Shown here: piece by piece, positions 1 to 64,000 of the stretch
Numbering within the stretch: the first letter of the stretch is position 1
Layout: every line of letters begins with the position of its first letter
Source of the DNA: Phycisphaerae bacterium
GTDB taxonomy: Bacteria; Planctomycetota; Phycisphaerae; UBA1845; Fen-1342
DNA length: 64,000 nucleotides
Reading direction: 5' to 3'
Assembly: GCA_050115495.1 (NCBI GenBank)
Contig: JASFQK010000003.1
Span: 32,001-96,000 of the forward strand
Notes under the pieces: model-generated
Told to the model about the DNA's origin: nothing
The model's input: the letters and a program-made list of their open reading frames with translations, nothing else
The model's database searches: none
Translations under genes and position numbers: made by a program

Positions 1-3000
1 CTGGCCGAACCGCACCTGGCCGGCGGCGTGGCCGAGCGGGCCCGCCCGCTCCTGGCCGAAGCGCAAGCCGGGCAGCAACGCCGGGCGGCGCACCTGGCGG
101 CGATTCGGCAGGGGTATGAGGCGTGGCAGGGGGGGGATCTCGTCGGCGTCGACGCTGCGTTGAACGAAGTCCCCACCGACATCGATGATCCCGCCGTTCG
201 ACCGGAGCGAGAACGTCTGGCCGCCGCGGCGGACCGGCTTCGTGTCGTCCACGAACAGCAGAGTGAGGCGGAACGGCTGCTCGCGGCGAACGACGCTGAC
301 GGTGCCCGTACGCTGGCGGAGAAGGCCGCTGCTGAGGACCTGCCAGCCTCGACACTTTCCGGCCTGACTGACTTGGTCAGCCGCTGCCGCGCGCTGGCCG
401 AAGAGCAGCAACAGGCCCGGCTCTCGGCGGCGCGTGCCGCGCTCGACGAGGCGCAGCGCAGCTTCGACGCCGGCGATGTGCCGGTCTGTCGCCGGTCTCT
501 CGAACAGGATGTGCTCGCAGCGGCGGGATTACCCGACGAAGTGCGGCAGGAGGCGGAGCGGCTGCTGCGGGAATGCCCGCGGCTGGAGCAGGCGGCCAGC
601 CTGCTCGACCAGGCGGCGGCTGATCTCGATCGATCGGACTTCGACGCCGCCGACCGCGACGTGCAGGCCGTGTCGCCGACGGGATTGCCCGCCAGTATTG
701 GCGAACGTTGCGAGACATTGCGTCAGGCCATCGCCGCGGCCCGCCGGAAACGTCTTGAGCAGCAGCAGACCGAGCTGCGCAAGCGGCTGGAACGAGCCAA
801 GTTGGCGATTGAGGCCACGCGTTTCCGCGAGGCCGCCGCCACATTGCGCGAAGTCGAAGCCTCGCCGTATCTGAACGATGCGTTGCGCGCCCGGGCGGCG
901 GAGTTGGCGCAATTGCTGGCGGCCCGCCGGCCGTCGCGTAACTACGCCGTTCCGGCGGTCGGCGGCGCGGTGCTCCTCGTTGCGGCCCTGGCCGTTACGT
1001 GGGCGCTGTGGCCGTCTTCGTCGGTCATGCCGCAGCCGGAGCCTCAGCCAAAGCCGCCGACACAACCTGTGGTCACGCCCGCCGTGCCCACGTTCGCCGA
1101 GGCATCGGAAACGCTGCAAGCCGCGCTCGCCGCCGAACTGAAGGGCCTCGACGGCCCGCATCTGCGGGGCACGCCGGCCGACGGTCTGCGGCTCGAGGCT
1201 CGCGCCGGCGAGCATCCGCTGCTGCCCCAAGCGGCGCTAACGTTCGACGCTGCCCAGGGCACGTTCTTGCCCGACGTGGATACACTGGCCAGGTGGTTCT
1301 CGCTGCAGGCGGCGGCGCTCGACGTTGTCGCCCGGCCGGGGGCACTGCGCGTTCAGGACGATGAGGCCGGAGAAGTGACGCTGACGCTGGCCGATCCAAC
1401 GGGTGTGCGTGTGGAGGGCGTGGACGTGCCGGGCGCGGCCGTGTTACTAACCGTCCCCGTCCGCCTGCCCGATGATCCGCGCCCAGCGAGCCAGTTCGAT
1501 CTGCACGGGCTCGTCGTCGACGGTTTCTTCGCCGCGGATGAGGAAGGCCAGGCGGCGTACGTGGTGTACCGCGACGCGCTGCGCGCACATCTCGCCGCAG
1601 ACCAGGCAGAACGCATGCATGGCGTCCTGGAGAAGCTCCAGGCCGAGGTCGCCGCCGCAGCCGAGCAGGCCACGCGGCCGAACTGGACGCCGCCGCAGTA
1701 CACGCTGCGTTTCGAGCCCGCTGACAACTTGCCGGCGAAGCTGATCGCCGAGGCGGCCGACGGGTCGTCGTTGACGCTGGGCGAGTGCGACGCGGCGGGG
1801 TTGGACGAGCTGACGCTCACGCCGGCGTGGAAAGAACGGCTCTTCCCGCCGCCGGCCATGCCGACATTCACCGAGGCCGCAGCGTCATTCCGCGAAGCAC
1901 TGCAGGCGGCGCTCGGCGCAGACTTCACACTGTCGCCATGGCCGACCGAGCCACAGACGCCGTTGGACATCGGTGCTCGTTGGGACGAGCTGGATCTGCT
2001 GCCGTTCTCACCCGTCGAGTTCGATGCAGCGACGGGCACGCTTGCTCCGCCGCCGGCGACGGTCGCCCAGTGGTTCCGCGGACAGGCGACCGTGCTGGCG
2101 GCGCTCGGCCAGCCGGCGTCGCTCGTGCTCGACGTGGCCGCGCCGTACGACGCCGACCTGACACTGGTCGATCCCGCCGCCGTGCATTTGACCGCATACG
2201 CGCCGGCGTCGCAGAGCATCGGCTTGACCGCGGCCGCGCGATTGGCGGCTGACCCGCGACCGACGGCGAGTTTCACATTTTCCGGCGAGCTCGCCGACGC
2301 CCGGCTAACGGCCGACGCCGCGGGGCAGGGGGCTTTCGCCGAGTACTTGCGTGCGTTGCAGCAGGATCGCGCCACGGCCGTTGCCGAAGAGGCCGCGCAG
2401 TCGTTGAACCTGCCCGCCGGCCTGAGCATTGCCGGTCCGGCCGAATCCGCTGGCGGGCCGGAGTTGACGCTCGACGTGCTCCGCGCGGGCGAGCGGCTGA
2501 CGACGCTACCTGCCGTCTGGGACGCGCCGACGCTCGCGTATCGTGTCGACGCCGCGGCCGGACGCACGCGCATTGCGGAAGCCCTACACGCACTCGCGGG
2601 CAGCGAGTCGTTCCAGGCGACACTCCGTGCCTCGTGGCCGGATGTCGCGAAAGCCCTGGCCGTCCCACCTACGCACCCGGCGGCAGCGTGGTTTGCCCGT
2701 TGCGTGCCGTTGGAGACCAACGTCCGACCCGCCGGCGAGTCGGCGGAATTCGGTGCCGAGACACGTGTCGTGCTCGGCCCGCCCGACGCGCCTCCCGACG
2801 AACGCATCACTATCACCGTTCCGATCGGCTTCGTGGATGGCAAGTTCACCTGGCACACGGACGCCCTCGCCGACACGCAGCAGGCTCTCCGCCAAGCACT
2901 CCAGCAACTCGCCGAGAGTCCCACGCTACGGCAGCGCCGGGCCACCGCGACCATCGCCGCCCTCGCCACCGAGTTGCAGATCGCCCAACCGAGCATCCAA

Positions 3001-4104
3001 ACCGCCGCCGAAGGCGACACGCTGACCGCGACCGCCGGCGGCCGCAAGCACACCTGGACTTGGAATCCAATAGCACTCGACTACGGCAACCACCAGGTAG
3101 CGGCGCCTCCCAACCTCGACGACCGCCTCGCTGCCCTGGCCGCCGCGCCGACCATCGACCCGGCGGAGTTCGTCGACGTCCTGCGCGAAGTGACGTTCCG
3201 CAAGGCCGAGGGTTACGGCGCGGAACCCTATCGCCCCGGCCCGGAGCTCTCTGCGCCAGCGCCGGAAGCAGCGCTCCTCAGCCTCAGCAACGCCCTCCAG
3301 GTCCTCACCGCCCCCACGCCGACCGCGGACCCGTTCCCGACCGTTTTCATTGAATTCTTCGCCGGCACGGACCAGGTCTACGGCCTGTCCTGGCACGCGA
3401 CCAGCGGCGCCGACGACCGCCTGACGGGTGTGACCGATCTCGCCGTCTGGCCCGTCATGTCCGCGGCGGACCTGCACGGTGCCGGCAACCCGGACCAGTT
3501 CCGCGCCCGCTACGCCACCGACCCCGAACTCGGCGAGCGCCTCCTCGGCCACGCCCTGGGAGAAGCCGGACAACCGCTGGCAGCCTCGGGCGGCGGGGCG
3601 TTCGGCGTGATTGTCGCCCCGCACGACGCTCTGTGGGCCGTCCGCTGGGAGCAGGTCCGGTTCACCCCGCGCACCATCACCAACCTCGCCAATCGCGGCG
3701 CCGATGACGCCGGCACGTTCCGCATGCTGCGCACCGTCCTCCAGCCGAAGCGCACCCGCCGGAGCGGCACGAACTGGCGCCGCGCCGGCCTGTGGTGCAT
3801 CCCGACGCTCGGCGGCGCGTGGCACGGCCCCGTCGACCCGCAGCAAACCCGCCTGACCATCGGCCGCCTGAACCTGGACAAGGGCGACGTCACGCTGCGG
3901 TTCGCCCCGCGCGGCGCCGACAACCTCGTCTTTGCCTACACCGAGGTCCCGCCGCTCGGCGACTGGGCCTGGGGCACGTTCGTCAAGGAAGTCCGCCGGC
4001 AGGAGATCGGCTACACGTTCTGGGATCGCGGCTGGCGGGAGGACGGAAGCTGGGAGCGAACGCCGTACCTGACCTTTTCGTTGCTGCGCATCGTCGGGGA
4101 GTGA
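1..4104 (+). CDS. Large membrane-anchored protein, 5'-truncated: helical TPR/coiled-coil-like N-part, one TM, Pro linker, duplicated extracytoplasmic domain
   Basis: Frame is open from base 1. TM YAVPAVGGAVLLVAALAVTWALW is followed by PQPEPQPKPP. Internal ~165-aa duplication. Confidence 0.8.
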   Translation: MAEPHLAGGVAERARPLLAEAQAGQQRRAAHLAAIRQGYEAWQGGDLVGVDAALNEVPTDIDDPAVRPERERLAAAADRLRVVHEQQSEAERLLAANDADGARTLAEKAAAEDLPASTLSGLTDLVSRCRALAEEQQQARLSAARAALDEAQRSFDAGDVPVCRRSLEQDVLAAAGLPDEVRQEAERLLRECPRLEQAASLLDQAAADLDRSDFDAADRDVQAVSPTGLPASIGERCETLRQAIAAARRKRLEQQQTELRKRLERAKLAIEATRFREAAATLREVEASPYLNDALRARAAELAQLLAARRPSRNYAVPAVGGAVLLVAALAVTWALWPSSSVMPQPEPQPKPPTQPVVTPAVPTFAEASETLQAALAAELKGLDGPHLRGTPADGLRLEARAGEHPLLPQAALTFDAAQGTFLPDVDTLARWFSLQAAALDVVARPGALRVQDDEAGEVTLTLADPTGVRVEGVDVPGAAVLLTVPVRLPDDPRPASQFDLHGLVVDGFFAADEEGQAAYVVYRDALRAHLAADQAERMHGVLEKLQAEVAAAAEQATRPNWTPPQYTLRFEPADNLPAKLIAEAADGSSLTLGECDAAGLDELTLTPAWKERLFPPPAMPTFTEAAASFREALQAALGADFTLSPWPTEPQTPLDIGARWDELDLLPFSPVEFDAATGTLAPPPATVAQWFRGQATVLAALGQPASLVLDVAAPYDADLTLVDPAAVHLTAYAPASQSIGLTAAARLAADPRPTASFTFSGELADARLTADAAGQGAFAEYLRALQQDRATAVAEEAAQSLNLPAGLSIAGPAESAGGPELTLDVLRAGERLTTLPAVWDAPTLAYRVDAAAGRTRIAEALHALAGSESFQATLRASWPDVAKALAVPPTHPAAAWFARCVPLETNVRPAGESAEFGAETRVVLGPPDAPPDERITITVPIGFVDGKFTWHTDALADTQQALRQALQQLAESPTLRQRRATATIAALATELQIAQPSIQTAAEGDTLTATAGGRKHTWTWNPIALDYGNHQVAAPPNLDDRLAALAAAPTIDPAEFVDVLREVTFRKAEGYGAEPYRPGPELSAPAPEAALLSLSNALQVLTAPTPTADPFPTVFIEFFAGTDQVYGLSWHATSGADDRLTGVTDLAVWPVMSAADLHGAGNPDQFRARYATDPELGERLLGHALGEAGQPLAASGGGAFGVIVAPHDALWAVRWEQVRFTPRTITNLANRGADDAGTFRMLRTVLQPKRTRRSGTNWRRAGLWCIPTLGGAWHGPVDPQQTRLTIGRLNLDKGDVTLRFAPRGADNLVFAYTEVPPLGDWAWGTFVKEVRRQEIGYTFWDRGWREDGSWERTPYLTFSLLRIVGE

Positions 4105-4220
4105 GGCCGACCGGACCGATTTCCAGGCCGCCTCTGTCTCCGCCGGCGCCGGAGCGGTACACTGCCGGCTTGGGGTTCCGAAGTGGTCGTAGCGGCAGGT
4201 CAGGGTGGAGAAACGGGCCG

Positions 4221-4730
4221 TTGAGCGGCGAAAGCAAGCGGAAACAGAAGGGTTCTGACGACCGGCCGCAGTCCGGGCCGACGCGCGCCGGCCGCCCCGG
4301 TCGCCGGAAGACCTGCACGCGGGCGGCGGCTCAGGCGGCCCGCTTCGGCCGCGTCCGCCGCGACCATTCCACCGAAATCGCCGAGGACTACGTCGAACTA
4401 ATCGCCCAGCTCATCACCAATCACGGTGAGGCCCGGGCTGTGGACATCGCCGAGCACCTGGGCGTCTCGCACGTCACCGTCACCAAGACGGTCGCCCGGC
4501 TGCGGCGCGACGGCCTGGTGAGCACCGAGCCGTACCGCGCGATTTTTCTGACGGATAAGGGCCGGCAAATCGCCGAAGAGTCGGCGGCCCGCCACGAGAT
4601 GGTCGTTCGCTTCCTCCGCAAGCTGGGTGTGGAGGGCGACGATGCCGAAGTGGACGCCGAGGGGATGGAGCATCACCTCAGCGCGGCGACGCTGGCGGCG
4701 ATCCGGCGTTTTGTGGAAGAAGGGGACTGA
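4221..4730 (+). CDS. mntR: Mn-dependent DtxR/MntR-family transcriptional regulator
   Basis: EIAEDYVELI...GEARAVDIAEHLGVSHVTVTK HTH and DAEGMEHHLS metal site. TTG start at 4221 after GGAG; start uncertain. Confidence 0.85.
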   Translation: MSGESKRKQKGSDDRPQSGPTRAGRPGRRKTCTRAAAQAARFGRVRRDHSTEIAEDYVELIAQLITNHGEARAVDIAEHLGVSHVTVTKTVARLRRDGLVSTEPYRAIFLTDKGRQIAEESAARHEMVVRFLRKLGVEGDDAEVDAEGMEHHLSAATLAAIRRFVEEGD

Positions 4731-4740
4731 ACCGGCAGGC

Positions 4741-4768
4741 TTGTCGGGCAGTCCGAGTGACCTATAAT
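4741..4768 (+). promoter_or_regulatory. Sigma70-like promoter
   Basis: TTGTCG-N16-TATAAT upstream of the 4868 gene cluster. Confidence 0.55.
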
Positions 4769-4867
4769 GCCGGGCCGTGTGGGTCTGGCAACTGGTGCGC
4801 GCCCGGAGCCCGTGATATCGGGGCCCCGGACGCTGCCTAATGGTCTGGAATGCCACGGGAGGCGGTC

Positions 4868-6775
4868 ATGGCCACCAACGGCTCCGAGCTACGCAGTATC
4901 GCCTGGTCCGAAGTCTTTCCGTTCGTACGTCTGTTCTCGACGTTTCGACACGCCATCCACTTCTACCGGCTGGGTCTGGGGCTGGCGTGCGTCGCTTGCG
5001 TCTACTTCGGCGGACGCATCCTGGACGGTGTCTGGCGGTCCGGCGGCGGAGGCGTGCTCGTCGCTCCCGACGGCAGCGTCAATGAGATTCAGGCCTACGT
5101 CTCGCGCAATGCGGTGGACTTCGCCGATTGGACGGCGACGGCGCGGGAGGGGCAGCAGCGGCGTGCCGCAGACATCGCGTGCAAGCTTGGCTACGCCGAG
5201 TCGATGGACAAGGCCCTGGGTCAATTGACCACGCGCCCGGCCAGCGAGCTGACGCGTTCGGACCAGCATGAGAAAGACGTCGCCGCGGCGCTGGGTTTCG
5301 TCGATGCCCGGCTCGAAGCCGGACTCGCGAAGGTCGAGGCTGACAAGGACATGACGGCCGACCAGAAGGCGAAGCGACGCGCCGACCTCAGAGAGGCTGC
5401 CGACTGCGTTCGCCTAGTGCTGAACGGTTGTGAACCGAGCGACCTCGGGCTGCAAACGGATGCGACCAACGCCCTCAGGACCGTCTCGAACGCGGCGGGC
5501 GCCGAGTTGCCGGAGGATCAGCAGTCAGCGCAGGAGCAGGCCAGCAAAGCGATGTCCGTCCAGGTGGACATCGGCAGGCTGAACCGCTCCCGCCCGCAGG
5601 GCCCGTTTATCTCACTCTTGCGCTACGAGGGGCAGTGCTTCGCGGGTGCGGTACAGGGCGTGTGCACGCTGCGTTGGGGCTTCTCCGGCCCGACGGATCC
5701 TCGACCGGCACTGGTGGGCAGCATCGTCGCCGCCGGCCAGGGTGTGGCCTGGCTCGTCACGCAGCGGCCCTGGTACGCGGTCTTCTACGCGCTGCTGCAC
5801 CTCGTGGTCTTTTCGTTCTTCGGCGGGGCGATCTGCCGGCACAGCGTAGTGCAGGCGGCCCGCGACGTAAGCCTGAGCTTGAACGAGCCGCTGCGTTTTG
5901 CCCGCGAGAAGTGTGCCGGGTTACTGGCCGCGGCGCTCTTCCCGTTGCTGCTGCTGCTGGCCGGAGCCGTGGTGCTGTTTGTGGTCACCGGCCTGCCGTT
6001 CATCATCGGCTGGCTGCTGTCCTGGATCCCGGGCCTTGGCGCCCTGTTCTACTGGCTCGGTTCGTTGTGGACGATCCTGGTCGGGCTGTTCTACGGATTG
6101 GCCCTGCTGGGCGGCTTGGCGCTGGCCCTGACGTTCATCGCCACCGTGCTCGGGCTGCATCTGACCTGGCCGACGATCGCCGCCGAAGGCTCTGATGCCT
6201 TCGACGCCATCTCCCACGCCGGCGGCTACATCACGCAGCGGGCGTGGCACGTGGCCTTCTATTCGTTCGTGACGCTCCTGTACGGGGCGGTCTGCTTCGT
6301 CATGGTGCGGTTGATCGCCATGACGATGCTGAAGTTTACCCACGCGATCACCGACGCCGCCCTGAGCATGTTTGGCAGCCTGTCCAGCGCCGAGACGAGC
6401 ACCGTCACCAAGCTCGACGCCATCTGGCACATGCCCGCCTGGGCCGATATGACGCTGCTGCCCTCGACCGGCACCGAGCCGTTCTGGGGCACGCTCTGGA
6501 ACGCCCCGCTCAGTTGGTCGGAGGGCCTCGCCGCCTTCTTCATCGCCTGCTGGATCTTCTTCGTGGTGGCGGCGGTCGGTGGTTTCATCGTCAGCTTCTT
6601 CTTCTGCGGCAGCACGCAGATGTACCTGCTCCTGCGTCGCGACAGTGACGGCATCGACTACGACGAGATCTTCTTCGAGGAGACCGACGAGGACCTGCCC
6701 TTCGGCGAGCAGGCCGTGGAACCCGGCCCCGTCGGCGGACCGGCCGCGGACGAGCCTCCCGCGGATAACTCGTAA
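4868..6775 (+). CDS. Conserved-looking multi-pass membrane protein of unknown function
   Basis: GGGAGG RBS before ATG 4868, many hydrophobic segments, acidic C-terminus (YLLLRRDSDGIDYDEI). Confidence 0.8.
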   Translation: MATNGSELRSIAWSEVFPFVRLFSTFRHAIHFYRLGLGLACVACVYFGGRILDGVWRSGGGGVLVAPDGSVNEIQAYVSRNAVDFADWTATAREGQQRRAADIACKLGYAESMDKALGQLTTRPASELTRSDQHEKDVAAALGFVDARLEAGLAKVEADKDMTADQKAKRRADLREAADCVRLVLNGCEPSDLGLQTDATNALRTVSNAAGAELPEDQQSAQEQASKAMSVQVDIGRLNRSRPQGPFISLLRYEGQCFAGAVQGVCTLRWGFSGPTDPRPALVGSIVAAGQGVAWLVTQRPWYAVFYALLHLVVFSFFGGAICRHSVVQAARDVSLSLNEPLRFAREKCAGLLAAALFPLLLLLAGAVVLFVVTGLPFIIGWLLSWIPGLGALFYWLGSLWTILVGLFYGLALLGGLALALTFIATVLGLHLTWPTIAAEGSDAFDAISHAGGYITQRAWHVAFYSFVTLLYGAVCFVMVRLIAMTMLKFTHAITDAALSMFGSLSSAETSTVTKLDAIWHMPAWADMTLLPSTGTEPFWGTLWNAPLSWSEGLAAFFIACWIFFVVAAVGGFIVSFFFCGSTQMYLLLRRDSDGIDYDEIFFEETDEDLPFGEQAVEPGPVGGPAADEPPADNS

Positions 6776-6784
6776 GGGCCGCCT

Positions 6785-7708
6785 ATGGCCGCCCGTCAGC
6801 GTCCTGACCACGCGCCCGGGTCGCCCCCGGCTTCCGGCGGGCGCGACTTCCATGATCTGCGCGAAACGGGCGAACGCGCCGGCGTCGGCCTCCTCATCGG
6901 TCGCGGTTTCGGCACGGCTCGCGACACGCTGGCCCGCGGGCTCCTGCGCCTGGGGGCGACGCCAAACCACATCACCTTCGTCGGATTTCTCATGACCGCC
7001 GCCGCCGGCTTCTGCCTGGCCCGCGGCGCCGGCCAGCAGGTGCCGTATTTCTACGCCGGCCACGGCCCCGTCGGCTGGTGGCCACTGGCCGCGGGCGTGT
7101 TTCTGCTGCTGTCGGCGGCGTGCGACATGCTGGACGGGGCCGTCGCCCGCTTGGGCAACTGCGCCACGACGTTCGGCGCCCTGCTCGACTCGACGCTCGA
7201 CCGGCTGAGCGACATGGCCATCTACGTAGGCTGTGCCGTGTACTTCGCCCTCGCCGGCAACCTCACCTACCAGCTTCTCTCGCTCATCGCCCTCTGTGCG
7301 GCAGTGATGACCAGCTACGTGAAAGCCCGGGCGGAGAACGTCATCGACGACTGTTCCGTCGGCTACTGGCTCCGCGGCGAGCGTTACGTCGGCATCCTCG
7401 TCGGCTGTTTCGCGGGGCACATGCCGGCGCTCCTCTGGCAGCAGTCGCTCACCGTGGCGCTGACCGTGTACCGGCGGGTGGACTATGCCCGACGGGTGCT
7501 GGCGTCGAAGACGAAGGGGACTCCGCCGCCGCGCCGCTGGCCGCGGCGCACCTGGCGGAGCTGGCTGCGGCCGTGGCGGCACCCGCGAGGCTCGATCCCG
7601 CACGACCTGATTAGCGGATTCAATATCGCGTACATCATCCTCGCCGCCCGTTTCTGGCCCGCACTGCTGGCCACGGGTCCGTTCGCCGACCCCTTGATGG
7701 GCCGCTGA
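6785..7708 (+). CDS. CDP-alcohol phosphatidyltransferase (PgsA/PIP-synthase-like)
   Basis: Signature DMLDGAVAR...GALLDSTLDRLSD; TPNHIT; SYVKARAE. Confidence 0.9.
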   Translation: MAARQRPDHAPGSPPASGGRDFHDLRETGERAGVGLLIGRGFGTARDTLARGLLRLGATPNHITFVGFLMTAAAGFCLARGAGQQVPYFYAGHGPVGWWPLAAGVFLLLSAACDMLDGAVARLGNCATTFGALLDSTLDRLSDMAIYVGCAVYFALAGNLTYQLLSLIALCAAVMTSYVKARAENVIDDCSVGYWLRGERYVGILVGCFAGHMPALLWQQSLTVALTVYRRVDYARRVLASKTKGTPPPRRWPRRTWRSWLRPWRHPRGSIPHDLISGFNIAYIILAARFWPALLATGPFADPLMGR

Positions 7709-7791
7709 GGCCCCGGGATAATCCGAGTGAGTCAACTTCGTCCGCGGCCACTGCGGGCAACTCGGGCCCTTCGGTCGATTGGAGAAACACC

Positions 7792-8820
7792 ATGACGCGC
7801 ACGCTGCCCTGGAGAGGCCTGCCGGCCATCATCGTTTGCAGTCTGATCGGCACCGTCGTCGCCGCCACGCAGGCGCAACCGCCTACCTCGCAACCGACTT
7901 CCGCGCCGGCCGAGCAGCAGGCCGTGCTGGCCCGCGTCATCGAGGTGCAGGGCGACGTACAGCACGCTCCGCTTGGCGGTACCGACTGGCAACCCTGCGC
8001 CGTCGGCGACGAGTACCCGCAGGAGACGGTGATCCGCACCGGTATCCGCTCATCGGCCAAGTTCCAGATCGGCGATGAGGAGCCCTACACGGTTCTCGTC
8101 GTCGAGTCCGCCAGCAAGACCATCATCAGCGAGGCGTACAAGACCGACACCGCCAAGCGCGTTCGCATCGGCGTCGGCTATGGGCGGATCCGCGCCGGCG
8201 TCGCCGAGGGTGGCCTGCAAAGCGACTTCACCGTCGACAGCCCCGTGGCCACGCTCTCGAAGCGCGGCACGTGGGACTTCGGCCTTGCCTACGAACGCGG
8301 CACCGAACGCTTCGACGTCTTCCTGCTCGACCGCGGCCTCGTCCAGGTGCTCCATGAAGTCACCGGCCAGCGCCGCGGCCTGCTGCCCGGCGAGATTCTG
8401 ACACAGGCGATGCGCCGCTGGGCCGACGAGGCCCAGGTCCGCCGCAACGTGCCCGTGCCCGACCTCCTCGGCCAGGGCGACATCGACGTGGCCTTCAACC
8501 GCATCCGGCAGGACGGCCTCGGCGTGACCGATCCGGCGAGTGGACGCCGCGTGCTGATCGACCTGTCCAACAGCATGTCCCAGGCGGAGTTCGCCAACCT
8601 GCTGGGCACGCGGCTGGCGACGCTGCCGTCGCTGCGTCACGGCGTGGGCAACCTCGTACAGGAAGAGGGCTTCTTCGGCACGGGGCGAGGCGACGACCTC
8701 ATCCCGGTGATGATCGGCGCGGACAGCAATCTGGTGCAGAAGGGCGCGGCCCGACCGGGCACGTACAAGTTCCGCCGGGCGGCCCTGGAGAACTGGCTCA
8801 AAGAGTACCGCAACCACTAG
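7792..8820 (+). CDS. Exported FecR-domain-like protein
   Basis: Signal peptide; VIEVQGDV...IRTG...FTVDSPVATLSKRGT matches the FecR beta-domain pattern; GGAG RBS. Confidence 0.7.
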   Translation: MTRTLPWRGLPAIIVCSLIGTVVAATQAQPPTSQPTSAPAEQQAVLARVIEVQGDVQHAPLGGTDWQPCAVGDEYPQETVIRTGIRSSAKFQIGDEEPYTVLVVESASKTIISEAYKTDTAKRVRIGVGYGRIRAGVAEGGLQSDFTVDSPVATLSKRGTWDFGLAYERGTERFDVFLLDRGLVQVLHEVTGQRRGLLPGEILTQAMRRWADEAQVRRNVPVPDLLGQGDIDVAFNRIRQDGLGVTDPASGRRVLIDLSNSMSQAEFANLLGTRLATLPSLRHGVGNLVQEEGFFGTGRGDDLIPVMIGADSNLVQKGAARPGTYKFRRAALENWLKEYRNH

Positions 8821-8844
8821 CCGCCCGCTGTTCGGTCCGCCTAG

Positions 8845-9033
8845 GTAGCGTCGGCCCCCCGTGGCCGACGTCGACCGCCAAAAACGCCGCGCTCCGGAAG
8901 ACACTGCTCAAGAGCAGTGGCACACCGCGGCTTGGCTCCCATAGCGGCTGACCTCCGTGTCGGCCGTGGACTGCCGGCAACGCTCCGAATCGCGACCGTC
9001 CCGTAGCATCCGGGCTCCGTACCGGACGTCTTC
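8845..9033. repeat. Cluster of REP-like palindromes (GTAG-hairpin family plus one TGCCAC-family copy)
   Basis: GTAGCGTCGGCCCCCCGTGGCCGACGTCGA at 8845-8874, with related copies at 8941 and 9003; CACTGCTCAAGAGCAGTGGCA at 8902-8922. Confidence 0.7.
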
Positions 9034-9052
9034 GCCCGCGCGTGAGTGCCTC

Positions 9053-9901
9053 ATGCCGATCCGCTTCACCAAAATGCACGGCCTGGGCAACGACTTCGTG
9101 GTCGTCAGCCTGTTCGACCAGCACGTCGCCGATCCCGCGGCTCTGGCTCGCGCCGTCGGCGACCGTCGTCGCGGCGTCGGCAGCGACGGCCTGATTCTCG
9201 TCGCCCCGCCGGCGGACGAGCAGGCCGACGTCTGCATGATCATGTTCAACCCCGACGGCTCGCGGGCCGAGATGTGCGGCAACGGCATCCGCTGCCTGGC
9301 CCGGCTGGTTCACGAGCGCGGCCTCGTCCGCCGCAACCCCCTCCGCGTGGCCACCGACGCCGGTGTGCTGCCCCTCGAACTGAACGTTGACGCCGCCGGC
9401 GACGTGTACGGCGTACGCGTCGCGATGGGCCGGCCCGTGCTGGAGCCGCAGCGCATCCCCGTCTCACTCGCCGGCGACCGCGTCGTGCGTGTACCGCTGT
9501 CTCTCGGCGACCTCAACCTGACGATGACCTGTCTGTCGATGGGCAATCCGCACGCGGTCTTCTTCACGCCCGACCTCGCCGGCGTCCCCGTGGCTGATTG
9601 GGGCCCGCGAATCGAGACGCACGCGCTATTCCCCCAACGGATCAACGTGCACTTCGTCCAGGTCCTCTCCCGCTCGCGGGTGCGCATGGCGACGTGGGAG
9701 CGCGGAGCCGGCCTCACGCAGGCCTGCGGCACCGGCGCCTGTGCCGTCTGCGTTGCCGGCGTGCTCAACGACCTGACCGAGCGCACGATCACCGCCGAAC
9801 TCCCCGGCGGCGAGCTCGAGCTCCATTGGGATCAGCAATCAGCCCAGGTCTACATGACCGGCCCGGCCACCGAAGTCTTCACCGGCACCTGGCCCGATTA
9901 G
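9053..9901 (+). CDS. dapF: Diaminopimelate epimerase
   Basis: FTKMHGLGNDF, AEMCGNGIRC, MGNPH, WERGAGLTQACGTGACA. Confidence 0.97.
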   Translation: MPIRFTKMHGLGNDFVVVSLFDQHVADPAALARAVGDRRRGVGSDGLILVAPPADEQADVCMIMFNPDGSRAEMCGNGIRCLARLVHERGLVRRNPLRVATDAGVLPLELNVDAAGDVYGVRVAMGRPVLEPQRIPVSLAGDRVVRVPLSLGDLNLTMTCLSMGNPHAVFFTPDLAGVPVADWGPRIETHALFPQRINVHFVQVLSRSRVRMATWERGAGLTQACGTGACAVCVAGVLNDLTERTITAELPGGELELHWDQQSAQVYMTGPATEVFTGTWPD

Positions 9902-10075
9902 CTCGATCCGGTGTGAATCAACGTATCACACGAACCCCCCAGCGTGCCACTGCTCTGCGAGCAGTGCACTATCGCCTCGCAACAACGCTTCACTTTCCGC
10001 AGGAAGCTCCCGCCCCCAATCGCCTTGTTGCCTCGTTGCCTGCTACCCGTCCTCAGCAACGCCCCATCCGCGCAA

Positions 10076-13000
10076 CTAACACGCCGCCCAACCGCAATGG
10101 CTCGCGCACTTCAGGCACCCCTCCTGACGAGCCACCACACCGCCGCACTGCGGGCAGCGGAGGATGTAACCCGATGCGGCGTCATGCTGGTTTCGCACGC
10201 TCACCAGGTCGTCACTCAGCACGACCACTGGCGTCGTTTCGTCGGCGACGGTCATCTGCTCGCATTCCGTGTCCGGTACGTCGATATCGAGCGTCGCTAC
10301 CTGGAGAACGCCCTCCGCTTCGGCTTCGGCCTCTTCCGGCTCGGCCAGAGCCGTAGCCGTCGCCATGTCGGAGTAGTAGAGAGCGTCGGCGTCGGCTTCA
10401 GCCTCGGCGTACGCATGCCGCTTGCCCTTGCCGTTGGTGCCGCGGGCCTCGAGCGACGATGCCGTCGCCCTGGCTTCCGGCCGCAGCTCATCGGTCAGGC
10501 GTGACGTGTGGGTGGTCGCTCGCCGCTCGATCACGTCGTCGTCCGCCGACGCCGTGAGCGTCCGGCGGGCAGGGGGGGGCGACCCGCCGTTTCCGCTGCG
10601 CGGCGTTTCGCGCGACGCGCTGGGCGTCTGATCGAGCGGCGTAGCCAGCCGGTCGTGCGGTGTCGGCGGGGGGTTCTCGATGTCGGCCGGCTCAATCTCG
10701 CCCAGCAGCAGGGCCCGCAGCCCGAACCGCTCCTTCGCCCGCAGGTACTTCTTCAGGGCACAGGCCAGCCCGTCGGGCAGCGACATGATCCGCCCGGCCC
10801 GCGTGGGCACCTGGTGCGACGTGCCGATCCCTTCCCACTGCTTGATCAGGTGCTTCAGGCTGCCGCCGACCCGCAAGTACAACGATCCGGTTCGGCAGAT
10901 GGCTTCGAGGTCACCGTTGGCCACGTCGCCACCCTTGCCCAGTTGGGCGAAGACCTCGAGCTCCCGCTCGGTGCGCGGATCGACGGTGATCTTCACGTGC
11001 ATGTTGCCGAACGGCGTCAACTGGCGGATGCGGAACCCGCTGACGATCGCCGGCAGGTCGGCCGGCTCGATCGGCTTGCGCTGCGTGTTCGCGACCGGCG
11101 TGGCCTCTTCCTTCGACTCGTCGATCTGCGCGGTGGCGGCCTGCTTCTTCTCGTCGTTGGCCTTGAGGACCATCGGCTGGGTGTCGCGGCAGCCGTCGCG
11201 ATAGACGGTCACGCCCTTGCAGCCGAGCTCGTACGAGAGCTGGTAGATCTTCTCGACGTGCTCCAGCGGGGCGTCGTTGGGGAAGTTGATCGTCTTGCTG
11301 ATGGACGAGTCGCAATGGCGTTGGAACGCGGCCTGCATGCGCGCGTGCCATTCCGGGGAGATGTCGTGCGCGCAGACGAAGATACGCTTGACGTCCTCGG
11401 GCACGTCCTCGACGTGCGCCAGCGAGCCGCTCGCCGCCAACTCGTCGAACAACCCGTCGCGCAGGAAGCCTCGCTGTTCGGCGACCGTGCGGAACGTGTC
11501 GTTTACCTCGACCAGCGGCTTGTCGCCGTGTCGCTGGCCCTTGAGTACGTAGCGGTAGAACGCCAGCGAGAACATCGGCTCAATCCCGCCGGAGCAGTTG
11601 GCGATCATGCTGATCGTGCCGGTCGGCGCGACCGTGGTGACCGCTGCGTTGCGCATGGGGCGGTCGTACTTGGTCTGCCAGATGCTGCCTTTCCAGTTCG
11701 GGAACGAGCCACGCGCCGCCGCCAGCTCGCTGCTGCACTCGTGCCCCTCATCATTGATGAAGCGCATGAACCGCTCGCCCCAGGCGATGCCGTCCTCGCT
11801 GTTGTACGGCACGTTCAGCCGGTACAGGGCGTCGGCGAAGCCCATGATCCCCAGCCCGATCTTGCGATTCGCCTTGCAGATCGCGTCGATCTCGGGCAGC
11901 GGGTACTGGTTCGCGTCGATCACATCGTCCAGGAACCGCGTTGCCAGGTGGATCGTCTCGCGCAGGGCTTCCCAGTCAACTTCGGCCTGCGGCGTGCACG
12001 CCTCACGCACGAACATGCCCAGGTTGACGCTACCCAGGTTGCACGCCTCGTACGGCAGCAGCGGCTGCTCGCCGCAGGGGTTGGTCGCCTCGATGCGGCC
12101 GACCTGCGGCGTCGGATTGTTCTCGTTGATCCGATCCATGAAGACCACGCCCGGTTCGCCCGTCTGCCAGGCGTTGCGGACGATGATCTCCCAGATCTCA
12201 CGCTTGGTGTAGACGTCCTGCGGCAGCTCCTTGCTCTGCGGCGACAGGAGCCGGGGCGACGTGTAGTAGCGGGCCTGGCCGCGAGCCGAAACCGGCTCGA
12301 CACATTCGATCTCGATTAGGTTCCGGATGTCGTATTCCCAGATCTTCACGTCACGCGGAATGACGTAGGACTTGCCCGTGCGCGGATTACGCACGACGTG
12401 CGGCGAGTCCGGGGCCGCCCGGAACTCCTCCATCCACGCGTCCGTCATCTTCACCGAGATGTTGTAGTTGTTGAACTGATTCAGATCCTGCTTGGCGTGG
12501 AGGAACTTCAGAATATCAGGGTGATGAACATACATCATGCCCATATTGGCCCCGCGCCGGAACGCGCCCTGCTGGATGGCGTTGGTGGCTTCACTGAACG
12601 CCCGCCAGAACGTGATGGGGCCGCTGGTCGTCCCGCCGCTGGACTTGATGAAGTCGCCGGTGGGGCGGAGCTCGTCGAACGCGAAACCGGTACCGCCGCC
12701 GGCCTTCTGAATCAGCGCCGTGTGCTTGATGCTATTGAAGATATCCACAATAGAGTCGCGCACCGGCAACACGAAACAGGCGGAGAGCATGCCCATCTCC
12801 CGGCCGGCGTTCATCAACGTTGGCGAGTTCGGCATGAACCGCCCGCTCGTCATCAGGTTGTAGAAGCGGTCCTCCCAACGCTGCCGCTCGTCGTTGTCCG
12901 CCCCATAGAGCTTCTCGACGTCGGCAATCGTCCGCGCCACCCGCCGAAACAGGTGCGCCGGTCGCTCGACGCACATGCCCATTTCGTTCTTTTTCAGGTA

Positions 13001-13096
13001 GCGCGCCTCCAGAACCTTTCGCCCGTTCTCCGTCAGCGCAGGCTCGTCCGTAAGCGCGGCGCTGCCCGTCATATCTTGAGTCCGATCCAGGGTCAT
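10076..13096 (-). CDS. nrdJ: Vitamin B12-dependent class II ribonucleotide reductase with TSCPD-like domain and C-terminal Zn ribbon
   Basis: FMPNSPTLMNAG, LSACFV, GGGTG, TNPCGEQPL, EACNLGS, APTGTIS, SISKTIN, KGVTVYRDG; C-terminal CPQC...EGCLKC...CGWAAC. Confidence 0.95.
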   Translation of the reverse strand: MTLDRTQDMTGSAALTDEPALTENGRKVLEARYLKKNEMGMCVERPAHLFRRVARTIADVEKLYGADNDERQRWEDRFYNLMTSGRFMPNSPTLMNAGREMGMLSACFVLPVRDSIVDIFNSIKHTALIQKAGGGTGFAFDELRPTGDFIKSSGGTTSGPITFWRAFSEATNAIQQGAFRRGANMGMMYVHHPDILKFLHAKQDLNQFNNYNISVKMTDAWMEEFRAAPDSPHVVRNPRTGKSYVIPRDVKIWEYDIRNLIEIECVEPVSARGQARYYTSPRLLSPQSKELPQDVYTKREIWEIIVRNAWQTGEPGVVFMDRINENNPTPQVGRIEATNPCGEQPLLPYEACNLGSVNLGMFVREACTPQAEVDWEALRETIHLATRFLDDVIDANQYPLPEIDAICKANRKIGLGIMGFADALYRLNVPYNSEDGIAWGERFMRFINDEGHECSSELAAARGSFPNWKGSIWQTKYDRPMRNAAVTTVAPTGTISMIANCSGGIEPMFSLAFYRYVLKGQRHGDKPLVEVNDTFRTVAEQRGFLRDGLFDELAASGSLAHVEDVPEDVKRIFVCAHDISPEWHARMQAAFQRHCDSSISKTINFPNDAPLEHVEKIYQLSYELGCKGVTVYRDGCRDTQPMVLKANDEKKQAATAQIDESKEEATPVANTQRKPIEPADLPAIVSGFRIRQLTPFGNMHVKITVDPRTERELEVFAQLGKGGDVANGDLEAICRTGSLYLRVGGSLKHLIKQWEGIGTSHQVPTRAGRIMSLPDGLACALKKYLRAKERFGLRALLLGEIEPADIENPPPTPHDRLATPLDQTPSASRETPRSGNGGSPPPARRTLTASADDDVIERRATTHTSRLTDELRPEARATASSLEARGTNGKGKRHAYAEAEADADALYYSDMATATALAEPEEAEAEAEGVLQVATLDIDVPDTECEQMTVADETTPVVVLSDDLVSVRNQHDAASGYILRCPQCGGVVARQEGCLKCASHCGWAAC

Positions 13097-13202
13097 CCGT
13101 GAACGTCCTGTGGTTGAAGGTGGCGAACCAGGCTACTGCTCGGCGTGCCGACGAAGCCTCAGGCTATGCCCGTCACTGCGCCTCGTCAGGCTTCCCCGAC
13201 GA

Positions 13203-13371
13203 GCCCCAGCTATTGGGGGCAACTTCAATGATAACCCAACATATTGCGGTAGTCAAAGTTAAATGTGACCCGGCGCGCAAGTCACTGAAACCAAAGACCT
13301 TGTATCAAAACAAAATGCTCGCCACAACATCTTGTACTTAACCGGTCCTTAGCCCCGACAAAGTATTGTTG
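13203..13371. promoter_or_regulatory. NrdR boxes upstream of nrdJ (two strong, two weaker)
   Basis: ACCCAACATATTGCGG at 13234-13249 and CCACAACATCTTGTAC at 13322-13337 match acaCwAtATaTwGtg. Weaker boxes at 13203 and 13356. Confidence 0.75.
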
Positions 13372-13466
13372 ACACGCTAACATAATGCGAACGTGCGCCC
13401 TCCCAACGACGTGATTTTCGTCGAAGACGAATCCCCCCAACAGCCCAAATGTGGACCGCCTCGCTC

Positions 13467-14645
13467 TCAGTTAGACCGGCCGGCGTCCAGCGCGAACTGG
13501 GCCAGCAGGGCGGCTCCGCGGGGCAGCGCCCGCTCGTCGATCCGGAAGCCCGGGTGATGGTGCGGCCGGCTCGACCCATCGGGCAACGCCGCCCCCAGGA
13601 ACACCAGCGCCGCCGGCACCCGTTCGGCGTAGTACGCGAAGTCCTCCGCGCCGCCCATGGGCGACATGGTCCGCAGCAGGTTCTCGTCCCAGCCGATGTG
13701 TCGGGCAGCCGTCAGGGCCCGGCGGACGACGTCCTCGCTGTTGACCAGCACCGGATAGCCGGGAAAGACCTCCGCGTCGGCCATAGCGCCATGACCGGCG
13801 GCGATACCCTTCGCCAACTCGATCACGCGTTGGCACACCTTGGTGCGCACGGTCGAACTGAGCGTGCGGATCGTCCCGCGCATGACGGCGAGTTCCGGGA
13901 TGATGTTGTCCCCGGTACCGGCTGTCACGCGCGCCACCGACACCACGGCCCGGTCGGTCATGGCGATCGAGCGGCTCACCACCGTTTGCAGCGCCAGCAC
14001 GATTTCCGCGGAAATAACGACGGGATCGAGGCAGTCTTCGGGCATCGCTGCATGGCCACCGCGACCGTGCACGCGGATCTCGAGGTCGTTGACACTGGAC
14101 ATGAGCGGGCCGGCGCCGACGCCCAGCACGCCCAACGGCAACTGCGACCAGATGTGCAGGCCGAATACCGACTCGACATTGTCCAGCACGCCGGCGGCGA
14201 TCATGCCGCTCGCGCCGCCGGGGTAATGCTCCTCGTGCGGCTGAAAGATGAGACGGACGGAACGCTTGAGCTCGCTCTGGCGCTCCTTCAGCAGGGCGGC
14301 AGCGCCGAGCATCATGGCCATGTGCGCGTCGTGACCGCAGGCGTGCATGACGCCGGCGCTCTCGGAGGCGTAGTCCAGGCCGGTCTCTTCCTGGATGGGC
14401 AGGGCGTCCATGTCGGCGCGGAGGCCGATGGCTGGTCCGCCGTCGGCGTCAAGGTCGACAATCAGACCATAGCCGTCGCCAACCGGACGCTTGGGTCGAT
14501 AACCCAGACGCTCCAATTCCTGGGCGACAAAGTCGGCGGTGGCCCGCTCCTGACCGCTAAGTTCCGGGTGGGCATGGAGATGCCGGCGCCACTGAATCAT
14601 GCGCTCGGCAAGGCCGTCGGCGGCCGCTGATACGGTTGGCGACAT
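13467..14645 (-). CDS. M20D-family amidohydrolase
   Basis: RRHLHAHPELS, LRADMDALPI, MHACGHDAH, FQPHEE, GAEDFAYY, HHHPGF. Confidence 0.93.
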   Translation of the reverse strand: MSPTVSAAADGLAERMIQWRRHLHAHPELSGQERATADFVAQELERLGYRPKRPVGDGYGLIVDLDADGGPAIGLRADMDALPIQEETGLDYASESAGVMHACGHDAHMAMMLGAAALLKERQSELKRSVRLIFQPHEEHYPGGASGMIAAGVLDNVESVFGLHIWSQLPLGVLGVGAGPLMSSVNDLEIRVHGRGGHAAMPEDCLDPVVISAEIVLALQTVVSRSIAMTDRAVVSVARVTAGTGDNIIPELAVMRGTIRTLSSTVRTKVCQRVIELAKGIAAGHGAMADAEVFPGYPVLVNSEDVVRRALTAARHIGWDENLLRTMSPMGGAEDFAYYAERVPAALVFLGAALPDGSSRPHHHPGFRIDERALPRGAALLAQFALDAGRSN

Positions 14646-14788
14646 ATCGTCTCTCCGTTAACCAATCAGTCCCATAAACCACACATAAATCACGACAAGC
14701 GAAGAGTTTACCTCGAATGGCCCGTGCGGGATAATACACAGTGCCACGGCGACCATGCAAGTTCATGGATTCGCGGAGTTGACTGGGA

Positions 14789-15538
14789 ATGTGGACGTTC
14801 AACCTGATGTGCGACGAGTTCTATGTCGCGTCGCGTCTGTTCTTCAAACTTGACCTCAACCCCTCGCGAGAGACCCTCCTGCACTTCTTCGAGCAGGTGC
14901 GACGGGCCTTTCCGCGCCTGCAACGCCTCCGCCGGCGGGACGACGGCACGATCACGCTCGACGAGGAGCCAGATCTCGAAGGTGGCCGCCGGTACGTCCG
15001 GCTGGGCACCAACGCTCTACGCCTCGGGCAGCTCTCGCCGCGCGGGCCGGAGCCCGTCAAGGCCATGGCCGACATGGTCTTCGAGCACGCCCCGTGTCAC
15101 CTGAGCCTCAGCGACCTGGACTATGACCGGCTCGAGGTTGTCTTCGGTTTCGACCTCGAATTCGCCGGAAACCACGACGGTCTCGTGGGCGAGACGCTGC
15201 TGGGCGATAGCCCCTTGCTCTCGGCGATGACCGGCGGCGGCGACGCGGTCATCGACTGCGCCCCGTGCCTGGGCGTGGCCCTGAGCGCGGACTGCCGCAC
15301 GCAGGCCTACCTCGACGTACGCGGCCGGACGGCGATGTACGAGCTGCGCAGCAACGAGTACGAGACCCGGGTGCTCAGTGTGTCGCTGACGGTGCGGCAG
15401 GACCTTCGCGACTCAGCACCGGACCAACTGGCGTTCGCGCACCACAACCTGGTCGAGACCGCCGAGCGCTTCGCGAACGAACGCGTCGTGCCGCTCGTGG
15501 TTCGCCCACTACGTGAAGCGATCGCCACGCGGCAGTAG
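14789..15538 (+). CDS. Hypothetical protein (planctomycete-type conserved)
   Basis: Clean ORF with GC3-rich codon usage; CDEFY...RETLLHFFEQVRR...GFDLEFAGNHD. Confidence 0.75.
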   Translation: MWTFNLMCDEFYVASRLFFKLDLNPSRETLLHFFEQVRRAFPRLQRLRRRDDGTITLDEEPDLEGGRRYVRLGTNALRLGQLSPRGPEPVKAMADMVFEHAPCHLSLSDLDYDRLEVVFGFDLEFAGNHDGLVGETLLGDSPLLSAMTGGGDAVIDCAPCLGVALSADCRTQAYLDVRGRTAMYELRSNEYETRVLSVSLTVRQDLRDSAPDQLAFAHHNLVETAERFANERVVPLVVRPLREAIATRQ

Positions 15539-15688
15539 GCCGAACGCCGGTGGGACGGCCAGGGAGGACGCCGGACAGCCCCGGGCGCATATTCACCAAG
15601 CGCGGCAGGTGCACAACACAAGCTGACGCACGAGAGCGGGCGAGCCCGCGAAGTCTCGCAACGCTCGCCCGCTGCGTTGTTTATGACT

Positions 15689-15762
15689 CGCGCCCGGCAG
15701 GATTCGAACCTGCGACCCCAGGTTTAGGAAACCTGTGCTCTATCCTGCTGAGCTACGGGCGC
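15689..15762 (-). tRNA. tRNA-Arg (CCT)
   Basis: Reverse complement GCGCCCGTAGCTCAGCAGGATAGAGCACAGGTTTCCTAAACCTGGGGTCGCAGGTTCGAATCCTGCCGGGCGCG; anticodon loop TTCCTAA; CCA not encoded. Confidence 0.97.
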
Positions 15763-15894
15763 ATCATCTCCAACATGATACCACCATGCTCGTCGCCGTG
15801 AAGACCCGGGGCGATAGGCGGGCAGGCCGGACGCTGCTATGCTGATGGCGCGTGTTTCATGAGTTATTGGGGCGCTTACGGGAGGCAAGCAAGC

Positions 15895-16248
15895 ATGCAC
15901 CCACTGGAACAGGCTCTCAGCGTTATTGGCCCGATTGTCGGGGGAATCATCGTACTGGCGTTGTTCTTCAAGTTCCTCGGCAGGGTCGGCCGCGGGATCG
16001 CATCCGGAACTACACGTTTCACGGTCAAGGGTGTATTCGATGGGAACACCCGCGCGACTATCTATCTAAACAGCGGCGATGCACTCAAAGACGTGCGCAT
16101 CCTTGGGTTCACCGAGTCGTCGGTAGGAACAATGGGCTTGCCGTACGAACTCGGCCATCTACTGATCCTGCAACATGCGGATGATCGGCACACGCTCGTT
16201 CACGCCCGGCTGATTCGCAGGATCGAGGTGTCGCCGCAGATCTCGTAG
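15895..16248 (+). CDS. Small protein with N-terminal TM, unknown function
   Basis: GGAGG RBS before ATG 15895; TM VIGPIVGGIIVLALFF; codon usage less GC-biased than neighbours. Confidence 0.65.
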   Translation: MHPLEQALSVIGPIVGGIIVLALFFKFLGRVGRGIASGTTRFTVKGVFDGNTRATIYLNSGDALKDVRILGFTESSVGTMGLPYELGHLLILQHADDRHTLVHARLIRRIEVSPQIS

Positions 16249-16338
16249 AGTGCGCCTGCGTGGCGTGCTCTGAGCCGAAGACGCGGGCATGCAGCTAACC
16301 GCTTCGTGGGGGTTGCAACTCGGACAGGGCGGGCGTGC

Positions 16339-16620
16339 TCAGAGCTCGTCGGCCAGCTCGTACATGCCGTAGCCGCCCTTGCGCAGCTTGCCCTGGCGGA
16401 CCAGCTCGTCCCAGACCGCCGGCGGGTATTTCGCGGGCGGCGTGATGGCCACGATGCCAGAGCGGCCACCGCCGCTCATCGGCCCGTGTCCGAGCCGCGA
16501 CTCGTCGTCCAGTCGGGCGAGCTTCAGCCGCTTCTTAAAGGCCTTGAACGCGTTCTTCACCTGCACGGGATCGAGCCCGCCGGCGGCGTCGCCGGCCGGC
16601 TGGGGCGAGTCACTGGTCAT
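16339..16620 (-). CDS. Small basic hypothetical protein (planctomycete-type)
   Basis: AGGAG RBS; AFKAFKKRLKLARLDDESRLG...AITPP...VWDELVRQGKL. Confidence 0.75.
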   Translation of the reverse strand: MTSDSPQPAGDAAGGLDPVQVKNAFKAFKKRLKLARLDDESRLGHGPMSGGGRSGIVAITPPAKYPPAVWDELVRQGKLRKGGYGMYELADEL

Positions 16621-16864
16621 GGCGTGCTCCTGTTCGACCGCGGGGTCGACGGTACAGCGGCCACCATACTCCGCCGGCCCGCGGCGTGCCAAGGGGCCGA
16701 TTCCCGCGTGCCCAGAGGTTGAGGCCATCGGCTATGTCCGTGCGACCTCCGGGCGAAGGAAGACGAGGTGGCCAAGGCGTTCGCGCCCAGGGACTTCCGT
16801 CCCCGCGACCGAAATCGCGGACAGGCCTTGCCGTCGGCCGGGCATGCTTGCTACGCTCACCAGC

Positions 16865-17569
16865 ATGCTCATGAGTAGGCCGCCGCCGAGTTTCGATGAG
16901 TGGGTCGAGTACTGCTTCACGCAGGGGCACGCCGACTCGTCGGTCGAGTCTGGAGCGCCGGGTTACGGCGAGATCATGACGCGGTGGTCGCGATTCACCG
17001 ACTTCGAAATGCGCGTGCTGCCTGAGTACATCACTCGGCTGTTCCGCAGTCCGGCCTTCCTCGCCGACCGCTACTCCGACGACCAGATCGGCGATGGGAC
17101 GTGGTTTCTCCTGGGAGTCGAGTCGGAGTATTTCCTGAAATTGTGGTTTCTGCCTGTTGGGCCAGACATACAGATCGAGTGTATGTCCTCGGTCGCGACG
17201 CTCTACACGGAGCTGTACGACCGCGTGTGCTGCAAGCGCGGGACCGACCCAGGGGGCGACTACACGAATAGCCTCAAGGTCGATATCGCCGTCCACATGA
17301 TCTGGGACATGTGCAGTCTGGACGCGGCCGTCATGCCCCCGGAGCCGATGCCACATCTGGTCGAGCCGGCGTTTACGGTACTGGATACGATCCTCAGGCG
17401 CTGCCGGACCAGTTCGTGTCTCACGAGCGCGCTACATGGGCTCGGTCACCTTCACGAGGCCCACCCACGCCGCGTGGAAAAGCTGATCGACAGGTTCCTG
17501 GTCAGTCGCCAAGTGAGCGAGCACGTTCGCGAGTACGCGCTGGAAGCCAGGGCGGGGGACGTTCAATAA
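16865..17569 (+). CDS. Hypothetical protein with HEAT-like C-terminus
   Basis: Coding-like part of ORF 16379 begins at MLMSRPPPSFDEWV; ends SALHGLGHLH...REYALEARAGDVQ. Confidence 0.7.
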   Translation: MLMSRPPPSFDEWVEYCFTQGHADSSVESGAPGYGEIMTRWSRFTDFEMRVLPEYITRLFRSPAFLADRYSDDQIGDGTWFLLGVESEYFLKLWFLPVGPDIQIECMSSVATLYTELYDRVCCKRGTDPGGDYTNSLKVDIAVHMIWDMCSLDAAVMPPEPMPHLVEPAFTVLDTILRRCRTSSCLTSALHGLGHLHEAHPRRVEKLIDRFLVSRQVSEHVREYALEARAGDVQ

Positions 17570-18317
17570 CGGAGCCCCGGAGGCTGAATGCTCTGGCCAC
17601 GCTCGTGCACCCTCCGAGCGAAGAAACGTTGCGCGGGCGCCTCTTCACCCATGCGACGCACGAACGAGTCCCTGGACACGCATCCTTGCTCTCTTGAGCG
17701 ATGCAACCCGCCACACTCACCCCGCGCGCACCAAACAGAAAGCGGCGTCCCGCCACGAGGTATGGCGAGACGCCGCCGGATGGGCTTGCCGCGAGCCCAC
17801 CGGTCTGCGTGCGGCCTGCTTCCTTCACCCGGGAAAGCACCTTGAACGTCTATTACTTCGCCGACGTCCGGGCGATCCGCGGAAAACCACGCGCTGCCAG
17901 CGTCCGGACGAACTCGCGGGGTGCCCGGATCGACGGATGACATTGACGCCGCGACCATCGCCGCGACGGAGCCACAACCGGCGCCAGACGTCGCCAGTCG
18001 GCGCGTTTCCGCCGGTACAACACCAATTATTCAGGCCATGGTGGAACAGCACGGGGTGGGGAAGGTCGCGTGATCGGCTCGCCACGCGTAGCCCGAGCTT
18101 CAGCCCATCCCACGCACGGCCATTGTGTCGCCCTCGTCCCCGCGAGTGCGTCGGTGGCACCCGCCCTCGGCGACCGCTTCCGGACCGCGGGAACATCACC
18201 GCAGCCCGCGCGGTCCGGGCCAGCACACCCAGGACCGCTACCCAATACTAGGCGCCCCCAAAGTCGCTTGACCAGAGCTTACGACAAATATGCGACCGCC
18301 CGCGCATTTCCGCCGGT

Positions 18318-19307
18318 CTACCACGCCTCAAAATCGCCGATGATCTCCACCGCCAGGTCTTTGATCGTCAGGATTCCCAGGCACATGCCAGCGGCGTTCT
18401 CCACGATCGCCATCGCCTCACGCGTCTGTTGCATGCGGAGCAGGGCGGTGGAGACGCTCGTCTCCGGCGGTAGCCGGAGCGCCTCGCGTACATGAGCCGC
18501 CACCGGTCGTTGCTCGGCGTCGGTCAGCACGTCGTAAACGTTCACGATCCCGATGATTCGTTGTCGATCGCTCTCATACACCGGTAGACGCGAGAAATGG
18601 GCCATCCGGGCGATGCGCAGAAAATCCCCACGCGGGATGGCCCGCGGCACGGTGGCCGCCCGGTCGCGCGTGATCATCACCCGCGACACCGGAGTGTTCG
18701 AAATCCCCATCACCCGGTCCATCAGGCTGCGCTGCCAGACGGTCAGCCCGCCGTGCGCCGCCCCTTCGTGCAGCAGTCGGAGCACGCCAGCCCGCCGCAG
18801 GATGGCCTCGTTGTCCGGTTCGTGCAGTGGGTCGATCCAGCGCGCGAGCCGGTGGGTCAGCGAGCGCAGGGCCCAAACCAGACCGGTGGCCCGCGCCGCC
18901 CGCAGGGCCAGCGACCCGGGCAGGGCCAGGGCGTACATCAACCGATCGCTCTCCCGCCGGAACCAGTCCTTCGGAATAACGCCGCCGAACACGAGGATCA
19001 GCGGCGTTACGGTGGCCGTCGCGTACAGCTCGGTCAGGTTCACCGGCACGGCCGCTCGCAGTAACAGGGCGGACGTGGTCGCCGTGACGATGTAGTCGGA
19101 AATATTGGTGCCCAGCAGGGCAGTGATGACGAGGTCTTCCGGGCGGCGCATGGCCTCGGCGAGTTGCCGGGCTCCCGGCCGGCCGCGTTCGGCGGCGACC
19201 CGCAGCCGTACCCGGTTCAGGCAATACACGCCCGTCTCCGTCCCCGAAGACACGGCGCTCAGCAGCACCGCCGCCAGCAGGATGACCAGCAGCAGGGCGG
19301 TGATCAT
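18318..19307 (-). CDS. CNNM/DUF21-CBS domain protein (HlyC/CorC-like)
   Basis: SAVSSGTETG, LLGTN, FGGVIPK, HFSRLPVY, CBS pair; ATGA overlap with the upstream paralog. Confidence 0.88.
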   Translation of the reverse strand: MITALLLVILLAAVLLSAVSSGTETGVYCLNRVRLRVAAERGRPGARQLAEAMRRPEDLVITALLGTNISDYIVTATTSALLLRAAVPVNLTELYATATVTPLILVFGGVIPKDWFRRESDRLMYALALPGSLALRAARATGLVWALRSLTHRLARWIDPLHEPDNEAILRRAGVLRLLHEGAAHGGLTVWQRSLMDRVMGISNTPVSRVMITRDRAATVPRAIPRGDFLRIARMAHFSRLPVYESDRQRIIGIVNVYDVLTDAEQRPVAAHVREALRLPPETSVSTALLRMQQTREAMAIVENAAGMCLGILTIKDLAVEIIGDFEAW

Positions 19308-20614
19308 GCCGGCACCTCGCTCTCGCCGACGGCAGGCCGCCGAACCAGTCGCAGGCGGTGCACCCGCCGCCGCTGGACGCTCGTGACGTGGAGCTCGACG
19401 TTGCCCAGTTCGACGACATCGCCGATCTGGGCCGGTCGGCCGAGCCGGGCGGTGACCAGTCCGCCGACGGTGGCCACGCGTTCGGTCTGGCGGGGCAGGC
19501 CGAAGGTCTGCGTCCAGTACCGCACGTCGAGCTGCCCGCTGATCTCGTACTCGCTCTCGGAGAGCTGATGGGTTTCGGGTTCGCCCAGCGCCTCTTCCGG
19601 ATCACTGATGTCGCCAACGATGGCTTCGAGCACGTCTTCGAGCGTGACCAAGCCGGCCATGCCGCCGAACTCGTCAACGGCGATGGCCAGTTGCGTGCGG
19701 GTCTCGCGGAAGTGTTGGAGTAGGTGCTCGCAGGTTGCCAGGTCGGGCACGAAGCGGACGGGCATCACGACCTCGCGCAGTGGCCGGTCAGCTTCGAGGA
19801 AGAGCATCTTCGCGTACACAAGGCCGACGACGTTGTCCATCGACCCTTCGTAGACGGGGACTTTCTTCAGACGCGTCTCGCGCATCAGGGCCCGCAGCCC
19901 CTCCGCCGGCTCGTCGATGTCGTAGGCCTCGACCTCAACTCGCGGTACCATCAGGTCGCGTACGCGCAGCGAGCCGAGGTCGACGATTTCGCGCAGGAAC
20001 CGGTCTTCGACGCGGTCGATCTCCCCTCGCCGCCGGCTCATTTGCAGCAGGGCCTTCAGCTCTTCCACCGAGACGTCGTGCCGTGGCGTTGGCCCCCTCG
20101 TTGGCCGGCCCAGCACGACCCGCCGGAACGGCTCGGCGATCAGCAGGTCGATGATCCGACCGAGCGGGCGGGCGACGTAGCCGACCGGTCCCACGAGCGC
20201 CGCCGCCAGCGGGGCCGCCCGCTCCGCGAAACGCACAGCGAGCACCTTCGGCACGACCTCGCCGAAGACCACCACGACCAGCACGCTCACCAGGCCGGCC
20301 ACCGGCGTCACCCACGGCGAGGAAGACGCTGCAAGCTGCCCAAAAAACACGTACGACACGGCGAACAGGGCCACGTTCACCGCCGTGTTCGCCAGGAGAA
20401 TGACCAGCAGTGTGTCGCGCGGGCGGCGCATCAGCCGGGCGGCACTTCGGCGGAACGGGTTGGCGCTGCCCGCCGCCTGTTCGAGCTGCGTCCGCGAGAG
20501 CGAAAACAGCACCGTTTCACTACCGGAAAAAGCCCCCGAGCAGACGAGCAGCCCCAGCATCAGGGCCAGATTCAGCCCCACGCCCAGCCAACTCAGATCG
20601 GTGATGGCGAGCAT
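19304..20614 (-). CDS. Hemolysin-family CNNM-CBS-CorC transporter
   Basis: SGAFSGSETVLFSL, FGEVVPK, MVPR, AIAVDEFGGMAGLVTLEDVLEAIVGDI, CorC_HlyC tail TVGG. Confidence 0.92.
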   Translation of the reverse strand: MLAITDLSWLGVGLNLALMLGLLVCSGAFSGSETVLFSLSRTQLEQAAGSANPFRRSAARLMRRPRDTLLVILLANTAVNVALFAVSYVFFGQLAASSSPWVTPVAGLVSVLVVVVFGEVVPKVLAVRFAERAAPLAAALVGPVGYVARPLGRIIDLLIAEPFRRVVLGRPTRGPTPRHDVSVEELKALLQMSRRRGEIDRVEDRFLREIVDLGSLRVRDLMVPRVEVEAYDIDEPAEGLRALMRETRLKKVPVYEGSMDNVVGLVYAKMLFLEADRPLREVVMPVRFVPDLATCEHLLQHFRETRTQLAIAVDEFGGMAGLVTLEDVLEAIVGDISDPEEALGEPETHQLSESEYEISGQLDVRYWTQTFGLPRQTERVATVGGLVTARLGRPAQIGDVVELGNVELHVTSVQRRRVHRLRLVRRPAVGESEVPA

Positions 20615-20659
20615 CGCCCACTCTCGTCGCCCGCCGCCGGCACCGACGGAAGCGGCTCG

Positions 20660-21409
20660 CTACTTCACGAACAGGTCCTTCAGCCACTGCGTCGTCGTCT
20701 GCCGCCCGAGCTGCCCGATGGCCTCAGTCAGCGGGATGTCCTTCGGGCAGACCTTCACGCAGTTCTGCGCGTTGCCGCAGCCGGCGATGCCGCCCGGCTC
20801 CATCAGGGCCCGCAGCCGCTCCTCGGCGAAGTACTTGCCCGTCGGATGCGAGTTGTGCAGGCGGGCCTGCCCCAGCGGCGCCGGCCCGATGAAGTCCGAC
20901 GCCGGGTGGAACTGCGGGCACACTTCCATGCAGCAGCCGCAGGTCATGCACCGCGAGAACTGGTAGCGGACCGTCTGCTCGTTCGGCGAGATCCGCGGGG
21001 CGTGCTGGTGCGTGTCGTGCGACCCGTCCACCGGCACCCAGGCCTTCACCCGGATCAGGGCGTCGAACATCTTCTGCCGGTCCACCTGGAGATCGCGGAC
21101 CAGCGGGAACTTCGACAGCGGTTGCAGCACGATCGGCTGCGTCAGCTCGTCGATCAGGGCCGCGCAAGCCTGCCGCACCTCGCCGTTGACGATCATCGTG
21201 CAGGCCCCGCAGACCTCTTCCATGCAGTTCGAGTCCCACACGACCGGCGTGACCTTCTGGCCACTCGCGTTGACCGGGTGTTCCCGCAGGTACATCAGCG
21301 CCGAGACCACGTTATGCCCCGGCGCATAAGGCATGCGGAACTCCTCCCAGTACGGCTGCGTGTTGGGTTCGGCCTGCCGCTTGATCCTGAATTGTATCTC
21401 GTTGGCCAT
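20660..21409 (-). CDS. sdhB: Succinate dehydrogenase/fumarate reductase Fe-S subunit
   Basis: SNCMEEVCGACTM, CMTCGCCMEVCP, CGNAQNCVKVCP. Confidence 0.95.
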   Translation of the reverse strand: MANEIQFRIKRQAEPNTQPYWEEFRMPYAPGHNVVSALMYLREHPVNASGQKVTPVVWDSNCMEEVCGACTMIVNGEVRQACAALIDELTQPIVLQPLSKFPLVRDLQVDRQKMFDALIRVKAWVPVDGSHDTHQHAPRISPNEQTVRYQFSRCMTCGCCMEVCPQFHPASDFIGPAPLGQARLHNSHPTGKYFAEERLRALMEPGGIAGCGNAQNCVKVCPKDIPLTEAIGQLGRQTTTQWLKDLFVK

Positions 21410-21431
21410 GCCTGGCTTCCTCACGGCCCGC

Positions 21432-23315
21432 TTAGCGGTAATCCCGGGGTTTCTCCGGCGGGAGAACGGACACGTCCACCTGCTTGTACTCGATGACCGG
21501 CCCCTCCACCGTATGCGTGGCGATCGTGTGCTTGAGCCACTTCTCGTTGTTGGCCTTCCACTTCGCCTTGTAGTCGTCGTATTCCGGATCGCCCTCGAAC
21601 TTGCCTTCGGGGATCTTCAGCTCGAACTCGGCCTTGTAGTGCGAGCCGCGGCACTCGTCGCGCATCCGGGCACTGCGGGTGATGACCTCGGCCAGCACGA
21701 TCATGTCCTGCACCTGGCGAGCCCAGGACAGCGACTGGTTCGCCCAGCGCGTCTGGTCGTCCAGGGCCATCTTCTTCGAGCGGGCCTTGAACTCGCCCAG
21801 TGTCGTCAGGGCCTTGTCGAGGCCGGCGTTGTCGCGCTCGACGAAGACGCGGTCGCGCATCAGGTCGCCCGTCTCGCGGTGCAGGGCGAACGGGTTCTCG
21901 CCATTCGTCGCCGACATGATGCTCGCGTTGAGCTCTTCCTGCCGCTTGACCTCGCCGGTCATCTGGGCATCGGTCACGCCGTTGGTCGATTTCACGTTCT
22001 TGAGATAGGCCACGACCGATTCGCCGGCCACGCGCCCGCTGAACGAGCTGCTCAGCAGCGAGTTGGCCCCGAGGCGGTTGGCCCCGTGATAGGCGAAATC
22101 GCACTCGCCGCACGCGTAGAGCCCGGGGATGCTCGTGGCGTGGTTGCGCGGGCTGCCGGCGACCATGCCACCGGACCTGCTGTCGCGCTCGTAATCGACC
22201 CACAGGCCACCCATCGAGTAGTGCGTGGCGGGGAAGATGCGCATCGGCATGACGCACGGATCCTCACCGACGAACGTGCGGTACATTTCGAGGATGCCGC
22301 CGAGGCGGGCTTCGAGGAAGTCGCGCGGCTGGTGGGTCAGGTCAAGGTAAACCATGTCCTGCCCGTTGAGGCCGAGGCCCATGTGCCGCACGACGCGGCA
22401 GATGGCTCGCGAGGCGACGTCGCGCGGGACGGTGTTGCCGTACGCCGGGTACCACTCTTCGAGGAAGTAGAACCGATCGCTGTCGGGGATCTTCGTCGGG
22501 TCACGCGTATCGCCGGCCTTGCGCGGCACCCACACGCGGCCGCCTTCGCCGCGGCAGGCCTCGGACATCAGCCGGTTCTTGTCGTGTCCGGGAATACCGG
22601 TCGGGTGGAACTGGATGAACTCGGCGTTGGCGAACTTGGCGCCCTGCTGATAGACGCGTGAGGCCGGCGCGCCGGTCGAGTTGTTCGACATCGTGGACCG
22701 GCCGTACGTGAGCGCCAGACCGCCGGTGGCCAGGATGACCGCCGCCCCGCGGAACGCCTCGACCTTCATGGTCGTCAGGTTCATCGCCGTGATGCCGCGG
22801 CAGGTGCCGGCGTCATCGAGAATGAGCGAGAGGAAATCCCACCCCTCGTATTTCTTGACGGTACCCTTGGCCTCGTGGGCCCGGACCTGCTCGTCGACGG
22901 CGTAGAGCAGTTGCTGACCGGTCGTCGCGCCGGCGAAGCACGTCCGCCGGTTCTTCACGCCTCCGAACAGCCGCTGGTCCATGATGCCTTCGGGCGTGCG
23001 GCTGAAGGTGACGCCCATGCGGTCGAATGTGCGGATCAGGCCGGGGGCATCCTCGCACAGCGTCTTGATGGGGGGCTGGTCGGCGAGGTAGTCGCCGCCC
23101 TTGATCGTGTCGACGACGTGCTGCCAGACGGTGTCGTGCTGGCCCTTGACGTCGAGGACGGCGTTGATCCCGCCTTGGGCACAGCAGGAGTGCGACCGTT
23201 TGACCGGGAACAGCGAGAAGACGTCCACCGGGTAGCCGCTCTCGGCGATGCGCAGCGTCGCCCACAAGCCGCCCAGTCCACCGCCCACGACGATGACGCG
23301 AGGTTTGCTAGCCAT
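21432..23315 (-). CDS. sdhA: Succinate dehydrogenase flavoprotein subunit (Bacillus-type)
   Basis: VVGGGLGG, RSHSCCAQGGIN, IQFHPT, SEACRGEGG, HYSMGG, HGANRLGANSL. Confidence 0.96.
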   Translation of the reverse strand: MASKPRVIVVGGGLGGLWATLRIAESGYPVDVFSLFPVKRSHSCCAQGGINAVLDVKGQHDTVWQHVVDTIKGGDYLADQPPIKTLCEDAPGLIRTFDRMGVTFSRTPEGIMDQRLFGGVKNRRTCFAGATTGQQLLYAVDEQVRAHEAKGTVKKYEGWDFLSLILDDAGTCRGITAMNLTTMKVEAFRGAAVILATGGLALTYGRSTMSNNSTGAPASRVYQQGAKFANAEFIQFHPTGIPGHDKNRLMSEACRGEGGRVWVPRKAGDTRDPTKIPDSDRFYFLEEWYPAYGNTVPRDVASRAICRVVRHMGLGLNGQDMVYLDLTHQPRDFLEARLGGILEMYRTFVGEDPCVMPMRIFPATHYSMGGLWVDYERDSRSGGMVAGSPRNHATSIPGLYACGECDFAYHGANRLGANSLLSSSFSGRVAGESVVAYLKNVKSTNGVTDAQMTGEVKRQEELNASIMSATNGENPFALHRETGDLMRDRVFVERDNAGLDKALTTLGEFKARSKKMALDDQTRWANQSLSWARQVQDMIVLAEVITRSARMRDECRGSHYKAEFELKIPEGKFEGDPEYDDYKAKWKANNEKWLKHTIATHTVEGPVIEYKQVDVSVLPPEKPRDYR

Positions 23316-23464
23316 GGCACCCAGACTTTCCTGCTTTGCGGGCGGCGGCTCGCCGCCCCAGGTGATTCTGTGAGGGGATGATTATACGCGCCGGCGCCCA
23401 AGATGCACCGGGTCCACCCCGAACATCCGCCAGGGCACCGGTTACCTCCTGCAGCACCCCGCAT

Positions 23465-23723
23465 CCTAGTCCCGTAGGGACGGCTGATTGTAGCCCAGCA
23501 CGCAGTGCTGGGACTCGTGCCCGGCCCCCGTTGCCTAGTCCCGTAGGGACGACTGAGCCAATCGCCGCGCCATGGCCTCGCACACGCTCGTCACCTCACC
23601 GCGCGAAGACGTCCGACACGGAGGTCGGACGCTACGTCGCGGGCGTGGTGATTCGTTGGCGTTCGACGTCGGCCACGGGGGGCCGACGCTACGGAGACGT
23701 TCGGCACGGAGACCGCCCGCTAC
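23465..23723. repeat. Intergenic REP-like cluster
   Basis: CCTAGTCCCGTAGGGACG(G/A)CTGA twice (23465, 23534); three minus-strand GTAG-hairpin copies (23605-23635, 23663-23692, 23699-23723). Confidence 0.75.
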
Positions 23724-24472
23724 CCCCTCTGCAACCGCAACGGCAACTCCAGCCCGCTCGCCTGCAACCGCCCCGCGTCGGCGAGGATTTCGCGAGCCGG
23801 CCCGTCGGCAACCACCTGCCCGCCGGCGAGGAGCACCGCCCGCTCGCACAGCTCCCACGCTAGGTCGAGGTCGTGCGTTGCTACGACCTGCGTCCCCGAC
23901 AGCGACATCAGCAACTTCAACAGCCGCCGGCGATTCCGCGGGTCCAGCGCCGTACTCGGCTCATCCAGCACCAGCACGTCCGCGTCGTAGCTCAGCACCG
24001 TCGCCAGCGCCACCAGCCGCTTCTCGCCGGCGGAGAGCTTCTGCGGCGCCCGCCCCTCGAACCCCGTCAGCCCGACCGCCGCCAGCGCCTGCCGCACGCG
24101 CCGCCCGACCTCTTCGAGCGGCAGCCCCAGGTGCAGCGGCCCGAACGCCACATCCTCCAGCACCGACGGGCTGAAAAGCTGATCGTTCGCATCCTGAAAC
24201 ACATACCCGACCCGCCGCCGCACCTCGGCGAAATTGGCCGGCACGACCTCCCGCCCCATCACCCACAGCCGGCCGGCGGTCGGCGCCAGCAGCCCGTTGA
24301 GATGCCGCAGCAGCGTGCTCTTGCCGGCCCCGTTCGGCCCGACGAGCGCCACCCGCTGCCCGCACGGTACTTCGAGGTCAACGCCGCGCAGCGCGTCATT
24401 GCCGTCGGGATAGCGATGCTGCAAGCCCTCGATCCGCAGGGCGATGCCGTTCTGCGCAGGTGCGTCGCTCAT
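23720..24472 (-). CDS. cbiO: ECF Ni/Co transporter ATPase (CbiO/NikO)
   Basis: GPNGAGKST, VFQDANDQLF, EDVAFGP, LSAGEKR, LDEP. Confidence 0.9.
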   Translation of the reverse strand: MSDAPAQNGIALRIEGLQHRYPDGNDALRGVDLEVPCGQRVALVGPNGAGKSTLLRHLNGLLAPTAGRLWVMGREVVPANFAEVRRRVGYVFQDANDQLFSPSVLEDVAFGPLHLGLPLEEVGRRVRQALAAVGLTGFEGRAPQKLSAGEKRLVALATVLSYDADVLVLDEPSTALDPRNRRRLLKLLMSLSGTQVVATHDLDLAWELCERAVLLAGGQVVADGPAREILADAGRLQASGLELPLRLQRG

Positions 24473-25236
24473 GGCCGTCCCCCGAGCATGATTCGCAACG
24501 CCACGACCACCGCCACGAAGATGAATCCGGCGACGATGTCGGTCCGGTGCAGGTGACTGTGCTGATACCGCCGGAGTTCACCCGTGTAGCCGCGGGCGAC
24601 CATGGCGTCGGCGACGCGTTCCGCCCGGTCATGCGCCCGGATGAAGAGCGTGCCCAGCACGTTTGCCCCCGACCGCAACGGCCCCGGTCCGCCGCGACCG
24701 AGCGTGCGAGCCGCCCGGGCATCGGTCAGCCGGTGCAACTCCGGCCGCAACACTTCGAGGTAGCGCAGCATGAACGCCAGCACGCCCACCATGACGGCGG
24801 GCAGCCCAACGCCGCGCAGCCCCACCAATAGCGCCTCATGCCCCGTGCTTGCCCACACGAGTGCGACGCCGCCAACGCACAAGATTGCCGCCGATCCGAC
24901 GCGTGCCGCCGTATACAGCCCCTCTCGGCTCACGCTGAGAATGCCCCAGCGCCACGCCACGTGCCCCTCCTTGCATAGTGGCAGCAGCAGGCACAGGACG
25001 ACGATCGCCGGCAGGGCAGGGGCGAGCCGTTTGAGAAATCCCCCGACCAGGTGATGGTTGGCGATGAGCAGGGCGGCGAGCAGGGCGGCATACGCCCCGA
25101 CCAGCACGAACGCTCCCGCCGGCACCGTCACCACGCAACCCGCCCAAACCGCCAGGCAGACCAGCTTTGCCCGCGTATCGAGCGCTTCGAGCAGCGCCGG
25201 CGGCGTTCCCGTCAGAATCAGCGGCTTCTCGTGCAA
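24469..25236 (-). CDS. cbiQ: ECF T component (CbiQ/NikQ)
   Basis: LDTRAKL, FMLRYL, ARAAR, RAERVADAMVARGY; TTG start after GGAG. Confidence 0.88.
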   Translation of the reverse strand: MHEKPLILTGTPPALLEALDTRAKLVCLAVWAGCVVTVPAGAFVLVGAYAALLAALLIANHHLVGGFLKRLAPALPAIVVLCLLLPLCKEGHVAWRWGILSVSREGLYTAARVGSAAILCVGGVALVWASTGHEALLVGLRGVGLPAVMVGVLAFMLRYLEVLRPELHRLTDARAARTLGRGGPGPLRSGANVLGTLFIRAHDRAERVADAMVARGYTGELRRYQHSHLHRTDIVAGFIFVAVVVALRIMLGGRP

Positions 25237-25302
25237 GGCTGACTCTCCAGGCGACAGCCGGCGGTGGTCTCTCTTACGCTCCGCTGGCGGCTATTGGCGG
25301 TC

Positions 25303-26610
25303 TCAGTCGCCGTCGCTCGCGTTCTGCGCGGCCACGACCCGCGCCAGCCGACTCGGCCGCATCAATCCCCACCCGACCGCCGACGACGCCAGGAACATGA
25401 CGACCGTGCCGATCGCGCCGGCCAAACTCGTGCTGAGCAGCCCCTCCACGCCGGGAACGGTGTAGTCCGGCAGCAGGGCGACGAGCGGCTCGTGTGCGCC
25501 GGCGTCGGGGGCCACGGCCGCGTTGACCGACAGCTCCATTGGCGCCGAATCACGCCGAATGGCGACGTCGATCGCGGTTTGCTTCTCGCTGTCGTGAGAA
25601 TTCAACGCTTCCTCGGCGGAGGTCAGGTCGGTCACCGGAACGCCGCCGATGCGCTCGACGACATCGCCCTGTTTCAACGGCGACGCCAGCGACCCGTACG
25701 CGTGCGCGACGGTCACCCGCCCGTCCTGTGTCTCCAGCCGAACACCCAGGGCGTATGCCGGCAACGTCAGCAACCCGCCGGCGTCGTCGTGCTCCGCCTC
25801 TTCGACGATGAAGCCCTTCTCCATGCCGACGTATTCGAGCCCATCCGGGTAGTCCCACAGCGTCGGCAGCAGCGACAGGAACAGCGCGACAACCAGCGAC
25901 GCCGCCAACCCGCACACGACAACCGCCCGTCCCACCGGCCGCGGCGCGGCCACGCCGGTCCTGAATCCGTACAGCAGCTCCGGCCGCGTCTTCAGCACGA
26001 AAGCCACGACGCTCGCCGTAATGAGCGCCTCGCCGACGCCGATGAACATGTGCGTACCGACCATCGCCGGCAGGGCCCGATCGAGGCCGACCGTCCCGGA
26101 GACGGCCAGTTGCAGGCTGGCGAAAATGCTGGCCAACACGACCGAGATCCAGGCCGCGAAGTAGCTGCCGGCGACGATTCGGCGGGGTTCCATGGCCGTT
26201 TTGCCGAGCACCGCCCGGTACACGAAGTACCCGCCGCACGTCCCGATCACCCCCATGTTGAAGATGTTCGGACCGAGGACGGTGAGCCCGCCGTCACCGA
26301 GCAGCGCCTGAAAGAAGACGACCGCCGCCATGACGACCGTGCCGGCCCACGGACCCAGCAGCACCGCCGCCAGCGTCCCGCCGAGCAAATGCCCGGTCGT
26401 GCCCGAGGCGATCGGGAAATTGACCATCTGACCGGCGAAGATGAACGCGGCCATGATGCCCATCATCGGTACCAGGCGGTGGTCGCCCCGCCGCGACAGC
26501 GACACCATCGCCCCCGCCAGCAATAGAGCGACGGCGATCGCAAAGACAATGTTGACCGGCATGCTGAACAGCCCGTCAGGGGCGTGCATGCCCAGAATCA
26601 GCCCCGGCAT
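25303..26610 (-). CDS. Fused ECF S component CbiM/NikM + NikN (PDGLE) with inserted PDZ-like domain
   Basis: MHAPDG, AAFIFAGQMVNFP, GHLLGG, DGGLTVLGPNIFNMG, PDGLE...LLPDY; start may be 26589, 26610 or 26613. Confidence 0.88.
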   Translation of the reverse strand: MPGLILGMHAPDGLFSMPVNIVFAIAVALLLAGAMVSLSRRGDHRLVPMMGIMAAFIFAGQMVNFPIASGTTGHLLGGTLAAVLLGPWAGTVVMAAVVFFQALLGDGGLTVLGPNIFNMGVIGTCGGYFVYRAVLGKTAMEPRRIVAGSYFAAWISVVLASIFASLQLAVSGTVGLDRALPAMVGTHMFIGVGEALITASVVAFVLKTRPELLYGFRTGVAAPRPVGRAVVVCGLAASLVVALFLSLLPTLWDYPDGLEYVGMEKGFIVEEAEHDDAGGLLTLPAYALGVRLETQDGRVTVAHAYGSLASPLKQGDVVERIGGVPVTDLTSAEEALNSHDSEKQTAIDVAIRRDSAPMELSVNAAVAPDAGAHEPLVALLPDYTVPGVEGLLSTSLAGAIGTVVMFLASSAVGWGLMRPSRLARVVAAQNASDGD

Positions 26611-26670
26611 CACTACTCCTCCCGCCGAGCGGGCTTTCGCCTGTTCGTTCCCGCTCGGCCGCGGCGGCGA

Positions 26671-29517
26671 CTATCCGCCGATGTCGATCGGGATACGCAG
26701 GACCTCGTCCTGACTGGAACGTTCCCGCAGCCGCACGTAGCCGACCGGCCGCGTGCCGTCCGGGATGTCCTTCAACTTGCTGGCGGCCTCGAAGCTCAGG
26801 TGCAGCGGCACGCTCGGCACGAGGTTAAGAGCGTCCTCGCCGCCCTGTGTGACCTCGACCGCCACCGGCGCCCCGAACAACCGATCGATCTGCACCGTGA
26901 CCGGCGTTTTGCGCTGATCGTCGGCGATGGCGAAGCCAGCGTGGATGACGACCTGGAGCGATTTCTTCCCGCGCGTGCTCACGATCCCATCGAACACGTG
27001 CCCGTCGAACGCCGACTGGTAGATGGCCTCGTCGCCGTCCTTGACCAGCACACCGATGTCGGTGACCGTCGCATAGTCTTCCGGCGCGAGCTCCAAGTGC
27101 AGCCGCAGCCGATTGAACCGCTCGTCCAGGCTCACCGAGTAGGTCAATTCGTCCTTGAGCCCCTTGAACTCGGCGTCCTTCTGCATGCGGAAGCCTTCGA
27201 TCTGGCCGTCGCCGCTGGCCGCGATCCGCCGCTCGAACATGTTCGTCACCGTCAGGTCGCCGGCGGGCCTCTCGGGGTTACCTTCAGTGAGGATGGGCGG
27301 GGCGGCGTGGATGCCGAAGAACTGCACCTTCAGTTCGTACGGCCAAGACTCGTCCGGACGGTTGGACACGACGGGCACTTCCCACACGCCGGGCGTCAGG
27401 TCGTCCGTGAATGTCCAGGTCGCCTCGCGCTTGCCGTTTTCCGTGTCGAGGCGCTGCGCACCCGACCGGAACTGCCGGCCGTACGGATCGAAGATGCGGT
27501 CCATGCCGGCCCTCGACTTCGCTCCCTCCGGCGCCGTCAGCACCAGCCTCATGCTCGACGCCCCCGGCGGCACGGCGACGAAGTACCGATCCGGCAGCCA
27601 GCCGGCGACCGTACGCTTCGTGAACGTCTGCGTGAAGTTGTTCCCCTCGTTGAAGCGGTAGGGCACGATCACGGTATTGACCAGCCGGAACGCGGGCAAC
27701 CCGTCCACGAGCCCGTCCACGGTACCCACGTGCAGTCCCGGTTCGGTGAGCTGGGCGGCGTCGTACTCCACGAAAACGCGGGCCACCTGCTCGCTGTGCA
27801 GGTACACGGTCTCCTGGGCCACGCGGCACCAGGGCGTGTTCGAACGCAACGTGTACTGCCGCGTGAAATCCGTTCGCGTGGCCATGTCCGTCGTCGGGGC
27901 GAAGATCGGTGCGATGGTGAACGCTTGGCGGTCGTCGCTCGGGAAGTACGTGCTCCGCCAGTACGCCGCCGGTGCCTCGCCCTCGTAGCCGTGCGGGCAG
28001 GGCGTCGAGATCTCGTAGCCGATCACCGGGTCGTCCTTCGCCGCCGGCAGTAGCTTGGCTAGCACTTCGGCGGCCTTGCTCACCTCGGGCAGGCCCCAGC
28101 CGGAGTCGAGGAACGTCGTGCCCTTCACGGGCCGCCCGGCGAGCCACAGCGCCCGCCGCACGTCAAAGGAGCGCACGTGCACGGCCGGATCCGTCTGCAT
28201 GGCGTTGCTGATGAGCAGGGCACACAGGCCAGCGCAATACGGGCTGGCCATGCTCGTGCCGGCCCAGAAGTCACCGTGGCGCGTCCAGCGCGGCACGGTC
28301 GACGTCGACCAGCCCGGCACCGCCACGTCCGGCTTGTCCAATTCACCGCCGCGCGAGCTGAACAGCGTGATGACCGGCTCGTCCAGGTGCCAGCCGGCGA
28401 CATCGCGCCCGCTGTCGGCGGCCATCATCGCCGCCACGGAGATGGCCGCACTCGCCGCCGCCGGCGTGCCGACGGTGGACAGGCCCGGACCGGCGTTGCC
28501 GGCGGACGTGCAGAACACCAGGTACGGGTTCGCGTATAGGGCTTCGTCCACCACCTCGTCGATGTCCGAGTTGCCCTCGATTTCCGAGTCGACGCCGTAG
28601 GACAGGTTGCACACGACCGGCACGTTGTGCTCGCGGGCGAAACGGGCCGCGTAGGCCAGGGCCTTCCGCTTGCTCTCCGTCACGCTGATACCGCCCAGGG
28701 CCCCGCGCCCGATCTTCAGGCTGATCACCTTCGCCCCGGGAGCGACGCCGTTGAGACCGTCCTGGTTGTTGATGCGGTAACCGGCGGCGATGCCGGCCAC
28801 GTGCGTGCCGTGCGCCCCGTTATCGAAGTGGAACGTCACCTTCGCCTGGCGGAGGAAGATATTCGCGGCGAAGGCCATGGGCACGATCTGCACTTCCGGC
28901 TGTTCGCGATACAGCGTGAAAGTCTCGTAGGCCAGCTTGTAGTTATGCAGCGCCTTCTCGTCGGCGAAGCTGCGGTCCAGGTTGGTGTCCACGTAGCAGA
29001 CGGCCTGGTCGTCGCCGTCGCCGGCCAGCGCGGTCACCAGCACCGGAAAGACGTCGTCGGTCGTGCCGTTGTCATTCAGGTCCGGCTGATCGGCGTTGAC
29101 GAACTTGCTCTCCTTGAACTCGCCGAACCACCAGCGCCGCTCCTCGGCCGCGGCGGGCAGCGCCGGCGGGGTGTACTCGATGGGCGTGCCGTCGTTGTCA
29201 TGCTTGATCAGCATGCCGCTCTGCTCGTCGAGGAGGATACGCAGCAGGTCCACGTCACCGTCGCCGGTGAAGTCCTGCACGTCGATGACTTTGACCTCGC
29301 CGTCGGGCGTGTGGGTCAGGCCGGGGATGGACGGATCGACGCCCGTATCCATGACGGCAATCACGACGCCGCGGCCGTCGCTGTTCGGATGGGCGGCGAG
29401 GAAGGCGTCCACGCCGCAGGTGGACAAGGAAAGCTGCGTCCAGCCGTGCTGGTTCTGGGCGAGGCCGGCACTCATCCCGAGCGCCGCAATGGCGAGCAGC
29501 ACCGCATACTTGCGCAT
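26671..29517 (-). CDS. Secreted S8 serine peptidase, tripeptidyl-peptidase II-like
   Basis: Signal peptide; catalytic triad DTG / HGTHVAGIAAG / GTSMASP; TPPII-like GVDAFLAAHPNSDGRGVVIAVMDTGVDP...TPDGEVKVIDVQDFTGDGDV; GGAGG RBS. Confidence 0.9.
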   Translation of the reverse strand: MRKYAVLLAIAALGMSAGLAQNQHGWTQLSLSTCGVDAFLAAHPNSDGRGVVIAVMDTGVDPSIPGLTHTPDGEVKVIDVQDFTGDGDVDLLRILLDEQSGMLIKHDNDGTPIEYTPPALPAAAEERRWWFGEFKESKFVNADQPDLNDNGTTDDVFPVLVTALAGDGDDQAVCYVDTNLDRSFADEKALHNYKLAYETFTLYREQPEVQIVPMAFAANIFLRQAKVTFHFDNGAHGTHVAGIAAGYRINNQDGLNGVAPGAKVISLKIGRGALGGISVTESKRKALAYAARFAREHNVPVVCNLSYGVDSEIEGNSDIDEVVDEALYANPYLVFCTSAGNAGPGLSTVGTPAAASAAISVAAMMAADSGRDVAGWHLDEPVITLFSSRGGELDKPDVAVPGWSTSTVPRWTRHGDFWAGTSMASPYCAGLCALLISNAMQTDPAVHVRSFDVRRALWLAGRPVKGTTFLDSGWGLPEVSKAAEVLAKLLPAAKDDPVIGYEISTPCPHGYEGEAPAAYWRSTYFPSDDRQAFTIAPIFAPTTDMATRTDFTRQYTLRSNTPWCRVAQETVYLHSEQVARVFVEYDAAQLTEPGLHVGTVDGLVDGLPAFRLVNTVIVPYRFNEGNNFTQTFTKRTVAGWLPDRYFVAVPPGASSMRLVLTAPEGAKSRAGMDRIFDPYGRQFRSGAQRLDTENGKREATWTFTDDLTPGVWEVPVVSNRPDESWPYELKVQFFGIHAAPPILTEGNPERPAGDLTVTNMFERRIAASGDGQIEGFRMQKDAEFKGLKDELTYSVSLDERFNRLRLHLELAPEDYATVTDIGVLVKDGDEAIYQSAFDGHVFDGIVSTRGKKSLQVVIHAGFAIADDQRKTPVTVQIDRLFGAPVAVEVTQGGEDALNLVPSVPLHLSFEAASKLKDIPDGTRPVGYVRLRERSSQDEVLRIPIDIGG

Positions 29518-29682
29518 AATAAGCACCTCCAGTTAGCGGGTTTTGTCCCGTGTGTAAGCTTCCCACTGTAACGCCCGGGCCGGGCCTCGTAAAACCCGGG
29601 CAGGGGCCGAGAATCCATGCCCTGACGGCTCGTGACCGACGTGCACGCCCGCGCGCTTTGCGTTCGGTTCGCGGTTGCCGCC

Positions 29683-29691
29683 TGCTATAAT
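29683..29691 (+). promoter_or_regulatory. Extended -10 promoter element
   Basis: TGCTATAAT about 100 nt upstream of ATG 29788. Confidence 0.5.
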
Positions 29692-29787
29692 GGCGCTGTC
29701 TCCGCCCGCGGCGGGTCAGCCATGGAGGCGAGTCCCCCGGTCCACGAGTCTGCGCCGCGGCCGGAAGTACACCGTCAGGAGGATGTA

Positions 29788-31923
29788 ATGAGGCACCAAG
29801 GCGCAGCTTTGTGCTACAACATTCGACAGTCGCTGCTGGCGTTGCTGGCGGCGGCGCTGCTGGCCCCGGCCGCACTGGCCGCCGACCGCTTCGTCGTCGT
29901 CGAGCACGTCGCAGCGCTGGGCTGAACGGCCGATCCCCCTTACGCCGGTCAGGCGTTGGATTGGCTGCTCGCCGACTATCCGGACCTGTTCACCTTTGTG
30001 CAGATCCGCGTCGGCTGCGATGGCGCTACGCCCTGGGGCGACTTCCGCTCCAACGACTTCTACCAGGTAACGCAGACCCCGGACGTCTTCTTCGACGGCA
30101 TCGACGACGTGGCCGGTTCGTTCGGTTCGACAGAGGACCAGTACAACGAATACCTGATGCACCTGCTGCCGCGGGCCATGACGCCGACGGACGTCACCCT
30201 GGACGTTACGGTGTACCCGGTCACCGCCGAGGTCTTCCGCGTCAGCGTGCGGGCTTGCCTCGCCGCCGGCGCGCCCGCCCGCACCGTGCGCCTCTACCTG
30301 GTCCAGTTGCTCGACTACTGGCCCGGGAACCCTGACTACTCCCGCAACACGTTCGTGCAGGCCATGCCGACCGTGGACGTCGACCTTGCCGCCGGCGATT
30401 GCCAGAGCGTGAGCCACTACGTCACCTTCGACGCCACGAGCTGGGAGTTCAAGAACGACATCCGCCTCGTCGCCTGGGCCCAGGAGCCGCAGGACACGAG
30501 CCCGCCCGGCGACCGCGCCGAGATTCTCCAGGGCGCGGCCTCACCCTGGCCGTTCACGCCCGACTGCAACAACAACGCCATCGCCGACGACAAGGACATC
30601 GCCGCCGGCACCTCGCTCGATCTCAACGGCAACGGCATTCCCGACGAGTGCGAGCCCGCCCTCCGCGGCATCGACCTGTGGACCACGCCCGGCGGCGGCA
30701 CGACCTACCACGACTTCGCTTTTTCGCCGGTCCCGCCCGACTTCTTCGGCCCGGGCTCCGATCCGTTCGAGGGGCAGGTGGCCCTCGTCGGCCAGCCGCT
30801 CCCGACGGAGCCGCCGGGATTGCTCGGCCCGACCGACCTGGTCGTCGAACGCGTCACCGACGCCGACGTGATCGACATCGCCGCCGTGAGCGAGGTGGGC
30901 CTGGAGATCCGCGCGCTCAACCTGGTCTCCACCGAGCCGGTCGTCGTGACCTACGGTGGGGGGCAGGCCCCCGAGCTGTGGACGCTGCACGTGTGCCTGT
31001 CCGACCTGTGGCAGCCCTCGGGCTTCATGACCATCTATCGCAACTGCGCCGACGGCGGCACGTTCGATGCCTTCCTGCCCGTGCTCCCCAAGCTCATCTT
31101 TACCCGCGAGGGCGACGGCACCGAGCGCGTCTTCGATTTCGGTATCGCCGGCGTCGAGCCGCTGAACTTCGAAGTCTTCGGCGGCCGGTGGGTCGTCGAG
31201 CCCGATCCGGCGTTGGCGATCATCAGCGCTGACGAAGGCATCGTCGTGGACAGCAACTGCGATGGCGTGTTCGACCTGCCGCTGCTCGGGACGTCGCGCT
31301 TCACGGCGGGCATCCGCGCCGTGCCCTGCGACCGCAGCACCTGGCCCGGCGCCGAGCAGCGCAAGCGCCTCACTACTTTCGGCGCTGCGCACAGCACCCT
31401 CGGCCTGCTGCCCGCCCAGATCCCCGGCGCCGACACCGACGGCGACGGTTTGCCCGACGACGCCGACAACTGCCCGGACGACTGGAACCCGTTGCAGGAA
31501 GACGCCGACGGCGATGCCTTCGGCGACCTCTGCGATAATTGCGCCTACATCGACAACCCGTTCCAGGAAGATGCGGACGGCGACGGCGTGGGCGACCCGT
31601 GCGACAACTGCCGCGATGAGTATAACCCGTTGCAGGAAGACGAAGACAGCGACGGCGTCGGCGACGCCTGCGACCAATGCCTCGGCACGCCGGCGGGCAC
31701 GCCGGTCTTCGAGAATGGCTGTCCGTACCCCCGCGGCGATCTCAACTGCGACACCGTGGTGAACAACTTCGACATCAAGGCTTTCGTGCTCGCCGTCTCG
31801 AACCCGCTAGCCTATGCCGAAGCGTACCCCGATTGCCTGATCGACCTCGCCGACGTCAACGCCGACGGCTCGGTCAACAACTTCGACATCAGCCCGTTCG
31901 TGCAGTTGCTCTCCGCACCGTAA
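29788..31923 (+). CDS. Putative secreted selenoprotein: signal peptide, thioredoxin/Omp28-like domain with Sec46, DCNxN repeat, beta domain, TSP3 repeats, dockerin-like tail
   Basis: AGGAGG RBS. ORFs 29632-29925 and 29956-31923 share one frame, separated by a single TGA in [26 protein letters not shown]-like hairpin follows. Confidence 0.75.
29927..29967 (+). promoter_or_regulatory. Candidate bacterial SECIS element
   Basis: Lower stem CGGCCGATCC/GGATTGGCTG; upper stem ACGCC/GGCGT; apical loop GGTCA starting with G, 21 nt after the UGA. Confidence 0.65.
31432..31680 (+). repeat. Coding thrombospondin type 3 Ca-binding repeats (~69 bp period)
   Basis: DxDGDGxxDxxDNCxxxxNPxQE repeated 3-4 times. 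Confidence 0.85.
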
Positions 31924-32294
31924 CGAACACCGCCGCCCCGAACCGTAGGGCGGGTTTCACCCGCCGCTCGCCGGCCTCGTCCCCCGATAACCCGCCCGGC
32001 ACGCGAACACCGCTTCTGTGAATCCGGCACGACGGATCCGATTACTTAATCTGTCTGCCATGCGTCCGCGCATGTCTCGCCCCGGAATCTCCGCGCCGGT
32101 CACTTCGAAACGACACCTGTTATCAGGCGCGTATGTATCGGTCCTGGGGGGCTTTCACGATTTTGCCGCCGAACGTTGACGACCGCGTCTGTGCCGTCCT
32201 ACCACCCATGATGAGGCTGACAGTTCTGGGAGATCGGCGGCACTGCCAAGTGTGACAACGAGCGAGCCCCGGAGAGGGTTGGAAAGGAAGAAGC

Positions 32295-32879
32295 ATGACT
32301 CGGAAGCAACTGATTTTCGCGGTGTGTTCGGCGGCGGTCGTACTGGCCATTCCGAGCGTCGTTCGGGCCGATATCCACACGCTGCGACCCACGCCGGCGG
32401 ACCTCGGCGACCTCGACCACGGTGTGTACGTCACGTGGGGCGTCGACTGGAGCGTGCCGACCGGCGAGGAGATCATCGCGGCCACGCTGGCCATCGAGAA
32501 CCTCAATGACTGGACGGTGGAAGACGACGACATCATCTACATGCACCTGCTCGATGAGGCTCTGCCGGGCGTGCATTCCTGGACTGACCACCAGGGCGGC
32601 GGCGACGCCTTTGAAGGGCAGGGCGTCCTCCTGACGACCTTCAGCGACGACGACGGCTCGCCCAACGCGCCGGAGGATTGGAGCTACAGCTTCACGCCGG
32701 CGCAGATCGACGCGCTGACGGACTACGCGGCGGACGGTCACTTCGGGCTCGGCTTCGATCCGGACTGCCATTACTACAACGACGGCGTGTCGCTGACGGT
32801 TCAGACGGCCTCGATCCCGGAGCCGGCCAGCATGGTGCTGCTGGCGGCGGGGACGTTGTTCGTGAACCGCCGGCGGTAG
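32295..32879 (+). CDS. PEP-CTERM sorting-domain surface protein
   Basis: Signal peptide; C-terminus IPEPASMVLLAAGTLFVNRRR. Confidence 0.9.
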   Translation: MTRKQLIFAVCSAAVVLAIPSVVRADIHTLRPTPADLGDLDHGVYVTWGVDWSVPTGEEIIAATLAIENLNDWTVEDDDIIYMHLLDEALPGVHSWTDHQGGGDAFEGQGVLLTTFSDDDGSPNAPEDWSYSFTPAQIDALTDYAADGHFGLGFDPDCHYYNDGVSLTVQTASIPEPASMVLLAAGTLFVNRRR

Positions 32880-32954
32880 GTCGGGTTCCGGCCGGACGCA
32901 GGCCACGAGATTCGGCAGAAGCAGGCCCAACGCGACATGCGCGGCCTGCTTCTG

Positions 32955-34124
32955 TCATTTGCGCTGCGCTCGGCCACGTCCTCTTCGGCGTGCAGTGGCA
33001 CGCGTGGGCGCTGGCGACAGGCGTGCCTGCACCAGCCAGCCGCTGCCCAGCGTTCGCAGCTTCGTGTTCGCGGGTAATCGCAGTGCGTCGCGCACCTCCG
33101 TCGGCCCCATGCCGTCGAGCGGTCCGGGCGCGCCGCGGCCGCCGATGAGCCGGTTGGCAATGTAGATGTGCACCTCGTCCGCCAGCCCCTGATCGAGCAG
33201 GTTCCCCAACAGCAGGCCGCCACCTTCGACCAGAACGTTCGTCATCTGCTGCTCGCCGAGCACGTCGAGCACACGCTCCAGCGACACGCCACCGCCCGTG
33301 TCGACCGGCACGGGCCAAACCCGACAGCCGGCCGCAGCCAGCGCCTCACGCCGTGCTTTCGGCGCGTTTTCAGCGCAGAACAGCCACGTCGGCACCTTGT
33401 CGGCGGTGCGGACCAGCGTCGCCGTGCGGGGTGTACGCAGTCGCGTGTCGAGGACGATGCGCGTCGCGATTCGCCGCGACCGGCCGACGCGGCAGGTGAG
33501 CATCGGGTCGTCGCGCTCCGCCGTCCGCCGTCCGACGATGATGGCGTCGAGCACGCCGCGAACGCGATGGGCGTGCGCCCGTTGCGTCTCGTCGCTGATC
33601 CAGCGGGCGTCCCCCGTGCGCGTGGCGATCTTGCCGTCGAGGCTTTGGGCCCACTTGAGAATGACCCACGGCCGCCGTCGCCGGATGAGCTTGGCGAACG
33701 GGGCGACGAGGGCGGTGGCCTCTTCTTCCAGGACGCCCGCCTCGACCGCGATTCCCGCCTGCCGCAGCAGACGAAGCCCGCAGCCGGCCACTCGCGGATT
33801 CGGATCACGCCCGCCCGCCACAACACGCCCCACGCCCGTGGCCTTGAGCGCCTCCGTGCACGGCGGCGTCTTCCCGTGATAGCAGCACGGCTCGAGCGTT
33901 ACGTACACCGTCGCCCCGCGTGCCCGCCGCCCGGCGATGCGCAGCGCCTCGATCTCCGCATGCGGCCCGCCGAACTTGCGGTGATACCCCTCGCCGACGA
34001 TCCGCCCCCCGCGCACGATCACGCAGCCGACCATCGGGTTCGGCTCGACACGCCCACGCCCGCGCTCAGCCAGCGCCAGGGCGCGGCGCATGAACGTCAC
34101 ATCGTCCCGGCCGCCGTCATTCAT
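32955..34124 (-). CDS. ribD: Riboflavin biosynthesis deaminase/reductase
   Basis: PNPMVGCVIV, HAE, TLEPCCYHGKTPPC, KWAQSLDGKIA, VLVEGGG. Confidence 0.96.
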   Translation of the reverse strand: MNDGGRDDVTFMRRALALAERGRGRVEPNPMVGCVIVRGGRIVGEGYHRKFGGPHAEIEALRIAGRRARGATVYVTLEPCCYHGKTPPCTEALKATGVGRVVAGGRDPNPRVAGCGLRLLRQAGIAVEAGVLEEEATALVAPFAKLIRRRRPWVILKWAQSLDGKIATRTGDARWISDETQRAHAHRVRGVLDAIIVGRRTAERDDPMLTCRVGRSRRIATRIVLDTRLRTPRTATLVRTADKVPTWLFCAENAPKARREALAAAGCRVWPVPVDTGGGVSLERVLDVLGEQQMTNVLVEGGGLLLGNLLDQGLADEVHIYIANRLIGGRGAPGPLDGMGPTEVRDALRLPANTKLRTLGSGWLVQARLSPAPTRATARRRGRGRAQRK

Positions 34125-34128
34125 CGTT

Positions 34129-34986
34129 CTATTTGGTTTTCTCGCCCTTGCTGTTGCCGTCACGCTCGACGGTCAGGAGGAAGTCCTCGTCGGTGAGGTG
34201 CACGTCCGTGTTCACGTTCTCGTAGAAGTACGCCTCGGCAATCCGCTCGGAAGCGTACTTGATGACCGTGCCCGCCGGCAGGTCCGTGGCCACGTCGATG
34301 TACAACTCCTGGATGGATGGCTGTCCGCCGACCTCCGGCTTGACCATGTGCAGGTGATGCACCGTGCGCTTCGTCTGTGGCAGTTGGCGGAGTCCCTCGT
34401 ACGTGACGACCGCGGTCTCGCCAGCCTCGGTCAGGGCGGCCTCCGTGCGGTTCATCAATTGCTCGAGGCCGAAATGCGTGACCGGCCGCCGCGACTCCCC
34501 CCACGTCACCGACGCCTGCGGATCGATCCGGTTGATCGAAGGCGGCGCCGCCAGCGGCGGGCACCACCACCGCGTCACGAAACGCACCTTGCCGTCGTTT
34601 TGTCCCTGGGTGTACGTCGACTCGTCGTACTTGAGGTCCTCGTCCCGCCACTTCATTCGCACGCTGTACGGATTCCGGCGGTACCAGCAGGCGATGTGCT
34701 CCGGACCGTGCATGGTCTGGAACAACCCCCGCCGCTCGAACCGCGTGAAATCGAGCGTGTACTGCTCAAGCTTCCGGCATCGCTCCGCCACCGCGTGCAG
34801 GTAGCCTACCGGATCGCGGCGAACGGCCTCGGCCCGGGCGTCCGCGTCGGCGGGCAATACATCCTCCGCCACGCCGGGCAGGGGTTCGATTTCGGCATGA
34901 TGGTTCCCCGCGCAGCCCGTGGTCAGCGACGCACTCAGGCCCAGCACCGCAACCCCCACCAGTGCCGCCCGCAACTCCTTGATCAC
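34129..34986 (-). CDS. DUF1571-like lipoprotein
   Basis: Lipobox LTTGC; YTLDFTRFERRG, PYSVRMKW, SRRPVTHFGL; GTG start after AGGAG. Confidence 0.75.
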   Translation of the reverse strand: MIKELRAALVGVAVLGLSASLTTGCAGNHHAEIEPLPGVAEDVLPADADARAEAVRRDPVGYLHAVAERCRKLEQYTLDFTRFERRGLFQTMHGPEHIACWYRRNPYSVRMKWRDEDLKYDESTYTQGQNDGKVRFVTRWWCPPLAAPPSINRIDPQASVTWGESRRPVTHFGLEQLMNRTEAALTEAGETAVVTYEGLRQLPQTKRTVHHLHMVKPEVGGQPSIQELYIDVATDLPAGTVIKYASERIAEAYFYENVNTDVHLTDEDFLLTVERDGNSKGEKTK

Positions 34987-35089
34987 GCAGATACTCCTGA
35001 ACCGCGCGGCACCGCCGAACCGCCGGCGAGTCGCTCCGCGCCAATGTCAATCATAGCGCGCGGGGGCGATGCCGGCAGGTACGGTTGCC

Positions 35090-36439
35090 TCAATGCATCA
35101 ATTCGCGGGCCCGGGCGGCCACGTCGGCATAGTCCGGCTGCCACCCGAGCCAGATTTGCCGGATGAACCCTGCGCCATCCAGAACACGTAACACCGGCAA
35201 CTGCGGCGGGTTGTCCACACTGCGCAGCGGGCCGGCCAGTACGTGTTCTACACCTGTCGGCAGGCACGGTTGCATCCGCCGAACGAGGGCCACGTTTGCG
35301 TCCACGTTTAGGCAGACGATGCGGATCGATGGGTCGGCGACCGCCGAGCGCAGCTTGTCCACGGCCGCAAGGGTCGCGAATACGTTCGGGTCGCTCGTGC
35401 TCCAGACAAACTCGATCACCGGCGTGCCCAGCAGGTCGTCGCTGCTCAGCGGTTGGCCGGCGACCGTCTCCAGCGACCACGTGGCCGCCGGCTGGTTGAG
35501 CCAGCGCTGGGCGTAAGCCGCCGCCGCCCGCAGCGCCGGCGTCTCCGCCGCCAGGCGCTTCGCTCGTCCACGGGCCAACAGGGCCAGCGGCGAGCCGGCC
35601 TGATGATCGAACTCGGTCGCACTGCCCGCCCAGAGCCGCTGTAGCCGCGACAGCGTCTCCTCGACGGCTCCCGGCTCACGCAGCAGCTTCGCCCGCAGGC
35701 CGTCCTCGTGTTGCTGTGTCCGCTTATATCGCTCGGCTTCCTCGGCACGCCGGCGGGCCCAACGCTCATCGTTCCGCTCACCCCGGCGGAGGACCGTGAC
35801 GGCCTCGGTCCGCCGGCTGGTGAGCCGGTCCTCCTGCCAGGATTCAACGCGGCTGACGAAGCCGCGGTCCGGATCGAACCAGTAGCTCCCACCCTGCGTT
35901 CGGCCCAGCACGCTCTCCGCTTCGGCGGGCCGTTCGAGCCGGAAGTCCACACGGACATGACCCCGCCGCTGGTTGTCCGGACCGACCAGCGTGCACGTCC
36001 GGACGTGCCCTAGCAGGTCCACATCCGCCGGCGTCCGCCAGGTCGGCCCGATCCGCGGCGGCAAACGCAGCACGGGCAGCAGATCGAGCGCCGGGTACAC
36101 CTCTTCGGCGTAGGTGTGACTGCCGGCCAGCCGGCTGCGTCCACGCTCATCGACGTACAGGAGCAACCCGACCGGCGGAGCGGCACCGTCCTGCTCAACC
36201 CGGATCAGGTCCACGAGGACGAGTTGTTCGTCGCCCTTTTGCGCCAGGCACCAGAGCTGAATCTGCTCCGTCGTGCGGGCGAGAACCTGCTCCCCGTCCA
36301 GCGCCTTGACGGTCGTCCGCCGTTCGTAGATCAGCCGATCGCCGACGGCCAGGTTGTAGCGCAGTGACGCATCCTGCGCCGCCGCCAGCCCGCCGGCCAC
36401 GGCCCCGAGCATCAGAATGGACACAATTACGCGCATCAT
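35090..36439 (-). CDS. Exported protein with C-terminal TlpA/redoxin-like fold lacking CxxC
   Basis: Signal peptide; PAATWSLETVAGQPLSSDDLLGTPVIEFVWSTSDP...LPVLRVLDGAG. Confidence 0.7.
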   Translation of the reverse strand: MMRVIVSILMLGAVAGGLAAAQDASLRYNLAVGDRLIYERRTTVKALDGEQVLARTTEQIQLWCLAQKGDEQLVLVDLIRVEQDGAAPPVGLLLYVDERGRSRLAGSHTYAEEVYPALDLLPVLRLPPRIGPTWRTPADVDLLGHVRTCTLVGPDNQRRGHVRVDFRLERPAEAESVLGRTQGGSYWFDPDRGFVSRVESWQEDRLTSRRTEAVTVLRRGERNDERWARRRAEEAERYKRTQQHEDGLRAKLLREPGAVEETLSRLQRLWAGSATEFDHQAGSPLALLARGRAKRLAAETPALRAAAAYAQRWLNQPAATWSLETVAGQPLSSDDLLGTPVIEFVWSTSDPNVFATLAAVDKLRSAVADPSIRIVCLNVDANVALVRRMQPCLPTGVEHVLAGPLRSVDNPPQLPVLRVLDGAGFIRQIWLGWQPDYADVAARARELMH

Positions 36440-36562
36440 GCCCACCCTTTTAGTCCCGCCGGCAGGGCGGTGCAACCGGCTCGCCGCCGCCGCCGCGCAC
36501 GCACGCTTCCCCGGCGCGAGATACATGAGAATCAGCCGATGATGGCAAGCCGGGTCGGATCG

Positions 36563-37561
36563 CTAGCGCCTTCGCAGGGTAGCCAAGCCCGCCAACGCCA
36601 GCGTCACGATCGAAGCGGGCTCAGGGACCCTGCAAACACGCAAGCCGAAGTTGCGGCCTTCGGCCGTCGGGTTGACGCAGCCGGTGTCGTACGCCGCTCG
36701 CAGGTAGACTTCGCCGAAACAGAACGCTCCGCCCCGACTGCCGCGAGTCGATCCGTAGAAGATCGCCTCGGTCCACTCCGCGACGTTGCCGCCCTGGTCG
36801 AACGTTCCGTACGGGCTCGCCGAGTTCTCGTGAGCCCCCACCTCCGTTCGGTAGTACGGACTGCCGATCGTGTAGTCGCCGTCGTCGTACGTGGCATTGT
36901 TGCCTGGGTCAGGATCGACCAGGTCGTTGCTCGGCACGCTGTCGCTGCCGGTTGGATAATCGAAGTAGTTCCCGGTCACGCCGTCGTTCTTGTGATACGC
37001 CGCCTTGTACCACTCATCCTCCCGCGGGATTACCCACGTCGCGTCCGACTTGCGCGTGACCGCGAGCAGGGCGTCGTCACTCATGGCTTCGTTGAGGAAG
37101 TACGATCCATCTTCTGTCGTGCCCAATCCCTGCGAGCCCGTTGGCTGGTCGTTGTGCAGCCAGTTGACGAACCGCGCCGCGTCGCCCCATGAAATGTAGT
37201 TTACCGGGCGGTCGGCCCAATCCTCTGCCACGCGGTACTGGAACGGAGCGCCCGGCGTGCCGTTGCCGGCATAGCGCTCGATCTTGCAGCCGTAGTCGCT
37301 CGACCACATTCTCGGGTTGAACAGTCCGTACGTGTCGACGCCTGCCACGGCATTCAGGAACGCCGTGTACTGCCCGGCCGTCACCTCGCACTTGCCGATG
37401 TCGTACGCGTAATTGACGCGGCCGTGCCCGTCACCGTGGGTGTCCTCCGGATTCCCCGGGTTGCCGACGGTGACCATGTCGATCACCAGTTCAGCCGACG
37501 CACTGACGCCGCAGGCACAAATCACCACCACGGCCAGCGAGCAGCCAATCGTCTTCAACAT
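36563..37561 (-). CDS. FGE-sulfatase (SUMF1)-domain PEP-CTERM protein
   Basis: VTVGNPGN, EVTAGQY, PVNYISWGDAARFVNW, EDEWYKAAY, SPYGTFDQGGNVAEW; VPEPAS...RRR. Confidence 0.92.
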   Translation of the reverse strand: MLKTIGCSLAVVVICACGVSASAELVIDMVTVGNPGNPEDTHGDGHGRVNYAYDIGKCEVTAGQYTAFLNAVAGVDTYGLFNPRMWSSDYGCKIERYAGNGTPGAPFQYRVAEDWADRPVNYISWGDAARFVNWLHNDQPTGSQGLGTTEDGSYFLNEAMSDDALLAVTRKSDATWVIPREDEWYKAAYHKNDGVTGNYFDYPTGSDSVPSNDLVDPDPGNNATYDDGDYTIGSPYYRTEVGAHENSASPYGTFDQGGNVAEWTEAIFYGSTRGSRGGAFCFGEVYLRAAYDTGCVNPTAEGRNFGLRVCRVPEPASIVTLALAGLATLRRR

Positions 37562-37779
37562 ATCGGCGTCTCCTTCCATTCCGAGTTGATTATTGGCACC
37601 CCTGACAACCACCTCCGCGCAGCCCCACCCGTGGGAGGCTACGAAGCCATTAATCCATACGGCTCCTTACCTGGCGGAGTCAACGATTGATTTCGAAAAT
37701 TGGCGCGAAGATCGGGCGAGCCCTCGTGCACGCCGCAACAGCAGGGGAGCATCGTCTCCCCCTTCTCCGGACACGCCCC

Positions 37780-39105
37780 TCACCGTCCGAGTCCCCGCCG
37801 CCACCGTCGCCACCACGGCGTGCCCGCGGTCGCGTTCATCTCCTGCTGGAGCCGGCGGACGAAGTTCTCGATGATCGCCGGGCGGCACGCGGGCATGTCG
37901 ATCCCCGGCCGTTCCTGGTGATACTGCTCCTCGCCGCCGACGTGCACCCAGCCGTTGTCCCGGCACGTCTCCACCGCATCCGTTCCCGGGAATGGGTAAT
38001 ACGGACGAATGTCGGCGACGTCCGGCCGCAGCCGCCTCAGCAGCGACCGCGCCTCCGCCAGCGACGCCTCGCTCTCGTACGGGCTGCCGAGGTAGAGGAT
38101 GATCCGCGTGTGCACGCCCGCCGCCTTCAGCCACCGCACGCCGGTCTCGATCTGCTCGGCGCTGAGGTCCATTTCGAAGATCTCGTTGCGGATGAAGTCG
38201 CTCGCACTGATGACTTCGAGGTCGGCGTGCGTGCCGCGCGCCGTCGCCAGCCGCCCGACCAGCTCCTCGCTCAACGAGTTCAGCCGCAGGTGACAGCGAA
38301 ACGGCAGGGGGCAGCGCTGCGTGTACACGTCCAGGAACCGCACCAGCCACTCGCGATCGAGCGCGAACGCGTGGTCGAGGAAACGCACCCGGCTCGCCTG
38401 CGGATGCCGCTCGCGCAGTAGGCTGATCTCCGCCAGCACGTTCTCCGGCTTCCGCCGCCGGACCCACGTACCGCGGTCCTCGTAGATCTCGCGCAGCCAG
38501 TCGTTGGCGCAGTACGCACACCGCTGCGGGCAGCCGCGCCCGACGGCGACCTCGATCTCGCCCGTCCGCCGAACGCGTTCGCTGTCGCCGAGCAAGTCGC
38601 GTTCGGCGAAGGGCAGTGAGCCGAGGTCCTCGACGAGGTGCGGCAGATCGGGGCGAGCCAGCCCGCGCTCGTCGCGCAGCCACACGCCGGAGACGACCTG
38701 TCCCGCGGCCGGATCGCGTACGCGTTCGAGGTACGTCACGAGCGACGCATCGGGCTCGCCGATGGCCGCCGCCTCGACCCCCGGCAGGCTCAGCGTGCCG
38801 GCGGGATCAACGGTCGGATACGCCCCACCCGCGACGATCGGCAGGAACTCGTGTTGCTGGAGATACTCGAACGTCCGGCGGGCCGCATCGACGCAGACGG
38901 CGGCGATGTCGGCGTAGACCAACTGCGGCAGCGCCTGCGCCAGCGCGGCTTTCGTGGCTTCGAGGTCGAAGCGCGGCAACCCCAGCAGCGCCAGGTCATG
39001 ACCGCGTTTGCGCAGCAGGGCCAGCAGCGTGCCCAACTGCGGCTCAAAGCGCGGCACCGGCCGCCGACGCGTCTGCGGAGCAAACTGGATCACGAGTATG
39101 CGCAT
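37780..39105 (-). CDS. B12-binding-domain radical SAM protein
   Basis: GGAYPTVDP, IGEPD, RGCPQRCAYC, FLDHAF, PFPGT. Confidence 0.85.
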   Translation of the reverse strand: MRILVIQFAPQTRRRPVPRFEPQLGTLLALLRKRGHDLALLGLPRFDLEATKAALAQALPQLVYADIAAVCVDAARRTFEYLQQHEFLPIVAGGAYPTVDPAGTLSLPGVEAAAIGEPDASLVTYLERVRDPAAGQVVSGVWLRDERGLARPDLPHLVEDLGSLPFAERDLLGDSERVRRTGEIEVAVGRGCPQRCAYCANDWLREIYEDRGTWVRRRKPENVLAEISLLRERHPQASRVRFLDHAFALDREWLVRFLDVYTQRCPLPFRCHLRLNSLSEELVGRLATARGTHADLEVISASDFIRNEIFEMDLSAEQIETGVRWLKAAGVHTRIILYLGSPYESEASLAEARSLLRRLRPDVADIRPYYPFPGTDAVETCRDNGWVHVGGEEQYHQERPGIDMPACRPAIIENFVRRLQQEMNATAGTPWWRRWRRGLGR

Positions 39106-39162
39106 GTTTCTCTGCCGCCCGCTGCGCGCGGCTGGCGGGCCCGAACGTGGTCGACGACCTTG

Positions 39163-39393
39163 TTACACCGGCGTCCTGAAGCCGAGGGCACGCAACGCGC
39201 ACCACCCGGTCGAGGCGGAGAATACCTGAAGACCCCCGAGGATGGCGAGGGCCACGATCAGCGTCCAGCGCAACGGGCCGTGAGGCCCCGCCCCGCTCGC
39301 CACCACGGCGACGAGCGCCCCCAGGCAAATGACCGCCCCGATCACGCGCCCCACTCGATCGCGCGTTGCGAGATTGGGCCTCAGTCGGCTCAT
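39163..39393 (-). CDS. DUF2892 (YgaP-like) small membrane protein
   Basis: NLATRDRVGRV, two TMs, GWCALRALGFRT. Confidence 0.75.
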   Translation of the reverse strand: MSRLRPNLATRDRVGRVIGAVICLGALVAVVASGAGPHGPLRWTLIVALAILGGLQVFSASTGWCALRALGFRTPV

Positions 39394-39599
39394 GGCGACG
39401 TGTCTTCGAGAATCGGATCCCAGAACGCCGCGGTCATCGACGGCGGGAACTGGCCGCGTCCCGCCTGAATCACCGGGATCCGCACCGCCAGCTCCGGATG
39501 CCGCAGGTATTCCGTCAGATATGCCGACGTCTCGGCGATGAGCCGAGCGCGCATTTCCTCATAGGTCTCGTGCTGGTTGCGGTCGAACCGGCGGAACAT
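39390..39599 (-). CDS. Small hypothetical protein
   Basis: Tight spacing after the upstream gene and ATGA overlap with the next gene. Confidence 0.65.
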   Translation of the reverse strand: MFRRFDRNQHETYEEMRARLIAETSAYLTEYLRHPELAVRIPVIQAGRGQFPPSMTAAFWDPILEDTSP

Positions 39600-39611
39600 C
39601 CTCAGCTCCGG

Positions 39612-40607
39612 TCAACCCCGCGCTGGAGTGGAGCCGGCCTTGATCGTCCGCAGGGCCCACAAGCTGGCGACGACGCCCACGCTCACCATCTGGAGCGGCA
39701 GCGGACGAACGAGCGCCCACGCGGGGATCGAGTTAAGCTGATTATACTCCGCGGGGATGCCCAGTGCGGGCTTCATCGCCGCCAGTATCACCCCCAGCAA
39801 ACCGGCCAGCAGCGGCGCCGGCCAGAACCAGATCGAATCACGTGCCGGACTGACCCGCGTGCCGGCGAACACACCCACGGCCGACGCAATCGCCACCGCG
39901 AAATACACCTGCCCAGCGAGTGTCTCGCCCGCCGGCGGCCCCGTCAGCAGCAGCATCAGCACCACGAAGACGACCGCCGTCACCACGAGCGACAGCAGAC
40001 CCTGCCCGCGCTTGGTCGCGGAAGCATTCAGGGCAAACGCCCGGCGGACACGCTGCCCCGGGCTATCGGACGTGCCGCCAACCGCCGGTCCCGCCACGAA
40101 GCTGATGCCCGCCGCCACCGCCAACAGCACCACCAGCCAGATGTACTCGAACAGCAGCGGCCAGTAGGGGGCGCTCGTCGGTGGCCCAACCGCTCCGTCC
40201 GGTGACGCCAGCAGCAGCCACTCGTCCATTGTCCCACGCGGATACGCCCACACCGCCAGGGCGATCGCCACGTACATCAATCCCTGCTCACCGTACCGGC
40301 TGCCCGCGATCAGCGGCGCCACGTACGAGCCCGCCCAGACCACCAGCGCCAGTGCCACCGCGGCGAGGATCGGCTGCTCGGTGGCACCCAGGGTTACCGG
40401 TCGGTCCAGACCCACCGGCAGCAGCAGGGGGGCCAGCACGAAGTGCAGCACCGCCCACACCAGCGCCAGGGCCACGAGCGAGCGCACCCGCCGCAGCCAC
40501 GGCATCGACGCGGTCGGTTCTCGAACAGCATCGGTGGACACGAATGGGCGACCTGCTCTGGCCGCCGCGGCCACGCGCTTCTCCGCGTCCCCGCAACGGC
40601 GGACCAT
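39612..40607 (-). CDS. Multi-pass membrane protein
   Basis: About 8 hydrophobic segments; start uncertain. Confidence 0.7.
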   Translation of the reverse strand: MVRRCGDAEKRVAAAARAGRPFVSTDAVREPTASMPWLRRVRSLVALALVWAVLHFVLAPLLLPVGLDRPVTLGATEQPILAAVALALVVWAGSYVAPLIAGSRYGEQGLMYVAIALAVWAYPRGTMDEWLLLASPDGAVGPPTSAPYWPLLFEYIWLVVLLAVAAGISFVAGPAVGGTSDSPGQRVRRAFALNASATKRGQGLLSLVVTAVVFVVLMLLLTGPPAGETLAGQVYFAVAIASAVGVFAGTRVSPARDSIWFWPAPLLAGLLGVILAAMKPALGIPAEYNQLNSIPAWALVRPLPLQMVSVGVVASLWALRTIKAGSTPARG

Positions 40608-40757
40608 CTGTTTCTGCCCGCCGCGCCGCGGCAGCCGCGAGCGCGCTAACGGGCTTCTGCGGCCCGTAGGCTAGCACGGCACACGCGGCCCGGTCAACCG
40701 CGGGACGCCCGCGCCGAAGGCTCGCAAAACGGCCAGCTTGCGCCGCGAAAGGGCGGT

Positions 40758-40785
40758 TTGACACCCCAAGGCCCTGCGCTATAAT
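40758..40785 (+). promoter_or_regulatory. Consensus sigma70 promoter
   Basis: TTGACA-N16-TATAAT. Confidence 0.8.
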
Positions 40786-40854
40786 TCGCGCTGATTCTGG
40801 ACAAACCGACGACAGCGCGACGTGTCGGTACAGTCGCGCCGCGTGGAGGTTACT

Positions 40855-43314
40855 ATGGTCAGAACGTGCGGGTTTGTTCGGCGGGCCAGTCTGGTCGCCG
40901 CCCTCGCCTGGAGTGTCGCCGTGGCCGCTACGGCCAGTGCGCTGGTGCCCACGGACGACTTCATCACCGGCCGAGCCACCGCCGCCTGGGCGAAGTGGCA
41001 GCCCGCGATGCAGGCCATCCTGGATCGCCAGGCCGACCAGGCCGAAGAGCTCTTCGGCGAGTTACTCGCGGAAGAGCCGGCGGCGTTTCGCATCGCCCTC
41101 CTGGCCGAACGCACCATCAACCGCACGGCCCTCGGCGGTGCGGTCCTCCTGCTGGAACAGGATGCGGAGAATCAGGCCCTCGGGCCCAACGGGCAGCGCA
41201 TTGCCGAACTGCTCGAACAGGGTCGCGAGCAGATGAACGAAGCCGACGACGGTTGGTACTTCTGTGCCATCGGCCGGTTCGACGTCGCCCAGGCCAACTT
41301 CCAGGCCCTGCTCGGCTCGGACCCGGACCCTGTCGCCTTGCTTGAGTTCACCGATCGCGTCCCGCAACGCCGCGAGATGCTCCTCCGCCTCACCGACAAC
41401 ATCGTCGTCGGCGAGTCGGTCCGGGCCGTCCTCAAGCTGCTCGACGTCGGCGAAGAGCAGATCAAGGCCGATCCGACCCGCATCAAAGAGAACATCGTGC
41501 GACTCGGCGGCAGCCCGCGAGCCAATGAGAACGGCGTCGCCTGGCTGAAGCAGTCCGGCGAGTACGCCATTCCGTTCATGGTCGAGTTCCTGCGCGACCC
41601 GGCCCAGCAGCCGCTGACCCGCCCGATCCTGGCCTGTCTGCCGCAGATCGATCGCCCGGCGCTCAACCCGCTGCTGATCGCCCTCCGCATGGACAACGTG
41701 GTTGTTAAGAACTACCTGATCGACGCCGCCGGCAAGATCGGCTACCCGCAGGCGCTGCCATATCTGTTGCAGCAGCGCGACGAGCCGAACGCCGCCGTCG
41801 AGACCCGCGAAGCGGTCGAGACGGCCCTGGGCGGCCTGCAGAGCCGCTCCCGCGAGGTCAACACCAGCCTCAGTGCTGCCGACGCGTTCTACCAACTCGC
41901 CGAGGCCTACTACGCGGACCTGGCTTCGCTCGCCGCCGACCCGCGGCTGGACACGGCCAACGTCTGGTACTGGACCAACGAGCTGCTCCAGAACACCGAA
42001 GTGCCCGTCGGCATCTTCAACGAGATCATGTGCATGCGGTGCTGCGAGGAGGCCCTCCGCCTCGAGCCGAGCATGAAGAAGGCCCAGGCGCTCTGGGTCG
42101 CCGCCAACTTCCGCCGCGAGGTCCAGCTCGGTGAGGACCAGGTTGATCCGACCCGCCCCGAGAACTACCCCTCGGCCGGCTACTTCGCCCAGACCGGCGG
42201 CCCCGACGTTTGCCTCATGGCTCTCGCCCGGGCCCTCGACGACGGCGATCCCGCGGTCGCCCTCGGCACCATCGAAGCCCTCGCCAAGACCGCCGGCCCG
42301 GCCAGCATCACCGGCGACGCCAGCGGCCGCCTGCCTCTGGCTGAGGCTCTTTCGTTCCCCGATCGCATGGTGCGCATCCGTGCCGCCCTTACCCTCGGTA
42401 ACGCCCGGCCGGTGAGCCCCTTCCTGAACCAGCAGAACCTCATGCCGGTTCTCTCCGAGGCGCTCATGCTCTACGGCGGGGCCCGCAACGCCCTCGTCGT
42501 CGACCCCGACACGGCCAACGCCAACGCAGTCGCCGGTATTCTCTCCGGCGACGGGTACGAGGTGGCCATCGACGGTGAGTTCCTCCGCGGCTTGCAGAAG
42601 GTCCGCGAGATGTTCCCCTCGTTGGACGTCATCTTCCTCGCTGCTGATATTTCCGACGTGACCCTGCCCGAGGCCCTGGCCCAGTTGCGGGCCGAGTTCC
42701 GCTTCGGCGCCACGCCGGTCATCATCATCAACAAGCCCGGCCAGCGCGGCCTCGTTCGCGATCTCGTCCGCGCTGACCATCGCCTTGGCGACATCGTCCC
42801 CGGCGACGCGGCCGACCGCATCCGTGCGGCCGTCGAGACCGTCTCGCGGGCCGTCGGCGTTCACGCCATCACACCGGAGGCCGGCACGGCCCTGGCCATG
42901 GAGGCCGCCGAAACCCTCGACATGCTGGCGGTGACCCACAATCCGCTGTTCGCCGTCGCCGACGCGAAGCTCGCCCTGATCGCGGCCATGGGAACCACGG
43001 ATCCGGCCCTGCGGATCAAGGTCGCCCACGTGCTCGGCTATCTGCCGGACACGGCCGCTCAGGAGGCCATCGCCATCATCGCTCTGGATGAGAACCAGCC
43101 GGAGGACATGCGGGTGGCCATGTTCACGGCCTTGGCCCAGGCCGCCAAGGCCTGCGGAAACCAGCTCGAGTCCGCCACGGTGGACCGTCTGGTGAGCATC
43201 GCCGAGAAGGATGCTAACCTCGTGATCCGCACGGCCGCGTCCGAGACGCTGGGAGCCCTGAACCTGGCGGCAGACAAGGGCAGCGAGATCATCCGCAATC
43301 AGTACGGCGGCTAG
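40855..43314 (+). CDS. Exported HEAT-repeat protein with degenerate receiver-like domain
   Basis: GGAGG RBS; signal peptide ending ASA; HEAT motifs (DRMVRIRAALTLG, DPALRIKVAHVLG); ALVVDPD...SLDVIFLAADIS...TPVIII. Confidence 0.8.
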   Translation: MVRTCGFVRRASLVAALAWSVAVAATASALVPTDDFITGRATAAWAKWQPAMQAILDRQADQAEELFGELLAEEPAAFRIALLAERTINRTALGGAVLLLEQDAENQALGPNGQRIAELLEQGREQMNEADDGWYFCAIGRFDVAQANFQALLGSDPDPVALLEFTDRVPQRREMLLRLTDNIVVGESVRAVLKLLDVGEEQIKADPTRIKENIVRLGGSPRANENGVAWLKQSGEYAIPFMVEFLRDPAQQPLTRPILACLPQIDRPALNPLLIALRMDNVVVKNYLIDAAGKIGYPQALPYLLQQRDEPNAAVETREAVETALGGLQSRSREVNTSLSAADAFYQLAEAYYADLASLAADPRLDTANVWYWTNELLQNTEVPVGIFNEIMCMRCCEEALRLEPSMKKAQALWVAANFRREVQLGEDQVDPTRPENYPSAGYFAQTGGPDVCLMALARALDDGDPAVALGTIEALAKTAGPASITGDASGRLPLAEALSFPDRMVRIRAALTLGNARPVSPFLNQQNLMPVLSEALMLYGGARNALVVDPDTANANAVAGILSGDGYEVAIDGEFLRGLQKVREMFPSLDVIFLAADISDVTLPEALAQLRAEFRFGATPVIIINKPGQRGLVRDLVRADHRLGDIVPGDAADRIRAAVETVSRAVGVHAITPEAGTALAMEAAETLDMLAVTHNPLFAVADAKLALIAAMGTTDPALRIKVAHVLGYLPDTAAQEAIAIIALDENQPEDMRVAMFTALAQAAKACGNQLESATVDRLVSIAEKDANLVIRTAASETLGALNLAADKGSEIIRNQYGG

Positions 43315-43323
43315 GAGACCGCG

Positions 43324-44001
43324 ATGCCACAGGCTGCTTTCCTCGCGTTGATGTTCTTGGCGCCGCAGGCTGCCTCCACGGTTGGGGCGGGTCCCGAGCC
43401 GGCCCCCACGCCGATCTCCTGGGAGCTTGATATCAAGTTCCTCGATCCCGAGCGGATCGAGGTCCAGCTCCCCGGGCAGGCCGAGCCGGAGGTCTATTGG
43501 TACATGGTGTACACCGTGACCAACCCCGGCAGCCGTAGCCAGTTCTTCTTCCCGACCTTCCAGTTGGTGACGGACGATCTCCGCGTGATCGACACCGACA
43601 CCGGCATCAGCAAGCTCGTTTTCGACGCCATCGCCGAGCGCCACCGCATCACGCACAAGTATCTCATGCGGCCGACGAGAGTTATCGGCGAGTTGCTCAT
43701 GGGCGACGACAACGCTCGGGAATCGGTCGCCATCTGGCGGGCGAATGACCTAAATGTAAACAGCTTCACGATTTATGTCGCGGGGCTGAGCGGCGAAACG
43801 CAGTTCATCCACAATCCGGCGTACGACCCGAGCCAGCCGGAGCGGGTCGAGGTCGGCGCGGACGGGAAGGAGCGGGTGGTGAATCCCCGCCACTTCACCC
43901 TTCGCAAGACGCTGGAGATTAGTTACAATCTCCCGGGATCGCCGGGGGCGCGAACGGTGGCAGCGCCGGAGCGCCAGGCGGTTCGTTGGGTAATGCGTTA
44001 G
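43324..44001 (+). CDS. Conserved-looking exported hypothetical protein
   Basis: AGGAG RBS; SWELDIKF, YWYMVYTVTN, VAIW, IYVAGLSGE, LRKTL. Confidence 0.8.
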   Translation: MPQAAFLALMFLAPQAASTVGAGPEPAPTPISWELDIKFLDPERIEVQLPGQAEPEVYWYMVYTVTNPGSRSQFFFPTFQLVTDDLRVIDTDTGISKLVFDAIAERHRITHKYLMRPTRVIGELLMGDDNARESVAIWRANDLNVNSFTIYVAGLSGETQFIHNPAYDPSQPERVEVGADGKERVVNPRHFTLRKTLEISYNLPGSPGARTVAAPERQAVRWVMR

Positions 44002-44110
44002 CCGGGCGGGAGTTGTGGTCCGCGTGGCCGGTTGCGGTGTGGGACCGGCCGGCGGTTAGCTTGTCGGCATCCGGTGCTGCCGGAGCGATTAGAAACGGAA
44101 GTGGCAGAGT

Positions 44111-44362
44111 ATGGCTCATAAGAAAGGACAAGGGTCAACACGCAACGGGCGGGACAGCAATCCGCAGTATCGCGGTATCAAGCTGTACGGCGGGCAGGCG
44201 GCCCAGACGGGCTCCATCATCGTCCGCCAGTGCGGAACACCCTTCAAACCCGGACTAAACGTGGGTCGTGGGCGGGATGATACTTTGTTCGCTCTGGCGA
44301 ACGGCGTCGTCCAGTTCAAAGGGCGGTTCGTGTCCGTCGTGCCGGCGGAAGCGACGAACTAA
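44111..44362 (+). CDS. rpmA: 50S ribosomal protein L27
   Basis: [24 protein letters not shown]...GSIIVRQ...GRDDTLFAL. Confidence 0.98.
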
Positions 44363-44459
44363 CCGGTACGCCGCACGAACGTTGAAGGCGTGCCGCCGCC
44401 GACCTCCGGCGGCAGCGCGCCTTCTCCTTTGCGCTCACGTGCAACCACCGACTCTCGAT

Positions 44460-44593
44460 TGCCACGCGTGGCTTGCCCACCCGTGCTCCCCCCTCAATCC
44501 GAGCCCCGAGCGGTAGCGAGCGGGTCATCTCCGCCGCGGTGCTCGGGTGCTGCTGGTGGCCCTCGGGTGCCACTGGTGGCTTGCCCACCAGTG
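44460..44593. repeat. Two TGCCAC-type REP-like palindromes
   Basis: TGCCACGCGTGGCTTGCCCACCCGTG at 44460-44485; TGCCACTGGTGGCTTGCCCACCAGTG at 44568-44593. Confidence 0.7.
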
Positions 44594-44605
44594 CCGCCGC
44601 GATTC

Positions 44606-47533
44606 TCAGAACGTTGCCCGACCCTGTTGCAGCAACGTCAACGGATGCGTCCGTCCCGTCGTCACCGCTGGCCACACCGCCGCCAGGGCCGACAGCGCCA
44701 ACACGCCGCCCAGCCCCGCCAGCACGCGTAACCACGGCACGACCAGCGGCGGATGCAGCCCGCCGAAGAAGCTGAGGTACTGCGACATCCCCGCCCCGCA
44801 CCAGCCGGCGACGATCCCGAATCCCAGGCTCAACACGCACGCCACCGCTCCAACGAGCAGTCCCTCGGCGATGACCAGCCGCACCAGCGTCCACCGCGTG
44901 AAGCCCAGCGCCCGCAGAATCCCCATATCCCACCGCCGGGCGCGAACCGACGCGAGTATCGCGTTGAGCACGGCGATCGACGTCACCACCAGTGTCACCA
45001 GCGGAAGCTGGCTCATCGCCCAGATCCACCGCTTCGCGTGCGCACGCACCATGCCGCGGATCCCCTCGACCGGCATGACCCGCACGTACGGCGCGTCGCC
45101 CAGCGCCCCGCCGATGGCGACGTCCCGCCCGACCACCTCGCCGTACAGCGCCTGCGCCGCGGCCCCCAGCTTCTCCGCGTCCGTTTTCGCCGGATCAAGA
45201 TCCAGCCACACGTGCGACGCCGCCTTGAAGCCGAAATCGCCCGCCACCGTCGCATAGTCGGCGAACACCAGCGCCGCCGCCCGGTGCGTACGCGTCCGGA
45301 ACCCCGTCGGCTTCGTTTGCCAGTGCCAGCCCGGCAGCCGCACCGCGCCGGCGATCGTGTATTGCACCGGATGTTCATGGTTCTCCGGCGGAACCAGCAT
45401 GAACGAATCGCCGACCTTCAGCTTCGCCTCGCGCAGGAAGTGATCCGGCACAATGCACCCGCGGCCCGTCTTGAGCAGCGGTATCGCCTCCGCGGCCGAG
45501 CCTTTCTGCCAGTCGAGCGTCAGCAGGGGCGTATCCCCGCCGAACGCTCGCTCCGGATCGAGCCCGACGATGACCACGTTGTCCTGCCGTGTGACCGAAG
45601 CGCGCTCAGCGCTGTTGGTCAGATCTTCCAATAGCCGCGGCTGCTCAGCGACGATCGGCAGGCACCGCCCACCATCGACGCCGGGAAACTGCGCGACCGA
45701 GGCCACCCGTTCCGGCGGCAGCCCATCCGGCTGGAACGTGATCAGCGCATCCGGCGCCCATGCCCCGGGGATGAACGGCGCCAGCATCGTGAACCCCCAG
45801 ACCTGGATGGCCACGTACAGCCCGAGCCCGATCGTCAGCGCCACCGAGGTGCTCACTGTCCGCCACAGGTTGCTCGATATCTGGCTGCCCAGCAACGTCG
45901 GTTCGAGCGCCAGCACGCGGGCCAGCACGGGGCTGATCAGCCGATCGACCAGCACGACCGCCGCCGGCGCCAGCAGGATGAAACCGACCGCCATCGCCGC
46001 TCCACCAAGGAGCATGTACAGCACGAACGGCGCATCATCAGCGTGCGGAATAGCGAACGTGATGATCGGATTGACCACGATGAGCAGCAGCCCCACGACG
46101 ACCGCCGCCACCGGAACGTGTCGCGCCGTCGTCGGCGACTGCGGCGCCATCGCATCGATCGGCCGCACCCGCGTCGCGCGAAAGGCCGGCACCAGCGCTG
46201 CGAGCAGCGCCCCGCCGTACGCGCACGCCGCGGCGAGCAGCACGCTGTTGACGCCCATGACAGCGCCGCCCGTGAGCGGGCCGGACGTCGTTTGGGTGGC
46301 GAAGGTCAGCACTACCTGCCCGGCCCCGATCCCGCCGAGAAACCCGATCGTCGCCAGCAGCAGGCTTTCGATCAGAATCAGTTGGGCGACCTGCGCCCGC
46401 GTGAGCACGACCGCCCGCAGAATCGCCAGTTGCCGTGTTCGCTCGGTAACGCCGATGTTCAGCGTGCTGAAGATGATGAACAGCGCCGCCAGCAGCGAGA
46501 TCCCCGTGGCAGCGTAGGCCTGCATCCGCATGTTCTCGGCGGAGGCACTCTGGTCGAGCGTCTCCTCGATGTCGTGGGAATCCTGGAACTGGCAGGGCGT
46601 GTCGAATGCGCTGAGCCGCGTGGCCCAGCCAAAGCGGAACTGCGTGACGTCCACGTCCGGCTTGATCACCACGCCGACGAAGCTGATCTGCGACGGGCGG
46701 CCCTGAATGCGCTCGGCCAGTGCCATCGGCGCATACACGCCGCCGATGCTCGGGCTGCGCAACTGGCCACCCGCGACGTACGCAGCGAAGCCACCCGGCC
46801 CCATCGACGGTGTGCTCACCAGGCCGACGACGCGCAGGTGCAACGCATCCTCGCCATGGCCGGCCAGCAGCTCCCCGCCGACGCCGACACGCAACCGCCG
46901 TGCGATGTCAGCGCTGACGGCGACTTCCAGCGCGTCGGGACGAGCTGGGTCGATCCATCGCCCCTCCGCCAGGGGAAACGGCGCTTCCGTCGCATCGGTG
47001 CCCAGCAGGATGACCGTAGGAATGCGCGGTCCCGGCGTTGCCACCGGCCCGGGTCGCGCTCCCGATGCCCCACGCGGTCTTCCGCCCGGTCGCCCCGACC
47101 CTCGTCCCGGTCGTTCCGTTCCCGCCGACGGCCCAGCACTCGGCCGCGACGTGGGCTCCGAGGTCGGCTGCGAGGCGCTAGCGTCCGCGTCGCCGGTCCT
47201 CAGCGTCGCCCACGCCGCCCACATCGGATCTGCCGCCACCACCGCCGGATCGGCCCGCAGCGCCTCCACGAGCGCCGGCGGAACGTACTTCTCGGCGTGC
47301 GTCGGAATCGCTCCCGGCGCGTATTGCCGAAAGTGGCTGATCGGCGCGATCGCCAGCGGATACCGTCCGAGCGCCTTATCCGAGAAATTCTCGAACGAGT
47401 TCAGCAACGCGTCGTAACCGCTCACAACCCACACGACCATGCACGCCGCGGCGATCGTCGCCAGCGATGTGAGCACGACCCGCATGATGCGCTCGCGGGC
47501 AAACGCGAATGTCAGCTTGAGTACGAGCTTCAT
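44606..47533 (-). CDS. MacB/FtsX-family ABC transporter permease (duplicated)
   Basis: Two FtsX halves (VTERTRQLAILRAV; VRARRWDMGILRALG); ATGA overlap with the ATPase. Confidence 0.9.
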   Translation of the reverse strand: MKLVLKLTFAFARERIMRVVLTSLATIAAACMVVWVVSGYDALLNSFENFSDKALGRYPLAIAPISHFRQYAPGAIPTHAEKYVPPALVEALRADPAVVAADPMWAAWATLRTGDADASASQPTSEPTSRPSAGPSAGTERPGRGSGRPGGRPRGASGARPGPVATPGPRIPTVILLGTDATEAPFPLAEGRWIDPARPDALEVAVSADIARRLRVGVGGELLAGHGEDALHLRVVGLVSTPSMGPGGFAAYVAGGQLRSPSIGGVYAPMALAERIQGRPSQISFVGVVIKPDVDVTQFRFGWATRLSAFDTPCQFQDSHDIEETLDQSASAENMRMQAYAATGISLLAALFIIFSTLNIGVTERTRQLAILRAVVLTRAQVAQLILIESLLLATIGFLGGIGAGQVVLTFATQTTSGPLTGGAVMGVNSVLLAAACAYGGALLAALVPAFRATRVRPIDAMAPQSPTTARHVPVAAVVVGLLLIVVNPIITFAIPHADDAPFVLYMLLGGAAMAVGFILLAPAAVVLVDRLISPVLARVLALEPTLLGSQISSNLWRTVSTSVALTIGLGLYVAIQVWGFTMLAPFIPGAWAPDALITFQPDGLPPERVASVAQFPGVDGGRCLPIVAEQPRLLEDLTNSAERASVTRQDNVVIVGLDPERAFGGDTPLLTLDWQKGSAAEAIPLLKTGRGCIVPDHFLREAKLKVGDSFMLVPPENHEHPVQYTIAGAVRLPGWHWQTKPTGFRTRTHRAAALVFADYATVAGDFGFKAASHVWLDLDPAKTDAEKLGAAAQALYGEVVGRDVAIGGALGDAPYVRVMPVEGIRGMVRAHAKRWIWAMSQLPLVTLVVTSIAVLNAILASVRARRWDMGILRALGFTRWTLVRLVIAEGLLVGAVACVLSLGFGIVAGWCGAGMSQYLSFFGGLHPPLVVPWLRVLAGLGGVLALSALAAVWPAVTTGRTHPLTLLQQGRATF

Positions 47534-48288
47534 TCGGCCACCTCGACCGCCATGTGCAGGGCGTTCTGATAGGCGCCGGCGAGGGCCTGCGGATCGTGCA
47601 GCTCCGCCGTCGAGAAGCTGGCCATGTCCCGCCCATCCCTCAGCACCACGACACGGTCGGCCCACACCGCGACGGTCGGCTCGTGCGTGACGACCACGAT
47701 CGTTCGCTTCTGCTCCTTGCGCAATTCGCGCAGCAGCTTGCAGATCTGCTGACCGGTCACCGAGTCGAGGCTGCCCGTCGGCTCGTCCGCCAGGATGATC
47801 GCCGGATCGGTGACGAGCGCTCGCGCAATGGCCACACGCTGCTGCTCGCCGCCGGAGAGGGCGTCCGGCTTGTGCGACCGGCGGGCCTTGAGGTCGAGCC
47901 GTTCGAGCAGGGCGTCGACCCGCGCTTCCAGCCCAACCGTGTTCGTCGCCGGCAGGCGGATGTTATCCTCGGCCGACAGAATCGGGATCAGGTTGAACGC
48001 CTGAAAGACGAGCCCAATCCGCTGCCGCCGAAAGCGCGTCAGGTTCCCATCCGATAGCTTGGCCAGGTCCTGCCCTTCGACCCGCACGCGTCCCTCGTCG
48101 ACGTTGGTCAGGCCGGCGATGACGTGTAGCAGCGTGCTCTTGCCCGAGCCCGACGCGCCCATGATGGCGATGAACTCGCCGGGTGCGGCCGTCAGGTTCA
48201 CCCCGCTAAGCGCCGTGATCGTCGTCGATCCCTGGCGAAAGCGCTTCACAACCGACGTGACTTCCAGTGGCGTCACCGAGTTCTGCAT
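47530..48288 (-). CDS. ABC transporter ATP-binding protein (LolD/MacB-like)
   Basis: [34 protein letters not shown]. Confidence 0.95.
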
Positions 48289-48376
48289 GTGCTTACCTTC
48301 ATAGGCTCAAGGTGAAATTCGCCGCTCGCTCCGGTCCGGGCGACCGCCAGTGCCGGCCCGCCGCCGGCTGCGCGTG

Positions 48377-49294
48377 CTACTTGATGATCCAGGTTTCCAT
48401 CGGTCCGTACACGCCCGTCACCATCCCCTGCGTTGCCGGCCCGAACGGGTAGAAGATCTTGTGCGCCGGGTACGTGCCGTAGGGCGTCCCTGCCGGAATG
48501 CCCAGTCCTTCCGGCGTCGTGCCCCAGTCTTCCTCGGGGGCCAGGTCGTGCCCGTCGTCGATCATCCGCTTTCCCGTGCGGATCTCGCCGGAGTGCCCGT
48601 CGAGGAACGCCGCGTTGAGGTGCCCGTAATGCCGGAACGCCAGGCTGCCCATTTGGTTGTTCAGCGCCGCGTTCGGCGGCATCCAGCTCGGGCCGATCGT
48701 CGGGGCGCAGTACCCAGTGAGCGTCGTGAACTCCTCGCCGCGGTTACGCTGGTAATCGCCGAAGGTCATCGTCTTGCTCGGGTCGGCCCCGGCCATCATC
48801 AGGTCGTTCCGCTTGATCCAGCGTTCGTACGTGCCACCCGGACCCGGCTGGAGGCTTGCCGACGTCGAGTTCTCATTGGCCCCGATGCTCACTCGCACGG
48901 AGTAATAGGCGCGGCTGTCGTCGCGAATCCGGTAGGCTTCCTCGGTCGTGTCCCCCATCGTGCCCAGCCGCCCCAACTGCTCGGTGACGTGGTCGCCCGG
49001 ACAGCGTGCCACCCGCCCGTCCTTGGCGTTGTGCAGGCTGACGTACCGCGTAAGTCCGCGCTCGAAGTCATACATCATATACACATCGACGCACCAGTCT
49101 TCGTTGTCGTTCAGGTACATCTCGTAGGCCAGCGCATACTGCCGCAGCAGCGACCGGCAACTGATCGATTTCGCCATGGCCCGCGCGTGGGTGAGCGACG
49201 GCAGCAGAATCGAAATCAGGGCGGCGATGATGGCAACCACCACCAGCAATTCGATGAGGGTGAACGCCCTCCGGGCCGTACGTGCGCTGTCCAT
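48377..49294 (-). CDS. Prepilin-type N-terminal cleavage / H-X9-DG domain protein (DUF1559-like)
   Basis: [40 protein letters not shown]. Confidence 0.9.
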
Positions 49295-49473
49295 GATTGT
49301 GCCCTCCACGGCAGGTTCGTTCGCCGACGCAACAACCTCGTGCGCCGAACCTGGCGGATGCCGCCCGTTCGCCCCTCCCTCCAACGTTGGTGAGCGACGG
49401 GCGGGTGTTGGTTCCACCTCGTCGCGATCGTAACCCCTCCTCGCCGCCTACGCTACCGCCTCGCTCGTTCTCT

Positions 49474-50241
49474 TCAGGGAAAGCTCGCCGGCCAGCTCCA
49501 CTTCCGCACACGCTCCAGGGCCACCCCGTCTGTCATGTTGAACCGCAATGGCGTGATCGACACATACCGCTCACGAACCACGGCCTGGTCGCTCTCCGGT
49601 GCGACCTGGTCGTCCGGCAGCCGGCCGTCCAGCGAGTACACCGTGTGCCCATCGGCCGTCATCTGCTTCAGGTAGTGCTCTTCCATCGGCGTCGTGCCCT
49701 GCGGGCAGCAGCGCACCCCCAGCGGCCAGCCCTCGTCCAGCGCGGGGATGTTCACATTCAGGCACACACCCGGCTCCGGGCCGGCGGCGATGATCCGCTC
49801 CAGCACGCTCCGCGCGATCCGCCCGGCCATGCCGAAGTTCAGTTCGTCCGACAGCGTCAGCGAGAACGCCACCGCTGGCAGACCGAAGAACGCCCCCTCG
49901 ATCGCCCCGGCCACCGTCCCGCTGTACAGCACGTTGATCCCCGTGTTCGCGCCGGCGTTGATCCCGCTGAGCACGATGTCCGGCGGCTGGTCCAGCAACT
50001 CGACGATGCCCAGCTTCACGCAGTCCGCCGGCCGGCCGTCCACGCTCCAGCCGTAGAACGCGTCGTTGACGTGCACGCGGTGCACGGACATGGGTGACCG
50101 CACAGTGATAGCGTGCCCCGACGCCGACTGCGGCGTCTCCGGCGCGACCACGTCCACTTCGCCCAGGTCAGCCACCGCCCGGTACAACGCCTCAATCCCC
50201 GGCGCCAGAATCCCGTCGTCGTTCGTAATGAGAATTCGCAT
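49474..50241 (-). CDS. surE: 5'/3'-nucleotidase SurE
   Basis: MRILITNDDG, VVAP, QSASGH, DGRPADCV, SGINAGAN, YSGTVAGA. Confidence 0.96.
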   Translation of the reverse strand: MRILITNDDGILAPGIEALYRAVADLGEVDVVAPETPQSASGHAITVRSPMSVHRVHVNDAFYGWSVDGRPADCVKLGIVELLDQPPDIVLSGINAGANTGINVLYSGTVAGAIEGAFFGLPAVAFSLTLSDELNFGMAGRIARSVLERIIAAGPEPGVCLNVNIPALDEGWPLGVRCCPQGTTPMEEHYLKQMTADGHTVYSLDGRLPDDQVAPESDQAVVRERYVSITPLRFNMTDGVALERVRKWSWPASFP

Positions 50242-50321
50242 GCGCGGCATTGTACGCGCAGCGGCCAGATGGGGAAAAGTCGCGGTGGATGAGACGGGAA
50301 GGGGGGGGCGGCCGTGTGCTG

Positions 50322-51359
50322 CTACACCTTGCCCACGACCGGCGTTGGCGTGTAATGCTGCTGCGCGCCGCTCGCGTCCACGTACCAGACTTGGTTGCGA
50401 CCGTGCCCCTTGGCGGCGTAGAGCGCGCCGTCCGCCTCGCCGATCAGCGCATCCAGCTCCGACTGCTCCGGTCGCATGCTCGCCGCCCCCAGGCTGATCG
50501 TCACGCGCACGCTGTTCTGCTCGACCGCGATCTCCTTCCCCTCGACCGCGGTTCGGATGCGCTCCGCCAGCGCCGTGGCTCCGGTGATCCCTTCCTCGGC
50601 GTTGACCACGAGGAACTCCTCGCCGCCGAAGCGCCCGCAGAAGTCATACCGCCGGCAGGCGTCGCGAATGCGGCGAGCGACTTCCTGGAGCACCAGGTCA
50701 CCGCTGTGGTGTCCGTACGTGTCGTTGACCCGCTTGAAGTGATCGATGTCGAGCATGATGCAGCTCAACTGCCGCCCGTGACGCCGGGCCAGGTCCCACG
50801 CCTCTCGGAAGCGCTCGATCGTGTACCGCCGGTTTGGCAGCTCTGTCAGTGAGTCGTAGTTAGCCAGGCGCGTGAGCTTCGAGTTGAGCACGGCCAGCTC
50901 GGCGTTGGATTTGCCCAGCTCGAGTTGCCGCTCGTAAAGCTCGTTTTGCAGCGTCAGGATGCGCTCGCCCGCGCGAATGCGAGCCAGCAGCTCCTGGAGA
51001 TCGTAGGGCTTCTTGAGGAAGTCGTCGGCCCCCGCCTCCAGCCCCTCGACCACCTTCTCCTTGTCGCCGTGAGCGGTCAGCAGAATGAAATGCAGCGAAC
51101 GGACGACCTGCGACGCCCGCAGCTCGGCCACCGCCCGGCAGAGCTCGATGCCGGTCATCTCCGGCATGAGCCAGTCGGCCACGACGATCTCCGGCCCCTC
51201 ATTGGTCAGGGCCGCCAGCGCTTCCTTGCCGTCCGCGCAGGCGATGACCGTGTATCCCGCCCGCTCGAGCTGTCGTCGCAACAGGGCGAGCGTGGCTGGA
51301 TCGTCCTCGGCGACGAGGATTCTGCGCTGACGCTGGTCGATGGCTGGCTCGGTGTCCAT
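50322..51359 (-). CDS. Response regulator receiver-diguanylate cyclase
   Basis: REC (LVAEDD, ADWLMP, KP); DSLTELPNRR, DIDHFKRVNDTYGH; I-site RRYD followed by GGEEF. Confidence 0.93.
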   Translation of the reverse strand: MDTEPAIDQRQRRILVAEDDPATLALLRRQLERAGYTVIACADGKEALAALTNEGPEIVVADWLMPEMTGIELCRAVAELRASQVVRSLHFILLTAHGDKEKVVEGLEAGADDFLKKPYDLQELLARIRAGERILTLQNELYERQLELGKSNAELAVLNSKLTRLANYDSLTELPNRRYTIERFREAWDLARRHGRQLSCIMLDIDHFKRVNDTYGHHSGDLVLQEVARRIRDACRRYDFCGRFGGEEFLVVNAEEGITGATALAERIRTAVEGKEIAVEQNSVRVTISLGAASMRPEQSELDALIGEADGALYAAKGHGRNQVWYVDASGAQQHYTPTPVVGKV

Positions 51360-51546
51360 CTGGCTGCAACGGGTACGAAACGGTTACTCTAGCCTGATAG
51401 CTCCACATCGGCCCGATCGGCGAGTTCCCTCAGTACAAGTCCGGCGGTCGGCGCCGACGCTCCTTACCCCGATAATAGACGCCGCCCGTTTGGTCTCCGG
51501 CGTTCCTGCCCGACCCAACCGGCGACCGTCCCTTGCGGAGGACCGG

Positions 51547-53850
51547 GTGAATACCGGTGACGCGCAGACCGAATCCTCGCGACAGCTCTGGCTCGTGCCG
51601 GACGAGGGCCGCACGCATCGCGGGCCCGTTGCCGACGTGGCCCTTCGGTTTCGCGCCCCACATCCATATTCCTACGCCGTCCCCGACGACCTCGCCCCGC
51701 GCGTACGCCCGGGCGTCTGGGTGCGCGTGCCGTACGGGCGGGGCGGCAGGCTCGTCGAAGGAGTCTGCCTGCGCGTGGATGAGCGCGTCTGGACGCAGAC
51801 GCAGAAGCCCATCGCCGAAGTCCTTTCCGCCGAGCCCGTCCTCACGCCCGCCCTCATCGAGCTCGGGCTCTGGATCGGCGAGTACTACGGCTGTCCGCCG
51901 GGGATGACGCTCGCCGCTCTGGTCCCGTCGGCAGCCCGCCAAACCCGCCGCCGCCGAGTCGTGTACCTGCGGGCAACCGGCCAATCGCCCGAGTCCGAAC
52001 TGACCCCCAAGCGCCAGGCGTTATGGGACCTCCTCCGCGAAACGCCCTTGCCGCGTAGCGAAGCCCTCGAACGCGCCGGCGTCGGTGCATCCGTCGCCGA
52101 CGCCCTCTGCGCCATGGGCCTGCTCGAAGTCGTCACCGAGCACGAGGAAGTCCCTCCCGACGTCGCCGCACCGTCCACCGGCCCGCGGCCTCCCTGTCCC
52201 GAAGACGCCTTCACGCTCAACGACGGCCAGCAGGCCGCCCTTGACCGCATCAACCAGGCCACGCAGACCGAAGACCTCTTCCGCGTCCTGCTTCTCTTCG
52301 GCGTGCCCGGCAGCGGCAAGACCGAGGTTTACGTGCGGGCCATCCGCGAGGTCATCGCTCGCGGCCGGCAGGCCATCCTGCTCGTCCCCGAAATCGCCCT
52401 GGCCACGCAGATCATCCAGCGCCTCGCCCGCCGATTCGACCGCGTCGCGATCTTGCACGGATGGCTGTCGACCAGCGACCGGCGCGCGACGTGGCACGCT
52501 ATCGCCGCCGGCGGCGTCGACGTTGTCATCGGCACACGCAGTGCGGTGTTTGCGCCCTGCCCGAATTTGGGTTTGATCGTCGTCGATGAAGAGCAGGACA
52601 GCAGCTACAAGAATCTCGCCGCCCCGTACTACCACGCCCGCGACGCCGCCATCAAACGCGCCCAGAACGTCCGCGTCGTCTGCGTCCTCGGATCGGCGAC
52701 ACCTTCGCTGGAGACCTGGCACAGCGCCCAGACGCTGGGGCACTTCGAGTTGCTGCGGCTGCCGGGCCGTGTCGCCGGCGCCCGTCTGCCGGACGTTCGA
52801 CTGGTCGAAATGGGCCGCCGTGAACTCGGCCAAACCACGACGATCCTCTCGCCGGAGTTGCAGCAACATCTCGTGGAAACCCTCGCCGCCGGCGAGCAGG
52901 CCATCCTGCTGCACAACCGCCGCGGCTACGCCCTGCACCTGCGCTGCACCGCGTGTGGGCTGATTATCGCCTGCCCGCGCTGCCGGGCGCATCTCGTCTT
53001 TCATCACGCCGACAACACCATGCGCTGTCACCGCTGCGGGGTGCGCGAGCCGGTGCCGCCACGGTGTCCGGACTCAACCTGCGGCAGACCGCTTGAGCGG
53101 CGGGGTCTGGCGATCCAGCGGCTGGAGGAGGAGCTGACCCGTCTCGTGCCAGAGGCGCGGCTGCTGCGAGTGGACCGCGACACGATGCGCCGAAGAGGGA
53201 GTTACGAAGAGGCCCTTGCACGCTTCGAGGCTGGCGATGCGGACCTGCTCCTGGGCACACAGATGGTGGCCAAGGGCCTGGATTTCCCGCGCGTCCGTCT
53301 GGTGGGTGTGATCGACGCTGATGCCGCCCCGTGGCTGACGCGGGACTTTCGATCTGCCGAACACGTCTTCCAATTAGTCATGCAAGTCGTCGGTCGCGCC
53401 GGTCGGCACGAAGGTCGGTCATTGGCGGTCGTGCAGAGTGCTGGTGTGCCGGAGATGCGCTCCGCGATCCGCTGGGCGATCCGCATGGACTACGAGCACT
53501 TCGCTGCCGAATTGCTCACCACCCGCCGCCGCTTCCAGTGCCCGCCGTTCACGCGGCTGCTGCGAATTGTGCTGGCCGACGCCCGACCGGGTCGTGTTCG
53601 CGAAGAGGCCTGCCGGTTGGCGACCGAGCTGACCGGCGTGGCGGGTCGGCTGCGTGCTGGCTTGAGTGTCCGCGAGGCCGCCCCCTGTGCCATCGGCCGC
53701 CTGCGGGAGATGGCTCGTTGGGAGATCGTCGTCCAGGGCCCGCGCGACGACAGCATACAGCGCTTCCTGCGCACGGTCCTATCGGAAAAGACCCTCACCG
53801 CCCGCGTCCAGCGCCTCACCGTCGACGTTGACCCCGTCGACATGCTCTAA
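51547..53850 (+). CDS. priA: Primosomal protein N'
   Basis: GVPGSGKTEVY, LVPEIAL, DEEQD, GSATPS, NRRGY, four CxxC pairs, GTQMVAKGLDFP; GTG start after GGAGG. Confidence 0.95.
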   Translation: MNTGDAQTESSRQLWLVPDEGRTHRGPVADVALRFRAPHPYSYAVPDDLAPRVRPGVWVRVPYGRGGRLVEGVCLRVDERVWTQTQKPIAEVLSAEPVLTPALIELGLWIGEYYGCPPGMTLAALVPSAARQTRRRRVVYLRATGQSPESELTPKRQALWDLLRETPLPRSEALERAGVGASVADALCAMGLLEVVTEHEEVPPDVAAPSTGPRPPCPEDAFTLNDGQQAALDRINQATQTEDLFRVLLLFGVPGSGKTEVYVRAIREVIARGRQAILLVPEIALATQIIQRLARRFDRVAILHGWLSTSDRRATWHAIAAGGVDVVIGTRSAVFAPCPNLGLIVVDEEQDSSYKNLAAPYYHARDAAIKRAQNVRVVCVLGSATPSLETWHSAQTLGHFELLRLPGRVAGARLPDVRLVEMGRRELGQTTTILSPELQQHLVETLAAGEQAILLHNRRGYALHLRCTACGLIIACPRCRAHLVFHHADNTMRCHRCGVREPVPPRCPDSTCGRPLERRGLAIQRLEEELTRLVPEARLLRVDRDTMRRRGSYEEALARFEAGDADLLLGTQMVAKGLDFPRVRLVGVIDADAAPWLTRDFRSAEHVFQLVMQVVGRAGRHEGRSLAVVQSAGVPEMRSAIRWAIRMDYEHFAAELLTTRRRFQCPPFTRLLRIVLADARPGRVREEACRLATELTGVAGRLRAGLSVREAAPCAIGRLREMARWEIVVQGPRDDSIQRFLRTVLSEKTLTARVQRLTVDVDPVDML

Positions 53851-53853
53851 GCC

Positions 53854-53933
53854 GAAAAAGGGGACTGGCTCCGAGCCCCACGTTTCATCCGAATTCGACA
53901 ACCGCATAAGGCTCGGTGCCTGTCCCCTTTTTC
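53854..53933. repeat. Inverted-repeat element, copy 1
   Basis: GAAAAAGGGGACTGGCTCCGAGCC...GGCTCGGTGCCTGTCCCCTTTTTC. Confidence 0.85.
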
Positions 53934-54028
53934 AGCGTGAGTGCCGCGACGAATCGGAGCCGGTAGGACTGGCTCCGCCCGCCGGCGACCTTGCTGGCGA
54001 CTCCCCAAATGATTGCTAGAATGAATTT

Positions 54029-54976
54029 ATGAGCAGTACTGGCATCCTTCTCGACGACCGTTTCAAGCGACACAGCACGGGCCAGGGCCATCCGGAGCGA
54101 CCGGAGCGCCTTACCGCCATCGAGCAGGGTTTATCCGGAGCGGGTCTCCTCGAGAGCTGCACGCGCATCGAGCCGGCTCTCATCCCCGAGGGTCTGCTCC
54201 AGTGCGTCCACACGCACGATTATCTGACCCGTCTCGACGCCGCCTGTCGCCAGGCCTACCCCTACATCGACGTTCCCGACAGCGCCATCGGCCCGGAGAG
54301 CTACGAGATCGCCCGGCTGGCGGCAGGGGGCACGGTGAAGGCCGCCCGTCTCATCGCCGGCGGCGATCTCAAGCGGGCCTTCTGCGCCGTGCGGCCGCCC
54401 GGCCATCACGCCGAGATCGACCGCTCGCTCGGGTTCTGTTTACTGAACAACCCCGCGCTCGCCGCCTCGGTCCTCCGCGACGAGTTCAGCATCGACCGGT
54501 TGCTGGTCCTCGACTGGGACGTCCACCATTGCAACGGCACGCAGAACGTTTTCGCGGCTGATCCGCGCGTGCTGGTCATCAGCGTCCACGGCCACCCTAC
54601 GTATCTCTATCCGGGCACCGGTTACGAGAACGAGGTCGGCGTTGACCGCGGCCGCGGCTACACGATCAACATCCCGATGCTTCCGGGCGCCCGCGATGAG
54701 GATTTCCAGGCCGCCTTCCGCCAGCGGATCGTCCCGGCGGTCGGCCGCTTCGCCCCGCAGTTCGTGTTGCTCTCCGTGGGGTACGACGCCCACGTCGACG
54801 ACCCCATCGGCAACCTCTCGCTCTCCGACGAGATCTTCGGCTGGATGACCGAGGTTGCGCTTGAGCTCGCCGACCGCCACGCCGAGGGCCGTGTCCTCAG
54901 CATCCTGGAAGGGGGGTACAACCTGGACGTGCTCCGCCGGTGTATCGTCGAGCACGTGCGCCTGCTGAACAGCTAA
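54029..54976 (+). CDS. Histone deacetylase-family amidohydrolase
   Basis: HPERPER, RPPGHHA, GFC, DWDVHHCNGTQ, YPGTG, GYDAH, LEGGY. Confidence 0.95.
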   Translation: MSSTGILLDDRFKRHSTGQGHPERPERLTAIEQGLSGAGLLESCTRIEPALIPEGLLQCVHTHDYLTRLDAACRQAYPYIDVPDSAIGPESYEIARLAAGGTVKAARLIAGGDLKRAFCAVRPPGHHAEIDRSLGFCLLNNPALAASVLRDEFSIDRLLVLDWDVHHCNGTQNVFAADPRVLVISVHGHPTYLYPGTGYENEVGVDRGRGYTINIPMLPGARDEDFQAAFRQRIVPAVGRFAPQFVLLSVGYDAHVDDPIGNLSLSDEIFGWMTEVALELADRHAEGRVLSILEGGYNLDVLRRCIVEHVRLLNS

Positions 54977-54987
54977 CGATGGTTGAT

Positions 54988-55060
54988 AAAGGGGACTGGC
55001 TCCGAGCCGTCGGCGTCGTTGGAGCTTAAGGGTCGCCTGAGGCTCGGTGCCTGTCCCCTT
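54988..55060. repeat. Inverted-repeat element, copy 2
   Basis: AAAGGGGACTGGCTCCGAGCC...GGCTCGGTGCCTGTCCCCTT. Confidence 0.85.
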
Positions 55061-55083
55061 CTTCGACCCGCACGGAGCGCAAC

Positions 55084-55122
55084 AAAAAAAACGACCCGCT
55101 CTCTCCGACGGAGAGCGGGTCG
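55084..55122 (-). terminator. Intrinsic terminator on the minus strand
   Basis: 12-bp stem CGACCCGCTCTC/GAGAGCGGGTCG with an A8 tract on its left, giving U8 on the minus strand. Confidence 0.75.
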
Positions 55123-55289
55123 AAACCAAAGCTGGCGGGAAGGGCGAGCCGAACATCATCCCGCCAACCCTCTCCACACAGCGTGGAGAATTTCATCGCA
55201 TCCCTACTAACCACCGGGGTGCCCGGGCTATTCCGGCTCGTCCGAGAAACGTGGTGAAAAAAGAGAGTACTTGTCCGGACCACCAGAAC

Positions 55290-56135
55290 ATGGCACTCGG
55301 CAGAATTTTCGGCACACATGGGCGCAAATGGCGCCAGTTCCGTTACGTCTACCCCGTCATCTCTCGCCGCGCCCGCGGCTTGAGCATCGGCGTGAACATT
55401 AACCCCGACGGCGTCTGCAACTACGACTGCGTCTATTGCCAGGTCGACCGCGCCGCGCTGTCACCCACGGGCCCCGTCGACCTCGCCGTCGTCGAGCAGG
55501 AATTGCGCCACGTCCTCACCGCGCGCGACCAGCTCTTCAACGAGCCCGAGTTCGCCCACGTCCCGCCGAACTACCGCCGGCTGAACGACATCGCCTTCTC
55601 CGGCGACGGCGAACCGACCGCGTCGCCCGTCTTCCCCGAGGCCGCGCGTTTGGCCGCCCGGCTTCGCGAAGAATGCCGAGCCCCCGAGGCGAAAATCGTC
55701 GTCATCACGAACGCCTGCTTCCTCACCCGGCCGGCCGTCGCCGACACGCTCGCCTTCCTCGACGATCACAACGGCGAGATCTGGGCGAAGCTCGACGCCG
55801 GCACCGAGGCGTATCAGCAGCGCATCAACCGCTCGCGCCACACACTGACGCACGTCCTGGAGAACATCCAGACGGTGGCCCGCGCACGCCCGATCGTGAT
55901 TCAGTCGCTCTTCCTCCGCCTCGACGGCGAACCACCCGCACCGACCGAAATCGCTGCGTACGTGGACCACCTGCGCGCTATCGTCGCCGCCGGCGGCAAG
56001 ATCTCGCTCGTCCAGATCTACACCGTCGCCCGCAAGCCCGCAGTTGACACCGTCACCCCACTGACTGCCGATGAGCTCGAAGCCATCGCCACCGACGTCC
56101 GCAACCTCGGCCTGCGCGCTGAGTGCTACGCCTGA
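55290..56135 (+). CDS. Radical SAM protein
   Basis: YVYPVISRRARGLSIGVN, CNYDCVYCQV, FSGDGEPT, KLDAG. Confidence 0.9.
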   Translation: MALGRIFGTHGRKWRQFRYVYPVISRRARGLSIGVNINPDGVCNYDCVYCQVDRAALSPTGPVDLAVVEQELRHVLTARDQLFNEPEFAHVPPNYRRLNDIAFSGDGEPTASPVFPEAARLAARLREECRAPEAKIVVITNACFLTRPAVADTLAFLDDHNGEIWAKLDAGTEAYQQRINRSRHTLTHVLENIQTVARARPIVIQSLFLRLDGEPPAPTEIAAYVDHLRAIVAAGGKISLVQIYTVARKPAVDTVTPLTADELEAIATDVRNLGLRAECYA

Positions 56136-56141
56136 CCGCGC

Positions 56142-56226
56142 GTTGAAAAAGGGGACTGGCTCCGCGCCTGATCCGCCTCTGACGGCGCTGCAGCGCCTTC
56201 CCGCGGTGCCTGTCCCCTTTTTCAAC
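56142..56226. repeat. Inverted-repeat element, copy 3
   Basis: GTTGAAAAAGGGGACTGGCTCCG...CGGTGCCTGTCCCCTTTTTCAAC. Confidence 0.85.
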
Positions 56227-56277
56227 CGCCCGCCCGCCACCTTGTCACCCCGAGGCCCTCGCGTCACACTGCCCGCG

Positions 56278-57876
56278 ATGCGCACATTGGCGGGGATCGT
56301 GTTCGGCGTATTCCTGGCGCTCGCCGCCGGGCTGGTCGCATTGTGTTTCGTCTGCCCGCTCGCAACGGTCTTGCGCGAGATCGTGACCGCGTCGGACTGG
56401 TCGGAGGCGGCACTCGGTCCACGACGCTGGGGCCTCGTGCTGCGTGGGATCATCATCGCCGGCGGCGCGGGCCTGCTGGCGCAGATCCTCGGCGCGGGCT
56501 TGGCCGCCGGTCTGACGGTCGAGCGGCGCACGCGAACGGGCGGCCTGACCGTCTGGGCCTGCCTGCTCATTCTGCTCACACCACCCTATATCTACGCCTA
56601 CGCCTGGAGCCTCGTCGTCCTACCCGGCGGTGTGGTGACCGGCGCCGCCGGCGGAACACGCTGGCCCGCCATTCTCGCCCACGAAGGCCGAGCCATCTGG
56701 TGCCTGGGCACGTGGACCGCACCCGTGGCGGCGGCCGTGCTCGCCACCGGCTGGCGCCTGGCCGGACGGGCCGCGTATCGGCTGGCCTTGCTCGACGCCA
56801 CGCCCACCCGCGCTTGGTGGCACGCGGCTCGCTCGCCGATGCTCTCCTGGCTCGCCATCAGCCTCGTCGTCACCAGCCTGCTCTCCATCACCGAGCACAC
56901 CGTCTGCGACCTCTGCCAGGCCCCGACCTGGAACACCGAGATCCTCGCCTGCATCCAGAACCAGGTCCCTGGCGAGGGCACGCCTGCCGGTCTCTTCGCC
57001 TGGCCATTGCTCGTTCTGGTGGCGGCGTTGACGCTCGCCCTCTGGCCGTTGCGCGGCGTGCTGGGACGGCTCGGCTCGGCGTTGGCCGACTGGCGCGGCG
57101 TCGCCGAAGCGACGGGCGAGGACGGCCGCCGATGGAGCGGCCGTGCGTGGATCTGGTGGGCCGCAACGCTCGTCATTCTGCTGCTGCCTTGGGCACTTCT
57201 CGTGACCGGCTTGCGTGACGCAGGCGCGCTCCGCCGCGCGTGGACGAGCTTTCCGCGCGAATGGCCCGACGGCCTGCTCTGTGCGGCGGGAGCAGCCGTG
57301 GTTGGCCTGTGGCTCGCGATCGGCGTCGATTTCGTGATGGCAGCCGGACCACGCCGCCTCGGTCACCTCGTTGGCGGCGTCGTGCTGGCCCTCGCGGCGA
57401 TCGTCGCCGTCATGCCCCCGTCACTCGTCGGCGACGCCTTCGCCGCCGCGTACCTGCACTGGCCGTGGCTCAGCGATCACTGGCCGGTGGTGAGCATCGT
57501 GACGGCCGCGCGTTTCGCGCTGCTGGCGATCATCGGCCTGCGACTCGCCGGTCGCCGAGCCGGGCGCGAGCTCACCGGCATGGCCGCCACCGACGGCGCC
57601 GGCCCGCTCACCAGCTACCTGCGCGTCCGCCTGCCGCAGAGCTGGTCCATGCTGGTTACTTGCGGGTTGATCGTCGGCGTGCTCTCGCTCACCGAGGTGC
57701 CGGCCTCGCAACTCGTGCGACCCGCCGGCGTCGAGAGCGTCGCCGTCACCGTCTTCAACGAAATCCACAACGGCCGCAACGACGAGATCATCGCCATGTC
57801 GCTGTACATGATGGTGGGTGTGGCGGTAGTGGTGACGGTCGTGCCGTGGGTGGGCCGCTTACGGCGGCAACGGTAG
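56278..57876 (+). CDS. ABC permease, Fe3+/thiamine-type (FbpB-like), divergent
   Basis: LLTPPYIYAYAW; EAA-like loop MAATDGAG...RVRLP; many TMs. Confidence 0.7.
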   Translation: MRTLAGIVFGVFLALAAGLVALCFVCPLATVLREIVTASDWSEAALGPRRWGLVLRGIIIAGGAGLLAQILGAGLAAGLTVERRTRTGGLTVWACLLILLTPPYIYAYAWSLVVLPGGVVTGAAGGTRWPAILAHEGRAIWCLGTWTAPVAAAVLATGWRLAGRAAYRLALLDATPTRAWWHAARSPMLSWLAISLVVTSLLSITEHTVCDLCQAPTWNTEILACIQNQVPGEGTPAGLFAWPLLVLVAALTLALWPLRGVLGRLGSALADWRGVAEATGEDGRRWSGRAWIWWAATLVILLLPWALLVTGLRDAGALRRAWTSFPREWPDGLLCAAGAAVVGLWLAIGVDFVMAAGPRRLGHLVGGVVLALAAIVAVMPPSLVGDAFAAAYLHWPWLSDHWPVVSIVTAARFALLAIIGLRLAGRRAGRELTGMAATDGAGPLTSYLRVRLPQSWSMLVTCGLIVGVLSLTEVPASQLVRPAGVESVAVTVFNEIHNGRNDEIIAMSLYMMVGVAVVVTVVPWVGRLRRQR

Positions 57877-57882
57877 GGGAGC

Positions 57883-59529
57883 TTACGCCTTCGGAAGCTG
57901 AATGGCCAGCAGCGTCAGGTCGTCCGCGTTCTTCTGGCCGCTCAGATGGTCGCGCACCATGCCCAGCGTCGTTTGCAGCACGCTGTTGGTCGTCGGGTCA
58001 TGCATCGCGGCCATCGCCTGCGACACCGGATCGATGCCGAGCATGTTGCCGCGCGGCCCTTCCGCTTCGTCCAGTCCGTCCGTGTAGAAGAGCACCGCGC
58101 CGGCATGCTCGGCCGGCTTGACGCGCTGCACGACGAACTGCTCGTCCGGCTCAATACCCAGCGGCAGCGAATTCTCATCGGGTGGCGGTCGCCGCTCGCC
58201 GGATCCGACCAGCACCGGTAGCGGGTGGCCGGCGCTAATGAACTCGATCATCCCCGTCGCCGGATCGACATGCCCCACGACGGCGGTAACAAACACGCCC
58301 GGCCCGGTATTGGCGTGCACGAGCCGGTTCAGCCGCTGTGCCAGGGCCGGCAGGGGGGCACCGGCGGTCAGCGCCACGCGCACCGCCGCCTGGAAATTCG
58401 CCATCAGCAGCGCCGCGGCCAGACCGTGACCCGTCACGTCGGCGATGGCGAACGCCACGCGCCCGTTATCCAGCTCGAAGTAGTCGAAGCAGTCGCCGCC
58501 CACCGCGAACGACGGCTCGTTGAAACCGTCGATTACCACCGGCCCCACTTCCAGCGGCGCCGCCGGCAGCAAATCCCGTTGAATGCGCCGGGCCGCCTCG
58601 ATCTCGGCGTACACCTTCTGTGACCGCACGTACTCGTGGAACAGCCGCAGGTTGGCCAGGCCGATGCCCACCTGCTGGGCGATGGCGGCCAGGAAGTCGA
58701 CGTCGGCCGTCGTGTACGTGGCTGCTCCCGTGATCCGGTCGCCATAGATGACGCCGAGAATCTCCTCGCGGTTGAGGATGGGCACGCACAGCGCCGAGCA
58801 GATCGGGAAGCGCACCAGGCTGTCACTGAGGTTGCCCATCAGGTCGGTGGCTGGATTGTTGACCACGGCCCGCTCGCCCTGGAGCAGGGCGCGGTTGATG
58901 AGTGTGCGGCTGACCTTGTACGCCCCGGTCTCATCACGCTCGACGTTGCGCGTCACCGGCAGCTCAGCGTCGCCGCGTGGCGTCTTCAGCACGATCAGTC
59001 CGCGCTCGAATTGCAGCGCCTCGCAGCACGCATCCACCGCCTGTTCGAGTAGTTGCTTGCGATCGAACGCCCCGCCGATCCGTTCCGCCAGGCTCATCAG
59101 CAGCGCCAACCGCTGCCGATTGAGGTCCAGTCCCTTGCTCGACGGATAGAACCGCGTGGTCCCCGCTTGCGTCGGCGAATCCGGCACAAAGACGACCGCG
59201 TCCTCCTCGACCGGTATCGGCGGCGGCGCGTCGAGAATCTGGATGTCGTGCTCGCCGATGCGGATGCGTTGCCGGGCCGGCCGCGTCGCCCCGTGAAACA
59301 GCTCACCGTCGTCGACGCGCGTGCCGTTCTTCGAGTGCGTGTCCGCCACGAGCACCTGCCCGCGCTCGTCGAGCCAGACCTGGGCGTGCTCGCGCGACAC
59401 CTCGCCGTCATTGCGCAGCACGACGTCGCACGTCTCCGCCCGGCCGATCGTCACCGGCCGCGTGGACAGCGCGAACGTACGAGCGGTCCCGTCGCGCAGG
59501 CGAACGCGCATGGAGGGCATAGGCACCAT
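57883..59529 (-). CDS. FHA-GAF-PP2C (SpoIIE) phosphatase
   Basis: FHA IGR...VSREHA...SKNGT; GAF SALCVPI; VGGDCFD, ADVTGHG, AGH, YTDG, DDLT; start uncertain (59511-59529). Confidence 0.9.
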   Translation of the reverse strand: MVPMPSMRVRLRDGTARTFALSTRPVTIGRAETCDVVLRNDGEVSREHAQVWLDERGQVLVADTHSKNGTRVDDGELFHGATRPARQRIRIGEHDIQILDAPPPIPVEEDAVVFVPDSPTQAGTTRFYPSSKGLDLNRQRLALLMSLAERIGGAFDRKQLLEQAVDACCEALQFERGLIVLKTPRGDAELPVTRNVERDETGAYKVSRTLINRALLQGERAVVNNPATDLMGNLSDSLVRFPICSALCVPILNREEILGVIYGDRITGAATYTTADVDFLAAIAQQVGIGLANLRLFHEYVRSQKVYAEIEAARRIQRDLLPAAPLEVGPVVIDGFNEPSFAVGGDCFDYFELDNGRVAFAIADVTGHGLAAALLMANFQAAVRVALTAGAPLPALAQRLNRLVHANTGPGVFVTAVVGHVDPATGMIEFISAGHPLPVLVGSGERRPPPDENSLPLGIEPDEQFVVQRVKPAEHAGAVLFYTDGLDEAEGPRGNMLGIDPVSQAMAAMHDPTTNSVLQTTLGMVRDHLSGQKNADDLTLLAIQLPKA

Positions 59530-59713
59530 CCGCAACACAGGCCGGCCGCGCCGCCACCCGGCCTTTCCGCCGGCCGCAGCACCGCGCAGCCCAACCAGGT
59601 ACACGTTCGGGTCACGCCGCCGGCGGCCCGTGGTGTACCCAAACACCGCTTCTCAGTATAGACGACGCCGGGAAGCGCGGGTAGCGACGGGGGAGGTGGG
59701 GCCGCGGGCGCAG

Positions 59714-59746
59714 AAAAAATCGGCGGCGACGTCCATGCCACCGCCG
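59714..59746 (-). terminator. Intrinsic terminator downstream of dnaA
   Basis: Minus strand CGGCGGTGGC-ATGGAC-GTCGCCGCCG followed by ATTTTTT. Confidence 0.65.
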
Positions 59747-59775
59747 GGGCATCGTGGGTCCGGGCGCTCGGCGGC

Positions 59776-61176
59776 TCAAGCCGAGGTTCGGGCGGCCTGC
59801 ATGATCTCGTGCTCGAGGGTCTGGAGCACGTCCTGCAGGGGCACCTCGCGCAACCCGGACGATGCCGACCAACTGACCGCGCCGTTCTGTTCCAGGATAT
59901 GCTCCATTCGCCGCACGGCCATCAGCACGGTGGAGTGGTTCTTCTTGCCCAGCGTGCGGCCGATCTCCGGGAAACTCATCTGTGTGTGGTTGCGGAGCAA
60001 GTACATCGTCACCGCTCGCGCCAGGCTCGTCGTGCGGTCGCGCAGCTTCGAGTGCACGGCTTCGCGCGACACGCCGAAGTAGTTCGCCACCACACGCTCG
60101 ATATCTTCTGCCTCGGGCGCCGCGTGCGTGTCCACGTAATCGTCGACCGCCATGCGCGCCAGCGCCAGCCCGAACGGCTCCCGCGTCAGCGAGGCCAGGG
60201 CGACAAGCTTGTACAGTGCGCCTTCGAGCGCCCGCACGTTCCGCGTCACCCGCCGCGCCACGAAGTCGAGCACCTCGTCTGGCAACGTCACCTGCATCAG
60301 CGCCGCCCGCCGTCGCAGAATCTCACGCCGCATGCTGAAATCAGGAGCCGTGATCTCGACGACCATGCCGGCGATCAGCCGATTCGTCAGCGGCTCGGCC
60401 AGCGTCGTGATGCTGCGCGGATGCCGGTCCGACGACAGCACGATCGCCTTGCCGGCCGCCTCGATTGCGTTGAACGTGTGCAGGAATTCCTCCTGCGTGG
60501 CTCGCTTGTTCGCCAGGAAGTGGATGTCGTCGATAACGAGCACGTCCACCTTGCGGAAGCGAGCGCGGAACAGGTCCACGCGCCCCGACTTCACCGCCGA
60601 TACGAACGCGTTCGTGAACTCCTCGCCCGAGATGTACCGCCAGTGCAGCGCCGGATGCGCCCGCCGCACACCGTTGCAGATCCCTTGCAGAATATGCGTC
60701 TTGCCCAGACCGCAGCCGCCGTGCAGCACCAGCAGACGCAGCGTCTCGCCCGGATGCTCGATGAGCGTGCGGGCCGCGCTGTACGCCAACTGGTTCGCCG
60801 GACCGACCACCAGCGTGTCCAGGTCGCCGCGCAGCGTCACCGCCGCGGGCGCTGCGTCGCGCTGCGGCGAAACCGGCTGCGGGCGCGGCACCTCGACGGG
60901 CGCCACGGCCGGCGCATTGCGCGGCGGCGTAACCACCTGCACCGCGACGCGCGGCTCGGAACCAAGGACGGCGCGCGTGGCTTCGACCAGGTGTTCCATG
61001 AAGTTCGCCGTGATCCAACTGCTCACAAACGGGCTGCTGACGTGGACCCCGAGTTGATTCCCCTCGAGGGTGAAGCGCGTCGAGTCCCCGAACCACGTGC
61101 GGAACCGGTTCTGGCCGATCCGATCAGCGATCCGCTCCCGAATATGACAGACCTTCTCCGTCGCCGTTGCTTCCAC
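59776..61176 (-). CDS. dnaA: Chromosomal replication initiator DnaA
   Basis: FRTWF domain I, GGCGLGKTH, IDDIHFL, QEEFLHTFN, SDRHP, NVRALEG, SFPEIG...NHSTV. Confidence 0.95.
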   Translation of the reverse strand: MEATATEKVCHIRERIADRIGQNRFRTWFGDSTRFTLEGNQLGVHVSSPFVSSWITANFMEHLVEATRAVLGSEPRVAVQVVTPPRNAPAVAPVEVPRPQPVSPQRDAAPAAVTLRGDLDTLVVGPANQLAYSAARTLIEHPGETLRLLVLHGGCGLGKTHILQGICNGVRRAHPALHWRYISGEEFTNAFVSAVKSGRVDLFRARFRKVDVLVIDDIHFLANKRATQEEFLHTFNAIEAAGKAIVLSSDRHPRSITTLAEPLTNRLIAGMVVEITAPDFSMRREILRRRAALMQVTLPDEVLDFVARRVTRNVRALEGALYKLVALASLTREPFGLALARMAVDDYVDTHAAPEAEDIERVVANYFGVSREAVHSKLRDRTTSLARAVTMYLLRNHTQMSFPEIGRTLGKKNHSTVLMAVRRMEHILEQNGAVSWSASSGLREVPLQDVLQTLEHEIMQAARTSA

Positions 61177-61399
61177 CGTTCACCTCGCTGGCAGATGGCG
61201 CGGCGTTTGCCGATCAATCTTTGCAGCTATAGAAGGTTGTGACGCCGATACTCCGTCGCCTTCGCGTTCATTTGCGAAGGGCGATGATAACACTGCGTCG
61301 GACGACTGGCAACGAGCATTGAGCCGAAAAACAGTGACAGAATCGTAACCCACGCGTTACCAACCGTTGATGAACCAAAAAAGTTCACGCATCAACGGG

Positions 61400-61430
61400 T
61401 TATCCACAACCTATGCTCAACCTGTCCGCA
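61400..61430 (+). promoter_or_regulatory. DnaA box plus two degenerate phased boxes
   Basis: TTATCCACA at 61400-61408; CTATGCTCA at 61411; CTGTCCGCA at 61422. Confidence 0.6.
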
Positions 61431-61447
61431 GGGACCCCCGCAGCGCT

Positions 61448-62383
61448 TCACGCGCACGCCTCTCTCGACTCGCCCCGAAACCGGTACAGCCACGCGTCGC
61501 GCCGCGTTACCGCACGCAAACCGAACGCATCGTAAAGTCGTTTCGCCGGCTCGTTGCGATCGTCCACGACGAGCGTCAGCCGCCGCACGCGCGCCTCACG
61601 CGTTTGCTGTAACGCCCGCCGCAGCAGCAGCGCACCCACGCCCTGGCCGCGACACGCCGGCACGACGCCCATGTAAACGACTTCCAGCGCCGACGTTTGC
61701 GGCAGACGCGACAGCAGCAGGCAACCCGCCGGTCCGTCCGGACGCCACAGCAACTCCCAGTGCCCCGCGTCAAACACGCCGCACGCCTGATGCGCCGCAA
61801 GAATATCGTCGATCGGCCGCAACCCGCCCAGTTCCGGACAATCAAGGCTGTCTTCGTACGTGGCCAGCACCGTCGTCGCAAACGCATCGTGCGTCTCCGC
61901 CGAGAACGTTACCCACTGCGCATCCGTCAGCCGCGGTGGGTCCACCCACGGGTACGTCGCGTCGCGCTGCCGATATACGAGCGGCGCCAGATGTTGGAAA
62001 CCAAGCTCCACGAGCAGGTTACGCTGACCCTCGGCGTCCGGCTGCAACAGCGCTTGCAGATAGTGCAACCGCTCCGGAGCGAGTTCCGCCACCGTTTGCG
62101 CGGCCAGTTCGCGCTGCGCCCGCGGATCGATGCCCAGTTCCCCCGGCGTCGGAAACATGACGATCCCCGTCCGCCCCGGCAGCAGCAGCACGAGCGACAG
62201 CGCCGCCACCTGCGTGCCCACGCAAACGCGCTGTCCCGCCCACGTTACGGGCGTCTGCGCCAGGTATTCCCGGAAGTACTGCACCTGCCCTTCGCCGGCG
62301 AGTTCCCCCGTCCCCGGTGCAGCCAGCAGCCACGCCAGGGCTTCGTCGAGGTCGTCCGCTTGCAGTGTTTCCACGATGGCCAT
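61448..62383 (-). CDS. GNAT N-acetyltransferase (tandem)
   Basis: YMGVVPACRGQGVG...NEPAKRLYDAFG; TYEDSLDCPEL. Confidence 0.85.
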   Translation of the reverse strand: MAIVETLQADDLDEALAWLLAAPGTGELAGEGQVQYFREYLAQTPVTWAGQRVCVGTQVAALSLVLLLPGRTGIVMFPTPGELGIDPRAQRELAAQTVAELAPERLHYLQALLQPDAEGQRNLLVELGFQHLAPLVYRQRDATYPWVDPPRLTDAQWVTFSAETHDAFATTVLATYEDSLDCPELGGLRPIDDILAAHQACGVFDAGHWELLWRPDGPAGCLLLSRLPQTSALEVVYMGVVPACRGQGVGALLLRRALQQTREARVRRLTLVVDDRNEPAKRLYDAFGLRAVTRRDAWLYRFRGESREACA

Positions 62384-62507
62384 GACGCTTCGCCGAAACC
62401 CAGGAATCAACGGTCCCCGTTGGCGGTTATCACTTGCGGCGACAGAATCGCCCACGCTGGCGGTTCAGACCGAAGTTTCGCACCATTGTGCAAAGGAGTA
62501 GCCAGCT

Positions 62508-63164
62508 ATGCAATCCAAGTGGCACCTGGCGGGGATGTCGCTGCTCGTCGTTATCTGCGGAGTGATCCTGCTGAGCGCCGACTCGCCGGCCGCTTACGGG
62601 GAGGACGGCGCCAAGACTGCCGCGGCCGACAAGAAGGAGCCGCCCAAAGTCGGTGACGAAGCGCCCACCTTCGAGCTGAAGGGTACCGACGGCAAGACCT
62701 ATCGCTTGTCCGAATTGCGCGACAAGATCGTCGTCCTCGAGTGGTGCAACCAGGACTGCCCCTACAGCAACTTCAAGACCGGCATCGGCCCCAAGGCCAA
62801 GGAAACGTCAGCACGCTTCGCCGAGCGCGGCGTCGTCTGGCTGGCCGTCGACAGCACGCACTACCAGACGGCGGGGAACGACGCCAAGTACGTCAAGGAC
62901 AACAAGATCCCGCACCCGATCCTCCTCGACCAGGACGGCACCGTCGGCCGCAGCTACGGCGCCAAGACAACCCCGCACCTGTTCATCATCCAGAAGGGCC
63001 GCCTCGTCTACACCGGCGCCTTCGGCACGAACCCGCGCGAGGTCCGCGACCCGGCGAAGCAGCGCTGCTACGTGGACGAGGTCCTGACGGCCCTCCTTGA
63101 CGGAAAGACGCCGCCAGTGTCCACTACCGATAGCTGGGGATGCCCAGTGAAGTACAAGAAATAA
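62508..63164 (+). CDS. Exported redoxin/thioredoxin-family protein
   Basis: AGGAG RBS, signal peptide, APTFELKGTDGK, VLEWCNQDCPY, YGAKTTPH, WGCPVKY. Confidence 0.88.
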   Translation: MQSKWHLAGMSLLVVICGVILLSADSPAAYGEDGAKTAAADKKEPPKVGDEAPTFELKGTDGKTYRLSELRDKIVVLEWCNQDCPYSNFKTGIGPKAKETSARFAERGVVWLAVDSTHYQTAGNDAKYVKDNKIPHPILLDQDGTVGRSYGAKTTPHLFIIQKGRLVYTGAFGTNPREVRDPAKQRCYVDEVLTALLDGKTPPVSTTDSWGCPVKYKK

Positions 63165-63182
63165 CAGGCGCGGGGCCTTTGC

Positions 63183-63674
63183 TTGGACGAGCCTGAACAG
63201 ACGATCGACACCGTCCGGATCACGACACCACCGCGCATATTCCGCGCGTTCCCACTGTTGCTGGTCGGCCTCGCCGCGCTGCTCGCCACCGGCTGCGAGC
63301 CGGGTCTGCGCTGGCGCTTCGGCAGCTTCGACGACGCCCAGGCCCAGGCCCGTAGCGAGCACCGGCTGACGTTCGTCTACTTCCGCAACTGGTACTCGGT
63401 CGACTGCACGAACTTCGAGGAGCACATCCTCAAGCAGCCGGCCGTGCGCGCTGCCGCCGACGCGATGATCTGCGTCTGTTTCGAATTCGACCTGTACCGT
63501 CGTTTGGCCGAGCGCTTCGAGTTGCAGACCGTGCCGTCCTACACCGTCGTCGATCCGAACGGAACCGTTCTCGAACGCGGCCAGGGCGACATGACCGCTG
63601 AGTCTGTCCTGGCCAGCTTCGAGCGGGCCCGTCAGGCATTCACCCCTAACAGCGAGCCGGCGAGAACACCGTGA
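63183..63674 (+). CDS. Thioredoxin-like lipoprotein
   Basis: LATGC lipobox; VYFRNWYSVDC; TVPSY; start uncertain. Confidence 0.7.
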   Translation: MDEPEQTIDTVRITTPPRIFRAFPLLLVGLAALLATGCEPGLRWRFGSFDDAQAQARSEHRLTFVYFRNWYSVDCTNFEEHILKQPAVRAAADAMICVCFEFDLYRRLAERFELQTVPSYTVVDPNGTVLERGQGDMTAESVLASFERARQAFTPNSEPARTP

Positions 63675-64000
63675 AACCGCGAACTGCCCTCGTCGTGACG
63701 CTGGCGGGCCTCTTCGGCGGCCTGGGAGCGTGCGACGGGCAGAGCGCCGGTGCCGGCGGTACCCCGCTCCTCGTCTTCGGCCGTACGGGTGTGGGCCCGG
63801 GGGAATTCACCTATCCCCGCGCCGGGGTGGCCGCCACGGATGGTCGGTTCTACGTCGTCGACAAGGCCGCCCGTATACAGTGTTACACCGGCGAGGGCGA
63901 GTTCGTCCTCGAATGGCGGATGCCCGAAAGCCAGGCCGGCAAGCCGACCGGCCTCGGCATCGACGCCGCCGGGACCGTTTACGCCGCCGACACCCACTAC
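63671..64000 (+). CDS. NHL-repeat lipoprotein, 3'-truncated
   Basis: GTGA overlap; LGAC lipobox; FGRTGVGPGEFTYPR...YVVDKAARIQ...GKPTGL...YAADTHY. Confidence 0.8.
   Translation, partial: MKPRTALVVTLAGLFGGLGACDGQSAGAGGTPLLVFGRTGVGPGEFTYPRAGVAATDGRFYVVDKAARIQCYTGEGEFVLEWRMPESQAGKPTGLGIDAAGTVYAADTHY

Follow-up and report, generated by a model that had tools for sequence, protein, structure and literature searches.

The question raised by this locus is whether an in-frame TGA ends a gene or belongs to it and, if it encodes selenocysteine, how the resulting active site would work. The window, which is the whole 64-kb stretch of DNA that was analysed, contains on its plus strand, as for all features given here, a frame that runs from an ATG at 29788 to a TAA at 31921-31923 and is preceded by the ribosome-binding site AGGAGG (29777..29782), with a 5-nt spacer to the ATG. 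The sole internal stop is the TGA at codon 46 (29923-29925); when it is read as selenocysteine (Sec46), as the sequence and its relatives indicate, a whole gene of 711 codons is obtained (29788..31923). The sequence-only reading had proposed that the ORF caller splits a gene lying in a single frame, and the 711-codon frame, uninterrupted except for the TGA, bears this out. Standard annotation was also found to miss the Sec part, as had been predicted, since both the caller and the protein database (identical entry P0002) keep only a 655-aa piece starting at a TTG (29956) 3' of the TGA. Among the relatives in the protein database, 113 of 177 begin 3' of the Sec site, and for P0002, P0007, P0011, P0013, and P0045 the matching locus DNA has a TGA just upstream of the annotated start.

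Alternatively, the TGA could be a true stop created by a nonsense mutation or an assembly error, or it could be read as tryptophan or cysteine. In sequencing data, a contig of the public run X1 (depth 20) was identical to the window over 29500-31901, TGA included, with 0 differences. Since X1 is possibly the source sample of the analysed DNA, this match opposes a consensus error and does not represent an independent sample, and the fact that it is the sole run covering the gene counts in favor of a true stop; the run X2 contained only scraps of the 64-kb stretch. Against a true stop, the codon recurs in many genomes, and among 73 distinct genes, the best matches listed, the Sec column held TGA in 55, Cys in 18, and Trp in 0, so that TGA alternates only with Cys. 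TGA is not generally recoded in this genome either, where it terminates 435 of 1068 long ORFs and is thus a normal stop elsewhere. Recoding of UGA as Trp was rejected on these two grounds. No promoter or terminator above chance was found around the gene, and the gene neighborhoods vary between the variant-bearing genomes and therefore give no operon clue.

A candidate recoding signal is located directly 3' of the TGA. The sequence-only reading had described a two-tier hairpin, and the DNA folds as described (29927..29967): in the lower stem, CGGCCGATCC at 29927-29936 pairs with 29958-29967, and in the upper stem, ACGCC (29942-29946) pairs with GGCGT (29952-29956) around the loop GGTCA. A 47-nt piece containing the hairpin had a folding energy of -23.7 kcal/mol (z -3.86), with 0 of 200 shuffles as stable, and three longer or shifted cuts were weaker (z -2.3 to -2.7). 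The comparison with relatives confined family conservation to the upper 5-bp stem and the loop, as the upper stem is paired in 94% of cells and the lower stem in 49%; the latter is particular to the window gene and was rejected as a family feature. The conserved SECIS core ACGCC-GGTCA-GGCGT (29942..29956), identified by folding and covariation, has its loop 21 nt 3' of the TGA, and the spacing is 18 nt in relatives without a one-residue insertion. With a 5-nt GGUCA loop, a 5-bp stem, and the 21-nt spacing, the element fits the bSECIS model, which the available text of a 2026 review gives as a loop of 3-9 nt with a G within the initial two positions, an upper stem of 4-16 bp, and a spacing of 16-37 nt (PMC13188914).

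Codon usage within the hairpin differed between Sec and Cys genes. Of the first 56 genes collected, 39 have TGA, and 38 of these encode the loop Gly by GGT; among the 17 Cys genes, 14 could be aligned, of which 4 have GGT, and the remaining 3 offered no anchor and were excluded. GGT makes up 12% of Gly codons genome-wide. The closing pair in the 39 TGA genes was CG in 23, GC in 13, and TA in 1, with 2 unpaired. The covariation of the upper stem was matched by 0 of 500 shuffles, although such figures are inflated by kinship and much of the stem is fixed by conserved Ala-Gly-x-Ala codons. At the level of aligned codons, the comparison shows selection on synonymous sites of the hairpin in TGA genes. 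In a chance control restricted to in-frame stops of this genome that lie in open, coding-like surroundings, 2 of 324 TGA, 1 of 341 TAG, and 0 of 97 TAA codons had a GGT-pentaloop stem of 5 bp or longer behind them, and the window gene ranked first among the TGA codons. The filter was strict and failed to pick up the paralogous TGA gene that the same genome carries on C14, so the control measures chance and not completeness.

A search for selA, selB, selC, and selD found all four in this 92% complete genome, every one above cut-off (selA 532 bits, selB 302, selD 367, tRNA-Sec 66.7), and the selD gene has an in-frame TGA of its own. A second 'tRNA-SeC' called by ARAGORN at 63769-63868 of the window was rejected, having no RF01852 match and a poor structure and lying inside an open frame. 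Genes for selA and tRNA-Sec were present in 5 of 5 tested genomes with motif variants, and selB above cut-off was missing in two genomes with a TGA copy, G002 (84% complete) and G054 (67% complete, with a partial match). The SECIS covariation and the complete Sec machinery both argue against a true stop or a Trp or Cys codon, which we consider extremely unlikely. The stretch 29788..31923 is almost certainly a genuine selenoprotein gene, and with machinery and signal both observed, Sec is very probably inserted at codon 46.

The protein starts with a likely signal peptide (residues 1-31, 29788..29880; putative cleavage ALA-ADRF), whose hydrophobic stretch reaches an 11-residue hydropathy of up to 2.7; similar leaders in relatives precede the same mature start. 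Hydropathy over the whole protein revealed no membrane-strength hydrophobic stretch after the leader. Family alignment and the predicted fold place a thioredoxin-like domain next (residues 32-131, 29881..30180), in which Glu39, Arg87, Tyr92, Pro98, and Gly110 are invariant in the family. It is followed by an Ig-like domain of the Omp28/HBP35 type (residues about 134-256, 30187..30555), which contains the conserved Cys157 and Cys205 and matched the structure 2r2c with a Z of 9.0 and an rmsd of 1.8 over 100 residues. The Trx/Omp28-like fold that had been proposed was recovered when residues 31-258 were modelled with 56 relatives (pLDDT 96), with HBP35 as the top structure match (5y1a, Z 23.0, rmsd 2.5, 215 residues), followed by Atu2684/DUF1223 (2axo, Z 18.4), the Omp28 Ig domain (Z 9.0), and then thioredoxins. 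The family profile also puts the Sec column on the first Cys of the thioredoxin CGPC, which agrees with the claim that the TGA occupies the first Cys position of a Trx-type site; family alignment and locus DNA accordingly assign Sec46 (29923..29925) to the first position of the CxxC motif.

The rest of the active site departs from the family pattern, which is [UC]xxC followed after strand beta2 by H-x-x-D, with His in 217 and Asp in 175 of 228 sequences. The 73 best-match genes listed had the motifs UxxC (48), CxxC (18), UxxD (5), and CxxU (2). The sequence-only reading had placed the TGA in a CxxC motif and overlooked that the window gene lacks the second Cys there, its motif being U-T-A-D; the exchange described next and the beta-barrel domain had escaped it as well. 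Asp49 (29932..29934) replaces the second motif Cys, which is present in 51 of 55 aligned relatives, and one extra residue follows it. In the alignment, the loop after beta2 reads R74-V-G-C77 (30007..30018) instead of H-x-x-D. UxxC...HxxD is thus replaced by UxxD...RxxC, with Cys and Asp exchanged, and Cys77 is the candidate resolving Cys. The same exchange was found in G020 (UGPD, RYGC), G090 (UGGD, YVGC), and G092 (UGAD, HISC) at 44-53% identity.

Relatives are present in 26 of 61 near genomes, and within the order they were found in 70 of 279 genomes; the close database relatives carry names from Planctomycetota and Phycisphaerales. A profile search at E<=1e-30 yielded 309 clusters. No further variant members turned up in 401 genomes sampled across the class, and a metagenome-contig scan returned 2 ordinary UxxC loci. 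Three paralogous domains are encoded in the genome itself, two of them (UGYC and CSYC) arranged in tandem on C14 and the third (CGSC) on C4.

Among the loci and database proteins, 7 sequences have no second motif Cys, and 5 of these carry a Cys three residues past the His column, which was seen in 0 of the 126 sequences that retain the second motif Cys; the CxxU genes (n=2), whose Cys lies one residue past the His column, were counted separately. Because this association reflects about two independent events, its Fisher p of 6.5e-8 is an overstatement. Ten loop-Cys sequences formed one clade (SH-aLRT 91), 6 of the 10 members being truncated database proteins with the Sec motif outside the entry and 4 being DNA-backed. 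P0088 (CSYA...HFWC), a single database sequence known from its protein entry, fell in a separate clade, where the loop Cys seems to have arisen a second time, as judged from trees that were both quick searches with SH-aLRT support only. Sec46 and Cys77 are the sole Cys or Sec residues of the thioredoxin domain in the window protein, and the remaining Cys of the mature protein number 18, an even count that would permit local pairing. On this alignment evidence, the chances are about even that Cys77 is the relocated resolving partner of Sec46.

Sec46 might instead act alone as a monothiol-type nucleophile that is regenerated by an outside thiol, with Cys77 being structural or incidental. The second motif Cys can evidently vanish without a substitute, as G009 has UGAD with an ordinary HVRD loop and lies outside the loop-Cys clade in both trees, and P0038 has CPYS and HLYD without a loop Cys. 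In addition, the loop-Cys members G020, G090, and P0003 possess an additional Cys at column 108, with which the loop Cys might form its bond instead, and UxxT, UxxS, and UxxG motifs are listed for many selenoproteins in Table 1 of the 2026 catalogue (PMC13188914). This is countered by the complete absence of the loop Cys from the 126 sequences that retain the second motif Cys and by the window protein itself, which is without Cys108, so that Cys77 would be a lone extracellular thiol. We regard action of Sec46 alone as possible but somewhat doubtful.

The exchange could also mark a decaying copy in which Sec is still inserted into a dead active site. The window copy has lost the conserved beta1 residues Phe41 and Thr42 (F41V, T42A) in addition to C49D and H74R, and its branch is long (0.64-0.75), all of which would fit decay. 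Nevertheless, UxxD and the loop Cys are kept together in three other genera at the identities given above, with frames and SECIS cores intact, and decay is very unlikely.

A third possibility is a metal site or substrate pocket, with a ligand shell or a deiodinase-like arrangement, in which Sec, Cys, and Asp all persist but trade positions. The swap does preserve this set, the family loop keeps its His nearly throughout and mostly its Asp, and a profile alignment with the iodothyronine deiodinases (PF00837) matches the two Sec positions to each other and the two HxxD motifs likewise. However, that alignment is weak (hhalign probability 1.1%, E 0.047, 42 columns), and the His is gone in most loop-Cys members, where it is replaced by R, Y, or P. 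Moreover, the CxxC of HBP35 is described in the available part of its report as redox-active and dispensable for hemin binding (PMC2907840). We consider such a pocket unlikely. Membership in the deiodinases was rejected on the hhalign result; no deiodinase was among the 50 fold matches listed.

Other enzymes with the thioredoxin fold bear on the idea of a resolving residue outside the motif. In deiodinase 3, a selenoenzyme with this fold, the loop after beta2 adjoins the Sec, according to the accessible text of the report (PMC7506546). The window protein resembles the deiodinases, as far as that text describes them, in its Trx fold and in a Sec without a Cys at +3, the HxxD loop of the deiodinases lying beside the Sec. 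It differs from them in having UTAD and QIRVGC, without the loop His and Asp, where they have UPPF and AHxxDGW. In the GPx-type enzyme TbTDPX2, the available text places the resolving Cys in helix alpha2, 19 A away and 48 residues on (PMC2552391). The described enzyme shares with the window protein a Trx fold, the lack of a CxxC partner, and a second Cys elsewhere in the chain, whereas the candidate Cys of the window protein lies 31 residues on, directly after beta2. The beta2 loop beside the Sec in deiodinase 3 and the remote resolving Cys of the GPx type together make a relocated partner plausible. Searches with GPx/Prx family profiles gave no match for the window protein (Pfam, E<=0.1) or for the 56 relatives (E<=0.01).

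The superfamily itself is not new. GOS_C was predicted in 2008 and is described in the available text as a Trx-like fold with UxxC, Sec in the first position, Cys homologs, and a SECIS after the TGA (PMC2398784). NF045500, 'Omp28-related selenoprotein', corresponds to the hypothetical protein GOS_C with the motif UxxC in the part of the 2026 review that was available (PMC13188914). The novelty implied by the sequence-only reading was therefore overrated, since predictions of Omp28-like selenoproteins go back to 2008. The window gene shares with GOS_C/NF045500 the Trx-like fold, a Sec at the first motif position, and a SECIS; in contrast to their UxxC motif, its product has UxxD with a loop Cys, and it carries an extra beta-barrel. 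NF045500 matched 54 of 56 family N-terminal domains at E<=0.01, the window's own N-terminal domain not being among them; the whole window protein scored 94.6 bits vs. a cut-off of 200, with the best stretch in the repeat tail (591-707), and no protein of this genome scored above that cut-off. The window protein is thus a member of the Omp28-related superfamily by fold and would work in the manner of a GOS_C/Omp28 protein, but it fails both the score and the motif of NF045500.

The closest structural relative, HBP35 of Porphyromonas gingivalis, is exported and reduces insulin via its CxxC, as stated in the available part of the report (PMC2907840). The thioredoxin and Ig-like unit of the window protein is shared with HBP35/Omp28 (PF11551, NF033782), and 34 of the 56 relatives matched NF033782 below the cut-off. 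Unlike the window protein with its Asp49, HBP35, Omp28, and Atu2684 are Cys proteins, HBP35 requires its CxxC, and the identity is 9-15%. No relevant paper pairing Omp28 with selenoprotein or selenocysteine was found in the literature search. The UxxD motif is absent from the rows of the 2026 selenoprotein catalogue that were available (PMC13188914) and from the available part of PMC2398784, and the literature matches listed contained no CXXD with a thioredoxin fold or resolving cysteine, while subscription journals and supplements may record UxxD.

Downstream of the Ig-like domain, an acidic linker repeat of the form DCNNN...DECE, which contains two Cys (30562..30654), shows columns that are invariant in relatives. 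It leads into an unnamed domain (residues 291-548, 30658..31431) that is predicted to be an all-beta barrel (pLDDT 94.8). Pfam, NCBIfam, and PDB sequence searches with the window's copy of this middle domain gave nothing convincing and no family match, and Foldseek returned nothing at E<=0.001. A structure aligner placed DynF first (6ubl, Z 10.7, rmsd 3.2, 148 residues, 17% identity), and the outer-membrane barrel NspA (Z 10.0) came within 1 Z unit of it, a tie. The available text describes DynF as an eight-stranded barrel that encloses palmitic acid (PMC8725005). It is the structure that the middle domain matches best, but sharing a fold does not establish a function. Other proteins, whose N-termini look like leaders and whose tails differ, contain the domain too, which would fit a soluble, mobile module. 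A genome-contig scan keyed on the linker and the barrel gave 80 loci, usable for the middle domain only. The loop Cys was found in 11 of 16 barrel-bearing matches; once three database entries that duplicate loci are removed, the figure is 9 of 13, including one sequence that stops short of the loop. The corresponding figure for matches without the barrel is 2 of 234, and the one-residue insertion was present in 6 of 6 barrel-bearing genes with DNA.

For the C-terminal part, thrombospondin type 3 repeats and a dockerin-like tail had been proposed, and the two fared differently. The thrombospondin type 3-like repeats (approximately residues 549-635, 31432..31692) pass Pfam (PF02412, 25.4 vs. 25 bits), and NF047638 matched residues 549-610. 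The dockerin-like tail (residues 650-702, 31735..31893) stays below the Pfam cut-off (PF00404, E 0.031); paralogs carry similar tails. Family-profile searches of the window protein detected no type IX sorting domain, and the protein differs from HBP35 in this respect and in its dockerin-like tail. Judging from the signal peptide and the tail, the protein would be exported and located at the cell surface.

These features suggest a working mechanism. SelB carrying tRNA(Sec) would bind the GGU-loop hairpin, leading to the insertion of Sec at codon 46. The signal peptide would then export the protein, and the dockerin-like tail may hold it in the envelope. In view of the fold and the thioredoxin activity of HBP35, the Sec46 selenolate would attack an oxidised substrate, either a disulfide or a peroxide. 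In view of the Cys/Asp swap, Cys77 would close a Se-S bond with Sec46, to be reopened by an envelope reductant. More speculatively, the role of the beta-barrel could be to bind a hydrophobic substrate. The picture of an exported Omp28/HBP35-like selenoenzyme whose Sec46 is resolved by Cys77, and not by a CxxC partner, could on the present alignments equally well be right or wrong. A further-reaching version, which we put forward tentatively and would not expect to hold in full, is a branch of Omp28-like proteins in which the reciprocal Cys/Asp exchange, the Sec46-Cys77 couple, and a DynF-like barrel presenting a hydrophobic substrate form a selenoenzyme that acts outside the cell on lipid-like peroxides, disulfides, or halogenated compounds.

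A mis-annotated selenoprotein by itself is routine, and the swap matters more. What is new here is the active-site variant UxxD...RxxC, combined with an unnamed barrel, in a known selenoprotein superfamily. The occurrence of UxxC, CxxC, UxxD, and CxxU forms within one family would allow side-by-side assays. The link to the barrel gives a starting point for finding the substrate of a superfamily that was predicted in 2008 and is still catalogued as hypothetical in the available part of the 2026 review (PMC13188914). If Cys77 does resolve Sec46, the family would represent a natural experiment on moving the resolving residue within the thioredoxin fold and a new way of building a selenium redox site.

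The window's genome carries tandem paralogs of the gene under study on the minus strand of contig C14 (112100-115100), comprising a UGYC copy, in which the SECIS core is present, and a CSYC copy, with domain order and dockerin-like tail alike. The sole other TGA in this genome to pass the strict hairpin filter (a GGT-pentaloop stem of at least 5 bp after an in-frame stop in coding-like context) was at C46:29205 (-), in the context CPYG-TGA-SMAP.

Another rewired active site was found in locus L090 (1540-1650, genome G259) and locus L178 (genome G239), where Sec has moved by one position to give the motif C-G-V-U, the His column is directly followed by Cys (EIQCD), and the SECIS core is intact. 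The GGT loop was retained in four Cys-codon genes (L048, L078, L030, and L077), with a perfect stem in two of them and TGT as the Cys codon in L048 and L077; these genes possibly represent recent Sec-to-Cys changes.

In a well-supported subfamily (C4:106122 (+) in the window's genome; L026, L028, L031, L033, L035, and L036), the Trx-Ig unit, whether it carries Sec or Cys, is fused to a multiheme cytochrome c domain that contains several CxxCH motifs. The fused domain is possibly a built-in electron source or sink.

The divergently transcribed subtilase (Peptidase_S8; window 26671-29526, -) and the PEP-CTERM protein (32295-32879, +) neighbouring the gene under study were not kept next to variant genes in other genomes. 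A second tRNA-SeC, called by ARAGORN at window 63769-63868 (+), is likely spurious, since it had no match to Rfam tRNA-Sec, gave a poor fold, and falls within an open frame running from 63671. Deiodinase-like genes with an in-frame TGA (GSxTUPPF; L210-L216 and L218) scored above the Pfam cut-off in 7 of 61 related genomes, and none was found in the window's genome.

The unnamed barrel module (window 30658-31431) recurs in many other proteins (L068, L074, L075, L084, L086, and L091-L125), with records from Planctomycetota, Zixiibacteriota, Latescibacterota, Chloroflexota, and Bacteroidota, and is present in two copies in P0105, a database protein in the loop-Cys clade. This module merits a family description of its own.
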